From NCBI RefSeq assembly GCF_003334355.1, contig NZ_QOWP01000014.1: 64,000 bases of DNA, one strand, 5' to 3'. Positions within the stretch are counted from its first letter, which is position 1. The number at the start of each line of letters is the position of its first letter. The notes below the pieces were generated by a model. That model did no database searches and had not been told where the DNA came from. It was given only the letters and a program-made list of their open reading frames with translations. This document shows, in pieces, positions 1 to 64,000 of the stretch. The position numbers were made by a program, and so were the translations under genes. This DNA is from Escherichia coli. GTDB lineage: Bacteria; Pseudomonadota; Gammaproteobacteria; Enterobacterales; Enterobacteriaceae.

Positions 1-119
1 TCGCAGCCTTACTGGAACCGGCGTTGCTGATCATAACGGGAGGAATTATTGGTACGCTGGTGGTGGCAATGTATCTGCCAATTTTCCATTTAGGCGATGC
101 GATGAGTGGGATGGGATAA
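1..119 (+). CDS. hofC: Type IV pilus assembly protein HofC (GspF family), C-terminal fragment; 5' part lies outside the window
   Basis: In-frame translation ...LVVAMYLPIFHLGDAMSGMG ending at TAA 117-119; convergent with guaC as in E. coli synteny. Confidence 0.6.
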   Translation, partial: AALLEPALLIITGGIIGTLVVAMYLPIFHLGDAMSGMG

Positions 120-146
120 CGCTGGCGTGTTGCTCCACGCCAGCGT
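120..146. terminator. Bidirectional hairpin between convergent hofC and guaC
   Basis: Inverted repeat cgctggcgtg/cacgccagcg between the two stop codons. Confidence 0.5.
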
Positions 147-153
147 TGGGAGA

Positions 154-1197
154 TTACAGGTTGTTGAAGATGCGGTTTTCTTGTTCCTGCACACGAATAA
201 ACGTGGTGCGCTTGGTCAGCTCTTTCAGGCGTGAAGCCCCAACGTATGTACAAGCTGAACGCAGGCCGCCCAAAATATCTCGCGCGGTATTTTCAACCGG
301 GCCTCGCAGCGGCAGCTTAACGGTTTTACCTTCTGCTGCGCGATATTCCGCAACGCCGCCAACGTGACGTTTCATCGCAGACTCGGAGCTCATGCCGTAG
401 AACAGCATAAATTTCTCGCCGTTCTCCTCAACGATGCGACCGCCGCTCTCTTCGTGGCCCGCCAGCATGCCGCCAAGCATGACGAAATCGGCACCGCCGC
501 CAAAGGCTTTCGCCACATCGCCCGGCGTGGTGCAGCCACCATCGCTGACGATCATTCCGCCCAGACCGTGCGCAGCATCGGCACATTCGATTACCGCAGA
601 AAGTTGCGGATAACCGACGCCTGTTTTGACGCGAGTTGTACAAACAGAACCTGGGCCAATGCCAACTTTAACGATATCAGCACCGGAGAGGATAAGCTCC
701 TCACACATTTCACCAGTCACTACGTTACCAGCACAAATGGTTTTGGTCGGCCACGCTTCACGCGCTTTCGCAACGAACTGCACGAAGTGTTCGGAATAAC
801 CATTCGCCACGTCAATACAAACGAAGTTTAATGCCGGGTTCAGGTCGAGAATCTGTTTAGTTTTTTCGAAATCCGCATCAGACGTACCGGTAGAAACCAT
901 CACATGTTTCAGCACATCAGCGGAAGAATTGTTGATAAACGCTTGCCACTCTTCGACAGAATAGTGTTTATGCACAGCAGTCAAAATATCAAAAGAAGCC
1001 AGCGCAGAGGCCATAGAAAATGTGCCTACGGTGTCCATATTTGCGGCGATAATCGGCACGCCGGACCAGCTCTGACCTGAATGTTTGAAGGTGAATTGAC
1101 GTTCCAGTTCAACATCGGAACGGCTTTTAAGAGTGGAGCGTTTAGGGCGGATGAGAACGTCTTTAAAACCTAACTTCAGATCTTCTTCAATACGCAT
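154..1197 (-). CDS. guaC: GMP reductase
   Basis: 347-aa ORF; sequence recognised as E. coli GuaC (IMPDH/GMPR TIM-barrel family). Confidence 0.95.
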
Positions 1198-1421
1198 GTG
1201 CGGATTCCTGGGGTTAATGGCTATAAGGGTAAGAGCGCAACTCCAGTGACGCTATCATACGCACTAATCAATGCGGCGCAAGACTGCGAAATTGTCTTTT
1301 TTTACGCTACAATCCCATAAATTTACCTGGTAAATAGTGAGCGAACGTTTCATCAATTTCGCTTTCGTGCACTCATTTTTAACGTTTTGATAATCATGAT
1401 GAATTCCCGGGAATATAAATT

Positions 1422-2042
1422 ATGAGGTATATAGTTGCCTTAACGGGAGGCATTGGCAGTGGCAAGAGTACCGTTGCCAATGCGTTTGCTGATCTCGGAA
1501 TTAACGTCATTGATGCCGATATTATTGCGCGTCAGGTGGTTGAACCAGGTGCACCTGCGCTACATGCCATTGCTGATCACTTTGGCGCTAACATGATTGC
1601 TGCTGATGGAACATTGCAGCGCCGGGCCTTGCGCGAGCGGATCTTCGCCAACCCGGAAGAGAAAAACTGGCTTAACGCCCTGCTGCATCCGCTGATTCAG
1701 CAAGAGACGCAACACCAGATCCAGCAAGCTACTTCCCCCTATGTACTGTGGGTTGTGCCATTGCTGGTAGAAAACTCACTGTATAAAAAAGCGAATCGAG
1801 TGCTGGTGGTGGATGTCAGCCCAGAAACGCAACTTAAGCGCACCATGCAGCGCGATGATGTAACTCGCGAGCATGTCGAACAAATCCTTGCTGCTCAGGC
1901 AACGCGCGAAGCCCGCCTTGCCGTGGCAGATGACGTCATTGATAATAACGGCGCACCGGATGCTATCGCATCGGATGTTGCCCGCCTGCACGCACACTAT
2001 TTGCAGCTTGCGTCGCAGTTTGTCTCACAGGAAAAACCGTAA
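1422..2042 (+). CDS. coaE: Dephospho-CoA kinase
   Basis: 206-aa ORF with P-loop GGIGSGKST; stop overlaps zapD start (TAATG). Confidence 0.95.
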
Positions 2043-2785
2043 TGCAGACCCAGGTCCTTTTTGAACATCCACTAAATGAAAAAATGCGTACATGGCTGCG
2101 CATTGAGTTTTTGATTCAGCAACTCACCGTTAATTTACCCATCGTTGACCACGCTGGCGCGCTGCATTTCTTCCATAATGTCAGTGAATTACTGGATGTT
2201 TTCGAGCGCGGCGAAGTCCGCACTGAGCTGTTGAAAGAACTTGACCGGCAGCAACGTAAACTCCAGACCTGGATTGGCGTGCCTGGCGTGGACCAGAGCC
2301 GTATTGAAGCATTAATTCAGCAGTTAAAAGCGGCGGGGAGCGTATTAATTTCCGCGCCGCGTATCGGGCAATTTCTGCGTGAAGATCGTTTGATTGCTCT
2401 GGTGCGTCAGCGACTGAGCATCCCAGGCGGCTGTTGCAGCTTTGATTTACCTACATTGCACATTTGGCTGCATCTACCCCAGGCGCAGCGCGACAGCCAG
2501 GTAGAAACCTGGATTGCCAGCCTGAACCCGCTCACCCAGGCACTTACCATGGTGCTGGATTTAATTCGCCAGTCGGCCCCCTTCCGTAAACAAACCAGCC
2601 TGAATGGTTTTTATCAGGATAACGGTGGCGATGCCGACTTGCTGCGCCTGAATCTGTCGCTCGATTCACAGCTTTATCCGCAAATTTCCGGACATAAGAG
2701 CCGTTTTGCCATTCGTTTTATGCCGCTGGACACTGAAAACGGACAGGTACCGGAACGTCTGGATTTCGAACTGGCCTGTTGCTAA
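2042..2785 (+). CDS. zapD: Cell division protein ZapD (YacF)
   Basis: 247-aa ORF recognised as ZapD; position between coaE and yacG. Confidence 0.9.
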
Positions 2786-2794
2786 GGAGTAAAA

Positions 2795-2992
2795 ATGTCA
2801 GAAACTATTACGGTGAATTGCCCAACCTGCGGGAAAACGGTGGTGTGGGGTGAAATCAGCCCGTTTCGGCCATTTTGCTCCAAACGTTGTCAGCTGATCG
2901 ACCTCGGAGAATGGGCTGCTGAAGAAAAACGAATCCCCAGCAGTGGCGATCTTTCCGAAAGCGATGACTGGAGCGAAGAGCCAAAGCAGTGA
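2795..2992 (+). CDS. yacG: DNA gyrase inhibitor YacG (zinc-binding)
   Basis: 65-aa ORF with CPTC...C..C zinc ribbon (NCPTCGK...CSKRCQ). Confidence 0.9.
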
Positions 2993-3015
2993 CATTTGTC
3001 TGATGCCGCACGTAG

Positions 3016-3211
3016 GCCTGATAAGACGCGGGCAGCGTCGCATCAGGCATCTTGTGCAAATGTCGGATGCGGCGTGAACGCCTTATCTGACCTACAAAAA
3101 CAAATTTATCAATGAGTTATAAATCCCTGTAGGCCTGATAAGACGCGCCAGCGTCGCATCAGGCATCGTGTGCGAATGTCAGATGCGGCGAAAACGCCTT
3201 ATCTGACATAC
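3016..3211. repeat. REP/BIME cluster of four REP copies in alternating orientation
   Basis: Copies of gcctgataagacgcg..cagcgtcgcatcaggc and gatgcggcg.aacgccttatctgac at 3016-3048, 3065-3095, 3133-3164 and 3182-3211. Confidence 0.85.
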
Positions 3212-3597
3212 ACACGCTTAAGCTTCGCAATTACCTGTTCATTGGCTGGCGGAAACTCATCGGCATTAAGACCGACCAGCGACATCCACTCACCGGGTTG
3301 CCCTTCTTTACCCCACGGCTCCCCTTCCCAGCGTTCGACCAGCCAAAACCACAGTGTTATATGCCTGTCCGGGAATTCATATTCCAGTTTTTCAAATAGC
3401 GAAAAATGTTGGGGGGTAATCCCGACTTCTTCCTGAAGTTCACGCACCACCGCCTGTTCCGGCGTTTCACCCATTTCAATTTTACCGCCGGGAAACTCCA
3501 GTTTATTCGCCATGTGCGCATCTGCTGCGCGACGCGTTATAAAGATTTCATTGTTCTCGTTGCGAATAATACCTACCGCAATTTGCAGCTTTTTCAT
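3199..3597 (-). CDS. mutT: 8-oxo-dGTP diphosphatase MutT (Nudix); 132 codons here, last codons lie inside a REP copy
   Basis: Nudix box GGKIEMGETPEQAVVRELQEEVG; starts MKKLQIAVGII; ends ...AKLKRVYVR. Confidence 0.9.
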   Translation of the reverse strand: MKKLQIAVGIIRNENNEIFITRRAADAHMANKLEFPGGKIEMGETPEQAVVRELQEEVGITPQHFSLFEKLEYEFPDRHITLWFWLVERWEGEPWGKEGQPGEWMSLVGLNADEFPPANEQVIAKLKRVYVR

Positions 3598-3611
3598 TGT
3601 CTTAAACCTAT

Positions 3612-3635
3612 AAAAAAGGCGCAGAATCCTGCGCC
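3612..3635 (-). terminator. Intrinsic terminator-like hairpin downstream of secA
   Basis: Minus-strand stem ggcgcag/ctgcgcc followed by a U-tract, immediately before the mutT start. Confidence 0.5.
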
Positions 3636-3656
3636 TTTTACTTTAACAGTTAGCTT

Positions 3657-6362
3657 TTATTGCAGGCGGCCATGGCACTGCTTGTATTTTTTACCAGAAC
3701 CGCACGGGCAAGGATCGTTACGTCCTACTTTGCGCTCTCCAGTTTGCGCCGCCAGTGCAGCTGCGGCTGCAGAGTCGTCATCCTGATGGCTAAGCTGCTG
3801 CATTTGCGCTAAACGCTCGGCTTCCATACGACGCTGTTGTTCCAGCTCCTCAACCTCTTCAGGCATACGTACCTGGACTTTGCTCAACGTGCTGATAACT
3901 TCATATTTTAACGACTCCAGCATCGCTGCAAACATGGAGAACGATTCACGTTTGTATTCCTGCTTCGGATCTTTCTGTGCGTAGCCACGCAGGTGGATAC
4001 CCTGACGCAGATAGTCCATCGCTGCCAGGTGCTCTTTCCACAGGGAGTCAAGCGTTTGCAGCATGACGCCTTTCTCGAAGTGACGCATCATCTCAGCACC
4101 AACCACTTCTTCTTTACGCTGATACACTTCGATGGACTGCGCCAGAATTCGCTCACGCAGCGTCTCTTCATGCAGTTCTGGTTCTTTATCCAGCCACTCG
4201 GCAATTGGCAAATCGAGGTCGAAATCGTTCTTCAGACGTTCCTGCAGCCCCGGAATATCCCACATTTCTTCCAGCGACTGTGGTGGAATGTAGGCATCAA
4301 TGGTCGCTTTGAACACATCTTCACGAATGCTGTTAATGGTTTCGCTCACATCGCTGACATCCAACAGTTCGTTACGCTGGGAGTAAATGGCGCGACGCTG
4401 ATCGTTAGCCACGTCATCATATTCCAGCAGTTGCTTACGAATGTCGAAGTTACGGCTTTCAACTTTACGCTGGGCGTTGGCAATCGCTTTAGTCACCCAC
4501 GGGTGTTCAATGGCTTCGCCTGGCTTCATACCCAGTTTACGCATCATGCCGGATACTCGGTCGGAAGCAAAAATACGCATCAGCGCATCTTCCATCGACA
4601 GGTAGAAACGGGAAGAACCAGCATCCCCCTGACGACCAGAACGACCGCGCAACTGGTTATCGATACGACGGGATTCGTGACGCTCGGTACCGATGATATG
4701 CAGGCCACCTGCTTCCAGTACCGCATCGTGACGTACCTGCCAGTCGGCTTTAATTTTTTCAATTTGCTCTGCGGTCGGATTTTCCAGCGCGGCAACTTCT
4801 GCCTGCCAGCTACCACCGAGCACAATATCTGTACCACGACCCGCCATATTGGTCGCGATAGTCACCGCAGCCGGATAACCTGCCTGAGCAACAATCGCCG
4901 CTTCGTTGGCGTGGAATTTGGCGTTCAGGACGTTGTGCTTAATACCGGCTTTGGTCAGTTCGTTTGACACCAGCTCCGATTTTTCGATGGAGATAGTACC
5001 CACCAGCACCGGCTGGCCTTTCGCAGTACGTTCTTTGATATCTTCAATGATCGCCTGAATTTTTTCCGCTTCAGTCATGTAGACCAGGTCCGGCAGATCT
5101 TTACGAATCATTGGACGGTTGGTCGGAACAACGACGGTATCCAGCTTGTAGATTGAGCTAAATTCGAAAGCTTCGGTATCAGCAGTACCGGTCATCCCCG
5201 CCAGTTTTTCATACAGACGGAAGTAGTTCTGGAAGGTGATCGAAGCCAGCGTTTGGTTTTCGTTCTGGATCTGCACACCTTCTTTCGCTTCCACAGCCTG
5301 GTGCAGACCATCGGACCAGCGACGGCCCTGCATGGTACGACCGGTGTGTTCGTCAACGATGATAACTTCACCATCTTTAACGATGTAGTCGACGTCACGG
5401 GTAAACAGCGCATGAGCGCGCAGCGCCGCCGTTACGTGGTGCATCAGCATGATGTTGGCCGGAGAGTACAGAGACTCCCCTTCATCCATGATGCCCTCTT
5501 TCACCAGCAGTTCTTCAATCAGCACCAGACCACGTTCGGTCAGGTTCACCTGGCGAGATTTTTCGTCCACCGAGAAGTGGCCTTCGCCCTGGAAGGTTTC
5601 GGAGTCTTCTTTTTCCTGACGGATCAGGTGCGGAATAATTTTATTCACGCGTTTATACATTTCCGAGCTGTCTTCTGCCGGGCCGGAAATGATCAGCGGT
5701 GTACGCGCTTCATCGATCAGGATGGAGTCCACTTCGTCCACCAGCGCATAGTGCAGTTTACGCTGTACACGTTCTTCAGGGCTGAACGCCATGTTGTCGC
5801 GCAGGTAGTCAAAGCCGTATTCGTTGTTCGTACCGTAAGTGATGTCAGCTGCGTAAGCTTCGCGCTTTGCCGGTGCTGGCATGCCCGGCAGGTTGATACC
5901 GACAGTCAGGCCAAGGAATTCAAACAGCGGACGGTTGTTTTCGGCGTCACGTTGCGCCAGGTAGTCGTTGACGGTAACTACGTGCACGCCTTTACCGGTT
6001 AGTGCGTTCAGGTAAGCAGGCAGCGTTGCGGTCAGGGTTTTACCTTCACCGGTACGCATTTCGGCGATGCAGCGTTCGTTAAGAACCATACCGCCGAGTA
6101 ACTGAACGTCGAAGTGACGCATACCAAAGACGCGCTTACTTGCCTCACGTACCACGGCGAAAGCTTCCGGGATCAGATTTTCCAGCACTTCGCCTTTTTC
6201 CAGACGTGCACGAAACTCTGCGGTTTTCCCTTTCAGTTCTTCGTCGGAGAGTTTTTCCATCTCCGGTTCCATGGCATTGATGATGTTGACCACTTTGCGC
6301 ATCCGGCGCAGGGTGCGATCGTTACGACTACCGAAAACTTTAGTTAATAATTTGATTAGCAT
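3657..6362 (-). CDS. secA: Preprotein translocase ATPase SecA
   Basis: 901-aa ORF; C-terminal zinc-binding [14 protein letters not shown]; recognised as E. coli SecA. Confidence 0.97.
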
Positions 6363-6423
6363 AATAAAATCTCAAACGCCCCGCGTTGCGGAGTTAATAA
6401 AATGAAGTAAAGGTTTATTGTTG

Positions 6424-7140
<717 letters not shown>

Positions 7141-7166
7141 AATTTTATACGACAGTATAAATGTCG

Positions 7167-8105
<939 letters not shown>

Positions 8106-8184
8106 CTATCCAACCGAAGTGTACTATACATTCGGCGGGCCAGTTTAGCACAAAGAGCCTCGAAACCCAAATTCCAGTCAATTC

Positions 8185-9336
8185 TTAATCAGCTTGCTTA
8201 CGCAGGAATGCTGGAATATCCAGATAATCCGGCTCTTTCGCAGTTTGCGGCGCATTGTCATTCACGACTTTAGCAATCGGCTTCTGCTCCTGGGTCAGCG
8301 GAGCCATCCCGTGCTGCTGGTAGCGATCCATCACTGGCTGCTGAACCTGCTTATTGGTCACCAGAGTGATTTCAGGACGTTTGTCCATGCCGATACCTGT
8401 CGCAACAACAGTTACGCGCAGCTCGTCATTCATATCCGGGTCAAGAGAAGTACCGATAACCACGGTCGCGTTGTCGGAAGCAAATGCACGGATGGTGTTA
8501 CCTACCGTTTCGAACTCATCCAGACGCAGGTCGAAGCCCGCTGTGATGTTAACCAGCACGCCGCGTGCGCCAGACAGGTCGATATCTTCCAGCAGCGGAG
8601 AAGAGATAGCCATTTCAGCAGCTTCTTCCGCACGGTCTTCACCGCTCGCCACGCCAGAACCCATCATTGCGTAGCCCATTTCAGACATTACGGTGCGTAC
8701 GTCTGCAAAGTCCACGTTCATCAAACCCGGACGAGTAATCAGTTCAGCGATACCTTGCACAGCGCCTTTCAGTACATCGTTCGCTGCGCCAAACGCATCC
8801 AGCAGGGAGATACCGCGGCCCAGAACTTTCAGCAGTTTGTCGTTCGGGATAGTGATCAGAGAGTCCACATGCTTGGACAGTTCAGTGATCCCCTGCTCCG
8901 CGAATGCCATACGCTTCTTGCCTTCAAAGTTGAAAGGCTTAGTGACGACAGCAACGGTCAGGATACCCAAATCTTTTGCCACTTCAGCGACGACTGGTGC
9001 TGCACCTGTACCGGTACCACCACCCATACCCGCAGCAATAAAGACCATGTCTGCACCTTCCAGCGCAGCACGCAATGCATCGCGATCCTCATCAGCCGCA
9101 TTGCGGCCAACTTCTGGATTAGCGCCAGCGCCCAGTCCTTTGGTGATACCGCTACCGATTTGAATCGTCTGTCCAACCGCTGTTTTACGCAGCGCTTGTG
9201 CATCGGTATTTACCGCGAAGAATTCAACACCTTCAATGCGCTCACGCACCATGTGTTCAACAGCATTACCGCCGCCGCCGCCGACGCCGATGACTTTAAT
9301 CACCGCGTCATTGGTAAGTTCCATTGGTTCAAACAT
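8185..9336 (-). CDS. ftsZ: Cell division GTPase FtsZ
   Basis: 383 aa; tubulin signature GGGTGTG; C-terminal [14 protein letters not shown]. Confidence 0.98.
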
Positions 9337-9396
9337 AGTTTCTCTCCGATTTGTGCCTGTCGCCTGAGGCCGTAATCATCGTCGGCCTCATAAAAA

Positions 9397-10659
9397 TTAA
9401 AACTCTTTTCGCAGCCAACTATTGAGTCGCTTGATCCACGAGCCAACTGATGCTGTAACACGTTTTTCTACTTCAGCTTCACCGTTAAGATGTGACTCTT
9501 TCCCATAGTGAAGCAATCCCACCGCCGTCGAATAATACGGCTCCTGAGCATAATCCGTTAAACCGGTAATGTTCAGCGGCGCGCCGATACGCACTTGCGT
9601 ATGAAACACGCGCTGAGCACAGGCTGCAAGACCTTCGATCTGCGCTGCGCCACCGGTTAATACAATGCCTGCCGCCAGGTGATGTTTAACCCCTTGTTGG
9701 CGAAGCTTTTCCTGCAACTGCAATATCTCTTCGTTGACCAGGTTGAGCAGCTCGGTATAGCGCGGCTCGATCACCTCTGCCAGGGTCTGACGTTGCAGAC
9801 TCCGCGGCGGACGACCACCTACGCTCGGCACTTCCACGCTCTCATCTTTTCCAACGATGGAACCCAGCGCACAACCGTGGCGAACTTTAATCGCTTCGGC
9901 GTCGCTTGGCGGCGTGCCAAAGGCGTAAGCGATATCACTGGTCACGACATTGCCAGCATAAGGAATTACCTTAGTGTGGCGCAATGCCCCACCGGTATAA
10001 ACGGCGATATCCATTGTACCACCACCGATATCGACGACGCAGACACCCAGTTCACGTTCATCTTCCGTCAATACCGAATAACTTGATGCCAGTCCGGCAA
10101 ATATCAGTTGGTCAACTTTCAGCCCACAACGTTCAACCGCTTTGACGATGTTTTTCGCCATATCGTTGTGACATGTGATCAGGTGCACTTTTGCCTGCAT
10201 CCGCACGCCCGAAAGTCCTACCGGATTCTTGATCCCTTCCTGATAGTCAATCGCATACTCTTGCGGGATCACATGCAGCACACGATGCTCATCGCGCACA
10301 CGCACCGATTTCGCGGTGTGGACGACGTTTTCCACATCTTCTTGCGTTACTTCTTCTTCAGAAATAGGCACCATACCAATTTCATTCTGGCAGCTGATGT
10401 GCTTACCAGAAAGCGCCAGATATACCGAAGAGATCTGACAATCTGCCATCAATTCTGCCTGGTCAATGGCGCGTTGTACGCACTTGACCACGGATTCGAG
10501 GTCGTTCACCCCGCCTTTATCCATACCACGCGACGGGCAGCTGCCCACGCCAATGATATTGACCATACCGTCGGGCAGAACTTCCCCTACTAAAGCGGCA
10601 ACCTTCGCGGTACCAATCTCCAGTCCTACTACCAGTTTTCTGTCCGTCGCCTTGATCAT
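9397..10659 (-). CDS. ftsA: Cell division protein FtsA (actin-like ATPase)
   Basis: 420 aa recognised as FtsA; start overlaps ftsQ stop. Confidence 0.97.
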
Positions 10660-11486
10660 TGTTGTTCTGCCTGTGCCTGATTTTGTTGCTGAGTAGATTC
10701 CTCTGGCGGCAAGGGCGCCCAGCCTACTGCCGCTCCAGAGTCATAACGCAAATCAACGTAGCTAATCCGTTTGCCATCGGTTTGCGCCTGCTGCTGTAAA
10801 ACCGGATAAAGTTCTACAAAGCGAGCCAAACGTTTCATCGTATCGCCCCGGCCAAGATTGAGCTTAATATCGTTATTCAGCGTCAACTGCCAGGAACGCC
10901 GCGCGGTCATCGCCGCTTCCTTCAGAGTAAATCTGTCCTTTGCCAGCATCTGCCCCATTTCGCGATAGCCCTGCAACACTTCATTGGCGCTGCCTTCCGG
11001 GCCATACAGCATTGGAAGCACCTGCTTGCTGGTGCGTTCTGGCGGCACGCTGAAGGTATTTCCTTCCGCGTCTACCATATGTTGATCATTCCACCGCGCA
11101 ATCGGCACATATTCAACCAGATGAATCTTCAATTCATCAGGCCACTGCTTTCTGACGCTCACCTGCTTAATCCACGGCAGGCGTTGTTCTATTTGCGTCT
11201 GGATGATGTTGACATCCTGGGTCATAAAGGTACCCGGCTCACCCAATGCCAGGATCGACTGCCGGATATCGTCATTACGTGTGTAATGGCGTTCACCGGT
11301 CAACACCAGCTTTGAGAGCGGCAGGCGTTGCGCATCTTCCATCCAGCCCAACACGACCCAGCCGCTCACCAACACTGTCGTTAAAACGGTCAGCAGGAAA
11401 AGGATCCCCGCCAGACGCGTTCCATTATTGCGGCGAGAAGAAACCTCTTCTTCGCTGTTTCGCGTGTTCAGAGCAGCCTGCGACAT
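10656..11486 (-). CDS. ftsQ: Cell division protein FtsQ
   Basis: 276 aa, single TM segment then POTRA region; dcw synteny. Confidence 0.95.
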
Positions 11487-11487
11487 A

Positions 11488-13876
<2,389 letters not shown>

Positions 13877-13929
13877 TCTTTACGCCATTAACTTCTTAAA
13901 TTCATACGATGCAAAAGGCATCGCTACAA

Positions 13930-14997
13930 TTACGCCCGGGCAACCCGGCTCACTTCATTTGCCACTCGCTCGGTGGCATCCGGAATGGATGCAGCGCGGG
14001 CGCGTTCTGCCATGGTTAATAAGGTTTCTCGCGACCACCCGGCCAGGGTGTTGGCGACAGCATCCACGCTAAGCTGTGGCTGCTCGATAATTTTGGCTGC
14101 GCCCGCTTTTTCCAGCGGTAGCGCATTCCAGTATTGCTGGCGGTCTTTATGTTGAAACGGCACAAACAACGCCGGTAGTCCTGCCGCGGCGATTTCACTC
14201 ACCGTTAACGCACCGGAGCGGCAAACGACGACATCCGCCCACGCATACGCCGCCGCCATATCATCAATAAATTCCGTCACTTTATGCTGCGGTTGCCCCG
14301 CTTCGGCATACGCCTGTTCAACGGATTGTTGCGAACCTTTGCCGCTCTGATGCCAGATAGTGACTGAATCACCCAGTTTCGCAGCAACCTGCGGCATTGT
14401 CTGGTTAAGAATGCGTGCGCCCTGAGAACCACCCACTACCAGCACACGAACCGGACCTTCACGTCCAGCCAAACGTTGCTGCGGCAACGGCAGCGCCAAC
14501 ACATCGGTACGCACCGGGTTACCCACTACTTCCGCATTAGGGAAAGCACCTGGAAACGCCTGCATCACTTTGGTGGCAATCTTCGCCAGCCATTTATTGG
14601 TTAAGCCCGCAATACCGTTTTGTTCATGAAGTACAACCGGAATGCCTAACGACCACGCGGCCAGACCACCTGGACCTGACACGTAGCCTCCCATACCGAG
14701 CACCACGTCAGGTTTGTACGCTTTCATAATCGCCCGCGCCTGACGCCAGGCGTTGAAGATACGCAGCGGGGCAGCTATCAGTGCTTTTATACCTTTTCCA
14801 CGCAGACCAGAGATACGAATGAAATCAATTTCGATGCCATGTTTTGGCACTAAGTCCGCTTCCATACGGTCGGCAGTCCCCAGCCAGCGAACTTGCCAAC
14901 CCTGAGCCATTAGATGGTGCGCAACCGCCAGTCCCGGGAATACATGTCCACCGGTTCCGCCTGCCATCACCATTAATCGCTTTCCTTGACCACTCAT
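13930..14997 (-). CDS. murG: UDP-GlcNAc:undecaprenyl-PP-MurNAc-pentapeptide GlcNAc transferase
   Basis: 355 aa, N-terminal GGTGGHVFP glycosyltransferase motif. Confidence 0.96.
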
Positions 14998-16238
14998 CGT
15001 GAACCTCGTACAAACGCCTGCGCTTTCTCCAGACGCGTTTCATAATCAATACGCAACAGCATCATGATGGCTGTCGACATAATCAGTAAGCTCGAACCAC
15101 CGTAACTGATCAGCGGCAATGTCAGACCTTTGGTCGGTAACATCCCCGCCGCCGCGCCTACGTTAACCAGCGCCTGGAAGCTAAACCAGATGCCAATAGA
15201 ACAGGCGAGAAAACCGGAAAAACGGTGGTCAATTTCTAATGCTTTACGGCCAATCGACATCGCGCGAAAAGCGACGAAGAATACCATTAAAAGTGCCAGC
15301 ACCACACCGACATACCCCAGTTCTTCGCCGATAATGGCGAAAATAAAGTCAGTGTGCGCTTCCGGCAGATACTCCAGTTTTTGTACCGAGTTACCTAAAC
15401 CTTGCCCCCAAAGTTCGCCGCGACCAAACGCCATCAGCGATTGCGTTAACTGATAGCCGCTGCCAAAGGGATCTTCCCACGGGTTCCAGAATGCGGTAAC
15501 ACGGCGGATACGGTACGGTTCGGCGAGTATCAGCAACACAACCGCTGAAATGCCCATACCGATAATGGCAATGAACTGCCACAATTTCGCTCCCGCCAGG
15601 AACAACATCGCCAGCGTAGTCACAAACAACACCACCACCGTACCAAGGTCTGGCTGTGCCAGCAGTAACACTGCCAACACCAGAATCACGCCCATCGGTT
15701 TCAGGAAGCCGCGCAGGTTATTACGTACTTCGTCGCCTTTACGCACCAGATAGTTGGCGATATAGCAAAACAGCGACAGTTTTGTCAGCTCCGCAGGCTG
15801 GATACGCAGCAAACCGAGATCGATCCAACGCGATGCCCCTTTAACCGAGCTACCCACTACCAGGACGATCATCAGCAGGATGATAGATCCGAGCAGCATC
15901 GTGGCACTGTAGCGTTGCCAGAACTCCATCGGCAGACGCAGCGTAATGATCGCCAGAATAAACGCCAAAATCAGATAGACACCATCACGCTTCGCGAAGA
16001 AGAACGGATCGTTGGTTAAGCGTTGCCCTATGGGCATTGACGCCGAGGTCACCATGATAAAGCCAATCGCCGCGAGGCCGAAGGTCAGCCACAGTAAGGT
16101 GCGATCGTACATGATCAGGCTGTCGGTATCTTTTTCCCGCGAGCCCATCACCCAGCCCTTTAGCGCCGTGGAGATCCAGACCAGGATACTGAATCCTGGC
16201 AGGCGCGGCATTTTCAGGCGAGGGAGAGATAAACGCAT
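14994..16238 (-). CDS. ftsW: Peptidoglycan glycosyltransferase / lipid II flippase FtsW (SEDS family)
   Basis: 414-aa polytopic membrane protein; ATG overlaps murD TGA (ATGA). Confidence 0.95.
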
Positions 16239-17554
16239 CAACCTAACTCCTTCGCCAGACGGGCAAACTCATTGCCTCGTTGTTCAAAGTTCTTGAACTG
16301 ATCAAGGCTGGCACAGGCTGGGGAGAGCAGAACCATATCGCCCGGCTGAACACGCGGAGCCAGCAAGCGCATCGCCTGTTCCATAGTTTCGGTTTGTTCT
16401 GCCACTTCCGGGCGTAGCGCCGCCAGCTGCGCGCCGTCACGACCGAAACAATACAGACGTACGTTATCGCCATTCAGGTAACGCGCCAGTGGGCTAAAGT
16501 CCGCCGATTTACCATCGCCACCCAGCAACAAATGCAGTGTGCCGTCTACGTGCAGGCCATTCAGCGCCGCTTCCGTACTGCCGACGTTGGTCGCTTTCGA
16601 ATCGTTAATCCAACGTACGCCGTTATGCTCCAGCACAACTTCAAAGCGATGCGGCAGACCAGTGAATGTGGTTAACGCTTTCAGGCTGCTGGCACGCGGT
16701 AACCCTGCAGCATCTGCCAGCGCCAGCGCCGCCAGCGCATTGGTGTAGTTATGCTGCCCGGAAAGTTTCATCTCTTTCACATTCAGCACTTTCTCGCCTT
16801 TAACCCGCAGCCAGGTTTCGCCCTGCTGATGATTCAGGTGATAGTCACCCATGTTGACGCCAAAGCTGACGCAGCGTTCATCCGCACCGCGAATCGGCAT
16901 TGTTAAGGCATCATCAGCATTAACCACGCAAACTTTCGCGTTTTCGTAAATGCGCAGTTTTGCTGCACGATACTGTTGTAAACCAAACGGATAGCGATCC
17001 ATATGATCTTCAGTCACGTTCAGAATGGTCGCTGCTACCGCCTGTAAGCTGGAGGTGGTTTCCAGCTGGAAGCTCGACAGTTCCAGCACGTACAGTTCAC
17101 ACTCATCATCCAGTAGCATCAACGCAGGCAGGCCAATATTGCCACCCACACCAACGTTAACCCCCGCCGCTTTCGCCATTTCACCCACTAGCGTGGTGAC
17201 CGTGCTTTTGCCGTTAGAACCGGTAATCGCCACAATCGGTGCTTGTGCTTCGCGACAGAACAGCTCGATATCGCCAACGATTTCGATTCCGGCATCAGCG
17301 GCAGCGCTTAAGGATGGATGCGCCAGTGCAATACCGGGACTGGCGACAATCAGATCTGCCGCCATCAGCCATTCATCATTCAGACTGCCCGTGTGGCGTT
17401 CTACGGCTTCGGGTAATTTATCCAGGCCTGGCGGTGTCATACGCGTATCCATAACGCGCGGCGTCACACCGCGAGCGAGGAAAAAGTCCACGCAGGAAAG
17501 CCCGGTGAGGCCCAGGCCGATAATGACGACATTTTTACCCTGATAATCAGCCAT
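16238..17554 (-). CDS. murD: UDP-N-acetylmuramoylalanine--D-glutamate ligase
   Basis: 438 aa Mur ligase, GSNGKST motif. Confidence 0.96.
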
Positions 17555-17556
17555 GA

Positions 17557-18639
17557 TTAACGTACCTTCAGCGTTGCCAGACCAATCAGAACCAGCATCA
17601 GCGAAATAATCCAGAAACGCACAATGACGCGCGGTTCCGGCCAGCCTTTCAGTTCATAGTGGTGATGAATCGGTGCCATGCGGAAAATACGTTGTCCGCG
17701 CAGTTTAAAGGAGCCGACCTGCAGGATGACAGAAAGTGTTTCTACCACGAACACGCCCCCCATAATCACCAGCAGGAATTCCTGACGTAGCAGTACGGCG
17801 ATAATGCCTAACGCACCACCTAACGCCAGCGAACCTACATCGCCCATAAAGACCTGCGCCGGATAGGTGTTAAACCACAGGAAGCCCAGTCCTGCCCCGA
17901 CTATCGCGGTACAGACAATAACCAGTTCCCCGGCGTGTCGCAGATACGGTATATGCAAGTAGCTGGCAAAGTTCATATTGCCGGTCGCCCACGCCACCAG
18001 CGCAAAACCACCGGCGACAAATACGGTCGGCATAATTGCCAGGCCGTCGAGACCATCGGTCAGGTTTACCGCGTTGCCAGTACCCACAATGACGAAGTAA
18101 GCCAGCAGAATGTAGAACAGCCCCAGCTGCGGCATCACATCTTTAAAGAATGGGACCACCAGCTGCGTTGCGGGCGTGTCTTTGCCGGCAAGGTACAGGG
18201 CGAAGGCGACACCCAGCGCAATGACCGACATCCAGAAATACTTCCAACGAGCGATCAACCCTTTGGTGTCTTTACGCACCACTTTGCGATAATCATCAAC
18301 AAAGCCAATAACACCGTAACCTACCAGCACCACCAACACGCACCAGACGTACGGATTGGACGGGTAAGCCCACAGCAGTACGGAGATCACAATCGCCGTC
18401 AGGATCATAATCCCGCCCATGGTCGGCGTACCGCGCTTGCTGAAGTGTGATTCAGGACCGTCGTTACGCACCACCTGACCAAAGGAAAGTTTTTGCAAAT
18501 GAGCAATCATACGCGGGCCCATCCACAATGAGATGAACAGCGCGGTCAGCAGGCTGACGATGGCGCGAAACGTCAGATAGGAAAAGACGTTAAAGCCGGA
18601 ATAATATTTGACCAAATGTTCGGCCAGCCAAACTAACAT
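17557..18639 (-). CDS. mraY: Phospho-N-acetylmuramoyl-pentapeptide transferase
   Basis: 360 aa integral membrane protein recognised as MraY. Confidence 0.96.
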
Positions 18640-19991
18640 GTCCCATTCTCCTGTAAAGCGCGTACTACCTCTTCCATGGCGGCACTACGTGAACCCTTAA
18701 CTAAAATCGTAATTACCTGTTGCTCAGCAATCAGTGATTTAAGACGCGTAATTAACGCAGTTTTATCAGCAAAATGTTCGCCAACGCCGCTGGCGGTGCT
18801 GATAGCATGGCTTTGTTTACCCACGCTTAACACGCGGTCAATACCAGCAGCTTTTGCCGCCTCGCCCACCTGTACATGGCAGGCTTCGCTTTCAGCGCCC
18901 AGTTCCGCCATATCGCCCACCACCAGCACGCGGTAGCCCGGCATTTCAGCCAGTACCTGGACTGCTGCAGTCATTGAACCGACATTGGCGTTGTAGGAGT
19001 CGTCGAGCAGCAACTGGTTTTCTGCCAGTTGGATGGGGAACAGACGGCCTGGAACAGCTTTCAGATTTGCCAGCCCCGCTTTGATAGCATCAAGCGTTGC
19101 GCCCACGGACATGGAGAGCGCAGCGGCTGCCAGCGCATTCGCAATATTGTGACGCCCCGGCAACGGCAGCAGAACATCGACGCTACCGGTTGGGGTTTGT
19201 AGGGTAAATTCCGTACCGTGCGAGGTCACATGGATATTGGTGGCGGTGAAATCGCTGTTGGCGGCATTGGGTGAGAAACGCCACACTTTGCGTGAGCCAA
19301 TTACGCTCTGCCAGTTCAGCCAGTCGTTGTTGTCGGCGTTCATAATGGCGATACCGTTTTCCGGCAGGCCGCTAAAGATTTCACCTTTCGCTTTCGCGAC
19401 ACCCGCAAGCGAGCCAAAACCTTCCAGATGCGCCGCTGCCAGGTTGTTGACCAGCGCAGCTTCCGGGCGAGTCAGACTCACAGTCCAGGCTATTTCGCCC
19501 TGATGGTTCGCGCCAAGTTCAATAACTGCGTAATCGTATTCCGGCGTTAAGCGCAACAGCGTCATCGGTACACCGATGTCGTTGTTGAGATTGCCTGCCG
19601 TATAAAGCGTGTTGCCGCACTGGCTTAAAATCGCCGCCGTCATCTCTTTAACGGAGGTTTTGCCGGAGGACCCCGTCAGAGCAACCACGCGCGCCGGAAC
19701 TTGCTGGCGAACCCATGCAGCCAGTTCACCAAACGCCAGACGCGTATCCTTGACGATTAACTGCGGCAGGTCGATGTCCAGCGGACGGCTAACCAGTAGT
19801 GCGCCTGCGCCGCCAGCTTTCGCCTGGTCGGCAAAATCGTGGGCATCAAAACGTTCGCCTTTCAGGGCAACAAACAGGCAGCCCGGCGTCAGTTTTCGGG
19901 TATCAGTGGTTACAGCATCAAGGGTGATATCTGCACCTTGCAGTTCACCGTTGAGAATGTCGGTAAGTTGGCTAAGGGTTACGCTAATCAT
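18633..19991 (-). CDS. murF: UDP-MurNAc-tripeptide--D-alanyl-D-alanine ligase
   Basis: 452 aa Mur ligase, GSSGKTS motif. Confidence 0.96.
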
Positions 19992-21475
19992 GCAATCACC
20001 CCCAGCAGACGCGCCACCGTGACGCGATCGGAGTAGTCCAGACGCTGATTGCCAACAATCTGGTAATCTTCATGGCCTTTGCCCGCGACCAGTACCACAT
20101 CATTCTCTTTAGCCTGCATAACGGCGCAAGTCACCGCTTCAGCACGGCCTTCCATCACTTTGGCATGTCCGGCATCTAACATTCCCGCCAGAATATCGTT
20201 GATGATGGCACGCGGTTCTTCGGTACGCGGGTTATCGTCCGTCACCACCGCCACGTCAGCAAACTCTTCGGCAATTGCGCCCATCAGTGGACGCTTACCT
20301 TTATCGCGATCGCCACCACAGCCAAAGACACACCACAGCTTGCCCGCACAGTGCAGACGCGCCGCCTGTAAGGCTTTTTCCAGTGCATCCGGCGTATGCG
20401 CGTAATCCACCACCACCGTCGGTTTGCCTGGCGCAGTGAACACTTCCATACGTCCGCAAACCGGTTGCAGACGCGCGGCGGTTTTCAGCAGATCAGCCAG
20501 TGGATAGCCGAGTGCCAACAGTGTCGCCAGCGCGAGCAGCAGGTTGCTGACGTTAAAAGCGCCCATCAGATGGCTTTCAATTTCGCCATCGCCCCAACTT
20601 GAGCTAAAGCGAATCGTCGCACCGCTGTCGTGATAGTTCACTTCGGTCGCTTTCAACCAGCGTCCGTGACAGTTCGGATTAATATGATCTTCCATTGATA
20701 CCGCAACCGCGTCCGGCAGTTTTGCCAGCCAGCGGCGGCCCACTTCATCGTCGGCGTTAATAATCGCCTGACCGCAATGATGCTCAGAATAAAGCAGCCA
20801 TTTCGCGGCTTCGTAGTGTTCCATATCACCATGATAATCAAGGTGATCGCGGCTTAAGTTGGTAAAGACCGACGCCGCAAATTTCAATGCCGCCACACGG
20901 TGCTGTACCAGCCCGTGGGAGGAAACTTCCATTGCGCAAAACGTCGCGCCCTGATCCACCAGCCCCGCCAGCTCATGCTGAACATCGACTGCCGAACCGG
21001 TTGTATTTTCTGTCGGGATCACTTTCCCCAGCAGGCCGTTACCAACGGTGCCCATTACCGCGCTGGTTTCGCCAAGCAGTTGGCTCCACTGCGCCAACAG
21101 CTGGGTAGTCGTGGTTTTGCCGTTGGTGCCCGTTACGCCCACGAGACGTAAATTGTCAGAGGGTTCATGGTAAAAGCGGCCCGCCAGTGCAGATAAACGC
21201 TCGTTGAGCTGGCTGAGATAGATGACCGGTACGCCGTGCATTTCACGGATTTCACCATCGGTCGCCTCATCTTTCGCCTCTGCAATAATGGCAGCCACAC
21301 CTTGCGCTATCGCCTGCGGGATATATCGACGCCCGTCCGCCTGATGACCTACTACAGCTACAAAGAGATCGCCCGCCGCAGCCACACGGCTGTCGAGTGT
21401 CATCTCTCGCAGTGCTCGCGAAGGTGCGTCTGGCACCCACGGAGCAAGAAGGTCGCGCAAATTACGATCTGCCAC
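19988..21475 (-). CDS. murE: UDP-MurNAc-L-Ala-D-Glu--meso-diaminopimelate ligase
   Basis: 495 aa Mur ligase, GTNGKTTT motif. Confidence 0.96.
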
Positions 21476-23228
21476 CTGTCCCCTCGCCTTGATTAATCAC
21501 AAATTCATTTTTATCGCCCGTTGTCAGCGCATCCGGCTCGATGTTCATGGTACGCAATACGCCGCCCATGATGGCACCAAAGACCGGCGCGGAAACGGCG
21601 CCGCCGTAGTATTTACCCGCCTGCGGATCGTTGATAACAACAACCAGCGCGAAGCGCGGCTGACTCGCAGGCGCAACGCCTGCGGTATAAGCAATATATT
21701 TATTGATGTAGCGACCGTCCGGCCCGACCTTTTTCGCGGTACCGGTTTTAATGGCGATACGATAGCCTTTAATCGCCGCCTTCACGCCGCCGCCGCCTGG
21801 TAGCGCCACGCTTTCCATCATATGCACCACAGTGCGGACAATGGATTCCGGGAAGACACGTTCACCGGGAACCGGGGGGTCAACTTTGGTAATCGACAGT
21901 GGGCGATAAATGCCGTAGCTGCCGATAGTTGCGTAGACTCGCGCTAACTGTAACGGTGTTACCATTAGCCCGTAGCCGAAAGAGAAGGTGGCCCTCTCTA
22001 TGTCAGACCACCGTTGTTTTTGAGGATATAAGCCACTGCGTTCTCCGACCAACCCCAAATTGGTCGCTTTTCCCAGTCCAAAACGTGAGTAAGTATCTAC
22101 TAACGCTGAGGACGGCATCGCTAACGCCAGCTTGGAAACACCGACGTTACTCGACTTCTGTAATACCCCGGTCAGGGTTAATTCGCTGTAGCGTGCCACG
22201 TCTTTGATTTCGTGGCCGTTAATTCGATAAGGAATGGTATTGAGTACCGAGTTTTCCCGCACCACGCCACGTTGCAACGCGGTCATTACCACCATCGGTT
22301 TAACCGTTGAGCCCGGTTCAAACACGTCGGTGATGGTACGGTTACGCATCGCCTCTTTCGGCGTGCCGCTCAGATTGTTAGGGTTGTATGACGGGCTGTT
22401 AGCCATCGCCAGCACTTCACCGGTGTTGACATCCACCAGCACGGCGCTACCAGATTCAGCCTTGTTAAAGGCCACCGCGTTGTTCAGTTCGCGATAAACC
22501 AGCGCCTGCAGGCGTTCATCAATACTCAGCGCCAGGTTGTGCGCTGCCTGGCTGTCAGTAGAAGAAATATCTTCAATTACGCGACCATAGCGGTCTTTAC
22601 GCACAATGCGCTCACCCGGCTGCCCGGTAAGCCATTTATCGAAACTCTTCTCAACGCCCTCAATCCCTTGACTATCGACGTTAGTAAAGCCGATGAGGTG
22701 AGCAGTCACTTCGCCGGACGGATAGTAACGGCGAGACTCTTCACGCAGATGAATCCCCGGCAGTTTCAGTTTTTTGATGTAGTCCGCCATGTCAGGGTTC
22801 ACCTGACGCGCCAGATAAATAAAGCGCCCTTTCGGGTTGGCGTTAATGCGGGCTGAAAGCTGATCCAGCGGAATATTGAGCGCGTTAGCCAGCGCCTTCC
22901 AGCGGTCACCGACGCTGATACCGCCAGCGTCATGCACTTCTTTCGGGTCAGCCCAAATCGCTTTTACCGGCACGCTCACCGCTAACGGGCGACCAGAACG
23001 GTCAGTAATCATGCCGCGGGAGGTGGAAACTTGCTGAACGCGAAGAGAACGCATGTCGCCCTCTTTCACCAGCATATCCGGGGAGATAACTTGTAACCAC
23101 GCTACGCGTCCGAGCAGAAAAGCCAGCGCCAGGAGAATACAGCCGCATAACAACGCAAAACGCCAACTGATAAAGTTGGCATGTTCTTCCTGACGTTTTG
23201 GTTTCTGCGTTTTCGCCGCTGCTTTCAT
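21462..23228 (-). CDS. ftsI: Peptidoglycan D,D-transpeptidase FtsI (PBP3)
   Basis: 588 aa; transpeptidase motifs STVK, SSN and KTG present. Confidence 0.97.
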
Positions 23229-23243
23229 GCGTCGCGTTTATCC

Positions 23244-23609
23244 TTATTTTTGCACTACGATATTTTCTTGTGACGGATCAACATGCTGCATTTGCAGCTT
23301 TTCCGTGGCGATCCTTTCCACCCGGCTATGGTCGCCGAGCGCATTCTCTTCAAGGATCAGGTTGCGCCATTCAATGTCTAAAGCATCTCGCTCCAGCACC
23401 AGTTGTTCGCGCTGAGCGGTCAGTAAACGGGTATGGTGCGCCGTGGTTACCACAGTCACCGCCGTCAAAATAATGCAAATGAACAGGCAGAGTGGCAGCT
23501 TCCCAAATCGCAAAAGATCGTCACCGATAACACCAGGCAATGCATGGCGCTCGTGGCTTCCCATCGATCCTTTAACTTTGCTTAGAGCTTCTGTCACTCT
23601 GCTGATCAT
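23244..23609 (-). CDS. ftsL: Cell division protein FtsL
   Basis: 121 aa bitopic protein with leucine-zipper-like region; dcw synteny. Confidence 0.93.
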
Positions 23610-24547
23610 GCATTCGTCCTCTCTGCAATACGCAGAACTGAACTACGGGCACGAGGGTTCTCAGCCACCTCTTCTTCGCCCGGCATTAACTTGCCTAGTG
23701 CTCGCAGCTGACGGCCACCCAGTTTTTTGAGCTGCTCTTCAGTCATCGGTAACCCTGCCGGAACTTGCGGACCGCGGCTGTTTTCACGCATAAAACGTTT
23801 CACAATACGGTCTTCCAGCGAGTGGAAGCTGATGATCGAAAGCCGCCCACCCGGGGCCAGCACGTTGAGCGAGCTTTTTAGCGCCTGCTCTATCTCCTCC
23901 AGTTCACTGTTTACCCAAATGCGCACCGCCTGGAAGGTACGGGTCGCGGGATGTTTAAACTTATCTTTCACCGGCGTTGCAGCAGCCACGACTTCCGCCA
24001 GTTCTTTGGTGCGGGTCATCGGCTGTTCGCGGTTACGCTCGACAATGGCGCGGGCAATGCGTTTGGCAAAACGCTCTTCACCATAGGTTTTCAATACCCA
24101 GGCGATATCGGCTTCTTCTGCGGTTTGTAGCCATTCAGCGGCTGACTGCCCACGGGTTGGGTCCATACGCATGTCCAGCGGACCATCGCGCATAAAGGAA
24201 AAGCCGCGCTCAGCATCATCAAGTTGCGGTGAAGAGACGCCAAGATCGAGGAGAATGCCGTCGATCTTGCCGATAAGATCGCGCTCGGCAACGTATTCGC
24301 CCAGCGCGGAAAAAGGTCCGTGGATGATGGAGAAGCGCGGATCATCAATAGTCTTCGCAACGGCGATAGCCTGCGGGTCGCGATCGATCGCCAGCAAACG
24401 CCCCTCTTCGCCAAGCTGCGAGAGGATCAGACGTGAGTGACCACCGCGACCAAAAGTCCCATCAATGTAGATGCCATCAGGACGGATATTGAGGCCATTA
24501 ACGGCTTCATCCAACAGCACCGTAGTATGTTTATAGTTTTCCATCAT
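23606..24547 (-). CDS. rsmH: 16S rRNA m4C1402 methyltransferase RsmH (MraW)
   Basis: 313 aa from [16 protein letters not shown]; SAM-binding GTFGRGGHS; track ORF over-extended upstream by 43 codons. Confidence 0.93.
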
Positions 24548-24548
24548 T

Positions 24549-25007
24549 TTATAGAGACAAGTCCTGCAGTCGCTCCGATAAGTCTCCGGTAGCCAACTGC
24601 TCTGCGTCGATATCTTCCTTGACCTGTTGATGCCAGGTTGTTTCATCCCACAGCTCAAACTTGTTGAACTGTCCAACCAGCATCACTTCTTTTGTCAGCC
24701 CGGCATGTTGCCGCAGTACTGGCGCGATTAACAATCGACCTGCGCCATCCATCTGACATTCGCTGGCATGACCTAACAGTAGGCGCTGCACACGGCGCTC
24801 AACCGGGTTCATGCTCGACAGACGCGATAATTTTTGCTCGATAATTTCCCATTCAGGCAGGGGGTAAAGCAGCAGGCACGGGTGATAAATGTCAATGGTG
24901 CAAACCATTTGACCGGCAGCGTTCTCAAGCAGCTGTTCCCGATAACGGGTAGGCACTGATAAGCGCCCTTTGCTGTCGAGATTGACTAACGTTGCTCCCC
25001 GGAACAT
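24549..25007 (-). CDS. mraZ: Transcriptional regulator MraZ
   Basis: 152 aa from [23 protein letters not shown]; first gene of the dcw cluster. Confidence 0.93.
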
Positions 25008-25026
25008 GCCAGCCTCACCCCTTATT

Positions 25027-25051
25027 CCCACTTTGCCCCACAATTTCCCAC
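25027..25051 (-). promoter_or_regulatory. MraZ operator in Pmra region: three direct GTGGG repeats at 10-bp spacing
   Basis: Minus-strand gtgggaaattgtggggcaaagtggg located 20-44 nt upstream of the mraZ ATG. Confidence 0.6.
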
Positions 25052-25608
25052 TGAAAGGAGTTTACGGAGCTGAGGAAAAGCTTGTCAAGCCAGTCACAAG
25101 GCATACCGAGGTAAAAAACCCGATGTTTACGGCTAATATCAGCGTTGTTTATTTTACGTCCAACGTGCGAAGCAAATTAACGTTATGAATAGCTGTAAGA
25201 AAAAATCCCTCATCGTCATCACTGTTTTAAAATGACTCACTATTTTCCACAGCAAATATAAAGTGTCAGTTTGCGACGCGAGCGGCATTTTAGGACATAT
25301 CTTCCCCGGTTAACAGTCCTTGTTACGTCTGTGTGGCGCTTGATGCCAGCGGGTTTGCGCAAAAGCAAAGAAAAGTGTTTGTTAAATCGGCAATTCATCG
25401 CCGCATGTAACAAAATAATGCAAAAACGCGCTGTCGATATCACTTAATTATTGTGAATTTCAGCTGGTGAGTTAATTAACGGGCGGGTTTAAAAGCATTT
25501 ATCAATAATAGTCAGGAATAGTCTTATTTACTTTAAGCATATTGATGTCCAGTCCCGTACTCTACGCGCCAGAGGGAAATTCACCTGGCGCGTATTTTTG
25601 TTCGCGGC

Positions 25609-26613
25609 TTAGCTACGGCTGAGCACGCCGCGGCGATAGAGATTACGTTTAATGCGCGTTAAACCAGGTTTTGGCTTACGCGGTTCGTCCAGGCTTGCCA
25701 GGACAATCTCCAGCACACGCTCTGCGACATCGCGGTGACGTTGAGCCACTGCCAGCACCGGACACTGTAAGAAGTCGAGCAGTTCGTTATCGCCAAAGGT
25801 GGCAATTGCCAGGTCAGAAGGCAGTTTGCCGTCGCGACGCAGCGTGACATCCATCACTCCTTGCAACAACGCAAACGACGTTGTGAACAGCGCCTGCGGC
25901 ATCGGATGCATTTCCAGCCATTTTTCGAATAACTGGGCAGCCGCCTCCCGCTCATAGCTGTTGGCATACAGGAAATGCACTTCGCGCGGATCATCTTTCC
26001 AGGCAGTACGGAAACCTTGTTCACGCAGGAAGCTGACAGAAAGCTCCGGTAGCGCACCAAGATAAAGCACCGTCTCGGCGGGAAACTTACGTAACTCTTC
26101 CGCCAGCATTTCGGCATCATCCTGATCGGCACCAACCACGCTGGTGAAGTGTTCACGATCGAGGGCGCGGTCCAGCGCGACAATCGGGAACGGGTCGTTA
26201 GCCCAGCGTTGATAAAAAGGATGCTCAGGAGGCAACGACGTCGAAACAATAATGGCATCAACCTGACGCTGTAAAAGGTGCTCAATGCACCGCATTTCGT
26301 TGTCTGGCTGATCTTCTGAGCAGGCAATCAGCAGTTGATAACCCCGTTGCCGCGCCTGGCGTTCAAGATAGTTAGCGATGCGGGTATAGCTGGTGTTCTC
26401 CAGATCGGGGATCACAAGACCAATAGAACGTGTGCGTCCAGCACGAAGCCCAGCTGCCACGGCGTTCGGGTGGTAATTGTGCTCACGCACCACAGCCATG
26501 ACTTTTTCAACGGTTTTGTCGCTCACACGGTATTGCTTCGCTTTGCCGTTAATAACATAGCTTGCAGTGGTCCGCGACACTCCCGCCAGCCGAGCGATTT
26601 CATCCAGTTTCAC
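25609..26613 (-). CDS. cra: Catabolite repressor/activator Cra (FruR), LacI family; GTG start
   Basis: 334 aa, N-terminal [26 protein letters not shown]. Confidence 0.96.
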
Positions 26614-26739
26614 AATTGCCCCTTGCGTAAAATGTAAAAACCATAGCCATTGTACTGGTATGGGTTAAATTCATTAACATCTAAGCGCAGAAAATTAACT
26701 GCGGCAACTGCTTTTATTCCAGGTTCCCACTGATTTCGC

Positions 26740-26767
26740 AAAAAAAGCCCAACGTGACATGTTGGGC
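26740..26767 (-). terminator. Intrinsic terminator of ilvIH
   Basis: Minus-strand hairpin gcccaac/gttgggc followed by a 7-U tract, 26 nt downstream of the ilvH stop. Confidence 0.75.
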
Positions 26768-26792
26768 TGTAAATTGCGCATTGAGATCATTC

Positions 26793-27284
26793 TCAACGCA
26801 TTATTTTATCGCCGCGCGAAAGTCCGACCACACCAGAGCGAGCAACCTCCACAATTTTCGCCACATCGCGAATCGATGCTAAAAATGCATCAAGCTTACC
26901 GCTGGTGCCTGCTAATTGAACGGTATAAAGCGAGGGTGTGACATCGATAATTTGCCCACGGAATATTTCCGTATTACGTTTCACTTCGTCACGCCCGTAA
27001 CCGCTGGCCTGAATTTTCACCAGCATGATTTCCCGCTCAACATGCGCGCCCTGCCCCAACTCACTCACGCGCAAGACATCGACCAGCTTGTGTAATTGCT
27101 TTTCGATCTGCTCAAGTACTTTTTCATCGCCCACGGTCTGGATGGTCATACGCGATAATGTCGGATCGTCGGTTGGCGCAACGGTCAGGCTTTCAATGTT
27201 GTAGCCACGCTGGGAAAAAAGGCCAATCACGCGGGATAACGCGCCTGATTCATTTTCGAGTAAGACTGATAATATCCGGCGCAT
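26793..27284 (-). CDS. ilvH: Acetolactate synthase III small (regulatory) subunit
   Basis: 163 aa from [19 protein letters not shown] (ACT domain). Confidence 0.95.
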
Positions 27285-27286
27285 AA

Positions 27287-29011
27287 TCAGGTTCTCTCCG
27301 TTTTGCTTAACCACATTTCATCCATTCCGCCCCCGCGAATCTGCATCGGGTAGACGTGCTCGCTGCCATCGACGGTAACATCAACAAACACCAGGCGATT
27401 ATTGCGCACCTGTTCCAGCGCCTCGCTAAGTTTGCTTTCCAGCTCATGCGGATGAGAAATCTGGATCCCGACATGCCCATAGGCTTCCGCCAGACGGACG
27501 AAATCGGGTAGCGATTGCATATAAGATTGTGAATGACGGCCGGAATAGATCATGTCTTGCCACTGCTTCACCATCCCCAGATAGCGGTTATTGAGATTCA
27601 CCACCAGTACGGGCAACTCGTATTGCAACGCGGTAGACAGTTCCTGGATGTTCATCTGAATACTGCCGTCGCCAGTGACGCAAACCACGGTTTCTTCTGG
27701 CAACGCCATTTTGACGCCCAGTGCCGCAGGTAAACCAAAACCCATCGTGCCGAGGCCACCGGAATTGATCCAGCGACGCGGTTTGTCGAATGGATAATAA
27801 AGTGCAGCAAACATCTGGTGCTGCCCGACATCGGACGTCACGTAAGCGTCTCCCTTCGTCAACCGCCAAAGAGTCTCGATCACCGCCTGCGGTTTAATCT
27901 TTTCACTGTGAGTGTCATATTTCAGGCACTGACGAGCGCGCCACTGTTCAATTTGCTGCCACCAGTCGCGGATCTCATCCAGCGGTTGATGGGCGGATTC
28001 TTGCGACAAGAGTTCAAGCATTTGTTCGAGGACCTGGCGAGCATCCCCCACAATCGGGATATCCGCAGTCACGGTTTTAGAAATGGAAGTAGGATCAATA
28101 TCGATATGCAGAACAGTGGCATTTGGGCAGTACTTTGCCAGATTGTTCGTCGTTCGGTCATCAAATCGTACCCCGACGGCGAAAATCACATCCGCGTTAT
28201 GCATCGTCATATTGGCTTCGTAGGTACCGTGCATTCCCAGCATGCCCAGTGCCTGACGATGCGTTGCCGGAAACGCCCCCAGCCCCATCAATGAGCAAAC
28301 AACGGGCAGATTCAACGCCTCCACCGTTTCTTTCAACTGCTGATGGCAGCCCGCCGTGATTGCCCCACCGCCTACGTAGACAACCGGTTTTTTTGCCGCT
28401 ACCAGCGTTTGCAGAGCACGCTTAATTTGCCCTTTATGTCCGGTAGTAGTGGGATTGTAAGAACGCATACTGACCGACTCCGGCCAGACATAGGGTAATT
28501 TGTTCGCCGGATTAAGAATATCTTTCGGTAAATCAACGACTACTGGTCCTGGGCGACCACTTGCCGCCAGCCAGAAAGCCTTTTTCAGCACCTGCGGAAT
28601 GTCTTCCGTTTGCTTAACCAGAAAACTGTGTTTAACCACCGGTCGCGAAATCCCCACCATGTCGCACTCCTGAAAGGCATCGTAACCTATCAACGAGGTC
28701 GCTACCTGCCCGGAAAGGACAACTAATGGAATGGAATCCATATAAGCGGTGGCGATGCCAGTAATCGCATTGGTCGCCCCTGGACCCGACGTTACCAGCA
28801 CGACGCCGACTTCCCCGGTCGCGCGCGCCAGGCCATCGGCCATATGCACCGCCGCCTGCTCATGACGAACTAATACATGATCAATACCACCCACGGTATG
28901 CAATGCATCATAAATATCAAGGACTGCGCCTCCGGGATAACCGAATACTTGTTTAACGCCCTGATCGATAAGCGATCGGACGACCATCTCGGCTCCAGAC
29001 AACATCTCCAT
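27287..29011 (-). CDS. ilvI: Acetolactate synthase III large subunit
   Basis: 574 aa from [11 protein letters not shown]; ThDP-binding motifs; track ORF over-extended by 30 codons. Confidence 0.95.
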
Positions 29012-29328
29012 GGCCTGCCTCACTGTTTGACGGAAAAAATGTGTAAAACACATTAACCGTCCGATCTTGCTTAAGCAATTGGCAGCCAGAGACATAAACA
29101 CGGGGTAATAAGAATAAACAGGAGGAAAGGTGAAAAGAAACGATAAAATCCTCCATTACAGAGGATTAAATTGATAATAAATCGGCTGAATCCCACAACT
29201 TACAGCAATTTCTCTATTTTTTTAATTAATCCTAAAATAGAGAGCCCACACATTCAGAATAAAATTCTACATTCAATAAAAAATGCAGAATAAACCAGAC
29301 ATTCATGTCTGACCTATTCTGCAATCAG

Positions 29329-30273
29329 TTAGCGTTTGCAAATTGAGACTAATTGCTCTTCCATCCACTGATGGCCTTTATCGCGCCCGGCAGCTTCATG
29401 CCAGGAGAGATAACAGGTTCTGCTGTTTTGTTTTAACGGCAGCGGTAATACCTGTAATTCTAAGGATTCAGCGAACTCTTCAGCCAGCCAACGCGGCGCA
29501 ATAGCGACCAAATGCGTTTGCGACACCACGCTAAGTACGCTCATCATTGCCATGCCCTGATACGCGATACTGGCTTGCTTATCTACCGTGTCATACCAAG
29601 GTTGACTAAATGACGCGAAACGATCGAGCGAAACCGCCGCATGTTGTTCGTTATAAACATCATGTTTCAGTAACGGGCCCTTAATTGTTGGATGATTTTT
29701 GCTGGCTACCAGCACCATTTCATCTTTAAATAATGGTACGCTGGTAAATTCAGGACGATGGAAGTCTTCATAACTAATCACAAACTCCGTTTCCTGATAA
29801 CGCAGCTGATGTTCAGTGTTCTGATTTAATGAAGACTTGAACATAACATGTATATTTGGCGCAATCTGCTCAATGTGATTATAAATCTGCGAGGTCAGAA
29901 TGCTGTCTAACGGGCTGCAAACACAAAGATGAAATACACGTTCACTGCTCGCGGGTTCAAAACCTGAACCAGGCAATTCATTTTGTACTAGTTGCAATGC
30001 CTGACGAACTGAACCAAAAAGTTGAAATGCGCGAGCAGTCGGTTGAATACCACGGCCATAACGAACAAAAAGCTCGTCATTAAACATCACCTTCAGGCGT
30101 GCAACAGCGTTACTGACCGCAGGTTGCGACATTCCCAGAACATGAGCGGCACGAGTAATGTTTTGCTCCTGCATCACGGCATCGAAAACGGTTAATAAGT
30201 TGAGATCGACCATGCGTAGCTGTGGCTTGCTTAACTCCGCCGTCTCTGGATGATCTGTTTGTACCTCTGGCAT
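29329..30273 (-). CDS. leuO: LysR-type transcriptional regulator LeuO
   Basis: 314 aa from [27 protein letters not shown]. Confidence 0.93.
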
Positions 30274-30932
30274 ACTTAACTCCACTGTCACACTTAACTC
30301 CCTTTCCCTTATTGGAATGCAGAGAAATAATCCTCGAGAATATGATTTATCATGCATATAAAATAAGAAAAAGGAAAATGAGTAAAATTAGGAAAACATA
30401 AAGATACGGGTTCTGATAAAAACAGAATCCATTGCCGTGGAATGAGTCATTTACCACAGCATAATAATCCATAATGTTTTTGTTGCGAAAACAATCTAAT
30501 CATAACTACCGCGAATACTCAATCATCTACAAAATGGATTAAATGTGCTTATTTAATAATTAATTTATATATTTAATGCATTAATTCTTAACATTAATTG
30601 ATCAATAATATTCACCAAATCAATATCAAAAAAAATCGCAAAACATATAATTCAATACAAATCATCAGGATAGGTTTTGCAACGCGTGCATTTTGTCCCC
30701 TTTTTCCTCGTTGATTAGATGCAAAAATTTATGCTGAAATATGTCAACCGATGAAAAGCGTCGGTAGTTAAGCAGAAATTAATATCGCTTACTTTAACCA
30801 CCGCAGCACAATTAGCTAATTTTACGGATGCAGAACTCACGCTGGCGGGACGTTTTTATTGCGTCAGGGTTGACATCCGTTTTTGTATCCAGTAACTCTA
30901 AAAGCATATCGCATTCATCTGGAGCTGATTTA

Positions 30933-31019
30933 ATGACTCACATCGTTCGCTTTATCGGTCTACTACTACTAAACGCATCTTCTTTGCGCGGTAGACGAGT
31001 GAGCGGCATCCAGCATTAA
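30933..31019 (+). CDS. leuL: leu operon leader peptide
   Basis: 28-aa [28 protein letters not shown] with four consecutive CUA Leu codons. Confidence 0.9.
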
Positions 31020-31043
31020 GCCAGCACGCAGTCAAACAAAAAA

Positions 31044-31068
31044 CCCGCGCCATTGCGCGGGTTTTTTT
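31044..31068 (+). terminator. leu attenuator terminator
   Basis: Hairpin cccgcgc/gcgcggg followed by T7, between leuL and leuA. Confidence 0.85.
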
Positions 31069-31111
31069 ATGCCCGAAGCGAGGCGCTCTAAAAGAGACAA
31101 GGACCCAAACC

Positions 31112-33774
<2,663 letters not shown>

Positions 33775-33776
33775 TC

Positions 33777-35793
<2,017 letters not shown>

Positions 35794-35800
35794 TCCCCTT

Positions 35801-35825
35801 GCCCGGTCAAATGACCGGGCTTTCC
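35801..35825. terminator. Bidirectional terminator hairpin between convergent leuD and setA
   Basis: gcccggtc aaat gaccgggc followed by ttt. Confidence 0.65.
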
Positions 35826-35841
35826 GCTATCGTCCACGTCA

Positions 35842-37020
35842 TCAAATGTCTTTAACCTTTGCGGTTAAAAATAATGCGACAACAGAAATAACCGCAATTA
35901 TCCAGTAGACAGCAAAGTGCCCCCAACTTTGTGCAATTGCTCCCTGAATAACGCCAGCCAGAATTACCCCGGTAGAAATACTGTTAGTAAATAAGGTGGT
36001 AGCTGCCCCCGCTCTTCCAGGCATTAAATCCTGAAACCATAGCATCCCAATACCCGCAACAATGCCGATAAATACAGCGTTAAAAAGTTGCAGCGTCATC
36101 AACGCCAGACGGCTATGAAATAAAATCAATCCGGTGTAAAACAGTACTCCTGCCGCCACTGCTATGACCATCATTCGCCGCTTACCATAACGTTTGACAT
36201 AGTAGCCAGCCAGAATCATTGCTGGTATTTCCAGTCCAGCTGCCGTCCCCATCAGGAAACCCGCCAGTTTGTCTGGCAATCCTAACTCGCTACTGATCCA
36301 CAACGGCATATCAATAATGTACATGGTGTTGCAGGTCCACATTAACGTCGAGGCGACAAATAACATCCGTACGTTACTATCCTGCCAGCCACCTTGCATT
36401 GATAAAGCATTTTCCGACGGCAGTTCTACCCGCGCCACAGACGGAAGCATAAATGCAATCAATACCAGACTGAGTGTGAATATCCCGGCGGCAATCGAAA
36501 ACATCACCGTAAAGCCGTAATTCAACGCCAGCATAAAGGCCAACGGTGGACCGATAACCCATGCCAGAGAAAGCTGCGCACGCATCACCGAGCTAAACAT
36601 CACCACTTCTCGCGCCGAGTTATCCGCATATTCCCGCGCCAGAGCAAATAACTGTGGCATTGCCGTATTGGCCAGAGATGCCAGAAGCACACCACAGGTG
36701 ATAAGCGTCAGATAATGACGATTAAATGCAAACAATAGCGCATTGCCGATAGCCATCAAACAGCAAAATATAATCAGTTTTCGCCGATCGCCCTGACTGT
36801 CAGAACGTTTTGCCAACCAGAGGCTTACGCCGATCCCAGCAATAGCATTCACCGTATAAAAGAGTCCGATCCAGAAAGGTTGCGCGCCAACCTCACGACT
36901 CAGAAATAAGCTCAATGTAGGAGCCTGTAGCGCCCCGGCCACCCCCATCATAAAAGCGACCAGCATAAATGCCGCGTAAACACCGTTCATACGGCGAGCC
37001 ATCGTCATTATCCAGATCAT
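35842..37020 (-). CDS. setA: Sugar efflux transporter SetA (MFS)
   Basis: 392-aa polytopic membrane protein adjacent to sgrS. Confidence 0.9.
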   Translation of the reverse strand: MIWIMTMARRMNGVYAAFMLVAFMMGVAGALQAPTLSLFLSREVGAQPFWIGLFYTVNAIAGIGVSLWLAKRSDSQGDRRKLIIFCCLMAIGNALLFAFNRHYLTLITCGVLLASLANTAMPQLFALAREYADNSAREVVMFSSVMRAQLSLAWVIGPPLAFMLALNYGFTVMFSIAAGIFTLSLVLIAFMLPSVARVELPSENALSMQGGWQDSNVRMLFVASTLMWTCNTMYIIDMPLWISSELGLPDKLAGFLMGTAAGLEIPAMILAGYYVKRYGKRRMMVIAVAAGVLFYTGLILFHSRLALMTLQLFNAVFIGIVAGIGMLWFQDLMPGRAGAATTLFTNSISTGVILAGVIQGAIAQSWGHFAVYWIIAVISVVALFLTAKVKDI

Positions 37021-37047
37021 ACGTTCCCTTTTTAGCGCGGCGAGAAT

Positions 37048-37274
37048 AAAAAAAACCAGCAGGTATAATCTGCTGGCGGGTGATTTTACACCAATACTCA
37101 GTCACACATGATGCAGGCAAGTCAACTTTCAGAATTGCGGTCATCCCACTGCATCAGTCCTTCAAGCATGGTTAATCGTTGTGGGACGCTTAACCAACGC
37201 AACCAGCACAACTTCGCTGTCGCGGTAAAATAGTGCTGATAAAACTGACGCATGGGGCACCTCCTTGCTTCATC
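37048..37274 (-). ncRNA. sgrS: SgrS small RNA (glucose-phosphate stress), dual-function, with intrinsic terminator at its 3' end
   Basis: About 227 nt, divergent from sgrR; contains the sgrT ORF; 3' hairpin ccagcagattatacctgctgg followed by U8. Confidence 0.85.
37122..37253 (-). CDS. sgrT: SgrT small protein (glucose uptake inhibitor) encoded within SgrS
   Basis: 43 aa MRQFYQHYFTATAKLCWLRWLSVPQRLTMLEGLMQWDDRNSES. Confidence 0.85.
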   Translation of the reverse strand: MRQFYQHYFTATAKLCWLRWLSVPQRLTMLEGLMQWDDRNSES

Positions 37275-37341
37275 GTTAGGAATTATTGACTTAATATAGG
37301 GAAAATAAAATTGCTGTCTTTTGCGCAGGAGTTCCCCTTTT

Positions 37342-38997
37342 ATGCCATCTGCTCGTCTGCAACAACAGTTCATCCGCCTGTGGCAATGCTGCGAGGGTAA
37401 ATCGCAGGACACAACGCTCAACGAACTGGCAGCGTTATTGAGCTGCTCGCGTCGTCATATGCGTACCCTGCTCAACACCATGCAGGATCGCGGCTGGCTG
37501 ACGTGGGAAGCGGAAGTCGGGCGCGGTAAACGCTCGCGTCTGACATTCCTCTATACCGGGCTGGCGCTTCAGCAACAGCGGGCGGAAGACCTGCTGGAGC
37601 AGGATCGTATCGACCAACTAGTACAGTTGGTTGGCGACAAAGCGACTGTGCGGCAAATGCTGGTTTCTCATCTGGGCCGCAGCTTCCGCCAGGGGCGGCA
37701 CATCCTGCGCGTGCTCTACTATCGTCCGTTGCGTAATCTGCTACCTGGCAGCGCATTGCGCCGTTCCGAAACCCATATTGCCCGGCAAATCTTCAGTTCG
37801 CTAACGCGCATAAATGAGGAAAATGGGGAACTGGAAGCAGACATCGCCCACCACTGGCAGCAAATATCACCGCTTCACTGGCGTTTCTTTTTGCGTCCAG
37901 GAGTCCATTTTCATCATGGTCGTGAACTGGAAATGGACGACGTGATCGCCTCTTTAAAACGAATCAATACGCTGCCGCTCTATTCGCATATTGCTGACAT
38001 TGTGTCGCCGACGCCCTGGACGCTGGATATCCATCTCACGCAACCGGACCGCTGGTTACCGTTATTGCTGGGGCAAGTTCCGGCGATGATCCTGCCGCGC
38101 GAATGGGAAACCCTCAGTAACTTTGCCAGCCATCCCATCGGCACCGGTCCGTATGCGGTGATCCGCAACAGCACCAATCAACTGAAAATTCAGGCATTCG
38201 ATGACTTCTTCGGTTACCGGGCATTAATCGACGAAGTTAACGTCTGGGTTCTGCCGGAAATTGCCGACGAGCCAGCCGGAGGTCTGATGCTAAAAGGTCC
38301 ACAGGGCGAGGAAAAAGAGATTGAAAGCCGCCTGGAGGAAGGTTGCTACTATTTACTATTCGACAGCCGCACCCATCGCGGGGCGAATCAGCAAGTCAGG
38401 GACTGGGTAAGCTATGTGCTTTCTCCAACTAATCTGGTCTATTTCGCTGAGGAACAGTACCAGCAACTGTGGTTCCCGGCTTATGGACTGCTCCCCCGTT
38501 GGCACCATGCCCGCACCATAAAGAGCGAAAAACCGGCTGGTCTGGAAAGCCTCACCCTAACCTTTTATCAGGATCACAGTGAGCATCGGGTGATTGCCGG
38601 GATCATGCAGCAGATTCTGGCAAGTCACCAGGTCACGCTGGAAATCAAAGAGATCGACTACGATCAGTGGCATACAGGAGAGATCGAAAGTGATATCTGG
38701 CTAAACAGCGCCAACTTTACCCTGCCGCTGGACTTCTCTGTTTTCGCACATTTATGCGAAGTGCCACTGCTACAACATTGCATTCCCATTGACTGGCAAG
38801 CCGACGCTGCTCGCTGGCGCAATGGCGAGATGAATCTGGCGAACTGGTGCCAGCAACTGGTCGCCAGCAAAGCGATGGTGCCATTATTGCACCACTGGCT
38901 GATCATTCAGGGGCAACGCAGTATGCGCGGCCTGCGCATGAACACCCTCGGCTGGTTCGATTTTAAATCAGCGTGGTTTGCGCCACCGGATCCATGA
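37342..38997 (+). CDS. sgrR: Transcriptional regulator SgrR
   Basis: 551 aa from [15 protein letters not shown]; N-terminal HTH and solute-binding-like domain. Confidence 0.93.
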
Positions 38998-39029
38998 TTG
39001 CTGGTTGATAACAAAATCACTACACTAAC

Positions 39030-39125
39030 GCCGTTCTCAACGGGGTGCCACGCAAACGCGTGCGCTGAGAAAATACCCGTCGAACCTGATCCGGATAACG
39101 CCGGCGAAGGGATTTGAGGCTCCTT
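39030..39125 (+). promoter_or_regulatory. sroA: TPP (THI-box) riboswitch in the thiBPQ leader (sroA)
   Basis: Conserved elements ggggtgcc, ctgaga and aacctgatccggataacgccggcgaaggga directly upstream of thiB. Confidence 0.85.
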
Positions 39126-39160
39126 CTCAAGTCCTTTGCCACTCTTTTTTGAGGTGCAAA

Positions 39161-40144
39161 GTGTTAAAAAAATGTCTGCCCCTGCTGTTGCTGTGCACAG
39201 CGCCCGTTTTCGCTAAACCCGTTCTGACTGTTTATACCTACGATTCCTTCGCCGCCGACTGGGGGCCTGGTCCGGTGGTTAAAAAAGCCTTTGAAGCCGA
39301 CTGTAATTGCGAACTGAAACTGGTGGCGCTGGAAGATGGCGTTTCGCTTCTCAACCGTCTACGGATGGAAGGCAAAAACAGCAAAGCCGATGTAGTTCTG
39401 GGGCTGGATAACAACCTGTTAGACGCCGCCAGTAAAACCGGACTGTTTGCCAAAAGCGGCGTGGCAGCGGATGCCATTAACGTTCCCGGCGGCTGGAATA
39501 ATGACACTTTCGTACCGTTTGATTACGGCTACTTCGCCTTCGTCTACGACAAGAACAAACTGAAAAACCCGCCCCAAAGCCTGAAAGAGCTGGTTGAGAG
39601 CGATCAAAACTGGCGAGTGATTTATCAGGATCCGCGCACCAGTACGCCGGGGCTGGGTCTGCTGTTGTGGATGCAAAAAGTCTATGGCGATGACACCCCG
39701 CAGGCCTGGCAGAAACTGGCGAAGAAAACTGTCACCGTCACCAAAGGCTGGAGCGAAGCCTACGGCCTGTTTTTAAAAGGTGAAAGCGATCTGGTACTGA
39801 GTTACACCACCTCTCCGGCTTATCACATTCTCGAAGAGAAAAAAGATAACTACGCCGCCGCGAACTTTAGCGAAGGTCACTATCTGCAGGTGGAAGTCGC
39901 CGCCCGCACCGCTGCCAGCAAGCAGCCGGAGCTGGCGCAAAAATTTCTCCAGTTTATGGTTTCTCCGGCTTTCCAGAATGCGATCCCAACCGGCAACTGG
40001 ATGTATCCGGTGGCAAATGTCACGCTGCCTGCCGGGTTTGAACAATTGACCAAACCAGCAACCACGCTGGAGTTCACGCCAGCCGAAGTGGCGGCACAAC
40101 GTCAGGCATGGATTAGCGAATGGCAACGCGCCGTCAGCCGTTAA
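39161..40144 (+). CDS. thiB: Thiamine/TPP ABC transporter periplasmic binding protein
   Basis: 327 aa from GTG 39161 (MLKKCLPLLLLCTAPVFA signal peptide); the track ORF starts at an upstream TTG. Confidence 0.9.
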   Translation: MLKKCLPLLLLCTAPVFAKPVLTVYTYDSFAADWGPGPVVKKAFEADCNCELKLVALEDGVSLLNRLRMEGKNSKADVVLGLDNNLLDAASKTGLFAKSGVAADAINVPGGWNNDTFVPFDYGYFAFVYDKNKLKNPPQSLKELVESDQNWRVIYQDPRTSTPGLGLLLWMQKVYGDDTPQAWQKLAKKTVTVTKGWSEAYGLFLKGESDLVLSYTTSPAYHILEEKKDNYAAANFSEGHYLQVEVAARTAASKQPELAQKFLQFMVSPAFQNAIPTGNWMYPVANVTLPAGFEQLTKPATTLEFTPAEVAAQRQAWISEWQRAVSR

Positions 40145-41730
40145 TTCCCGGCTGGTTAATTCCAGGTGTAAGCGCCGCCACGCTGGTGGTAGCGGTTGCG
40201 CTCGCGGCGTTTCTCGCCCTGTGGTGGAACGCGCCGCAGGGTAACTGGGTGGCAATCTGGCAGGACAGCTACCTGTGGCATGTGGTGCGCTTCTCCTTCT
40301 GGCAGGCGTTTCTCTCGGCGCTGCTCTCTGTCGTACCCGCGATATTCCTCGCCCGCGCACTCTATCGCAGGCGCTTTCCGGGTCGGCTGGCGCTGTTGCG
40401 TCTGTGCGCAATGACCTTGATCCTCCCGGTGCTGGTTGCTGTTTTCGGCATTCTTAGCGTCTATGGTCGTCAGGGCTGGCTGGCATCGCTCTGCCAATCG
40501 CTCGGTCTGGAGTGGACCTTTTCGCCCTACGGCCTGCAAGGTATTTTGCTGGCGCACGTATTTTTTAATCTACCGATGGCGAGCCGCTTATTACTCCAGG
40601 CACTGGAAAACATTCCCGGCGAGCAACGTCAGCTTGCCGCCCAGCTTGGGATGCGCGGCTGGCATTTTTTCCGCTTCATCGAATGGCCGTGGCTACGGCG
40701 ACAAATCCCGCCGGTTGCCGCGCTTATCTTTATGCTCTGTTTCGCCAGCTTCGCCACCGTGCTGTCGCTGGGCGGCGGTCCGCAGGCAACCACTATCGAG
40801 CTGGCAATCTATCAGGCGCTGAGTTACGACTACGATCCTGCCCGCGCGGCGATGCTGGCGCTGATCCAGATGGTGTGTTGCCTCGGGTTGGTGCTGCTGA
40901 GTCAGCGATTGAGTAAGGCCATTGCGCCAGGCACCACGCTGCTGCAAGGCTGGCGCGACCCGGACGATCGTCTGCATAGCCGCATTTGCGACACGGTGTT
41001 AATTGTGCTGGCGCTGCTGCTGTTGCTGCCACCGTTGCTGGCGGTGATCGTCGATGGGCTAAATCGCCAGTTGCCGGAAGTGCTGGCACAACCGGTGCTG
41101 TGGCAGGCGCTGTGGACCTCGTTGCGTATTGCGCTGGCGGCAGGTGTATTGTGCGTAGTGCTGACCATGATGCTGCTATGGAGCAGTCGCGAACTTCGGG
41201 CGCGGCAGAAAATGCTGGCGGGTCAGGCGCTGGAGATGAGCGGCATGTTGATTCTCGCCATGCCGGGGATTGTGCTGGCTACCGGCTTCTTTTTACTGCT
41301 CAACAACACCATTGGCCTGCCGCAATCTGCTGACGGCATTGTGATTTTCACCAATGCGTTAATGGCGATCCCTTATGCGCTGAAAGTACTGGAAAACCCG
41401 ATGCGCGATATCACCGCCCGCTACAGTATGTTGTGTCAGTCGCTGGGCATTGAAGGCTGGTCGCGCTTAAAAGTGGTCGAGCTGCGCGCCCTGAAACGTC
41501 CACTGGCGCAGGCGCTGGCTTTTGCCTGCGTGCTGTCGATTGGTGATTTTGGCGTAGTGGCGTTGTTCGGTAACGATGATTTCCGTACCCTGCCGTTTTA
41601 TCTCTACCAGCAAATTGGCTCCTATCGCAGCCAGGACGGTGCGGTCACCGCGTTAATTCTGCTACTACTCTGTTTTCTGCTGTTTACCGTGATTGAAAAA
41701 CTACCGGGGCGAAATGTTAAAACTGACTGA
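40120..41730 (+). CDS. thiP: Thiamine ABC transporter permease
   Basis: 536-aa double-permease protein; overlaps the thiB 3' end by 25 nt. Confidence 0.93.
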
Positions 41731-42412
41731 TATCACCTGGCTTTATCACCATTTGCCGATGCGTTTTAGCTTAACGGTAGAACGCGGCGAGCAGGTGGCA
41801 ATCCTCGGGCCAAGCGGCGCGGGTAAAAGTACCCTGCTGAATTTGATCGCCGGTTTTCTGACGCCAGCCAGCGGTTCGCTGACTATCGACGGCGTTGATC
41901 ACACCACGACGCCGCCGTCACGCCGTCCGGTGTCGATGCTGTTTCAGGAAAACAACCTGTTCAGTCACCTGACGGTCGCGCAGAACATCGGGCTGGGGCT
42001 AAATCCGGGATTGAAACTGAACGCGGCACAGCAGGAGAAAATGCACGCTATCGCCCGCCAGATGGGGATTGATAATTTAATGGCGCGGTTACCTGGCGAG
42101 CTTTCCGGCGGTCAGCGACAGCGAGTGGCGTTAGCACGTTGTCTGGTACGCGAACAGCCGATTTTATTGCTCGATGAACCGTTCTCTGCGCTCGATCCGG
42201 CACTACGCCAGGAGATGTTGACGCTGGTGAGCACGAGCTGCCAGCAGCAAAAAATGACGTTATTGATGGTGTCACACAGTGTGGAAGATGCCGCGCGGAT
42301 CGCCACGCGCTCGGTGGTGGTCGCCGACGGGCGCATCGCCTGGCAGGGTAAGACCAATGAGTTGTTGAGCGGTAAGGCGAGTGCTTCAGCACTATTGGGG
42401 ATTACGGGTTAG
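41714..42412 (+). CDS. thiQ: Thiamine ABC transporter ATP-binding protein
   Basis: 232 aa from [11 protein letters not shown]; Walker [10 protein letters not shown] and signature LSGGQRQR. Confidence 0.94.
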
Positions 42413-42424
42413 TATGCACTGTCA

Positions 42425-42505
<81 letters not shown>

Positions 42506-42525
42506 AACCCGCACAAGACAATCCC

Positions 42526-43290
42526 CTAAACCCCAACCACTTTACGCAAAATATCGATATACACCGGCATCAACGGGTGGCGAATTAACACCACCAGCGC
42601 CACCACGCCGATGGCAGAAATCAACGGCGTCAGCCACAACAAACGGCCGCGCGACAAATAATGACTTAAACGATCGGTTGCTTTACCGCTGCGCCATAAC
42701 CGCCAGCACAGCCAGCCACCAACCCACAAAAATACCGCCGTCGCCAGCAGCAACCATTTAAACTCGCCGCTCTGCATTCCGGCTGGAATATCGATCGCCG
42801 CGCCCGCCAGAATCCCAGGCAGGAAGTAAAACGGTGGCCACAGCAGGCAGCCGATAATATTCGGCGTAATGAATTTTGCCACCGGCAGATCCAGCATTCC
42901 CGCCACCATTGGCACCAGCGGACGCGTCGGGCCAACAAAGCGACCGACCAGAATGGTGAACATGCTGTGTTGATGCAACGCATGTTCAGTTTTATCGAGT
43001 AATGCTTTGTTTTTCTTCAGAAATGACCAGCGATGCAACGGCTTTTTAAAACGCCAGCCCAGCCAGAAGGAGATCCAGTCGCCCAGCAGACAACCGACAA
43101 TCCCTGCCAGCCAGGCGTGCCAGAAACTTAACTCGCCGCTGCCAATCAGCGCTCCCAGCCCCGCCATCAGCACCGTACCGGGTAGAATCAAACCGACCAG
43201 CGCCAGCGACTCCAGAAAGGCCACCAACACCACCGCCATCAATGAATACACGGTAGATTGGGTAATAAAGTGTTCCAGCAATGCTTGCAT
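42526..43290 (-). CDS. yabI: DedA-family inner membrane protein YabI
   Basis: 254-aa membrane protein; synteny between thiQ and araC. Confidence 0.85.
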   Translation of the reverse strand: MQALLEHFITQSTVYSLMAVVLVAFLESLALVGLILPGTVLMAGLGALIGSGELSFWHAWLAGIVGCLLGDWISFWLGWRFKKPLHRWSFLKKNKALLDKTEHALHQHSMFTILVGRFVGPTRPLVPMVAGMLDLPVAKFITPNIIGCLLWPPFYFLPGILAGAAIDIPAGMQSGEFKWLLLATAVFLWVGGWLCWRLWRSGKATDRLSHYLSRGRLLWLTPLISAIGVVALVVLIRHPLMPVYIDILRKVVGV

Positions 43291-43375
43291 AATGTGCCTG
43301 TCAAATGGACGAAGCAGGGATTCTGCAAACCCTATGCTACTCCGTCAAGCCGTCAATTGTCTGATTCGTTACCAA

Positions 43376-44254
43376 TTATGACAACTTGACGGCTACATCA
43401 TTCACTTTTTCTTCACAACCGGCACGGAACTCGCTCGGGCTGGCCCCGGTGCATTTTTTAAATACCCGCGAGAAATAGAGTTGATCGTCAAAACCAACAT
43501 TGCGACCGACGGTGGCGATAGGCATCCGGGTGGTGCTCAAAAGCAGCTTCGCCTGGCTGATACGTTGGTCCTCGCGCCAGCTTAAGACGCTAATCCCTAA
43601 CTGCTGGCGGAAAAGATGTGACAGACGCGACGGCGACAAGCAAACATGCTGTGCGACGCTGGCGATATCAAAATTGCTGTCTGCCAGGTGATCGCTGATG
43701 TACTGACAAGCCTCGCGTACCCGATTATCCATCGGTGGATGGAGCGACTCGTTAATCGCTTCCATGCGCCGCAGTAACAATTGCTCAAGCAGATTTATCG
43801 CCAGCAGCTCCGAATAGCGCCCTTCCCCTTGCCCGGCGTTAATGATTTGCCCAAACAGGTCGCTGAAATGCGGCTGGTGCGCTTCATCCGGGCGAAAGAA
43901 CCCCGTATTGGCAAATATTGACGGCCAGTTAAGCCATTCATGCCAGTAGGCGCGCGGACGAAAGTAAACCCACTGGTGATACCATTCGCGAGCCTCCGGA
44001 TGACGACCGTAGTGATGAATCTCTCCTGGCGGGAACAGCAAAATATCACCCGGTCGGCAAACAAATTCTCGTCCCTGATTTTTCACCACCCCCTGACCGC
44101 GAATGGTGAGATTGAGAATATAACCTTTCATTCCCAGCGGTCGGTCGATAAAAAAATCGAGATAACCGTTGGCCTCAATCGGCGTTAAACCCGCCACCAG
44201 ATGGGCATTAAACGAGTATCCCGGCAGCAGGGGATCATTTTGCGCTTCAGCCAT
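43376..44254 (-). CDS. araC: Arabinose operon regulator AraC
   Basis: 292 aa from [35 protein letters not shown]; track ORF over-extended by 17 codons. Confidence 0.96.
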
Positions 44255-44274
44255 ACTTTTCATACTCCCGCCAT

Positions 44275-44300
44275 TCAGAGAAGAAACCAATTGTCCATAT
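44275..44300. promoter_or_regulatory. Probable araO2 half-site in the araC leader (approximate)
   Basis: Lies about 280 bp upstream of the inferred PBAD start; assignment by position and recollection, not an exact motif match. Confidence 0.4.
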
Positions 44301-44493
44301 TGCATCAGACATTGCCGTCACTGCGTCTTTTACTGGCTCTTCTCGCTAACCAAACCGGTAACCCCGCTTATTAAAAGCATTCTGTAACAAAGCGGGACCA
44401 AAGCCATGACAAAAACGCGTAACAAAAGTGTCTATAATCACGGCAGAAAAGTCCACATTGATTATTTGCACGGCGTCACACTTTGCTATGCCA

Positions 44494-46293
<1,800 letters not shown>

Positions 46294-46303
46294 GGACACG
46301 ATA

Positions 46304-47806
46304 ATGACGATTTTTGATAATTATGAAGTGTGGTTTGTCATTGGCAGCCAGCATCTGTATGGCCCGGAAACCCTGCGTCAGGTCACCCAACATGCCGAGC
46401 ACGTTGTTAATGCGCTGAATACGGAAGCGAAACTGCCCTGCAAACTGGTGTTGAAACCGCTGGGCACCACGCCGGATGAAATCACCGCTATTTGCCGCGA
46501 CGCGAATTACGACGATCGTTGCGCTGGTCTGGTGGTGTGGCTGCACACCTTCTCCCCGGCCAAAATGTGGATCAACGGCCTGACCATGCTCAACAAACCG
46601 TTGCTGCAATTCCACACCCAGTTCAACGCGGCGCTGCCGTGGGACAGTATCGATATGGACTTTATGAACCTGAACCAGACTGCACATGGCGGTCGCGAGT
46701 TCGGCTTCATTGGCGCGCGTATGCGTCAGCAACATGCCGTCGTTACCGGTCACTGGCAGGATAAACAAGCCCATGAGCGTATCGGCTCCTGGATGCGTCA
46801 GGCGGTTTCTAAACAGGATACCCGTCATCTGAAAGTCTGCCGTTTTGGCGATAACATGCGTGAAGTGGCGGTCACCGATGGTGATAAAGTTGCCGCACAG
46901 ATCAAGTTCGGTTTCTCCGTCAATACCTGGGCGGTTGGCGATCTGGTGCAGGTGGTGAACTCCATCAGCGACGGCGATGTTAACGCGCTGGTCGATGAGT
47001 ACGAAAGCTGCTACACCATGACGCCTGCAACACAAATCCACGGCGAAAAACGACAGAACGTGCTGGAAGCGGCGCGTATTGAGCTGGGGATGAAGCGTTT
47101 CCTGGAACAAGGTGGCTTCCACGCGTTCACCACCACCTTTGAAGATTTGCACGGTCTGAAACAGCTTCCAGGTCTGGCCGTACAGCGTCTGATGCAGCAG
47201 GGTTACGGCTTTGCGGGCGAAGGCGACTGGAAAACCGCCGCCCTGCTTCGCATCATGAAGGTGATGTCAACCGGTCTGCAGGGCGGCACCTCCTTTATGG
47301 AGGACTACACCTATCACTTCGAGAAAGGTAATGACCTGGTGCTCGGCTCCCATATGCTGGAAGTCTGCCCGTCGATTGCCGTAGAAGAGAAACCGATCCT
47401 CGACGTTCAGCATCTCGGTATTGGTGGTAAGGACGATCCTGCCCGACTGATCTTCAATACCCAAACCGGTCCAGCGATTGTCGCCAGCCTGATTGATCTC
47501 GGCGATCGTTACCGTCTGCTGGTTAACTGTATCGACACGGTGAAAACACCGCACTCCCTGCCGAAACTGCCGGTGGCGAATGCGCTGTGGAAAGCGCAAC
47601 CGGATCTGCCAACTGCTTCCGAAGCGTGGATCCTCGCTGGTGGCGCGCACCATACCGTCTTCAGCCATGCGCTGAACCTCAACGATATGCGCCAGTTCGC
47701 CGAGATGCACGACATTGAAATCACGGTGATTGATAACGACACCCGCCTGCCAGCGTTTAAAGACGCACTGCGCTGGAACGAAGTGTATTACGGATTTCGT
47801 CGCTAA
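46304..47806 (+). CDS. araA: L-arabinose isomerase
   Basis: 500 aa from [20 protein letters not shown]. Confidence 0.97.
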
Positions 47807-47808
47807 GT

Positions 47809-64000: not shown

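Follow-up and report, generated by a model that had tools for sequence, protein, structure and literature searches.

A REP element at the end of Escherichia coli mutT carries the stop codon and, in a common class of alleles, the last three codons

The mutT-yacG region and its REP elements

The window, meaning the whole stretch of 64,000 nucleotides analysed here, contains mutT with secA upstream of it, and yacG, zapD and coaE are convergent with mutT, as in E. coli. The spacer between mutT and yacG is 206 nt long, and a search for an intrinsic terminator between the two genes found none. The features of the region are as follows.

2795-2992, plus strand: yacG (DNA gyrase inhibitor), lying beyond the BIME and convergent with mutT (open reading frame list, annotation of matching genomes)
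3012-3048, plus strand: second z2-type REP (inverted-repeat arms 3016-3029 and 3035-3048; direct repeat D2)
3061-3095, minus strand: second y-type REP, GTAG intact (core match, y alignment, direct repeat)
3129-3164, plus strand: z2-type REP, starting with GTAG (inverted-repeat arms 3133-3146 and 3151-3164; direct repeat D2)
3167-3216, minus strand: predicted extended RNA hairpin of 7 + 9 + 4 bp with an AA/GC bulge, spanning mutT codons 128-132 and the stop (RNA fold)
3177-3211, minus strand: y-type REP at the mutT end, GTAT replacing GTAG, 13 nt within the mutT CDS (core match, y alignment)
3199-3597, minus strand: mutT CDS (8-oxo-dGTP diphosphatase), 132 codons plus stop (open reading frame list, translation; same 399-nt CDS in strain 214-4)
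3199-3201, minus strand: TAA stop of the 132-codon mutT allele, which is the TAA of the REP's GATAAGG, within the 5' arm of the REP stem
3208-3210, minus strand: mutT codon 130, TAT (Tyr), where K-12 has its TAG stop; the G-to-T substitution falls on base 3208 (gap-free alignment)
3211-3213, minus strand: mutT codon 129, GTG (Val), CTG (Leu) in K-12; the change at 3213 destroys the CT 5' of GTAG

In the translated open reading frame MutT ends in ...VIAKLKRVYVR, and the original prediction of a frame ending ...AKLKRVYVR with its stop at 3199-3201 agrees with both the open reading frame list and the translation. The protein is a MutT: phmmer matches residues 1-129 to PDB 1MUT (E 6e-85) and to 22 further PDB MutT entries, all of 129 aa, with 98% identity to the K-12 and PDB protein over residues 1-129. 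The Nudix box (G38-x5-E44-x7-R52-E53-x2-E56-E57-x-G59) is readable in the window translation.

The string that had been quoted as a REP copy, gatgcggcgaaaacgccttatctgacatac, corresponds exactly to 3182-3211. The y REP core GATGCGGCGNNNNCGCCTTATC matches 3182-3203 with 0 mismatches, and the 64-kb window holds four such matches to this core against 0.01 expected by chance; together with the alignment to three other y copies, the core match bears out the identification of the repeat at the mutT end as a REP. In the y/z1/z2 nomenclature, with its associated lengths (PMC8266576), the four elements alternate as y(-) z2(+) y(-) z2(+), which gives two 116-nt y+z2 units and the layout of a BIME, and the two y copies form a direct repeat with a spacing of 116 nt. 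The element is also dispersed, a 631-nt query matching a median of 13 places per genome. A conserved AA/GC mismatch bulge is a feature of the REP stem (PMC8266576), and in the predicted fold unpaired AA and GC flank GGCG....CGCC.

In two respects the mutT-adjacent copy departs from a standard REP. It is not wholly extragenic, as 13 nt of it (3199-3211) lie within the mutT CDS. In addition, the GTAG tetranucleotide that is conserved before every E. coli REP (PMC8266576) is here GTAT. GTAG stands at the aligned position in the K-12 copy and in two of the three other y copies of the window, and is displaced by one base in the copy near 55.0 kb; among the four y copies (3177-3211, 3061-3095, 42.4 kb and 55.0 kb), loss of the tetranucleotide is confined to the one overlapping mutT. 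Judged by its sequence, the mutT-adjacent copy is a decayed REP and not a different element. Cleavage by the E. coli TnpA_REP requires both a CT cleavage site and GTAG (PMC8266576), and the mutT-adjacent REP is probably inert for this enzyme because the linked changes remove both the CT dinucleotide and GTAG.

The number of BIME units varies between strains, with two 116-nt units in the window and in K-12 and one in O157-type and W-type strains, and in B2-like strains the mutT-yacG distance is only 87 nt. In E. coli MBT-5 (NZ_CP058682.2, locus 983-1091) the transposase gene of the IS110-like element IS621 lies about 270 nt after mutT, in the usual place of yacG, so that an insertion sequence is found in or beside the BIME. 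In E. coli OkiPb01713 the sequence CTGTAGT CTGTAGG, a tandem duplication of 7 nt, sits precisely where the mutT stop meets the REP, and the protein is still 129 aa.

The mutT stop codon in K-12 and in the window

The mutT gene of K-12 MG1655 (NC_000913.3 111044-111433) encodes 129 aa with the C-terminus KRL, as the original prediction had it. It ends AAA CGT CTG TAG GTC AGA TAA, and the window allele ends AAG CGT GTG TAT GTC AGA TAA, with no gaps between the two. A single G-to-T change at window position 3208, which turns TAG into TAT, keeps the frame open for three further codons, to the TAA of the REP's GATAAGG; it is because of this substitution that the window mutT is three codons longer than that of K-12. 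The proposal that a point change in the REP moves the stop by three codons is thus upheld, with the gap-free K-12 alignment placing the one responsible change at 3208. Residue 129 is altered by a separate change, from CTG to GTG (L129V), at 3213, a site 2 nt outside the REP.

It had also been proposed that the REP encodes the last four codons and the stop. The REP and the stop stand, but the count of four does not: the canonical 35-nt y REP takes in Y130, V131, R132 and the stop but reaches just one base, the third, of codon 129, so that three whole codons are involved. A point absent from the original prediction is that the K-12 stop lies within the same REP, its TAG being the TAG of the REP's conserved GTAG tetranucleotide. 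Since the K-12 TAG is part of this GTAG, the REP ends mutT in both alleles.

Over 1,040 nt the window differs from K-12 at 12 positions, none of them in mutT codons 1-113. K-12 MutT (b0099; PDB 1MUT, 3A6S and others) therefore shares residues 1-113 with the window protein, and its gene has the same REP at the same position and spacing, without an indel. It differs in stopping at the REP's GTAG, where the window has TAT followed by codons that complete the tail YVR, and in the substitutions D114E (codon 114, 3256), P121Q (codon 121, 3235-3237) and L129V of the window form.

That a repeat element supplies a protein C-terminus holds for this gene, the REP coding for Y130, V131 and R132 as well as the stop. 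Small repeats such as MITEs, ERIC and Correia-type elements include copies that extend into the ends of genes and provide their last codons or stops. The mutT case resembles them in that a dispersed palindromic repeat likewise gives the last codons and the stop, and differs in that the element is an E. coli y-type REP which contributes only three residues, in an unconserved tail. REP elements are accordingly not strictly extragenic, of which mutT is a clear, small case: the stop codon of Escherichia mutT is part of a REP, and one base change within the REP alters the length of the protein.

Frequency and history of the long and short alleles

A haplotype census was made by megablast with exact 30-nt probes in 5,426 complete E. 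coli genomes. Each probe finds its own haplotype only, because megablast needs a 28-nt exact word. The counts below are to be read with two limits in mind, namely that the probes extend only through codon 130 and that complete genomes sample the species with a bias.

...AAGCGT GTG TAT: 564 genomes
AAACTT...GTG TAT (B2-like): 937 genomes
GTACTT...GTG TAT: 144 genomes
...CGC GTG TAC: 207 genomes
Sense codon at 130, total: 1,852/5,426 (34.1%)
AAACGT CTG TAG (K-12 type): 1,817 genomes
AAGCGT CTG TAG (W type): 1,377 genomes
TAG at 130, total: 3,194/5,426 (58.9%)
Unclassified at codon 130: 380/5,426 genomes

Long forms are therefore present in no less than 34% of the complete E. coli genomes, which answers the question of whether the 132-aa form is common among E. 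coli alleles aligned with K-12 (1,852 of 5,426 genomes). The two changes hardly ever occur apart; the intermediate CTG TAT is found in 3 and GTG TAG in 0 of the 5,426 genomes. Eight genome loci with a sense codon at 130 were sampled, and each of them, like the window, is annotated or translates as 132 aa. The VYVR tail is present in 64 complete genomes and the exact window allele, marked by Q121, in 36 of 5,426, and the exact window MutT, like that of K-12, occurs on at least 1,000 contigs. Protein cluster mates of the window MutT are 132-aa forms with the tails VYAG, VYVG and LYVG.

The original prediction named as its refuting condition that reference alleles already have 132 aa with this tail, and they do. 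The complete genome of strain 214-4 contains an identical 631-nt stretch with its CDS annotated as the RefSeq protein WP_000736008.1, identical to the window protein, and annotated genomes of O145:H28 and O121 have the same VYVR tail. The 132-aa alleles of O157:H7 (WP_000736023.1), O145 (WP_000736002.1) and B2-like strains (WP_000736044.1) show the same GTG TAT read-through into the REP. The O145 tail is VYVR, identical to that of the window; the others vary with the REP variant, being VYVG in O157:H7 and VYAG or VYVE in B2-like strains. The mutT bodies of these alleles carry 5-8 silent or replacement differences, and the BIME is shorter in O157 and B2-like strains. The 132-codon mutT is an ordinary variant and already annotated, since about a third of sequenced E. 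coli carry the long form. For annotation, the 129-aa and 132-aa proteins should each be accepted as normal and not flagged as truncated or erroneous.

The ancestral state was approached with orthologs from 80 Enterobacteriaceae loci, a set without representatives of E. coli, E. fergusonii or Shigella, so that the polarity of the change is read from five further species or clades of the genus, namely E. albertii, E. whittamii, another two Escherichia species and a divergent "E. coli". At all five of these non-coli loci MutT has 129 aa and the stop, TAG or TAA, is at the K-12 codon, directly followed in 5/5 cases by GTC(G/A)GATAAGGCG, i.e. by the same REP (GTC(G/A)GATAA). Because the position of the stop and the REP beside it are shared by all five, 129 aa with a REP-borne stop looks ancestral for Escherichia, and the read-through would have arisen within E. 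coli. Beyond the genus, Salmonella MutT has 131 aa and the REP is absent at its stop. One Citrobacter locus ends ...CAG GCC GGA TAA, with the last codons and stop inside a REP, a second has the REP-supplied end ...CAG GCA GGA TAA and a third reads CTG TAG-GCCGGATAAGG. These REP-supplied ends in Citrobacter are cases independent of that in Escherichia. At 18 of the 80 loci a REP-like motif covers the mutT stop or lies no more than 15 nt away, and REPs appear to have landed repeatedly at the 3' end of mutT in Enterobacteriaceae. A 424-nt contig labelled Alicyclobacillaceae bacterium I2511 (QXHL01000193.1) encodes a Salmonella-like MutT with the tail RQFAP and is probably contamination of that assembly.

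Within E. coli, TAT is carried by B2-like, O157 and O145 strains and TAG by K-12-like and W-like strains, the latter as in the outgroups. This distribution needs recombination, reversion or repeated origin. In the window three neighbouring sites (3217, 3213 and 3208) agree with the O145/O157 haplotype and the flanking sites are K-12-like; an AAG-GTG-TAT cluster in a K-12-like mutT body suggests either that recombination brought in a short tract, no longer than about 70 nt, or that mutation was recurrent.

Origin and effects of the long form

The window mutT is very probably a common natural length variant of a functional MutT. The proposed sequence of events begins with a REP/BIME lying directly against the end of mutT in the genus Escherichia, the ancestral TAG stop of the 129-aa protein being the TAG of the REP's leading GTAG. 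CTGTAG would then have become GTGTAT in one old E. coli haplotype. With tyrosine in place of the stop, ribosomes would read on through three codons supplied by the REP stem's 5' arm and terminate at the TAA of GATAAGG; because the extra residues are encoded by the REP, the tail would follow the REP variant and read VYVR, VYVG, VYAG, VYVE or LYVG. The K-12-like lineage of the window would have gained AAG-GTG-TAT by a short recombination tract and not by new mutations. The chance that the extra codons instead reflect an assembly, sequencing or annotation error is negligible, and this explanation is refuted by the identical 631-nt stretch in an independent complete genome, by the 36 complete genomes and at least 1,000 contigs that carry the allele, and by the independent annotation of the long form by NCBI in many lineages. 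A different origin for the two base changes would be template switching within one molecule, a quasi-palindrome correction of the REP hairpin, in place of independent point mutations. Both changes create pairs with the opposite arm (GUGUG-CACAC and AUGUC-GACAU) and they are almost perfectly linked, as the 3 and 0 intermediates show. However, sites as close as 4 nt remain linked whatever the model, the pairing pattern was noticed post hoc, and a complete copy of the opposite arm predicts CGTGTGCGAATGTC where CGTGTGTATGTC is observed, so that no simple templated copy was made. Template switching in any form is distinctly unlikely, and a strict version was rejected, the observed arm not being a straight copy of the opposite one.

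The other explanation to be weighed against a plain length variant concerns expression. It holds that placing the stop in the REP stem, together with the longer hairpin, alters ribosome stalling and trans-translation and, through them, the MutT level and the mutation rate. REPs less than 16 nt from a stop codon are reported to down-regulate translation through ribosome stalling, with mRNA cleavage and tmRNA tagging of the upstream gene's product (Liang, Rudd and Deutscher 2015, as relayed in PMC12306157). Such REPs, within 15 nt of a stop, are like that of mutT in that the REP stem starts at or before the stop of the upstream gene. The mutT REP differs from them in overlapping the CDS and encoding residues. 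The <16-nt rule, as given there, fits mutT, yet it already holds for both alleles, with the stop beside the stem in K-12 and inside it in the window. The predicted window hairpin is much stronger than that of K-12 (-30.6 kcal/mol, z -4.8, against -17.6 kcal/mol, z -0.4, for the K-12 stretch, and -17.0 kcal/mol for K-12 in the comparison of alleles). Of the four nearby differences between the two sequences, three put a base pair where K-12 has a mismatch (CTG to GTG, TAG to TAT and CCGAC to CTGAC). However, hairpin strength does not track allele class: a 129-aa W-type allele folds at -26.2 kcal/mol and the 132-aa forms range from -16.5 to -30.6 kcal/mol. A general rule that the long form has the stronger hairpin was dropped, as stability does not separate 129-aa and 132-aa alleles. 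A literature search linking mutT to REP-dependent stalling found nothing, searches on mutT with REP or its stop codon, on a MutT C-terminal extension and on 132-aa alleles found nothing relevant, and mutT was not found in the RepRanger supplements. An effect of this kind would be compatible with the TAG-to-TAT mechanism of the common length variant, but it is considered unlikely.

An extended form of the same idea combines the REP's fate with expression. The linked CT-to-GT and GTAG-to-GTAT changes would disable the REP for TnpA_REP and shift the stop into a longer hairpin, altering stalling, with the outcome that lineages would differ heritably in MutT level and in A:T-to-C:G mutation rate; this combination is judged very unlikely. 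Strains null for mutT are strong A:T-to-C:G mutators. The length variant would be of greater importance only if the geometry of stop and hairpin tunes MutT expression, and hence mutation rate, between lineages.

At the level of the protein, the three extra residues lie beyond the conserved part of MutT. Conservation across the 80 loci ends at L126, and from residue 127 orthologs differ in both sequence and length: MutT has 129 aa at 36 loci, 130 at 22, 133 at 12, 131 at 6, 134 at 2, and 132 and 135 at one each. An AlphaFold2 model of the 132-aa form has a mean pLDDT of 89.9 and keeps the fold, with the last helix at 117-130 and the final two residues as coil of lower confidence. Carriers of the 132-aa form include very successful lineages. 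The extra tail is probably neutral, a reading drawn from natural variation and the spread of carriers, because the tail is unconserved, the model keeps the fold and successful lineages carry the long form. For the 132-aa P121Q allele itself, 8-oxo-dGTPase and antimutator function is putative, its basis being that 36 complete genomes and at least 1,000 contigs carry the allele. Proline at residue 121, two residues after the invariant N119, is conserved at 78 of 79 Enterobacteriaceae loci, and with this near-invariant position replaced by glutamine the window protein may behave unlike other 132-aa forms.

Follow-up and report, generated by a model that had tools for sequence, protein, structure and literature searches.

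The 601-bp region separating cra from mraZ in Escherichia coli probably holds two ordinary features, the MraZ operator at the promoter Pmra and a stem-loop lacking a U-tract at the 3' end of the cra mRNA. The latter is most likely an ordinary 3'-end stem-loop of a known class, supplemented by an atypical A-run that appears specific to the genus, and its most likely role is to mark and protect the end of the cra transcript. The importance of these assignments goes little beyond annotation, the MraZ operator being textbook knowledge for this locus.

The window, i.e., the whole 64,000-nt stretch of E. coli DNA analyzed here, carries ilvI, ilvH, cra, mraZ, rsmH, and ftsL on its minus strand (the "cra strand" below). 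Its positions are converted to K-12 coordinates by the relation K-12 = 114641 - window position, which was checked at the cra stop codon and at the mraZ start codon. The 601-bp spacer is found in 5,423 of the 5,426 complete E. coli genomes, with 100% identity to many of them, and the hairpin segment of the window shows no differences from K-12 MG1655. Synteny of cra and mraZ, together with a spacer of ~600 bp, is kept in the 80 loci from across the Enterobacteriaceae that form the comparative set. The K-12 RefSeq annotation has no feature between the two genes, the TERMITe supplements contain no entry for the locus, and no literature was found on cra-mraZ or fruR-yabB intergenic RNAs. A search of positions 24800-25800 against Rfam at a permissive threshold returned no true match; sR084, the best-scoring family, was rejected as a chance-level hit (15 bits vs. 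a gathering score of 95, E = 6.5). The features discussed below are collected in Table 1.

Table 1. Positions of the genes and signals of the cra-mraZ region, in window coordinates and in the order of transcription.
Feature	Position	Strand	Description
cra (fruR) CDS	25609..26613	-	ORF list and K-12 annotation; stop codon 25609-25611
A-run AACAAAAA on the cra strand, equal to the plus-strand T-run TTTTTGTT	25595..25602	.	Gives the hairpin the appearance of a plus-strand intrinsic terminator
cra 3' stem-loop	25563..25594	-	10-bp stem, 12-nt loop; begins 14 nt past the cra stop codon
cra mRNA 3' end	25559 (K-12 89,082)	-	SMRT-Cappable-seq; 4 nt past the stem
C-rich, G-poor patch, candidate rut site	25449..25498 (K-12 89,143-89,192)	-	C 12-13, G 4-5 per 40 nt
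Pmra promoter	25059..25088	-	TTGACA, 18-nt spacer, TAAACT; 10/12 in the sigma-70 promoter scan
MraZ-binding repeats GTGGGAAATTGTGGGGCAAAGTGGG	25027..25051	-	GTGGG AAATT GTGGG GCAAA GTGGG; three direct units, exact 10-bp period
mraZ CDS	24549..25007	-	ORF list and K-12 annotation; ATG at 25007

Sequence and Fold of the Stem-Loop Following cra

The stem is formed by the arms TACGCGCCAG (25563-25572) and CTGGCGCGTA (25585-25594), which pair with 7 G-C pairs, and the loop can form two extra pairs. The hairpin alone folds at about -18.5 kcal/mol. Folding of its 71-nt context yields -25.9 (plus strand) and -25.4 kcal/mol (minus strand), with a z-score of about -3 each. The T-run exists on the plus strand only, where the tail TTTTTGTT (25595-25602) adjoins the stem; on this strand, a GC-rich stem-loop is followed by a U-tract, as is found in intrinsic terminators (tail UUUUUGUU, 7 U out of 8). 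On the cra strand, the stem is flanked by AACAAAAA directly on its 5' side and by GAGUACGG on its 3' side. The stem-loop of a canonical intrinsic terminator is thus present at the end of cra, but not the U-tract of 7-8 nt: only one of the 8 nt that follow the stem is a U, which makes a classical intrinsic mechanism unlikely for this strand. The initial annotation had described a hairpin at 25565-25600 with a plus-strand T-run and no U-tract behind it on the minus strand, and the coordinates and both traits are confirmed; it had also put the element 9 nt from the cra stop, where the closeness holds but the gap to the stop codon is 8 nt.

The hairpin was missed by the built-in terminator scan because of a loop limit of 8 nt. 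In a custom scan that admits larger loops, it is placed among bona fide terminators of the window, for instance those of SgrS and the ilvH-distal one. The lenient class of terminator-like motifs is ~2-fold enriched in the window over random sequence (29 observed vs. 16.4 +/- 4.2). To our knowledge, the sequence of the hairpin does not resemble the REP consensus. Two other hairpins of the window, at 31040-31065 and 3616-3637, are flanked by both an A-run and a T-run and score as terminators on both strands in the custom scan. They are probably true bidirectional terminators, in contrast to the one-sided hairpin following cra.

The 3' End of the cra mRNA

In the SMRT-Cappable-seq dataset (Yan et al. 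2018, PMC6131387, Supplementary Data 1), a forward transcript of b0080 (cra) runs from the TSS at 87,968 to a TTS at 89,082, flagged only as "novelTTS". This already public 3' end lies immediately after the hairpin (Table 1), which can be annotated as the cra 3'-end stem-loop. Among the 94 reads that start at the cra TSS 87,968, 20 stop at the TTS 89,082, 24 within the next 50 bp, and 6 beyond, and the median extension of the read-through is 119 nt (PMC6131387). The candidate rut site is located 60-110 nt beyond the cra 3' end; by composition only, no other patch of the region has a stronger excess of C over G on the cra strand. The median extension of the cra reads ends just beyond this site.

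A class of E. coli mRNAs with comparable ends has been described (Dar & Sorek 2018, PMC6061677). These Rho-terminated mRNAs end precisely at stable stem-loops without U-tracts; termination occurs diffusely downstream, with rut sites just downstream of the stem-loop, and PNPase and RNase II then trim the transcripts. Their 3' stem-loops are typically not preceded by A-tracts, which are typical of intrinsic terminators (PMC6061677). According to the same study, terminator types switch easily by gain or loss of uridines, and transition states are possible. As in this class, the cra stem-loop stands directly 5' of a precise steady-state 3' end without a uridine tract, and the locus displays a downstream C>G region and heterogeneous longer ends. 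Unlike most members of the class, its stem is directly preceded by the A-run AACAAAAA, although the absence of an A-tract is a typical rather than a strictly defining trait.

From this likeness, we infer that the termination of cra is Rho-dependent and followed by exonuclease trimming. The GC-rich stem-loop would form in the cra mRNA and define its 3' end, while RNA polymerase would run beyond the hairpin. Rho would then load on the downstream C-rich patch and terminate transcription diffusely within the next 50-150 nt, and exonucleases would trim the transcript back to the hairpin. The reads ending after the site outnumber those ending at it, and the 119-nt extension reaches past the C>G patch, both of which favor Rho termination and trimming. 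In the Term-seq lists of Adams et al. 2021, no cra 3' end is reported anywhere, nor does their bicyclomycin table contain a cra entry; the missing cra 3' end in these lists is probably due to low expression.

Conservation of the Stem-Loop among Relatives

A stable hairpin (-11 to -26 kcal/mol) beginning 1-17 nt past the cra stop codon is present in ~74 of the 80 Enterobacteriaceae genomes, and the identity of this segment between genera is just 0.2-0.36. Atlantibacter, Kosakonia, Phytobacter, Cedecea, and Franconibacter possess a canonical cra-strand terminator at this position (e.g., AAAGGCAGC...GCTGCCTTTTTT), and in some Enterobacter cra is followed by a hairpin and TTTTG. The post-cra hairpins of Citrobacter, Klebsiella, and Kluyvera have neither an A-run nor a U-run, and that of Escherichia has the A-run only. 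The Escherichia hairpin shares with the canonical or bidirectional terminators of Atlantibacter, Kosakonia, and others its position after cra, a similar stem energy, and the 5' A-run. Unlike them, it has lost, or never had, the U-run of the cra strand. The sole half present in Escherichia is the one that would serve the opposite strand, and the next gene, mraZ, is co-directional and not convergent. This comparative series makes a tidy natural illustration of the switching between intrinsic and Rho-type ends by gain or loss of a U-run.

The hairpins of Escherichia and Citrobacter are homologous, with an invariant 3' arm CTGGCGC. Across 11 distinct variants, compensatory double changes are observed in 2 of 9 pairs, and on the cra strand every one of the five one-sided stem changes (three C-G to U.G, two A-U to G.U) leaves a wobble pair. 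Read on the plus strand, these five substitutions are A.C or C.A mismatches, so that pairing of this strand is not maintained in relatives; the independent substitution events behind this argument number perhaps 3-4. For instance, a C-to-T change shared by E. albertii and E. coli CB7453 produces a G.U pair on the cra strand and an A.C mismatch on the plus strand.

Furthermore, fixed windows covering the first 70 nt after the cra stop were folded on both strands, together with control windows. The cra strand folds better in 61 of 81 genomes; E. albertii reaches -23.3 kcal/mol on this strand and -11.5 kcal/mol on the other, and the two strands of E. coli do not differ. Since control windows from other parts of the spacer show strand asymmetry too, the folding test is supportive only. 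Together with the wobbles, it supports selection of the stem pairing on the cra strand.

Of the 5,426 E. coli genomes, 4,859 contain a match to an 81-bp hairpin segment. In a sample of six variants that spans the range of identity, substitutions occur in the loop and in the outermost pair, and the stem core is constant save in one lineage that has the cra-strand wobble of E. albertii. The hairpin had initially been considered as unexplained by the flanking genes. This no longer holds, given the cra 3' end 4 nt past the stem, the hairpins of relatives at the same place, and a pairing kept on the cra strand only. The fallback proposal of an RNA stability element comes close to the best explanation, with the precision that it applies to the cra mRNA.

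The surroundings of the hairpin are rearranged in a few genomes. In E. coli 23CRST031 (NZ_AP045800.1, 3,501,804-3,502,500), an IS1A whose transposase is annotated as frameshifted is inserted directly 3' of the cra hairpin, after GTAG. The insertion leaves the hairpin detached from the remaining spacer and puts ~0.8 kb between cra and the upstream portion of the mraZ regulatory region. Citrobacter koseri and Intestinirhabdus alba have longer cra-mraZ spacers (646 and 733 bp, respectively), in which additional GC-rich, REP-like palindromes separate cra from the conserved portion of the spacer.

The T-Run of the Opposite Strand and Other Readings of the Hairpin

The hairpin and its T-run might also constitute a working intrinsic terminator of the plus strand, which would end an unannotated short RNA or halt antisense or divergent transcription from the AT-rich mraZ upstream region ahead of cra, perhaps in dual use with the cra mRNA; this is unlikely. 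Taken as a motif, the element matches the real terminators of the window in strength (10-bp stem, 7 G-C pairs, tail TTTTTGTT), and in physical terms a polymerase coming from the direction of mraZ would probably be stopped by the hairpin and the T-run that follows it. The corresponding A-run of the cra strand reads AAAAA in E. coli, E. albertii, E. whittamii, and Escherichia sp. E1V33, AAAAC in Escherichia sp. MOD1-EC7003, and AAAAG in E. coli ECONIH2. Thus, 4-5 A residues are kept 5' of the stem in five Escherichia lineages, while the preceding 9 nt differ, and such a run is atypical of Rho-type 3' stem-loops (PMC6061677). Against a selected role, the run is down to A4 in some strains and is missing from the homologous Citrobacter hairpin, and seems specific to the genus Escherichia. 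Moreover, the third codon positions of cra are identical across four Escherichia species at 62% of sites, so that a five-base A-run would be retained by chance with a probability of ~0.62^5 = 0.09, which is not beyond the neutral expectation.

The search for a matching transcript also speaks, if weakly, against termination on the plus strand. Between mraZ and the hairpin, no plus-strand sigma-70-like promoter scores at least 9/12, the best candidates reaching 8/12, and neither the K-12 annotation nor Rfam has a match there. These results lend no support to the initial proposal of a terminator for a transcript divergent from Pmra. SMRT-Cappable-seq selects for long transcripts, and in this size-selected dataset no reverse-strand transcript end (plus strand of the window) occurs at the hairpin. 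Term-seq gives no reverse-strand 3' end at K-12 8903x-8904x in three conditions, in thresholded lists from which the cra end is missing too (Adams 2021). The plus-strand 3' ends at the hairpin that had been put forward as a check, which would fall in the T-run at about K-12 89,039-89,046, are thus found in neither of two datasets, one thresholded and one size-selected. Finally, the C-to-T change of E. albertii and CB7453 breaks a plus-strand pair, and in E. albertii this strand has about half the folding energy of the cra strand. Overall, a dedicated or selected function as a plus-strand terminator has a low probability.

A dual-strand stem-loop, though quite improbable, would combine both roles. 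It would block exonucleases at the end of the Rho-terminated cra mRNA and, by means of the T-run gained in Escherichia, act as an intrinsic terminator of the opposite strand, either ending a short, unannotated RNA of ~85-440 nt from the AT-rich region upstream of mraZ or shielding cra from antisense transcription. Evidence that the T-run is used on the plus strand would make the locus a minor instance of a hairpin serving both strands between co-directional genes.

A further reading, which is hardly probable either, makes the hairpin a non-canonical Rho-independent terminator of cra, with release at or near position +4 without a U-tract, the downstream ends being read-through. Intrinsic termination requires a weak rU-dA hybrid, and the single U in the 8 nt after the stem is difficult to reconcile with this. 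In its favor, the 3' end is discrete (4 nt past the stem) and no more than 6 of the 94 reads continue for at least 50 nt; however, the 24 reads ending within 50 nt after the site, as compared with 20 at the site, fit diffuse termination and trimming. This reading also draws on the canonical intrinsic terminators found at the orthologous position in other genera and on the transition states that are possible between terminator types (Dar & Sorek, PMC6061677). That the hairpin and T-run are functionless, a chance palindrome or a decayed repeat element, is highly improbable: lenient terminator-like motifs are merely ~2-fold above random in the window, but the z-score is about -3 on both strands, an mRNA 3' end maps to the foot of the stem, the position is kept in ~74 of 80 genomes despite sequence turnover with compensatory changes preserving the stem, and the stem core stayed constant in the six sampled variants while the loop varied. 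The preferred reading remains that of a 3'-end stem-loop of the cra mRNA.

The MraZ Operator at Pmra

The second feature of the spacer is located at its opposite end. The array of three GTGGG repeats occurs nowhere else in the 64-kb window, even if one mismatch is tolerated, and was not recovered in any of 100 dinucleotide shuffles. It ends 19 nt ahead of the mraZ ATG. The TSS of Pmra has been mapped at K-12 89,588/89,589 by SMRT-Cappable-seq and at 89,590 by Cappable-seq, corresponding to window positions 25051-25053. The repeats begin at this mapped TSS and occupy about the first 25 nt of the transcript (+1 to +25). The promoter/operator block (intergenic positions 521-601) shows 0.80-0.93 identity over 71 Enterobacteriaceae genomes, with values above 90% for the Pmra promoter. 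The GTGG cores are retained across the Enterobacteriaceae, four Escherichia species included, and within the genus only the last base of the third repeat varies. This repeat, aligned to 25027-25031, is GTGGT in E. albertii, E. whittamii, and Escherichia sp. E1V33, which suggests that only the GTGG core is constrained.

The region 25027-25051 is the locus at which the E. coli MraZ operator was defined. MraZ binding to the repeats and repression of Pmra in E. coli were reportedly shown by Eraso et al. in 2014 in J Bacteriol. The array shares with the MraZ operator of the dcw/mra cluster its three direct repeats with a GTGG core, their 10-bp period, and their location at the TSS upstream of mraZ, and does not differ from the operator as published for E. 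coli. Its identity as the already known MraZ operator is established, with MraZ binding and Pmra repression taken from the literature. MraZ would bind the three GTGGG repeats and repress its own operon and, since the repeats start at the mapped TSS, the bound protein would block initiation or promoter escape. MraZ-binding repeats at the E. coli mra promoter are documented, and the concept is summarized in bioRxiv 10.1101/2022.02.09.479790. The initial assignment of the repeats as the MraZ operator is therefore borne out by an array that is unique, conserved, described in the literature, and placed at a mapped TSS beside a 10/12 promoter.

Other Features of the Spacer and of mraZ

Published forward-strand TSSs, i.e., in the direction of mraZ, are found at 89,143, 89,237, 89,360, and 89,590 (Cappable-seq), and three of these four adjoin blocks that are far better conserved across genera than the hairpin. 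A first block, at 25298-25254 on the minus strand (K-12 89,343-89,387), has ~96% identity over 71 Enterobacteriaceae genomes. It comprises a conserved CTGTTA, a variable spacer of ~17 nt, a conserved TAAAAT, and then the GC-rich GCCGCTCGCGTCGCAAACTGACACTTTATATTT. The Cappable-seq TSS 89,360 (window 25281) lies 5-6 nt after TAAAAT. This block looks like a conserved upstream promoter of the mraZ strand, with a GC-rich discriminator and a leader of ~270 nt.

A second, highly conserved block, at 25208-25169 (K-12 89,433-89,472), reads TTTTTTCTTACA..TATTCATAACGTTAATTTGC and has TAACGTTA, a palindrome of 8 bp, as its core. The block overlaps a hydrophobic ORF of 21 codons, MTMRDFFLQLFITLICFARWT, at ~25252-25187. 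The small ORFs of the spacer were rejected as genes, as they are not conserved as coding; in the 21-codon ORF, third codon positions are equally conserved, and the C-terminus is not conserved. For this block, a role as a protein-binding DNA site or RNA element is more probable than a coding one. Two conserved motifs occur just upstream of weak forward TSSs, TTTGCATTATTTTGTTACAT (25424-25405) for the TSS at 89,237 (window 25404) and TAAGAYTATTCCT (25526-25513) for that at 89,143 (window 25498). Inside mraZ, at position 24858 of the minus strand (K-12 89,783), a Term-seq 3' end (+) of Adams and a Cappable-seq TSS fall on the same coordinate. This coincidence suggests a processing site or a technical artefact, and not independent start and stop signals.

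Follow-up and report, generated by a model that had tools for sequence, protein, structure and literature searches.

The 659-bp segment that separates leuO from leuL, at positions 30274-30932 of the 64,000-nucleotide Escherichia coli stretch analysed here (the window), is with very little doubt the leuO-leuLABCD divergent control region, a regulatory spacer that is shared by the two transcription units and modular in its build. In the scheme proposed here, a left module of about 130 bp would carry the leuO ribosome-binding region and proximal promoter, and a right module of similar length (about 130 bp) carries the leuL promoter, with its strong consensus -35, and the attenuator, with a marbox ahead of them at about -93. 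On the very AT-rich tract between them (about 30410-30800) H-NS, with StpA, would nucleate and polymerise, and the resulting filament would hold the leuO promoters P1 and P2 off in ordinary growth; LeuO would bind a palindromic core at the edge of the most AT-rich part and so regulate its own gene, and BglJ-RcsB would activate P2 in E. coli.

The region has long been known and intensively studied, and the interpretation given in an earlier note on this DNA is supported and was already known. LeuO, a master antagonist of H-NS, turns on genes for CRISPR-Cas, efflux, acid stress and virulence, and the spacer is the site where the expression of leuO itself is kept off; confirming this adds nothing new. 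The one loose end in the region is its deeply conserved, non-canonically placed marbox, a small but testable lead.

Identity and limits of the spacer

The limits of the spacer are set by two start codons. To the left, the leuO coding sequence (29329-30273, minus strand) specifies a LysR-type regulator of 314 aa, and its start codon (30273-30271) marks the left edge; to the right, leuL, encoding the leu leader peptide, occupies 30933-31019 on the plus strand with its ATG at 30933-30935, and leuA begins after it, at 31112. The leuO assignment follows from the open reading frame list, from identity to K-12 and from the RefSeq annotation of strain PSS-12 (NZ_AP027697.1), which places leuO and leuL at the exact flanking coordinates. 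The earlier note had described a 659-bp spacer at 30274-30932 separating the divergent leuO and leuLABCD; its coordinates proved exact by the start codons and the PSS-12 annotation, and open reading frames, K-12 identity and annotation all agree on the divergent arrangement. Downstream of leuO and co-directional with it lies ilvIH (ilvI at 27287-29011, minus strand, from the PSS-12 RefSeq annotation in window coordinates), giving the gene order ilvIH / leuO / divergent leuLABCD.

By tblastn, LeuO is 100% identical to K-12 b0076 over its 314 residues, as is the N-terminus of LeuA to its K-12 equivalent (100%). The counterpart in K-12 MG1655 (83709-84367) is also 659 bp long and differs by four substitutions and no indel (99.4% identity). 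The closest known system is the K-12 leuO region studied by Stratmann et al. (2012) and Breddermann and Schnetz (2016): it is the same locus, of the same 659 bp and with identical flanking proteins, for which P1 and P2, H-NS/StpA, LeuO sites and a BglJ-RcsB box have been described, and from which the window departs only by those four substitutions. They fall at 30335, 30336, 30374 and 30390, two of them between blocks that are conserved in other species. At 30390, inside a conserved promoter block, the window has A and K-12 has C, A being the base found in most other species.

The substitutions at 30335 and 30336 (CG here, GA in K-12) create a CTCGAG (XhoI) site at 30332-30337. The same allele is present in strains PEC1003 and PSS-12 and therefore represents natural variation between conserved blocks. 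Over the full 64 kb, PSS-12 differs from the window by nine isolated substitutions and one 1-bp indel. One of these substitutions, at 30846, falls inside the spacer, where the window has the K-12 base; the sole indel (at about 48841-48846) is one T fewer in the T-run of a hairpin terminator in the araD/polB gap.

Of 5426 complete E. coli genomes, 5400 contain the spacer; the best match per genome has an identity of at least 99% in 2994 and of 95-99% in 2309.

Base composition and physical properties

The earlier note had called the spacer strongly AT-rich with long AT tracts, and by every count it is extreme. Its GC content is 32.9%, against 53.0% for the whole window, and nowhere else in the 64 kb is a stretch of this size as AT-rich: an AT content this high is reached by only 41 of 63342 windows of 659 bp, all starting between 30250 and 30328. 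TpA steps number 60, compared with a window-wide mean of 26.9 per 659 bp, and A/T tracts of at least 4 number 20 where 5.9 are expected. The lowest 200 bp of the spacer have a GC content of 21.5%, and the lowest 60-bp window, starting at 30549, reaches 10%. The 66-mer quoted in the earlier note occurs once, at 30551-30616, with a GC content of 13.6%; it lies within an AT core at 30512-30665, defined by 60-bp windows with a GC content of at most 20% (minimum 10%). The window has 28 intergenic regions that measure 50 bp or more (median 114 bp); the spacer is the longest of them and has the second-lowest GC content, only the 154-bp gap downstream of leuO being lower (31.2%). Intergenic DNA in the window has a median GC content of 43.9% and genes one of 53.7%, so that the spacer lies 11 points under the intergenic median.

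DNA curvature, which had been proposed as a check, neither helped nor harmed the case. The most bent 120-bp segment of the spacer, starting at 30713, belongs to the most-curved 0.85% of the window but is absent from its eight most curved segments. The estimate was obtained with a wedge model (parameters after Bolshoy 1991) and was given little weight.

Conservation across Enterobacteriaceae

To place the spacer in a wider context, one genome per species was scanned with LeuO, yielding 80 loci from Escherichia, Salmonella, Citrobacter, Enterobacter, Klebsiella, Kluyvera, Kosakonia and other Enterobacteriaceae. In 79 of the 80, leuO has a divergent leuA upstream, and a leader peptide containing a run of Leu was identified. 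Spacer length in these 79 species ranges from 567 to 759 bp (median 634), and spacer GC content from 31 to 44% (median 34.4%), compared with a median of 51.8% for the flanking genes; every one of the 79 spacers holds a 66-bp window with a GC content of at most 24%. Low GC is thus not a chance property of one sequence, as it recurs in all 79 other species with a maximum of 44%. High A+T content upstream of leuABCD, conserved between E. coli and Salmonella, was reportedly noted in 1986 by Haughn, Wessler, Gemmill and Calvo.

The sequence itself behaves differently in the centre and at the ends. In a MAFFT alignment of the 80 sequences, mean per-column identity to the window was 0.52; the central 400 bp are poorly conserved, and conservation is concentrated in five islands, at 30275-30297, 30337-30367, 30384-30404, 30802-30822 and 30885-30925. 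In the centre, selection holds length and base composition; at both ends it holds the exact sequence. A centre that keeps its composition while its sequence turns over fits a protein that senses composition and shape, such as H-NS, reading this part of the spacer, whereas conserved ends are expected if these carry promoters and specific operators. Across about 80 species the locus offers a clean illustration of selection acting on base composition and not on sequence.

Silencing by H-NS and StpA and the putative LeuO site

That this is an H-NS-silenced regulatory region, as the earlier note had proposed, is backed by composition, by the comparative data and by published experiments. Silencing of leuO by H-NS and StpA through this region is documented in both E. 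coli and Salmonella (PMC5025477, PMC3950696, PMC6797219, PMC10981669). In E. coli, leuO is silent under laboratory conditions, since two or more promoters are repressed by H-NS and StpA; P1, the distal one, becomes fully active only in hns stpA mutants, P2, the proximal one, is switched on by BglJ-RcsB from a position about 57-70 bp upstream of the P2 start, and LeuO regulates its own gene both positively and negatively (PMC5025477, PMC3950696, PMC6698644). For Salmonella, PMC6463858 summarises work on AT4, a 72-bp AT-rich element of the spacer that acts as a portable silencer and consists of AT8, the H-NS repression element, and AT7, the LeuO derepression element; an E. coli counterpart has been reported. 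The AT core at 30512-30665 is presumed to be the region of H-NS/StpA nucleation and filament formation, and the counterpart of the Salmonella AT4/AT8.

A scan for the H-NS high-affinity consensus TCGATAAATT, allowing up to two mismatches, gave 77 matches in the window. Two of them lie in the spacer, both with two mismatches (30562 and 30596), where the window-wide rate would give about 0.8; there was no enrichment, and this check left the case where it stood. Across the 80 species, a match with at most one mismatch was found in 16 spacers, compared with 11% of shuffled spacers, and 13 of these 16 matches represent a single aligned site, mostly from one clade, which reads TTGATCAATT in E. coli and TTGATAAATT in 13 other species. 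TTGATAAATT is one mismatch away from the high-affinity consensus.

In the middle of the AT core, at 30588-30606, a moderately conserved element, CTTAACATT-AATT(T/G)ATCAAT, was noted; its TTAACA is present in 62 of the 80 species, and in E. coli it includes a GATC (Dam) site, whereas the 13 other species have TTGATAAATT in it.

At the edge of the AT core, positions 30608-30626 hold the 7-5-7 palindrome ATATTCACCAAATCAATAT, with half-sites ATATTCA and TCAATAT around CCAAA. PMC6698644 describes, within LeuO site I of leuO, a 7-5-7 palindrome of 19 bp that is nearly the same as the high-affinity core in cas site II. Between casA and cas3, K-12 has just one perfect palindrome of this 7-5-7 form, ATATTCATACTGTGAATAT, with which ATATTCACCAAATCAATAT shares 15 of 19 positions and 13 of 14 half-site bases. 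The palindrome occurs at the same offset in three other Escherichia species; outside Escherichia it was not recognisable: only 3 of 76 sequences had a match, at differing positions, where chance would give 1.5%. Its place beside the AT core, on the leuL side, recalls the way AT7 adjoins AT8 in Salmonella. Judged from its sequence, 30608-30626 is likely the core of LeuO site I, of the type described by Fragel et al. (2019).

An insertion within this palindrome was encountered in strain PEC1003 (NZ_CP160643.1). The spacer of this strain carries a 768-bp IS1 flanked by a 9-bp target duplication, CACCAAATC, corresponding to window positions 30613-30621; the element lies inside the putative LeuO palindrome at the AT-core edge, and the remaining spacer is identical to that of the window. 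Such insertions upstream of leuO reportedly activate the gene (Klauck 1997; Ueguchi 1998).

Supercoiling and the promoter relay

The earlier note had also linked the spacer to the promoter-relay mechanism. The architecture for it is in place, but the experiments behind the mechanism used topA strains of Salmonella Typhimurium that carry the leu-500 promoter mutation, not E. coli, for which the relay is only inferred. In those strains the relay from ilvIH through leuO to leu-500 was established (reviewed in PMC4264507). Transcription entering the H-NS-bound region relieves leuO silencing, and negative supercoils generated by an upstream promoter 427 bp from the leuO transcription start have the same effect (PMC10981669, PMC6797219). 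The gene order and orientations that permit supercoil coupling are present here, and the leuO/leuA part of the arrangement is kept in 79 species. Since leuO and leuL are transcribed away from each other, activity of either promoter, and transcription of ilvIH, would feed negative supercoils into the spacer, and such supercoils would form the basis of the relay described in Salmonella. By shared architecture, the relay may well operate in the source strain.

One possible, if rather doubtful, explanation is that the spacer serves mainly as a mechanical or topological coupler, a stretch of AT-rich, readily unwound and slightly curved DNA through which negative supercoils made by transcription would pass between ilvIH, leuO and leuL, with protein silencing secondary. 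Such a role would suit divergent promoters about 520 bp apart, the dense A-tracts and TpA steps and the segment at 30713 that falls in the most-curved 1% of the window; the activation of leuO by supercoils from upstream transcription in Salmonella (PMC10981669) and the relay model, as reviewed in PMC4264507, point the same way. The same Salmonella work, however, reads the supercoiling effect as relief of H-NS silencing and not as an independent mechanism (PMC10981669, PMC6797219), and leuO is derepressed in hns stpA mutants with neighbouring transcription unchanged (PMC5025477). The coupler and silencing views are complementary and not exclusive, and silencing by H-NS and StpA, which no observation contradicted, remains the reading preferred here.

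Conserved blocks at the leuO end

The translation-initiation region of leuO (30274-30305, minus strand) is conserved at 0.8-0.9 across the 80 sequences. In it the Shine-Dalgarno unit is duplicated on the minus strand, as GGAGTTAAGT-GTG at 30301-30289 and GGAGTTAAGT-ATG at 30283-30271, the two copies being 18 nt apart and in frame. Initiation at the GTG (30291-30289) could give a LeuO longer by six residues, and the block is conserved across genera.

Upstream of it, a second conserved block (30337-30367, minus strand; leuO sense CTTATTTTATATGCATGATAAATCATATTC) shows a mean identity of at least 0.8 in the 80-sequence alignment and probably lies within the leuO 5' UTR or in a promoter-proximal operator. 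The third block at this end, TCTTTATGTTTTCCTAATTTT (30384-30404, minus strand), was likewise recognised by its conservation and is likely the core of the proximal leuO promoter: TATGTT at 30400-30395 is a candidate -10, with a candidate transcription start at about 30388. The position of this start fits the geometry of the leuO start in Salmonella (PMC10981669), and it agrees with a BglJ-RcsB box centred 57 bp upstream of P2 (PMC3950696). A search for the BglJ-RcsB motif wwTTCykA gave only the imperfect candidates CATTCCAC (about 30443-30436) and GATTCTGT (about 30429-30422), neither of which was assigned. A sigma-70 scan returned fewer promoter-like sites than did shuffled sequences (2 vs 5.4), and its only minus-strand site in the spacer, at 30489-30461, is poorly conserved; the scan was not used in placing the leuO promoters. 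We infer the exact transcription start and -10 of leuO, and equally the position of the LeuO site.

The leuL promoter, leader and marbox

At the opposite end, the leuLABCD promoter (30870-30906, plus strand) consists of a -35 TTGACA at 30870-30875, a 17-bp spacer and a -10 TAACTC at 30893-30898. It lies within a conserved block at 30866-30925 and is conserved in all species aligned. By homology to the Salmonella promoter drawn from cappable-seq data (PMC10268841 Fig. S1), transcription would start at about 30906, consistent with a leader RNA of about 160 nt that ends at the attenuator T-run. The leu leader/attenuator RNA itself (30919-31068, plus strand) matches Rfam RF00512, Leu_leader, over model positions 1-148 with 145.8 bits against a gathering score of 50 (E 2.4e-33); it contains leuL and takes in the last 14 nt of the spacer.

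Ahead of this promoter, at 30806-30820 and in forward orientation towards leuL, lies GCACAATTAGCTAAT, a MarA/SoxS/Rob site centred on about -93 from the transcription start. It is identical to the leuL<>leuO site of ETEC H10407, which was found by MarA ChIP-seq and was scored '+++', the strongest class, for binding in vitro (PMC5684230 Table 1); in Salmonella, all three of MarA, Rob and SoxS bind the equivalent site, GCACAATTAGCTAAA (PMC10268841 Table 1). The marbox was present in 76 of the 80 sequences, with a conservation of 0.87-1.0 at the recognition positions and of 0.3-0.5 directly outside them. In 62 sequences it lies 64-65 bp from the -35; in 10 others the interval is 53-56 bp, shorter by one helical turn. 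More than 400 bp separate it from the leuO promoter.

Like the promoters of mar/sox/rob classes I and II, the spacer has a 15-bp site with the marbox elements (GCAC ... GCTAA) that is bound by MarA in vitro and in vivo. Class I marboxes, however, are in reverse orientation at -53 to -73 and class II marboxes are forward at -30 to -42 (PMC10268841), whereas the leuL marbox is forward at about -93, so that in position and orientation it fits neither class; the Salmonella authors list it under 'Other promoters' (PMC10268841). In the MarA/SoxS/Rob ChIP-seq papers (PMC5684230, PMC10268841) we found no report of an effect of this marbox on leuL or leuO transcription. MarA also binds the yjjP<>yjjQ-bglJ region (PMC5684230), and BglJ activates leuO; yjjP<>yjjQ-bglJ is the other arm of the LeuO/BglJ feedback loop. 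It is conceivable, though on balance unlikely, that the marbox is a boundary or anti-silencing element, or that it ties envelope and oxidative stress to leuO and leucine synthesis. In the boundary role, MarA, SoxS or the abundant Rob at this site would keep the H-NS filament on the AT core from extending into the promoter of leuLABCD. The picture of an AT-rich spacer in the earlier note holds, but the spacer is not featureless: the marbox, the likely LeuO site and the promoter blocks had gone unmentioned.

A natural deletion of leuO was seen in strain FDAARGOS_943 (NZ_CP065615.1), in which an IS1 has taken the place of leuO together with the first 498 bp of the spacer (window positions about 29100-30771). 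In the 161 bp that remain, the marbox and the leuL promoter are intact.

Relation to other silenced loci

The Salmonella relay locus shares with the present one its gene order, divergent promoters, AT-richness, marbox and leuL promoter. The ilvIH-leuO-leuABCD relay of Salmonella Typhimurium and its AT4 (AT7/AT8) silencer were reportedly described by Fang and Wu (1998) and by Chen et al. (2001-2005). Spacers of the S. enterica subspecies measure 645-655 bp, compared with 659 bp here, and their AT core cannot be aligned in detail with that of the window; the LeuO palindrome is unrecognisable in them.

The bgl, cas, yjjQ-bglJ and proU loci likewise have an AT-rich regulatory region whose silencing by H-NS/StpA is lifted by LeuO or by other activators; in cas, the intergenic region has a GC content of 29.5% and a LeuO core palindrome of the same type as the spacer. 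In contrast to these four, the leuO spacer is ancient core genome beside housekeeping amino-acid genes and was not horizontally acquired, and the silenced gene, leuO, itself encodes the anti-silencer.

Coding potential and neutral origin of the spacer

The spacer might also conceal an unannotated small protein or small RNA, its AT-richness being incidental, but this is highly improbable. Sixteen open reading frames of 12-41 codons can be drawn in it, two conserved blocks fall in the presumed leuO 5' UTR, and the small proteins YabR and YacM are annotated in other short gaps of the window. At most 4 of 79 related sequences keep any one of the sixteen frames intact, however, and most of the frames are intact in Escherichia alone, in line with the earlier statement that the spacer holds no credible open reading frame. 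A permissive Rfam scan of the spacer gave only the leu leader and two miRNA matches at chance level (E 0.27-0.63), RNAalifold found no consensus structure for the leuO 5' UTR among 79 sequences (the window's own fold had z = -1.9), and neither K-12 nor PSS-12 has an annotated feature between leuO and leuL.

The two small proteins have 14 residues each; YabR is encoded at 29130-29174 (plus strand), between ilvI and leuO, and YacM at 1353-1397 (minus strand), near guaC. The earlier statement on open reading frames covers the leuO-leuL spacer only and not the gaps that hold YabR and YacM.

A neutral origin of the low GC, as a by-product of relaxed selection or mutational bias or as a foreign relic with no regulatory role, is equally improbable and already largely refuted: the central 400 bp are indeed poorly conserved in sequence and intergenic DNA in the window is generally AT-richer than genes, but length and GC content stay within narrow limits in the 79 species despite sequence turnover, GC lies far below even the intergenic median, the spacer belongs to the core genome of E. 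coli and direct experiments show silencing (PMC5025477, PMC6797219).

Low GC extends beyond the spacer. As leuO itself has a GC content of only about 39-49%, the whole leuO locus stands out as an AT-rich island, bordered by ilvIH and leuLABCD. Downstream of leuO, the 154-bp gap (29175-29328; GC 31.2%) contains, at 29284-29323 on the minus strand, an 18-pair hairpin followed by a T-run, which is likely the leuO terminator.

Follow-up and report, generated by a model that had tools for sequence, protein, structure and literature searches.

Anatomy, ribosome-dependent folding and conservation of the leu operon attenuator of Escherichia coli

Introduction

Does the short leucine-rich reading frame in front of leuA, with the hairpin and T run that follow it, make up a switch in which the position of a ribosome decides whether transcription enters the leucine biosynthesis genes? 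The question was raised by an earlier note on a 64-kb stretch of Escherichia coli DNA (the window; all positions refer to it), which had read the locus as a classical attenuation layout. We identify the element, with a probability of about 0.97, as the leuL attenuator, which controls transcription of the E. coli leuLABCD operon by classical ribosome-mediated attenuation. Its anatomy, its family, its three exclusive structures, their dependence on the ribosome in silico and their conservation are results of the present analysis. The leu attenuator is already known, and the element is real but ordinary; we make no claim to new biology. It serves here as a positive control, a classical cis-regulatory element recognised from raw sequence with exact coordinates.

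Results

Identity and genomic context

The whole window was scanned against Rfam 15 (all 4227 families). RF00512 (Leu_leader) matched positions 30919-31068 on the plus strand over model positions 1-148 of 148, with 145.8 bits (gathering score 50) and E = 4.5e-32. The functional element begins 5' of the box drawn by the earlier note, which started at the leuL ATG: the Rfam model runs from 30919 and includes the Shine-Dalgarno sequence GGAG (30921-30924, plus strand, 8 nt 5' of the ATG). The 501 bases from 30700 to 31200 matched RefSeq E. coli DNA carrying the leuL/leuA annotation at 100% identity, and 5400 of the 5426 complete E. coli genomes contain this region. The first regulated gene, leuA (2-isopropylmalate synthase), occupies 31112-32683 on the plus strand, ahead of leuB, leuC and leuD, which have the same orientation. 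The gene order, with ilvI and leuO (minus) followed by leuL-leuA-leuB-leuC-leuD (plus), is the standard E. coli arrangement in reverse orientation. The divergent gene leuO (29329-30357, minus strand) is upstream, with an AT-rich spacer of 575 bp between it and leuL.

To judge from its sequence, the source background is an E. coli other than K-12: outside the element, the window is ~99.3% identical to a K-12 derivative. Two segments distinguished the window from the K-12-derived reference JME66: a 3.5-kb segment at 44569-48108, apparently araB-araA, that is absent from JME66, and ~117 bp with a REP-like repeat at ~54954-55070, where JME66 carries a 1.5-kb segment of yabP, yabQ and a transposase remnant.

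Other elements in the window

The Rfam scan returned several further matches. Just past leuD and setA is SgrS sRNA (37048-37274, minus strand, 230.7 bits, with sgrT inside), and thiB has a TPP riboswitch (39031-39130, plus strand, 66.1 bits) on its 5' side; the two elements are known and occupy their customary positions. STnc40 matched the secA-mutT spacer (3612-3681, minus strand), and four naRNA4 matches (3015-3092 and 3132-3208 on the minus strand, 47966-48031 and 54977-55055 on the plus strand) were taken as REP-type intergenic repeats. PssrA (RF02797, 'plasmid-encoded Shigella sRNA A') matched at full length with 105.5 bits at 9328-9417 on the minus strand. By mapping to an annotated reference, this match covers the 3' end of ftsA, the ftsA-ftsZ spacer and the first ftsZ codons on the sense strand, an oddity in that a family described from plasmids matches a core chromosomal cell-division locus. 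The window also holds secM (~6424-6936, minus strand, by mapping to the reference), a translation-arrest leader that regulates secA and hence a second, mechanistically different ribosome-stalling cis-regulator.

The leader reading frame and its control codons

The leuL leader peptide is encoded at 30933-31019 on the plus strand by 28 codons, from the ATG at 30933 to the TAA at 31017-31019, and the RefSeq annotation on identical DNA reads 'leuL, leu operon leader peptide' (WP_001300467.1). Direct reading and translation confirmed the four consecutive CUA leucine codons that the earlier note had seen in the leader peptide; they are codons 10-13 (30960-30971, plus strand). The coordinates stated by the note are all correct. 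CTACTACTACTA occurs as a single copy in the window, against 0.00 expected from 100 dinucleotide-preserving shuffles. CTA is the rarest leucine codon in the 40 long open reading frames of the window (63 of 1806 Leu codons, 3.5%), and under this gene usage the chance of four CTA codons in tandem is ~1.5e-6. A second run, (CTA)3 at 58244-58252 on the plus strand, is unrelated: by reference mapping it falls inside lptD, out of frame, and its triplets are not Leu codons. A mechanical list of open reading frames also gave a longer leuL of 63 aa from an in-frame ATG at 30828; that start lies 5' of the probable -35 hexamer and is unsupported, and the annotated 28-aa frame is the real one.

Codons 21-22 of leuL are the rare Arg codons AGA and CGA (30993-30998, plus strand), with local usages of 0.8 and 3.4 per 1000 codons. 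The AGA (30993-30995) sits in a strand of the protector stem-loop described below, GGUAGAC, whose partner GUCUACU belongs to the Gly-Leu codons. Base pairing in the protector probably dictates the AGA codon, and a second amino-acid input need not be invoked. In the folding scan by ribosome position, a ribosome stalled at AGA CGA would cover the antiterminator arm.

Promoter elements were read from the sequence. A probable -35 hexamer of the leu promoter, TTGACA, lies at 30870-30875, and a weak -10 candidate, TAACTC, at 30893-30898, both on the plus strand and separated by a 17-bp spacer. A consensus promoter scanner made no call for the leu promoter at leuL, because the -10 is poor. Transcription presumably starts at ~30906, 27 nt 5' of the leuL ATG, a position that we take from database knowledge of E. 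coli leuLp. According to the classical literature the leu leader RNA is roughly 160 nt long, and a start at ~30906 would give a leader of ~161-163 nt, which is consistent with that length.

The intrinsic terminator

The attenuator proper is an intrinsic terminator at 31038-31068 on the plus strand, with a 13-bp stem (31038-31050 / 31055-31067). Its GC core, CCCGCGC / GCGCGGG (31044-31050 / 31055-31061), closes on a CAUU loop, and A:U pairs extend the stem to 31038-31067. The isolated hairpin has an energy of -20.2 kcal/mol. The T7 run occupies 31062-31068, with 43 nt from there to the leuA ATG (31112); the distance from the leuL stop to the leuA ATG is 92 nt. The hairpin and T7 run had been placed 25 nt downstream of the leader frame; this distance agrees when counted from the final base of the TAA (31019) to the first base of the GC core (31044).

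A simple consensus terminator scanner did not list the leu attenuator. Going by the stated rule of the tool, it most likely missed it in that pairs between the A run and the T run lengthen the stem and consume the T tail that the rule demands. Its sole terminator-like hit, a 6-bp minus-strand hairpin at 31118-31102, overlaps the start of leuA and was disregarded.

Protector, pause site and antiterminator

The structure of the ribosome-free RNA is a protector stem-loop at 30943-31006 (plus strand), found alike in the minimum free energy (MFE) structure, the centroid and the Rfam consensus structure, with an isolated energy of -21.5 kcal/mol. Its lower stem pairs 30943-30952 with 30997-31006, its upper stem pairs 30958-30964 (GUCUACU) with 30990-30996 (GGUAGAC), and its apical pause hairpin pairs 30974-30977 with 30985-30988. 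Outer helices that bring the Shine-Dalgarno and AUG region against 31012-31031 were just 54-65% paired across the alignment, and sequestration of the Shine-Dalgarno sequence is not claimed.

A polymerase pause site with U31000 at -1, G31001 at +1 and G30991 at -10 (31000-31001, plus strand) lies 12 nt past the apical hairpin and was the sole match to the G-10/Y-1/G+1 pattern within 30985-31045. The 50-nt leuL pause template in the supplement of a published study (PMC9291695) corresponds to window positions 30952-31001, and its hairpin to 30974-30977 / 30985-30988. The site found independently here matches the published leuL pause.

The 5' arm of the antiterminator (preemptor) is GCGCGG at 30986-30991 (plus strand), within codons 18-20 (uuG CGC GGu, the conserved Arg-Gly). 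Its 3' arm, CCGCGC at 31045-31050 (plus strand), is a shared segment that also forms the terminator 5' arm. The partners of each arm are mutually exclusive: 30986-30991 pairs either within the protector, with 30963-30964 and 30974-30976, or with 31045-31050, and 31045-31050 pairs either with 30986-30991 in the antiterminator or with 31055-31060 in the terminator. The isolated energy of the antiterminator with its inner hairpin is -19.9 kcal/mol.

Ribosome position and the choice of structure

The whole leader (30906-31072) folded at -56 kcal/mol, compared with -38.3 +/- 3.9 for shuffled sequences (z = -4.56), into the terminator and a long protector stem-loop that spans 30919-31031 and is best conserved at 30943-31006, the same fold as the Rfam consensus. 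When a 30-nt ribosome mask was laid over the Leu codons or the stop codon of this full-length leader, the terminator was present in every MFE structure and the two ribosome positions were not discriminated. The terminator persists in these folds because its 13-bp stem wins at equilibrium, as is expected of a kinetic switch. A plain fold of 30933-31110 had been proposed by the earlier note as the way to see the alternative hairpins. In this form the proposal failed, the terminator winning always; the alternative hairpins did appear once the nascent RNA was truncated and the ribosome masked. To take the absence of mutually exclusive hairpins on folding as a refutation, as the note had suggested, could therefore, taken literally, give a false negative.

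Nascent transcripts were folded with the RNA ending at 31051 or 31054, i.e. before the 3' arm of the terminator exists. When the ribosome was placed on the first CUA codons, GCGCGG (30986-30991) paired with CCGCGC (31045-31050). A mask restricted to the ribosome footprint was abandoned: when the third or fourth CUA codon occupied the A site, RNA behind the ribosome paired with RNA ahead of it in the MFE structure, which is sterically implausible. In the final scan, every A-site position was taken in turn, all RNA 5' of the ribosome leading edge was masked, and the nascent RNA extended to 31054. The probability of the 6-bp antiterminator was 0.000 with no ribosome, and at least 0.93 with the A site on codons 5-13 (0.97-0.98 at the CUA codons 10-13); at codon 14 it was 0.81, and no position from codon 15 onward exceeded 0.004. 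The Leu codons are therefore the last stall positions that leave the antiterminator arm free. The pattern was stable for leading-edge offsets of 10-18 nt. In the folding model, the leader thus has three mutually exclusive states, and ribosome position sets the choice among them.

A control confined to the window sequence replaced the 60 nt that separate the ribosome edge from the GC-rich arm by dinucleotide shuffles, and 21 of 300 shuffles matched or exceeded the observed arm pairing (0.85; shuffle mean 0.64). This single-sequence folding statistic is weak, insignificant by itself and barely above chance. The lesson for automated attenuator checks is that full-leader equilibrium folding hides the antiterminator, and that ribosome-masked nascent folds together with comparative data decide.

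Conservation across species

A DNA-pattern scan of 100,044 species genomes required CTACTACTA with a conserved leuA start 150-180 nt downstream and yielded 120 loci, nearly all with a short Leu-run reading frame and a terminator. As the retrieval pattern demanded CTACTACTA upstream of leuA, leaders with other Leu codons were left out. The Enterobacterales-type set comprised 92 leaders, 91 from other genomes and the window's own. All 92 carry a run of 3-4 Leu codons. Across them the median pairing probability of the terminator 5' arm was 0.11 with no ribosome, 0.85 with a stalled ribosome and 0.01 with the ribosome at the stop codon, and 90 of the 92 switched in the sense that this probability was > 0.8 when stalled and < 0.2 at the stop. 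The partner of the arm was always (G)CGCGG in codons 17-19, at a fixed distance of 4-5 codons past the Leu run, and the Arg-Gly of the LeuL peptide is conserved because this partner occupies those codons.

The same switching behaviour was found in 2 of 11 Aeromonadales-type leaders, in which the predictions frequently had the arm paired with no ribosome present or with the ribosome at the stop codon, and in 5 of 13 leaders classed as other, a group that includes probable chance matches. Outside the Enterobacterales, a Leu-run reading frame with a terminator 5' of leuA was seen in Comamonadaceae and other betaproteobacteria (L006, L023, L071, L079, L080 and L089), in Chitinimonas (L043 and L091) and in Botrimarina of the Planctomycetes (L056). 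Four further loci (L031, L070, L086 and L112, among them two Liquorilactobacillus) encode peptides that end in FALLL before the stop codon, with a long hairpin 62-65 nt downstream.

Pairs were counted in a MAFFT alignment of 98 distinct leaders. The terminator helix was paired in 94.9% of cells; its core is invariant in 87 Enterobacterales leaders, and in the remaining 11 a compensatory CG-to-UA change preserves the pairing. In these 11 Aeromonadales-type leaders the shared arm changes from C to U, and the terminator partner changes from G to A in 11/11; the antiterminator partner is A in 3 and leaves a G.U pair in 8. The antiterminator helix was paired in 98 of 98 leaders (100%). Its arms are near-invariant, and invariant pairs are uninformative in either direction; the covariation that it does show fits the model but is thin, coming from a single variable column that probably reflects no more than one or two evolutionary events. 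The upper protector helices were 94.2% and 95.9% paired, with compensatory changes at pair 44:85 (UA in 53, CG in 25) and at pair 62:75 (AU in 78, GC in 9). The inner hairpin of the antiterminated form was 53.7% paired across species, too little for a conserved feature.

Published experiments on the same sequence

Real stalling, termination, leucine specificity and pausing rest on published work with this same E. coli sequence. Ribosome profiling shows that ribosomes pause on the four CUA codons in leuL, and RNA-seq density falls 29-fold from leuL to leuA, reduced to a 4-fold fall once stalling is induced; a leuL-leuA'-nLuc reporter was activated 11.5-fold, and 2.7-fold when the four CUA codons were replaced by UUA (bioRxiv 10.1101/2021.05.27.446073). 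The 29-fold drop in RNA supports the activity of the terminator. In a fusion of the E. coli leuL 5'UTR to GFP, leucine represses and glycine does not (PMC2836559). The polymerase pauses after the 'protector' hairpin with a half-life of 27.9 s, which NusA raises 1.7-fold; pausing was not restored by compensatory mutants in that study (PMC9291695). The published profiling, reporter and pausing data agree with the attenuation model.

Discussion

Proposed mechanism

In what follows, where exactly transcription starts and how the steps are timed relative to one another are inferred. Transcription would begin ~27 nt 5' of leuL. Once the hairpin at 30974-30988 forms, the polymerase would pause at ~31000 and so give time for a ribosome to load on leuL. 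The outcome would then be set by the supply of charged tRNA-Leu, specifically of the minor tRNA-Leu that decodes CUA. Under leucine shortage, the ribosome would stall with its A site on one of the four CUA codons (30960-30971); the stalled footprint would keep the 5' strand of the protector single-stranded and stop short of GCGCGG (30986-30991), and the freed GCGCGG would pair with CCGCGC (31045-31050) once this is transcribed, blocking the terminator and allowing readthrough into leuABCD. When leucine is plentiful, the ribosome would advance, its footprint lying over GCGCGG from codon 15, and the terminator (31038-31067) with its U7 run would form and stop transcription at ~31068. If the leader is not translated, GCGCGG would stay locked in the protector (30943-31006), and termination would follow as well.

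The reading as a classical attenuation layout is borne out by the Rfam match, the RefSeq annotation of leuL, the position-dependent exclusive pairings, the switch in 90 of 92 leaders, the pair counts across 98 leaders and the published experiments. Nothing contradicts the attenuation model, and its in-silico support has limits.

Alternative explanations

Three other accounts of leucine control at this locus were weighed, and each is given very little credence. The leader is highly structured, and many leu operons of Firmicutes are T-box controlled, so that a direct RNA sensor might be at work, either a T-box reading uncharged tRNA-Leu or a leucine riboswitch, with the ribosome not acting as the sensor. 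This account is highly improbable: Leu_leader was the only Rfam family found at the locus, the T-box family (RF00230) had zero matches at the gathering threshold anywhere in the 64-kb window, and no riboswitch match fell at the leu locus. The leader of ~160 nt is also without a specifier loop or T-box architecture, the in-silico switch depends wholly on ribosome position, and the synonymous change from CUA to UUA alters regulation, which would be unexpected if a ligand or tRNA-anticodon sensor acted on a different element. Just as improbable is mainly Rho-dependent polarity, in which Rho would act on the RNA left untranslated ahead of leuA once the leader ribosome has terminated at the TAA, and the hairpin would be secondary. 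Uncoupling of translation from transcription is a general route to Rho action, and 92 nt do separate the leuL stop from the leuA ATG, but this spacer is not C-rich and is short. A canonical intrinsic terminator, with its 13-bp stem and U7, stands exactly at the 29-fold RNA-seq drop, and the core of that terminator is invariant in 87 Enterobacterales leaders, the remaining 11 keeping it paired through a compensatory change.

It is equally hard to credit that the terminator is constitutive or leaky, with leucine control exerted solely at the promoter (by LeuO, Lrp or H-NS in the leuO-leuL spacer) and the reading frame incidental and untranslated. The divergent leuO upstream, the AT-rich 575-bp spacer and the weak single-sequence folding statistic would all sit well with such an arrangement. 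They are outweighed by the retention of the reading frame, the Leu run, the frame and the fixed antiterminator distance in 92 Enterobacterales-type leaders, and in a different form in other orders, as well as by a chance expectation of ~0 for four tandem CTA codons. Experiment points the same way: ribosome footprints on CUA and a codon-specific reporter effect have been published (bioRxiv 10.1101/2021.05.27.446073), and a promoter-independent 5'UTR fusion is still repressed by leucine (PMC2836559).

Ribosome-mediated attenuation thus remains the preferred reading, and what may be asked is whether something is added to it. By analogy with the trp attenuator RNA rnTrpL and the peptide peTrpL of Sinorhizobium, for which functions in trans have been shown, the abundant terminated leader RNA of ~160 nt (30906-31068) or the 28-aa LeuL might have a second function in trans, or the AGA-CGA pair might give arginine-dependent super-attenuation. 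We hold such additions to be very unlikely, if somewhat less so than the three accounts above; the conserved C-terminal half of LeuL and the AGA are adequately explained by the GGUAGAC / GUCUACU pairing in the protector.

Relation to known systems

The element is the same as leuL of E. coli K-12 and Salmonella: 30700-31200 is identical to K-12-derived genomes, with the same peptide, four CUA codons, protector, preemptor, terminator and pause template. Set against K-12 leuL, the element itself shows no differences, and only the surrounding window is non-K-12. The E. coli and Salmonella leuL leader-attenuator was reportedly described by Gemmill et al. in 1979, Wessler and Calvo in 1981, Carter et al. 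in 1986 and Bartkus et al. in 1991.

The trpL, hisL, pheL, thrL and ilvL leaders share its logic of a leader reading frame with tandem codons, a synchronising pause hairpin, mutually exclusive antiterminator and terminator, and termination without translation. leuL differs from them in that its control codons are Leu, all of them the rare CUA. Its antiterminator is a long-range 6-bp GC helix that closes a ~53-nt loop with a poorly conserved hairpin of its own, whereas that of trp is the compact 2:3 hairpin. Further afield, LeuL of Vibrio cholerae (PMC2836559) and the leaders of Staphylococcus aureus (PMC5794164), Aeromonas, Comamonadaceae and Liquorilactobacillus have the same short Leu-run reading frame and intrinsic terminator 5' of leuA, but their peptide and terminator sequences are unrelated to those of leuL. 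These Leu-rich leaders outside the Enterobacterales are analogues or very distant relatives of leuL rather than members of RF00512.

Follow-up and report, generated by a model that had tools for sequence, protein, structure and literature searches.

The dual-function small RNA gene sgrS in its canonical Escherichia coli locus, with a common single-base variant adjoining the sgrT start

Introduction

The closest described system is the small RNA SgrS of E. coli K-12, whose mechanism has been laid out in a series of studies (PMC2760806, PMC4021124, PMC3901232) and whose regulatory module is known from published K-12 work as a response to glucose-phosphate stress (PMC4021124, PMC2760806). SgrS stabilizes yigL mRNA (PMC4021124), and the small protein that it encodes, SgrT, inhibits PtsG by acting via the EIIC-linker region (PMC3901232). 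In MG1655 the RNA gene (b4577, with sgrT as b4662) occupies positions 77367-77593 of NC_000913.3, and the curated record of that genome displays sgrR, sgrS, sgrT and setA in exactly the arrangement described below. A second dual-function RNA of E. coli, AzuCR, resembles SgrS in combining base pairing with mRNAs and the coding of a small protein in a single transcript (PMC8915982); the two RNAs have no sequence relationship, and the coding (nt 22-153) and pairing (approximately nt 168-187) regions are separate in SgrS whereas those of AzuCR are reported to overlap (PMC8915982).

Here we describe the counterpart of this system in a 64,000-nt stretch of E. coli DNA (hereafter, the window). We regard it as practically certain that the minus-strand element at 37274..37048 is sgrS, carried on the chromosome of an E. 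coli strain that is a close relative of K-12, with a mechanism that may be carried over from published K-12 work on the strength of near-identity. Its family, anatomy, ORF, synteny, terminator and species-wide conservation, as well as the site and strength of its complementarity to ptsG, are directly established. This is a known gene in a known place, a textbook dual-function sRNA correctly re-identified in its canonical locus, and the re-identification as such is of little significance; nothing about the locus is out of the ordinary except a common single-base variant adjoining the SgrT start, to which a substantial part of the text is devoted.

Results and Discussion

Identity and genomic context of sgrS

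The original prediction, made from the letters of the window, was of a 227-nt dual-function SgrS RNA, to be checked by a search with the Rfam SgrS covariance model, the lack of a hit being the outcome that would speak against it. This search returned a full-length match to RF00534 at 37274..37048 (minus strand) with a score of 230.7 bits (E = 7e-65; about six times the gathering score of 37), covering model positions 1-232 of 232 without truncation and with zero non-canonical consensus pairs. Taking 37274 as the transcription start and 37048 as the 3' end, the gene spans the predicted 227 nt, and together with an SgrT ORF identical to that of K-12 (see below) the match upholds the assignment. 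The interval first proposed for the element, 37048-37342, does contain the RNA gene and reaches too far, as it also takes in the 67-bp sgrS-sgrR intergenic region (37275..37341) and the first A of the sgrR ATG (37342). No strand had been given for the element at that stage; the RNA is encoded on the minus strand. Its predicted folding energy of -78.4 kcal/mol compares with -61.4 +/- 4.5 kcal/mol for dinucleotide-preserving shuffles (z = -3.8), none of the 200 shuffles folding as well.

In a side-by-side comparison with K-12 MG1655, 226 of the 227 nt of sgrS are identical. The two strains share the length of the RNA, the SgrT sequence, the seed, both 3' hairpins and the eight-U tail, as well as the distances to sgrR (67 bp) and setA (27 nt), and they differ by a G at nt 13 of the K-12 RNA and by one intergenic C/T difference at -51 (window 37325). 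The 3.6-kb locus is 99.28% identical to MG1655 75400-79000, and the whole window is collinear with K-12 from 114640 to 50000 except for one replaced segment. A chance resemblance or a decayed, non-functional gene, for which no support was found at the window's sgrS, has a negligible probability and is already refuted by the E-value obtained across the full RF00534 model, by the intact state of ORF, seed and terminator, and by 99.6% identity to an experimentally studied K-12 gene; nothing counts against the identification as SgrS.

On one side of the RNA gene, 67 bp upstream and in divergent orientation, lies sgrR (37342..38997, plus strand), a predicted transcriptional activator of 551 aa that matches the NCBIfam equivalog model NF010149, "HTH-type transcriptional regulator SgrR", at 1126.9 bits (cut-off 476) and occupies the position of K-12 b0069. 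On the other side, on the same strand as sgrS and with its start codon 27 nt downstream of the sgrS 3' end, lies setA (35842..37020, minus strand; 392 aa), whose product matches TIGR00899, "sugar efflux transporter", at 601 bits (cut-off 522.3), and which is annotated at the same place in K-12 and in strain 120899. The predicted placement between setA and sgrR, divergent from the latter, thus agrees with the NCBIfam assignments of both flanking genes. Beyond setA follows leuD (35188..35793), so that sgrS is placed between sgrR and leuD in the gene order of K-12.

Read 5' to 3' on the minus strand, the locus consists of the 67-bp spacer (37341..37275), GAUGAAGCAAGGAGGUGCCCC, the AUG at 37253 and a 43-codon ORF with a UGA ending at 37122, followed by an unstructured stretch with GUGUGACUGAGUAUUGGUGU, a small hairpin, the terminator hairpin and eight U extending to 37048. 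As an observation on annotation practice, the PGAP-annotated genomes matched here (NZ_CP025916.1 and other RefSeq records) list the sgrT CDS and no sgrS ncRNA feature, yet they do annotate the neighboring TPP riboswitch; among the records compared, an sgrS ncRNA feature is present only in the curated K-12 record.

The divergent control region

In the 67-bp region between sgrS and sgrR (37275..37341), a likely sgrS -10 element, AATAAT, was read by eye from the sequence at 37287..37282 (-13..-8), and a good -35 for sgrS is absent from the region. The consensus promoter scan found no promoter at the correct distance from the sgrS start; a -35/-10-like pair that it reported on the correct strand at 37320..37293 was rejected as the sgrS promoter, as it ends 19 nt before the start. 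The -10 element and the activation sequences of sgrS have been reported to be conserved (PMC2760817). In our comparison, the control region is identical at 67 of 67 positions to that of the setA-less strain UCPROB-002 and varies at two columns when six E. coli alleles are compared, and this conservation is the support that the present analysis offers for induction under glucose-phosphate stress, which would be SgrR-dependent.

The 3' domain and pairing with ptsG

The original prediction had ended the RNA in a 3' hairpin and U8, and both were recovered: a Rho-independent terminator at 37048..37077 (minus strand) combines a stem-loop at 37077..37055 with eight U at 37055..37048. The hairpin, GCCAGCAG-AUUAUAC-CUGCUGGU with CUGCUGG(U) as its 3' arm, was scored by the terminator scan as a stem of 8 pairs, of which 5 are G-C, closing a loop of 7 nt, in agreement with the Rfam consensus hairpin. 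Just upstream of it, SgrS nt 183-196 (37079..37092, minus strand) form a small hairpin, GGUG-UAAAAU-CACC, which is seen in both the minimum-free-energy and the centroid folds. The terminator is presumed to be the Hfq-binding module, Hfq binding itself being taken from the literature (PMC4021124).

The base-pairing region, which according to the original prediction should be sought near the 3' end, is indeed located there, at SgrS nt 161-188 (37087..37114, minus strand). It was delimited by sliding 28-nt SgrS windows against ptsG positions -45..+21, with the K-12 gene as a stand-in for a ptsG that lies outside the window; since 5413 of 5425 E. coli genomes carry this stretch with 99% identity or more, the K-12 sequence is a safe substitute. 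By far the lowest duplex energy, -28.5 kcal/mol, was obtained for nt 161-188, most other SgrS windows giving -5 to -16 kcal/mol, and none of 200 shuffled ptsG targets reached this value (mean -20.1, minimum -27.5). In the duplex core, CUGAGUAU and GGUG(U) pair with the AGGAG region of ptsG, i.e., with its Shine-Dalgarno region. This position is consistent with the core pairing described in the literature and with the effect of G176C and G178C, two mutations that abolish ptsG regulation (PMC2760806). The sliding windows replaced an unrestricted folding of the whole SgrS against ptsG -110..+40, whose result was meaningless, with very large loops and with 431 of 500 shuffles at least as good. Applied to manX and manY, the sliding windows singled out nt 153-184 of SgrS and, on the mRNAs, the target positions, both where expected; in this crude duplex test the published sites did not stand above the shuffled controls, 16 of 100 (manX) and 61 of 100 (manY) shuffles reaching them.

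A sigma-70-like match, TTTACA-16 nt-CATGAT (9/12), was observed on the plus strand at 37085-37112, antisense within the sgrS seed and directed toward sgrR; it is weak and perhaps due to chance.

Combining these features with the published work on K-12 and Salmonella, and given the 226/227 nt identity, a mechanism can be proposed for the window strain. Accumulating sugar phosphates would lead the divergently encoded SgrR to activate the sgrS promoter, and the resulting 227-nt RNA would bind Hfq via its 3' hairpins and U tail. A single-stranded stretch at approximately nt 168-187 would then pair with the ribosome-binding site of ptsG mRNA, and also with manXYZ and other targets, blocking translation and causing RNase E-dependent decay of the ptsG and manXYZ mRNAs. 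The 5' half of the RNA would be translated to the 43-residue SgrT, expected to act as a direct inhibitor of the existing PtsG transporter protein. SgrR induction, Hfq dependence, SgrT translation and the physiological role are all likely to follow the K-12 pattern, by analogy with that near-identical system.

Distribution of sgrS and its two haplotypes

The 322-base segment that begins with the sgrR start codon and stops just short of that of setA has a single match in 5400 of the 5426 complete E. coli genomes. The other 26 genomes are without an sgrS match, and 3 matches fall on records labeled as plasmids.

Two sgrS haplotypes are found in the species: in one (the window and K-12) the gene is followed by setA, and in the other (O157 Sakai, UCPROB-002, C1 and HS-02) it runs straight into leuD. 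About 2159 of the 5400 genomes fall into a class of 90-95% identity; the three genomes of this class that were inspected (UCPROB-002, C1 and HS-02) and a fourth that shares its 3' sequence (O157 Sakai) all lack setA. In both haplotypes the RNA is 227 nt long and folds into two 3' hairpins. The setA-less form (O157:H7 Sakai, CFT073-like B2 strains, UCPROB-002) has the A13 Shine-Dalgarno, the promoter region and the length of the window form. It differs in having its own spacer, its own hairpin loops, a tail of six U (eight in the window), an SgrT C-terminus of EELMQWEGSHSDY against EGLMQWDDRNSES in the window, and a small hairpin, UGGUG-UUAAU-CGCCA, that is unlike the window's in sequence. As a separate feature of this neighborhood, O157:H7 Sakai carries a type III secretion system effector-like gene, espY2, between thiB and sgrR, where the window and K-12 have only the TPP riboswitch/SroA.

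A comparison of the window with UCPROB-002 revealed a sharp but selective divergence from nt 132 on. The first 131 nt of SgrS are nearly unchanged (130/131 identical), and beyond them the spacer (16/30), the loop and 3' arm of the small hairpin (5/11) and the terminator loop (2/7) have diverged, whereas the seed block at nt 162-186 (25/25) and the terminator arms (15/15) are fully identical. The two haplotypes thereby act as a natural mutagenesis experiment, in which a diverged 3' end has kept nothing unaltered except the seed and the terminator stems, as would be expected if constraint on the 3' domain falls on these elements. The abruptness of the change inside the gene at about nt 132 (window 37048-37143) suggests that an old recombination event had its breakpoint here.

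These haplotypes also bear on a different reading of the locus, namely as a 5' leader, for the most part, of a longer transcript that extends into setA and serves chiefly to bring SetA expression under SgrR control through terminator read-through. Only 27 nt separate the U tract from the setA start, both being on one strand, and no promoter-like site was found between the two. Reportedly, sgrS and setA were found to be co-transcribed by Sun and Vanderpool in 2011. We nevertheless consider this reading very improbable as an account of the locus: it is compatible with an sRNA function and provides no replacement for it, a strong terminator (8 bp, then eight U) stands in the way, and approximately 40% of all E. 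coli genomes have no setA and nonetheless retain sgrS at 227 nt, its seed and terminator arms unchanged, which indicates that the RNA is maintained independently of setA. A review adds in its favor that SgrR activates setA during stress (PMC4021124), and on that basis setA expression in the window strain probably depends on SgrR as well, alongside sgrS in its preferred role as a regulatory RNA.

SgrT and the nt 13 variant

The sgrT CDS lies at 37122..37253 (minus strand; SgrS nt 22-153) and comprises 43 codons and a stop, as originally predicted, with its ATG at 37253..37251. Its translation, MRQFYQHYFTATAKLCWLRWLSVPQRLTMLEGLMQWDDRNSES, is identical to K-12 SgrT and matches the Pfam family SgrT (PF15894) over residues 3-37 (E = 3.5e-13), no match being returned for SgrT by the NCBIfam models; in genomes with an identical sequence, the RefSeq annotation of this position reads "glucose uptake inhibitor SgrT". 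Inhibition of PtsG (EIICB-Glc) is known for the sequence-identical K-12 protein (PMC3901232, PMC2760806) and would be expected of the window SgrT. Upstream of the intact ATG, SgrS nt 9-15 (37260..37266, minus strand) form the Shine-Dalgarno sequence AAGGAGG.

This element contains the sole difference from K-12 inside the RNA: the alignment has A at nt 13 (window 37262) where K-12 has G. In K-12, an inverted repeat, GGGGGTGCCCC, located between the sgrT Shine-Dalgarno and the start codon, inhibits sgrT translation according to the genetic evidence of Wadler and Vanderpool, and explains an output of SgrT much lower than in Salmonella (PMC2760806). The window counterpart of this sequence is GGAGGTGCCCC. 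The four-pair hairpin has a predicted energy of -0.8 kcal/mol in the window form GGAGGUGCCCC (A13) vs. -4.5 kcal/mol in the K-12 form GGGGGUGCCCC (G13), and the first 30 nt fold at -6.7 vs. -12.4 kcal/mol, respectively. At the same time, A13 yields the consensus Shine-Dalgarno AAGGAGG, with a duplex energy with the 16S anti-Shine-Dalgarno of -15.1 kcal/mol compared with -14.2 kcal/mol for G13. When either allele is folded in silico at full length, a long-range helix that is part of the Rfam model continues to pair the start codon; in the fold of the window allele the unpaired probability of the start-codon A, U and G is 0.00-0.19, and the Shine-Dalgarno is partly paired. Given this pairing of the start codon in both folds, the net effect of A13 on translation is an inference, not a result, and the amount of SgrT made is uncertain.

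A13 is the majority allele in E. coli, and the G13 of K-12, the form used in nearly all experiments, is the minority. Among complete genomes, an 80-mer around the sgrT start (-28..+52) is found in the unchanged window form, with A, in 3348 (at least 62%) and in the K-12 form, with G, in 1419 (about 26%); the remaining 633 differ somewhere within the 80-mer and include the O157 and C1 alleles, which carry A13. A non-exhaustive literature search found no paper that discusses the nt 13 polymorphism. That the position matters, most natural E. coli making substantially more SgrT than K-12 does, is a possibility that we put forward tentatively, leaning slightly against it; if true, the main reliance on base pairing that has been concluded for E. 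coli would be peculiar to K-12. The presence in the window of the common A13 instead of the hairpin-forming G13 is the only mildly non-trivial point of the locus and, like the comparison of the two haplotypes, may be of interest to those working on SgrS.

Conversely, the window RNA may be a riboregulator only, with an sgrT ORF that is intact and yields too little SgrT to matter, as reported for the K-12 allele. The native K-12 allele gave undetectable SgrT, and rescue needed base pairing (PMC2760806), and the predicted pairing of the start codon and part of the Shine-Dalgarno in the window allele points the same way, as does the loss of sgrT in some lineages, by an ATG to ATT change of the start codon in O157 Sakai, as published (PMC2760817, PMC13293527), and by a frameshift in HS-02. 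Against this reading, the window lacks the G that completes the inhibitory hairpin (the energies given above apply to both the hairpin and the first 30 nt) and has the consensus Shine-Dalgarno, and residues 1-36 of SgrT are nearly unchanged between the haplotypes, which says little alone because the DNA there is 130/131 identical. On balance we consider a purely riboregulatory window RNA unlikely and continue to view the gene as dual-function.

Other features of the window

The one segment that interrupts collinearity with K-12 lies at window 54954-55070, where K-12 58178-59686 (yabP/yabQ, about 1.5 kb) is absent and 117 bp are present instead, the rest being collinear at approximately 99.3% identity; the 117-bp replacement holds a match to the REP-type naRNA4 at 54977-55055. 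Further Rfam matches were ordinary and fell at the positions expected from K-12. These are the leu operon leader at 30919-31068 (plus strand), the TPP riboswitch at 39031-39130 (plus strand) upstream of thiB, which is SroA in K-12, STnc40 at 3612-3681 (minus strand) over the secA 3' end and the secA-mutT spacer, and the REP-derived naRNA4 copies at 3015-3208 (minus strand; mutT-yacG spacer) and 47966-48031 (plus strand; araD-araA spacer). A match to Rfam PssrA ("Plasmid-encoded Shigella sRNA A"; 105.5 bits) at 9328-9417 (minus strand) covers the 3' end of the chromosomal ftsA together with the leader and start codon of ftsZ (ATGTTTGAACCAATGGAACTT...), a junction across which K-12 annotates the antisense RNA StfZ; since the match is this ftsA-ftsZ junction, the family name is misleading for the locus.

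Follow-up and report, generated by a model that had tools for sequence, protein, structure and literature searches.

The leader of thiB (tbpA) in Escherichia coli K-12 carries a TPP riboswitch that has been dissected experimentally (SroA; PMC10578472, PMC11487190, PMC8609307). In this leader TPP represses reporters and also lowers the 30S toeprint (PMC10578472, PMC11487190). Cotranscriptional SHAPE and mutagenesis support an anti-P1, or antisequestering, stem, and altering the strength of either P1 or that stem biases the switch as predicted (PMC10578472). In the same study, deletion of linker nucleotides 95-99 (39125-39129 in the numbering used here) locked the switch OFF, and a mutant with a weakened sequestering stem lost its response to TPP. 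The published work is less uniform on control at the RNA level by Rho. One paper found no effect of bicyclomycin in a construct with 4 codons of the gene (PMC10578472), whereas the other found a drop in mRNA with 11 codons (PMC11487190).

The DNA analysed in this study is a stretch of 64,000 nucleotides from an E. coli contig (NZ_QOWP01000014.1), referred to here as the window, and it contains the same locus. The element found there is the E. coli thiB (tbpA) TPP riboswitch, which is already annotated in RefSeq, so there is nothing new at the locus as such. When complete E. coli genomes were compared, positions 38900-39500 were 100% identical to strain ATCC 8739 (where adding 35399 to a coordinate gives that of the window) and 95-99% identical to most of the 5,400 genomes. 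Over 38991-39200 the K-12 MG1655 leader differs from the window only at 39054-39055 in the loop of P3, where the window has AA and K-12 has GT. The Shine-Dalgarno (SD) sequence, the TTG and GTG codons, the linker and the sequestering strands are all identical. Because these two loop bases are the only difference, the experiments of PMC11487190 apply to the sequence of the window. The GT in the apical loop of K-12 P3 produces a longer palindromic hairpin, CACGCGUACGCGUG.

An earlier note on this DNA, written from the sequence alone, had recognized THI-box elements at 39030-39125. The Rfam search bears this out, with a match to RF00059 (TPP) at 39031-39130 on the + strand that covers the full length of the model (positions 1-105). 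Its score of 66.1 bits exceeds the gathering score of 54.3, and its E-value is 8.4e-12 when 6 kb are searched and 8.9e-11 for the whole window. When the consensus pairs of the model were mapped onto the sequence, 22 of the 23 were standard pairs. RefSeq also has a TPP riboswitch at the identical coordinates in ATCC 8739. The pair map places P1 at 39036-39040 with 39114-39118, P2/P3 at 39041-39079 and P4/P5 at 39085-39110, all on the + strand. The conserved CUGAGA is at 39065-39070 and the core ACCUGAUC..GG.UAA..CC.GCG is at 39083-39106. The distal part of P3 in the RF00059 model is missing (10 gap columns). With thiB 31 nt downstream of it on the + strand, the aptamer belongs to the 5' leader of a gene for thiamine transport.

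The transcription start of this leader is marked by the 5' end of SroA, a stable 93-nt 5' fragment that lies at 39033-39125 (+) when mapped from the K-12 ncRNA sroA (b4762, 75516-75608, minus strand). Taking G39033 as +1 gives a thiBPQ leader of 128 nt. This can be checked against the numbering of PMC11487190, in which G121 becomes 39153, G129 U130 G131 become 39161-39163 and C144 becomes 39176; the published bases G121, G129, U130 and C144 all fall on matching bases in the window. A probable sigma-70 promoter for thiBPQ lies at 38998-39026 (+), with a -35 hexamer TTGCTG at 38998-39003, a 17-nt spacer and a -10 hexamer TACACT at 39021-39026. These hexamers were chosen by eye and by how they are placed with respect to the annotated 5' end (39033), which is weak evidence. 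A consensus promoter scan of 38700-39300 reported no match, and the candidate was missed because only 7 of its 12 consensus positions match. The stop codon of sgrR is at 38995-38997, and the putative promoter overlaps the end of that gene.

The best explanation of the locus, and one that is almost certainly correct, is that the thiB TPP riboswitch is a translational OFF switch in the 128-nt thiBPQ leader, with initiation at GTG 39161 and with the upstream TTG unused. When TPP is bound, the aptamer would close through P1 and P4/P5. CUUUGCC (39134-39140) would then be available for pairing with 39153-39161 (the SD, the spacer and the start codon's first G), a fold to which the 30S subunit could not bind. 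When TPP is absent, the linker UCUCAAG (39125-39131) would invade the 3' strand of P1, and the stem would then extend so that CCUUUGCC (39133-39140) pairs with GGCGAAGG (39103-39110) of the aptamer. Since this anti-P1 stem would use up the sequestering strand, GAGGU (39151-39155) and GUG (39161) would be exposed. Initiation at the GTG would give a precursor of 327 aa, and its signal-peptide-like first 18 residues would be removed on export. Reduced translation would also be expected to lower the level of the mRNA, in keeping with the published Rho termination score of 3.0 for thiB (ChIP-qPCR).

The two modelled states correspond to the "sequestering stem" and "antisequestering stem" of PMC10578472. 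The SD-sequestering hairpin of the TPP-bound OFF state spans 39134-39161 (+) and was obtained by folding with the aptamer enforced. In it CUUUGC (39134-39139) is predicted to pair with GCAAAG (39156-39161), and the hairpin can be continued either by A39141-U39143 with G39153-U39155 or by CUC (39142-39144) with GAG (39151-39153). Under this constraint 39151-39153 and 39156-39161, which are bases of the SD and the start codon, were paired with an unpaired probability of about 0. The anti-P1 stem of the ligand-free ON state spans 39103-39140 (+). Its upper part joins 39113-39119 with 39125-39131 (UUUGAGG:UCUCAAG). Its lower part, 39103-39110 with 39133-39140 (GGCGAAGG:CCUUUGCC), was placed by sequence complementarity, and we infer the exact register of the extended stem. 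UUUGAGG holds the 3' strand of P1, and GGCGAAGG is the 3' strand of P4/P5. If the extended stem forms, none of P1, P4/P5 and the sequestering hairpin can thus form. The earlier note had proposed that the riboswitch probably sequesters the ribosome-binding site. The aptamer-enforced folding, the conserved pairing potential described below, and the published mutants and toeprint all agree with that proposal, and the hairpin additionally covers the first G of the GUG.

One caveat is that nearest-neighbour folding alone fails to reproduce the switch. In the unconstrained minimum free energy structure (-48.4 kcal/mol) a short anti-P1 stem coexists with the SD hairpin, and the extended anti-P1 state (modelled at -47.2 kcal/mol) is less favourable by 1.2 kcal/mol. 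The SD is also predicted to be mostly paired in the free ensemble. Because the SD hairpin is present in both folded states and folding does not separate ON from OFF, the ON state rests on the published probing and mutants. The folding result agrees with published work, which concluded that TPP is sensed most efficiently during transcription. RNA polymerase pauses have been reported in the tbpA leader at 104, 117 and 136, which correspond to 39136, 39149 and 39168. The second of these coincides with the first T in the unused TTG; the third is 7 nt into the coding sequence. The 3' end of SroA (39125) is in the loop of the anti-P1 hairpin.

The comparative data came from a pattern scan of the genomes of 100,044 species for the short-P3 form of the aptamer, which returned 120 loci. 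In 29 of them, all from Enterobacterales, a ThiB orthologue (65-93% identity) was directly downstream, and with the window these made a set of 30 leaders. An Escherichia albertii locus was left out because its sequence ends just after the aptamer. Aptamers in which 4 nt separate CUGAGA from ACCC are also widespread beyond the Enterobacterales (many Bacteroidota and Pontibacter have them), and there they precede genes other than thiB. A distant ThiB-like gene (35% identity) was downstream outside Enterobacterales at only two loci, one in Hydrogenispora and one in a member of the Bacillota.

CCTTTGCC and GCAAAG were invariant in all 30 leaders, while the loops between them varied in both sequence and length. 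The six lower pairs of the sequestering hairpin were invariant in 29 of 29 distinct leaders. Across these 29 leaders pairing was kept in 96% of cells for the OFF set (P4/P5 plus the sequestering hairpin) and in 92% for the ON anti-P1 stem, compared to 35-64% for slid partners (41-64% for the anti-P1 stem alone), though this control is biased in favour of the helices, which were defined on the E. coli sequence. In covariation tests, neither the sequestering hairpin nor the anti-P1 stem rose above column shuffles, because most of the paired columns never vary. The only two-sided changes of note were at the pair 39141:39155, which is A-U in the window and G-C in Dickeya and Acerihabitans. As far as these alignments go, the comparative data support a conserved potential for pairing and not covariation.

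A terminator scan of 38700-39300 found no site resembling an intrinsic terminator, and transcription in vitro with TPP gave only the full-length product (PMC10578472). Neither result favors the reading in which the element acts mainly on transcription or at the RNA level, through Rho termination or RNase E, and not on translation initiation. Support for that reading comes from the Rho termination score given above and from transcriptional fusions that TPP represses about 2.4-fold even when the start codon is mutated (PMC11487190). However, bicyclomycin does not relieve repression in the short construct of 4 codons (PMC10578472), and a mutant of the SD abolishes RNA-level regulation (PMC11487190), which means that such regulation depends on ribosome binding. 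The same dependence is seen in transcriptional fusions that include 11 codons, where TPP represses and mRNA drops provided that the SD is intact (PMC11487190). A primarily RNA-level mode of action is therefore very unlikely. Control at the RNA level is best seen as a secondary layer on translational control and not as its rival, though the two experimental papers contradict each other as to its existence. Other roles for the pieces of this leader, either SroA acting in trans as a small RNA or the pause at 117 (U39149) allowing rare UUG initiation during the cotranscriptional decision window, are highly improbable.

The remaining alternatives to translational control from GTG 39161 concern the start codon. 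As the earlier note had observed, the list of open reading frames starts thiB at the in-frame TTG at 39149-39151 (+), which gives a protein of 331 aa (MRCKVLKK...). Starts in that list are simply the first ATG, GTG or TTG to follow a stop, which in the thiB frame is the TAA at 39026-39028. The TTG is a mechanical start and not an initiation codon. The note had itself preferred the GTG at 39161-39163 (+), with its typical signal peptide MLKKCLPLLLL and a length of 327 aa. Translation from this GTG does give (M)LKKCLPLLLLCTAPVFAKP..., 327 aa, ending at 40144, and RefSeq uses the GTG, with a coding sequence of 984 nt, in both ATCC 8739 (39161-40144) and K-12 MG1655. The SD, GAGGU at 39151-39155 (+), is 5 nt upstream of the GTG and forms an anti-SD duplex of -6.9 kcal/mol, whereas the 20 nt that precede the TTG give -0.1 kcal/mol (no SD). 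A start at the TTG is also disfavoured because UUG codons generally initiate weakly. The last base of the TTG (G39151) is the first base of the SD GAGG. Since the only SD present lies downstream of 39149, a 30S subunit docked on GAGG (39151-39154) cannot place 39149 in the P site.

The comparison across Enterobacterales leads to the same conclusion. GCAAAGTG, with the GG of the SD upstream of it, was invariant in 30 of 30 leaders, and the GTG is thus found in every one. G39154 was invariant as well, and G39151 nearly so. The codon at the position of the TTG (-12 relative to the GTG) was much more variable: TTG in 10 leaders, CAG in 6, CTG in 5, AAG in 3, AGG in 2, and ATG, GAA, TAA and TAG in 1 each. 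It was therefore a start-type codon in 11 of the 30, a stop codon in 2 (TAA in Kluyvera and TAG in Enterobacteriaceae RIT691) and some other non-start codon in 17. Its third base is the only one in that codon that is conserved, because it is part of the SD. In Photorhabdus and Enterobacter R1 there is an in-frame stop 18 nt upstream of the GTG. Taken together, the stops and non-start codons at -12 and the stops at -18 leave the GTG as the sole start common to the family. A heuristic that chose the start with the best SD had selected a TTG inside the 3' strand of P1 in Edwardsiella ictaluri and Siccibacter; anchoring on GCAAAGTG finds the conserved GTG there too. In one leader from Brenneria and two from Pectobacterium some 12 extra codons (VLNQLLQRSAIV... 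or VLNTSLLKRSAAM...) separate the conserved SD and GTG from a second signal-peptide-like start (LKK or LKT). This may reflect a real ambiguity of the start site in those species, or a longer n-region.

Published experiments on the K-12 leader addressed the choice directly. The mutation U130A, which changes GUG to GAG (39162), left a translational lacZ fusion barely detectable (PMC11487190). Because this mutant keeps the in-frame UUG, its near-zero activity is a direct test of initiation at the TTG. The SD mutant G121C (39153) had low expression and no response to TPP, and the toeprint of 30S and tRNA-fMet was at C144 (39176), which is +15 from G129 and was about 2.2-fold lower with TPP (PMC11487190). 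Initiation at TTG 39149, the result that the earlier note had said would overturn its choice, has thus effectively been tested, with the U130A fusion barely detectable and no toeprint reported at +15 from the UUG. thiB initiates at GTG 39161, and every line of evidence that was checked (translation, RefSeq, SD energetics, the comparison of 30 genera, and published mutagenesis and toeprinting) points to the GTG.

It is extremely improbable that both codons are used, with the GTG as the major start and the TTG as a minor one from which a little of a longer precursor is made, perhaps in certain conditions. The barely detectable activity of the U130A fusion is not zero (PMC11487190), and the published pause at 117 coincides with U39149, but the placement of the SD downstream of the TTG and the lack of conservation at the TTG position both argue against a dual start. 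In addition, cleavage of the signal peptide, if it occurs, would turn both products into one and the same mature protein, and selection would then have nothing to act on. Use of the TTG as the only start, with a precursor of 331 aa, has next to no probability and is already largely refuted, for although the TTG is in frame, comes first among the start-type codons that follow the upstream stop, aligns with a start-type codon in 11 of 30 genera and would add an MRCK whose positive charge in the n-region is compatible with export, it has no SD, is not used by RefSeq, is replaced by a stop in two genera and by a non-start codon in 17 others, is cut off by a -18 stop in two genera, supports barely any expression when the GUG is changed to GAG, and lacks a reported toeprint near position 132 (PMC11487190).

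With the start at the GTG, thiB (tbpA) occupies 39161-40144 (+) and encodes the periplasmic thiamine/TPP-binding protein of 327 aa. The protein matches PDB 2qry, "Thiamine-binding periplasmic protein" (E 5e-211), with residues 18-327 aligned to 2qry_A. Three amino-acid substitutions separate the ThiB of the window from the crystallised K-12 protein, whose construct in 2qry has K19 as its first residue. The N-terminus has K3 K4, then LPLLLLCTAPVFA, then KP, with a hydrophobic core and VFA before K19, and this layout is kept in 30 of 30 orthologues. Judging from the amino-acid sequence, residues 1-18 (39161-39214) are a probable Sec signal peptide, with the mature protein starting at K19. Cleavage of this peptide is presumably what the UniProt entry for ThiB records. 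If it is cleaved, starts at the TTG and the GTG give the same mature protein, and N-terminal proteomics would probably not discriminate between them.

The gene order around the element is setA, sgrT/SgrS, sgrR, riboswitch, thiB, thiP, thiQ and yabI. The operon continues with the permease gene thiP at 40120-41730 (+) and the ATPase gene thiQ at 41714-42412 (+), coordinates that come from the list of open reading frames and from what RefSeq annotates on the identical sequence of ATCC 8739. The last 25 nt of thiB (40120-40144) are shared with thiP, and the last 17 nt of thiP (41714-41730) with thiQ. These overlaps suggest translational coupling, through which riboswitch control of thiB initiation may spread down the operon. 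The list of open reading frames starts sgrR at TTG 37321 (to 38997) and thiQ at TTG 41693, and in both cases RefSeq uses an ATG seven codons later, at 37342 and 41714. Calling the first start codon after a stop therefore makes thiB four codons too long, and sgrR and thiQ seven each. The position of the SD and conservation across genera quickly settle such cases, though their importance goes little beyond annotation hygiene.

Other RNA elements were found in the window as well. The SgrS sRNA is at 37048-37274 (-), divergent from sgrR, as a full-length Rfam match of 230.7 bits, and the small sgrT reading frame is annotated within it at about 37122-37253 (-). A leucine operon leader (Leu_leader, Rfam, 145.8 bits) at 30919-31068 (+) is consistent with the leu operon being upstream of setA and sgrR. 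A full-length match of 105.5 bits to PssrA ("Plasmid-encoded Shigella sRNA A") at 9328-9417 (-) lies in what is apparently chromosomal E. coli sequence and may be part of an insertion sequence or other mobile element. Four matches to naRNA4 (CssrE), at 3015-3092, 3132-3208, 47966-48031 and 54977-55055, are probably repetitive extragenic elements. There was also one match to STnc40, at 3612-3681.

Beyond the K-12 leader itself, the closest comparisons are with the other TPP riboswitches of E. coli. The thiM riboswitch resembles that of thiB in its aptamer class, in the sequestration of the SD and start codon when TPP binds, and in a secondary effect of Rho inside the open reading frame. However, the two differ in their expression platforms and in the genes they control, which are a salvage kinase in the case of thiM and a transporter in the case of thiB, and the thiB aptamer is without the distal part of P3 (the 10-column gap in the Rfam model). 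The thiC riboswitch is likewise responsive to TPP and has an anti-P1 stem and a regulatory pause near the start codon. It is a larger element, with its Rho site inside the riboswitch itself, whereas the effect of the thiB riboswitch at the RNA level needs part of the coding region (PMC11487190).
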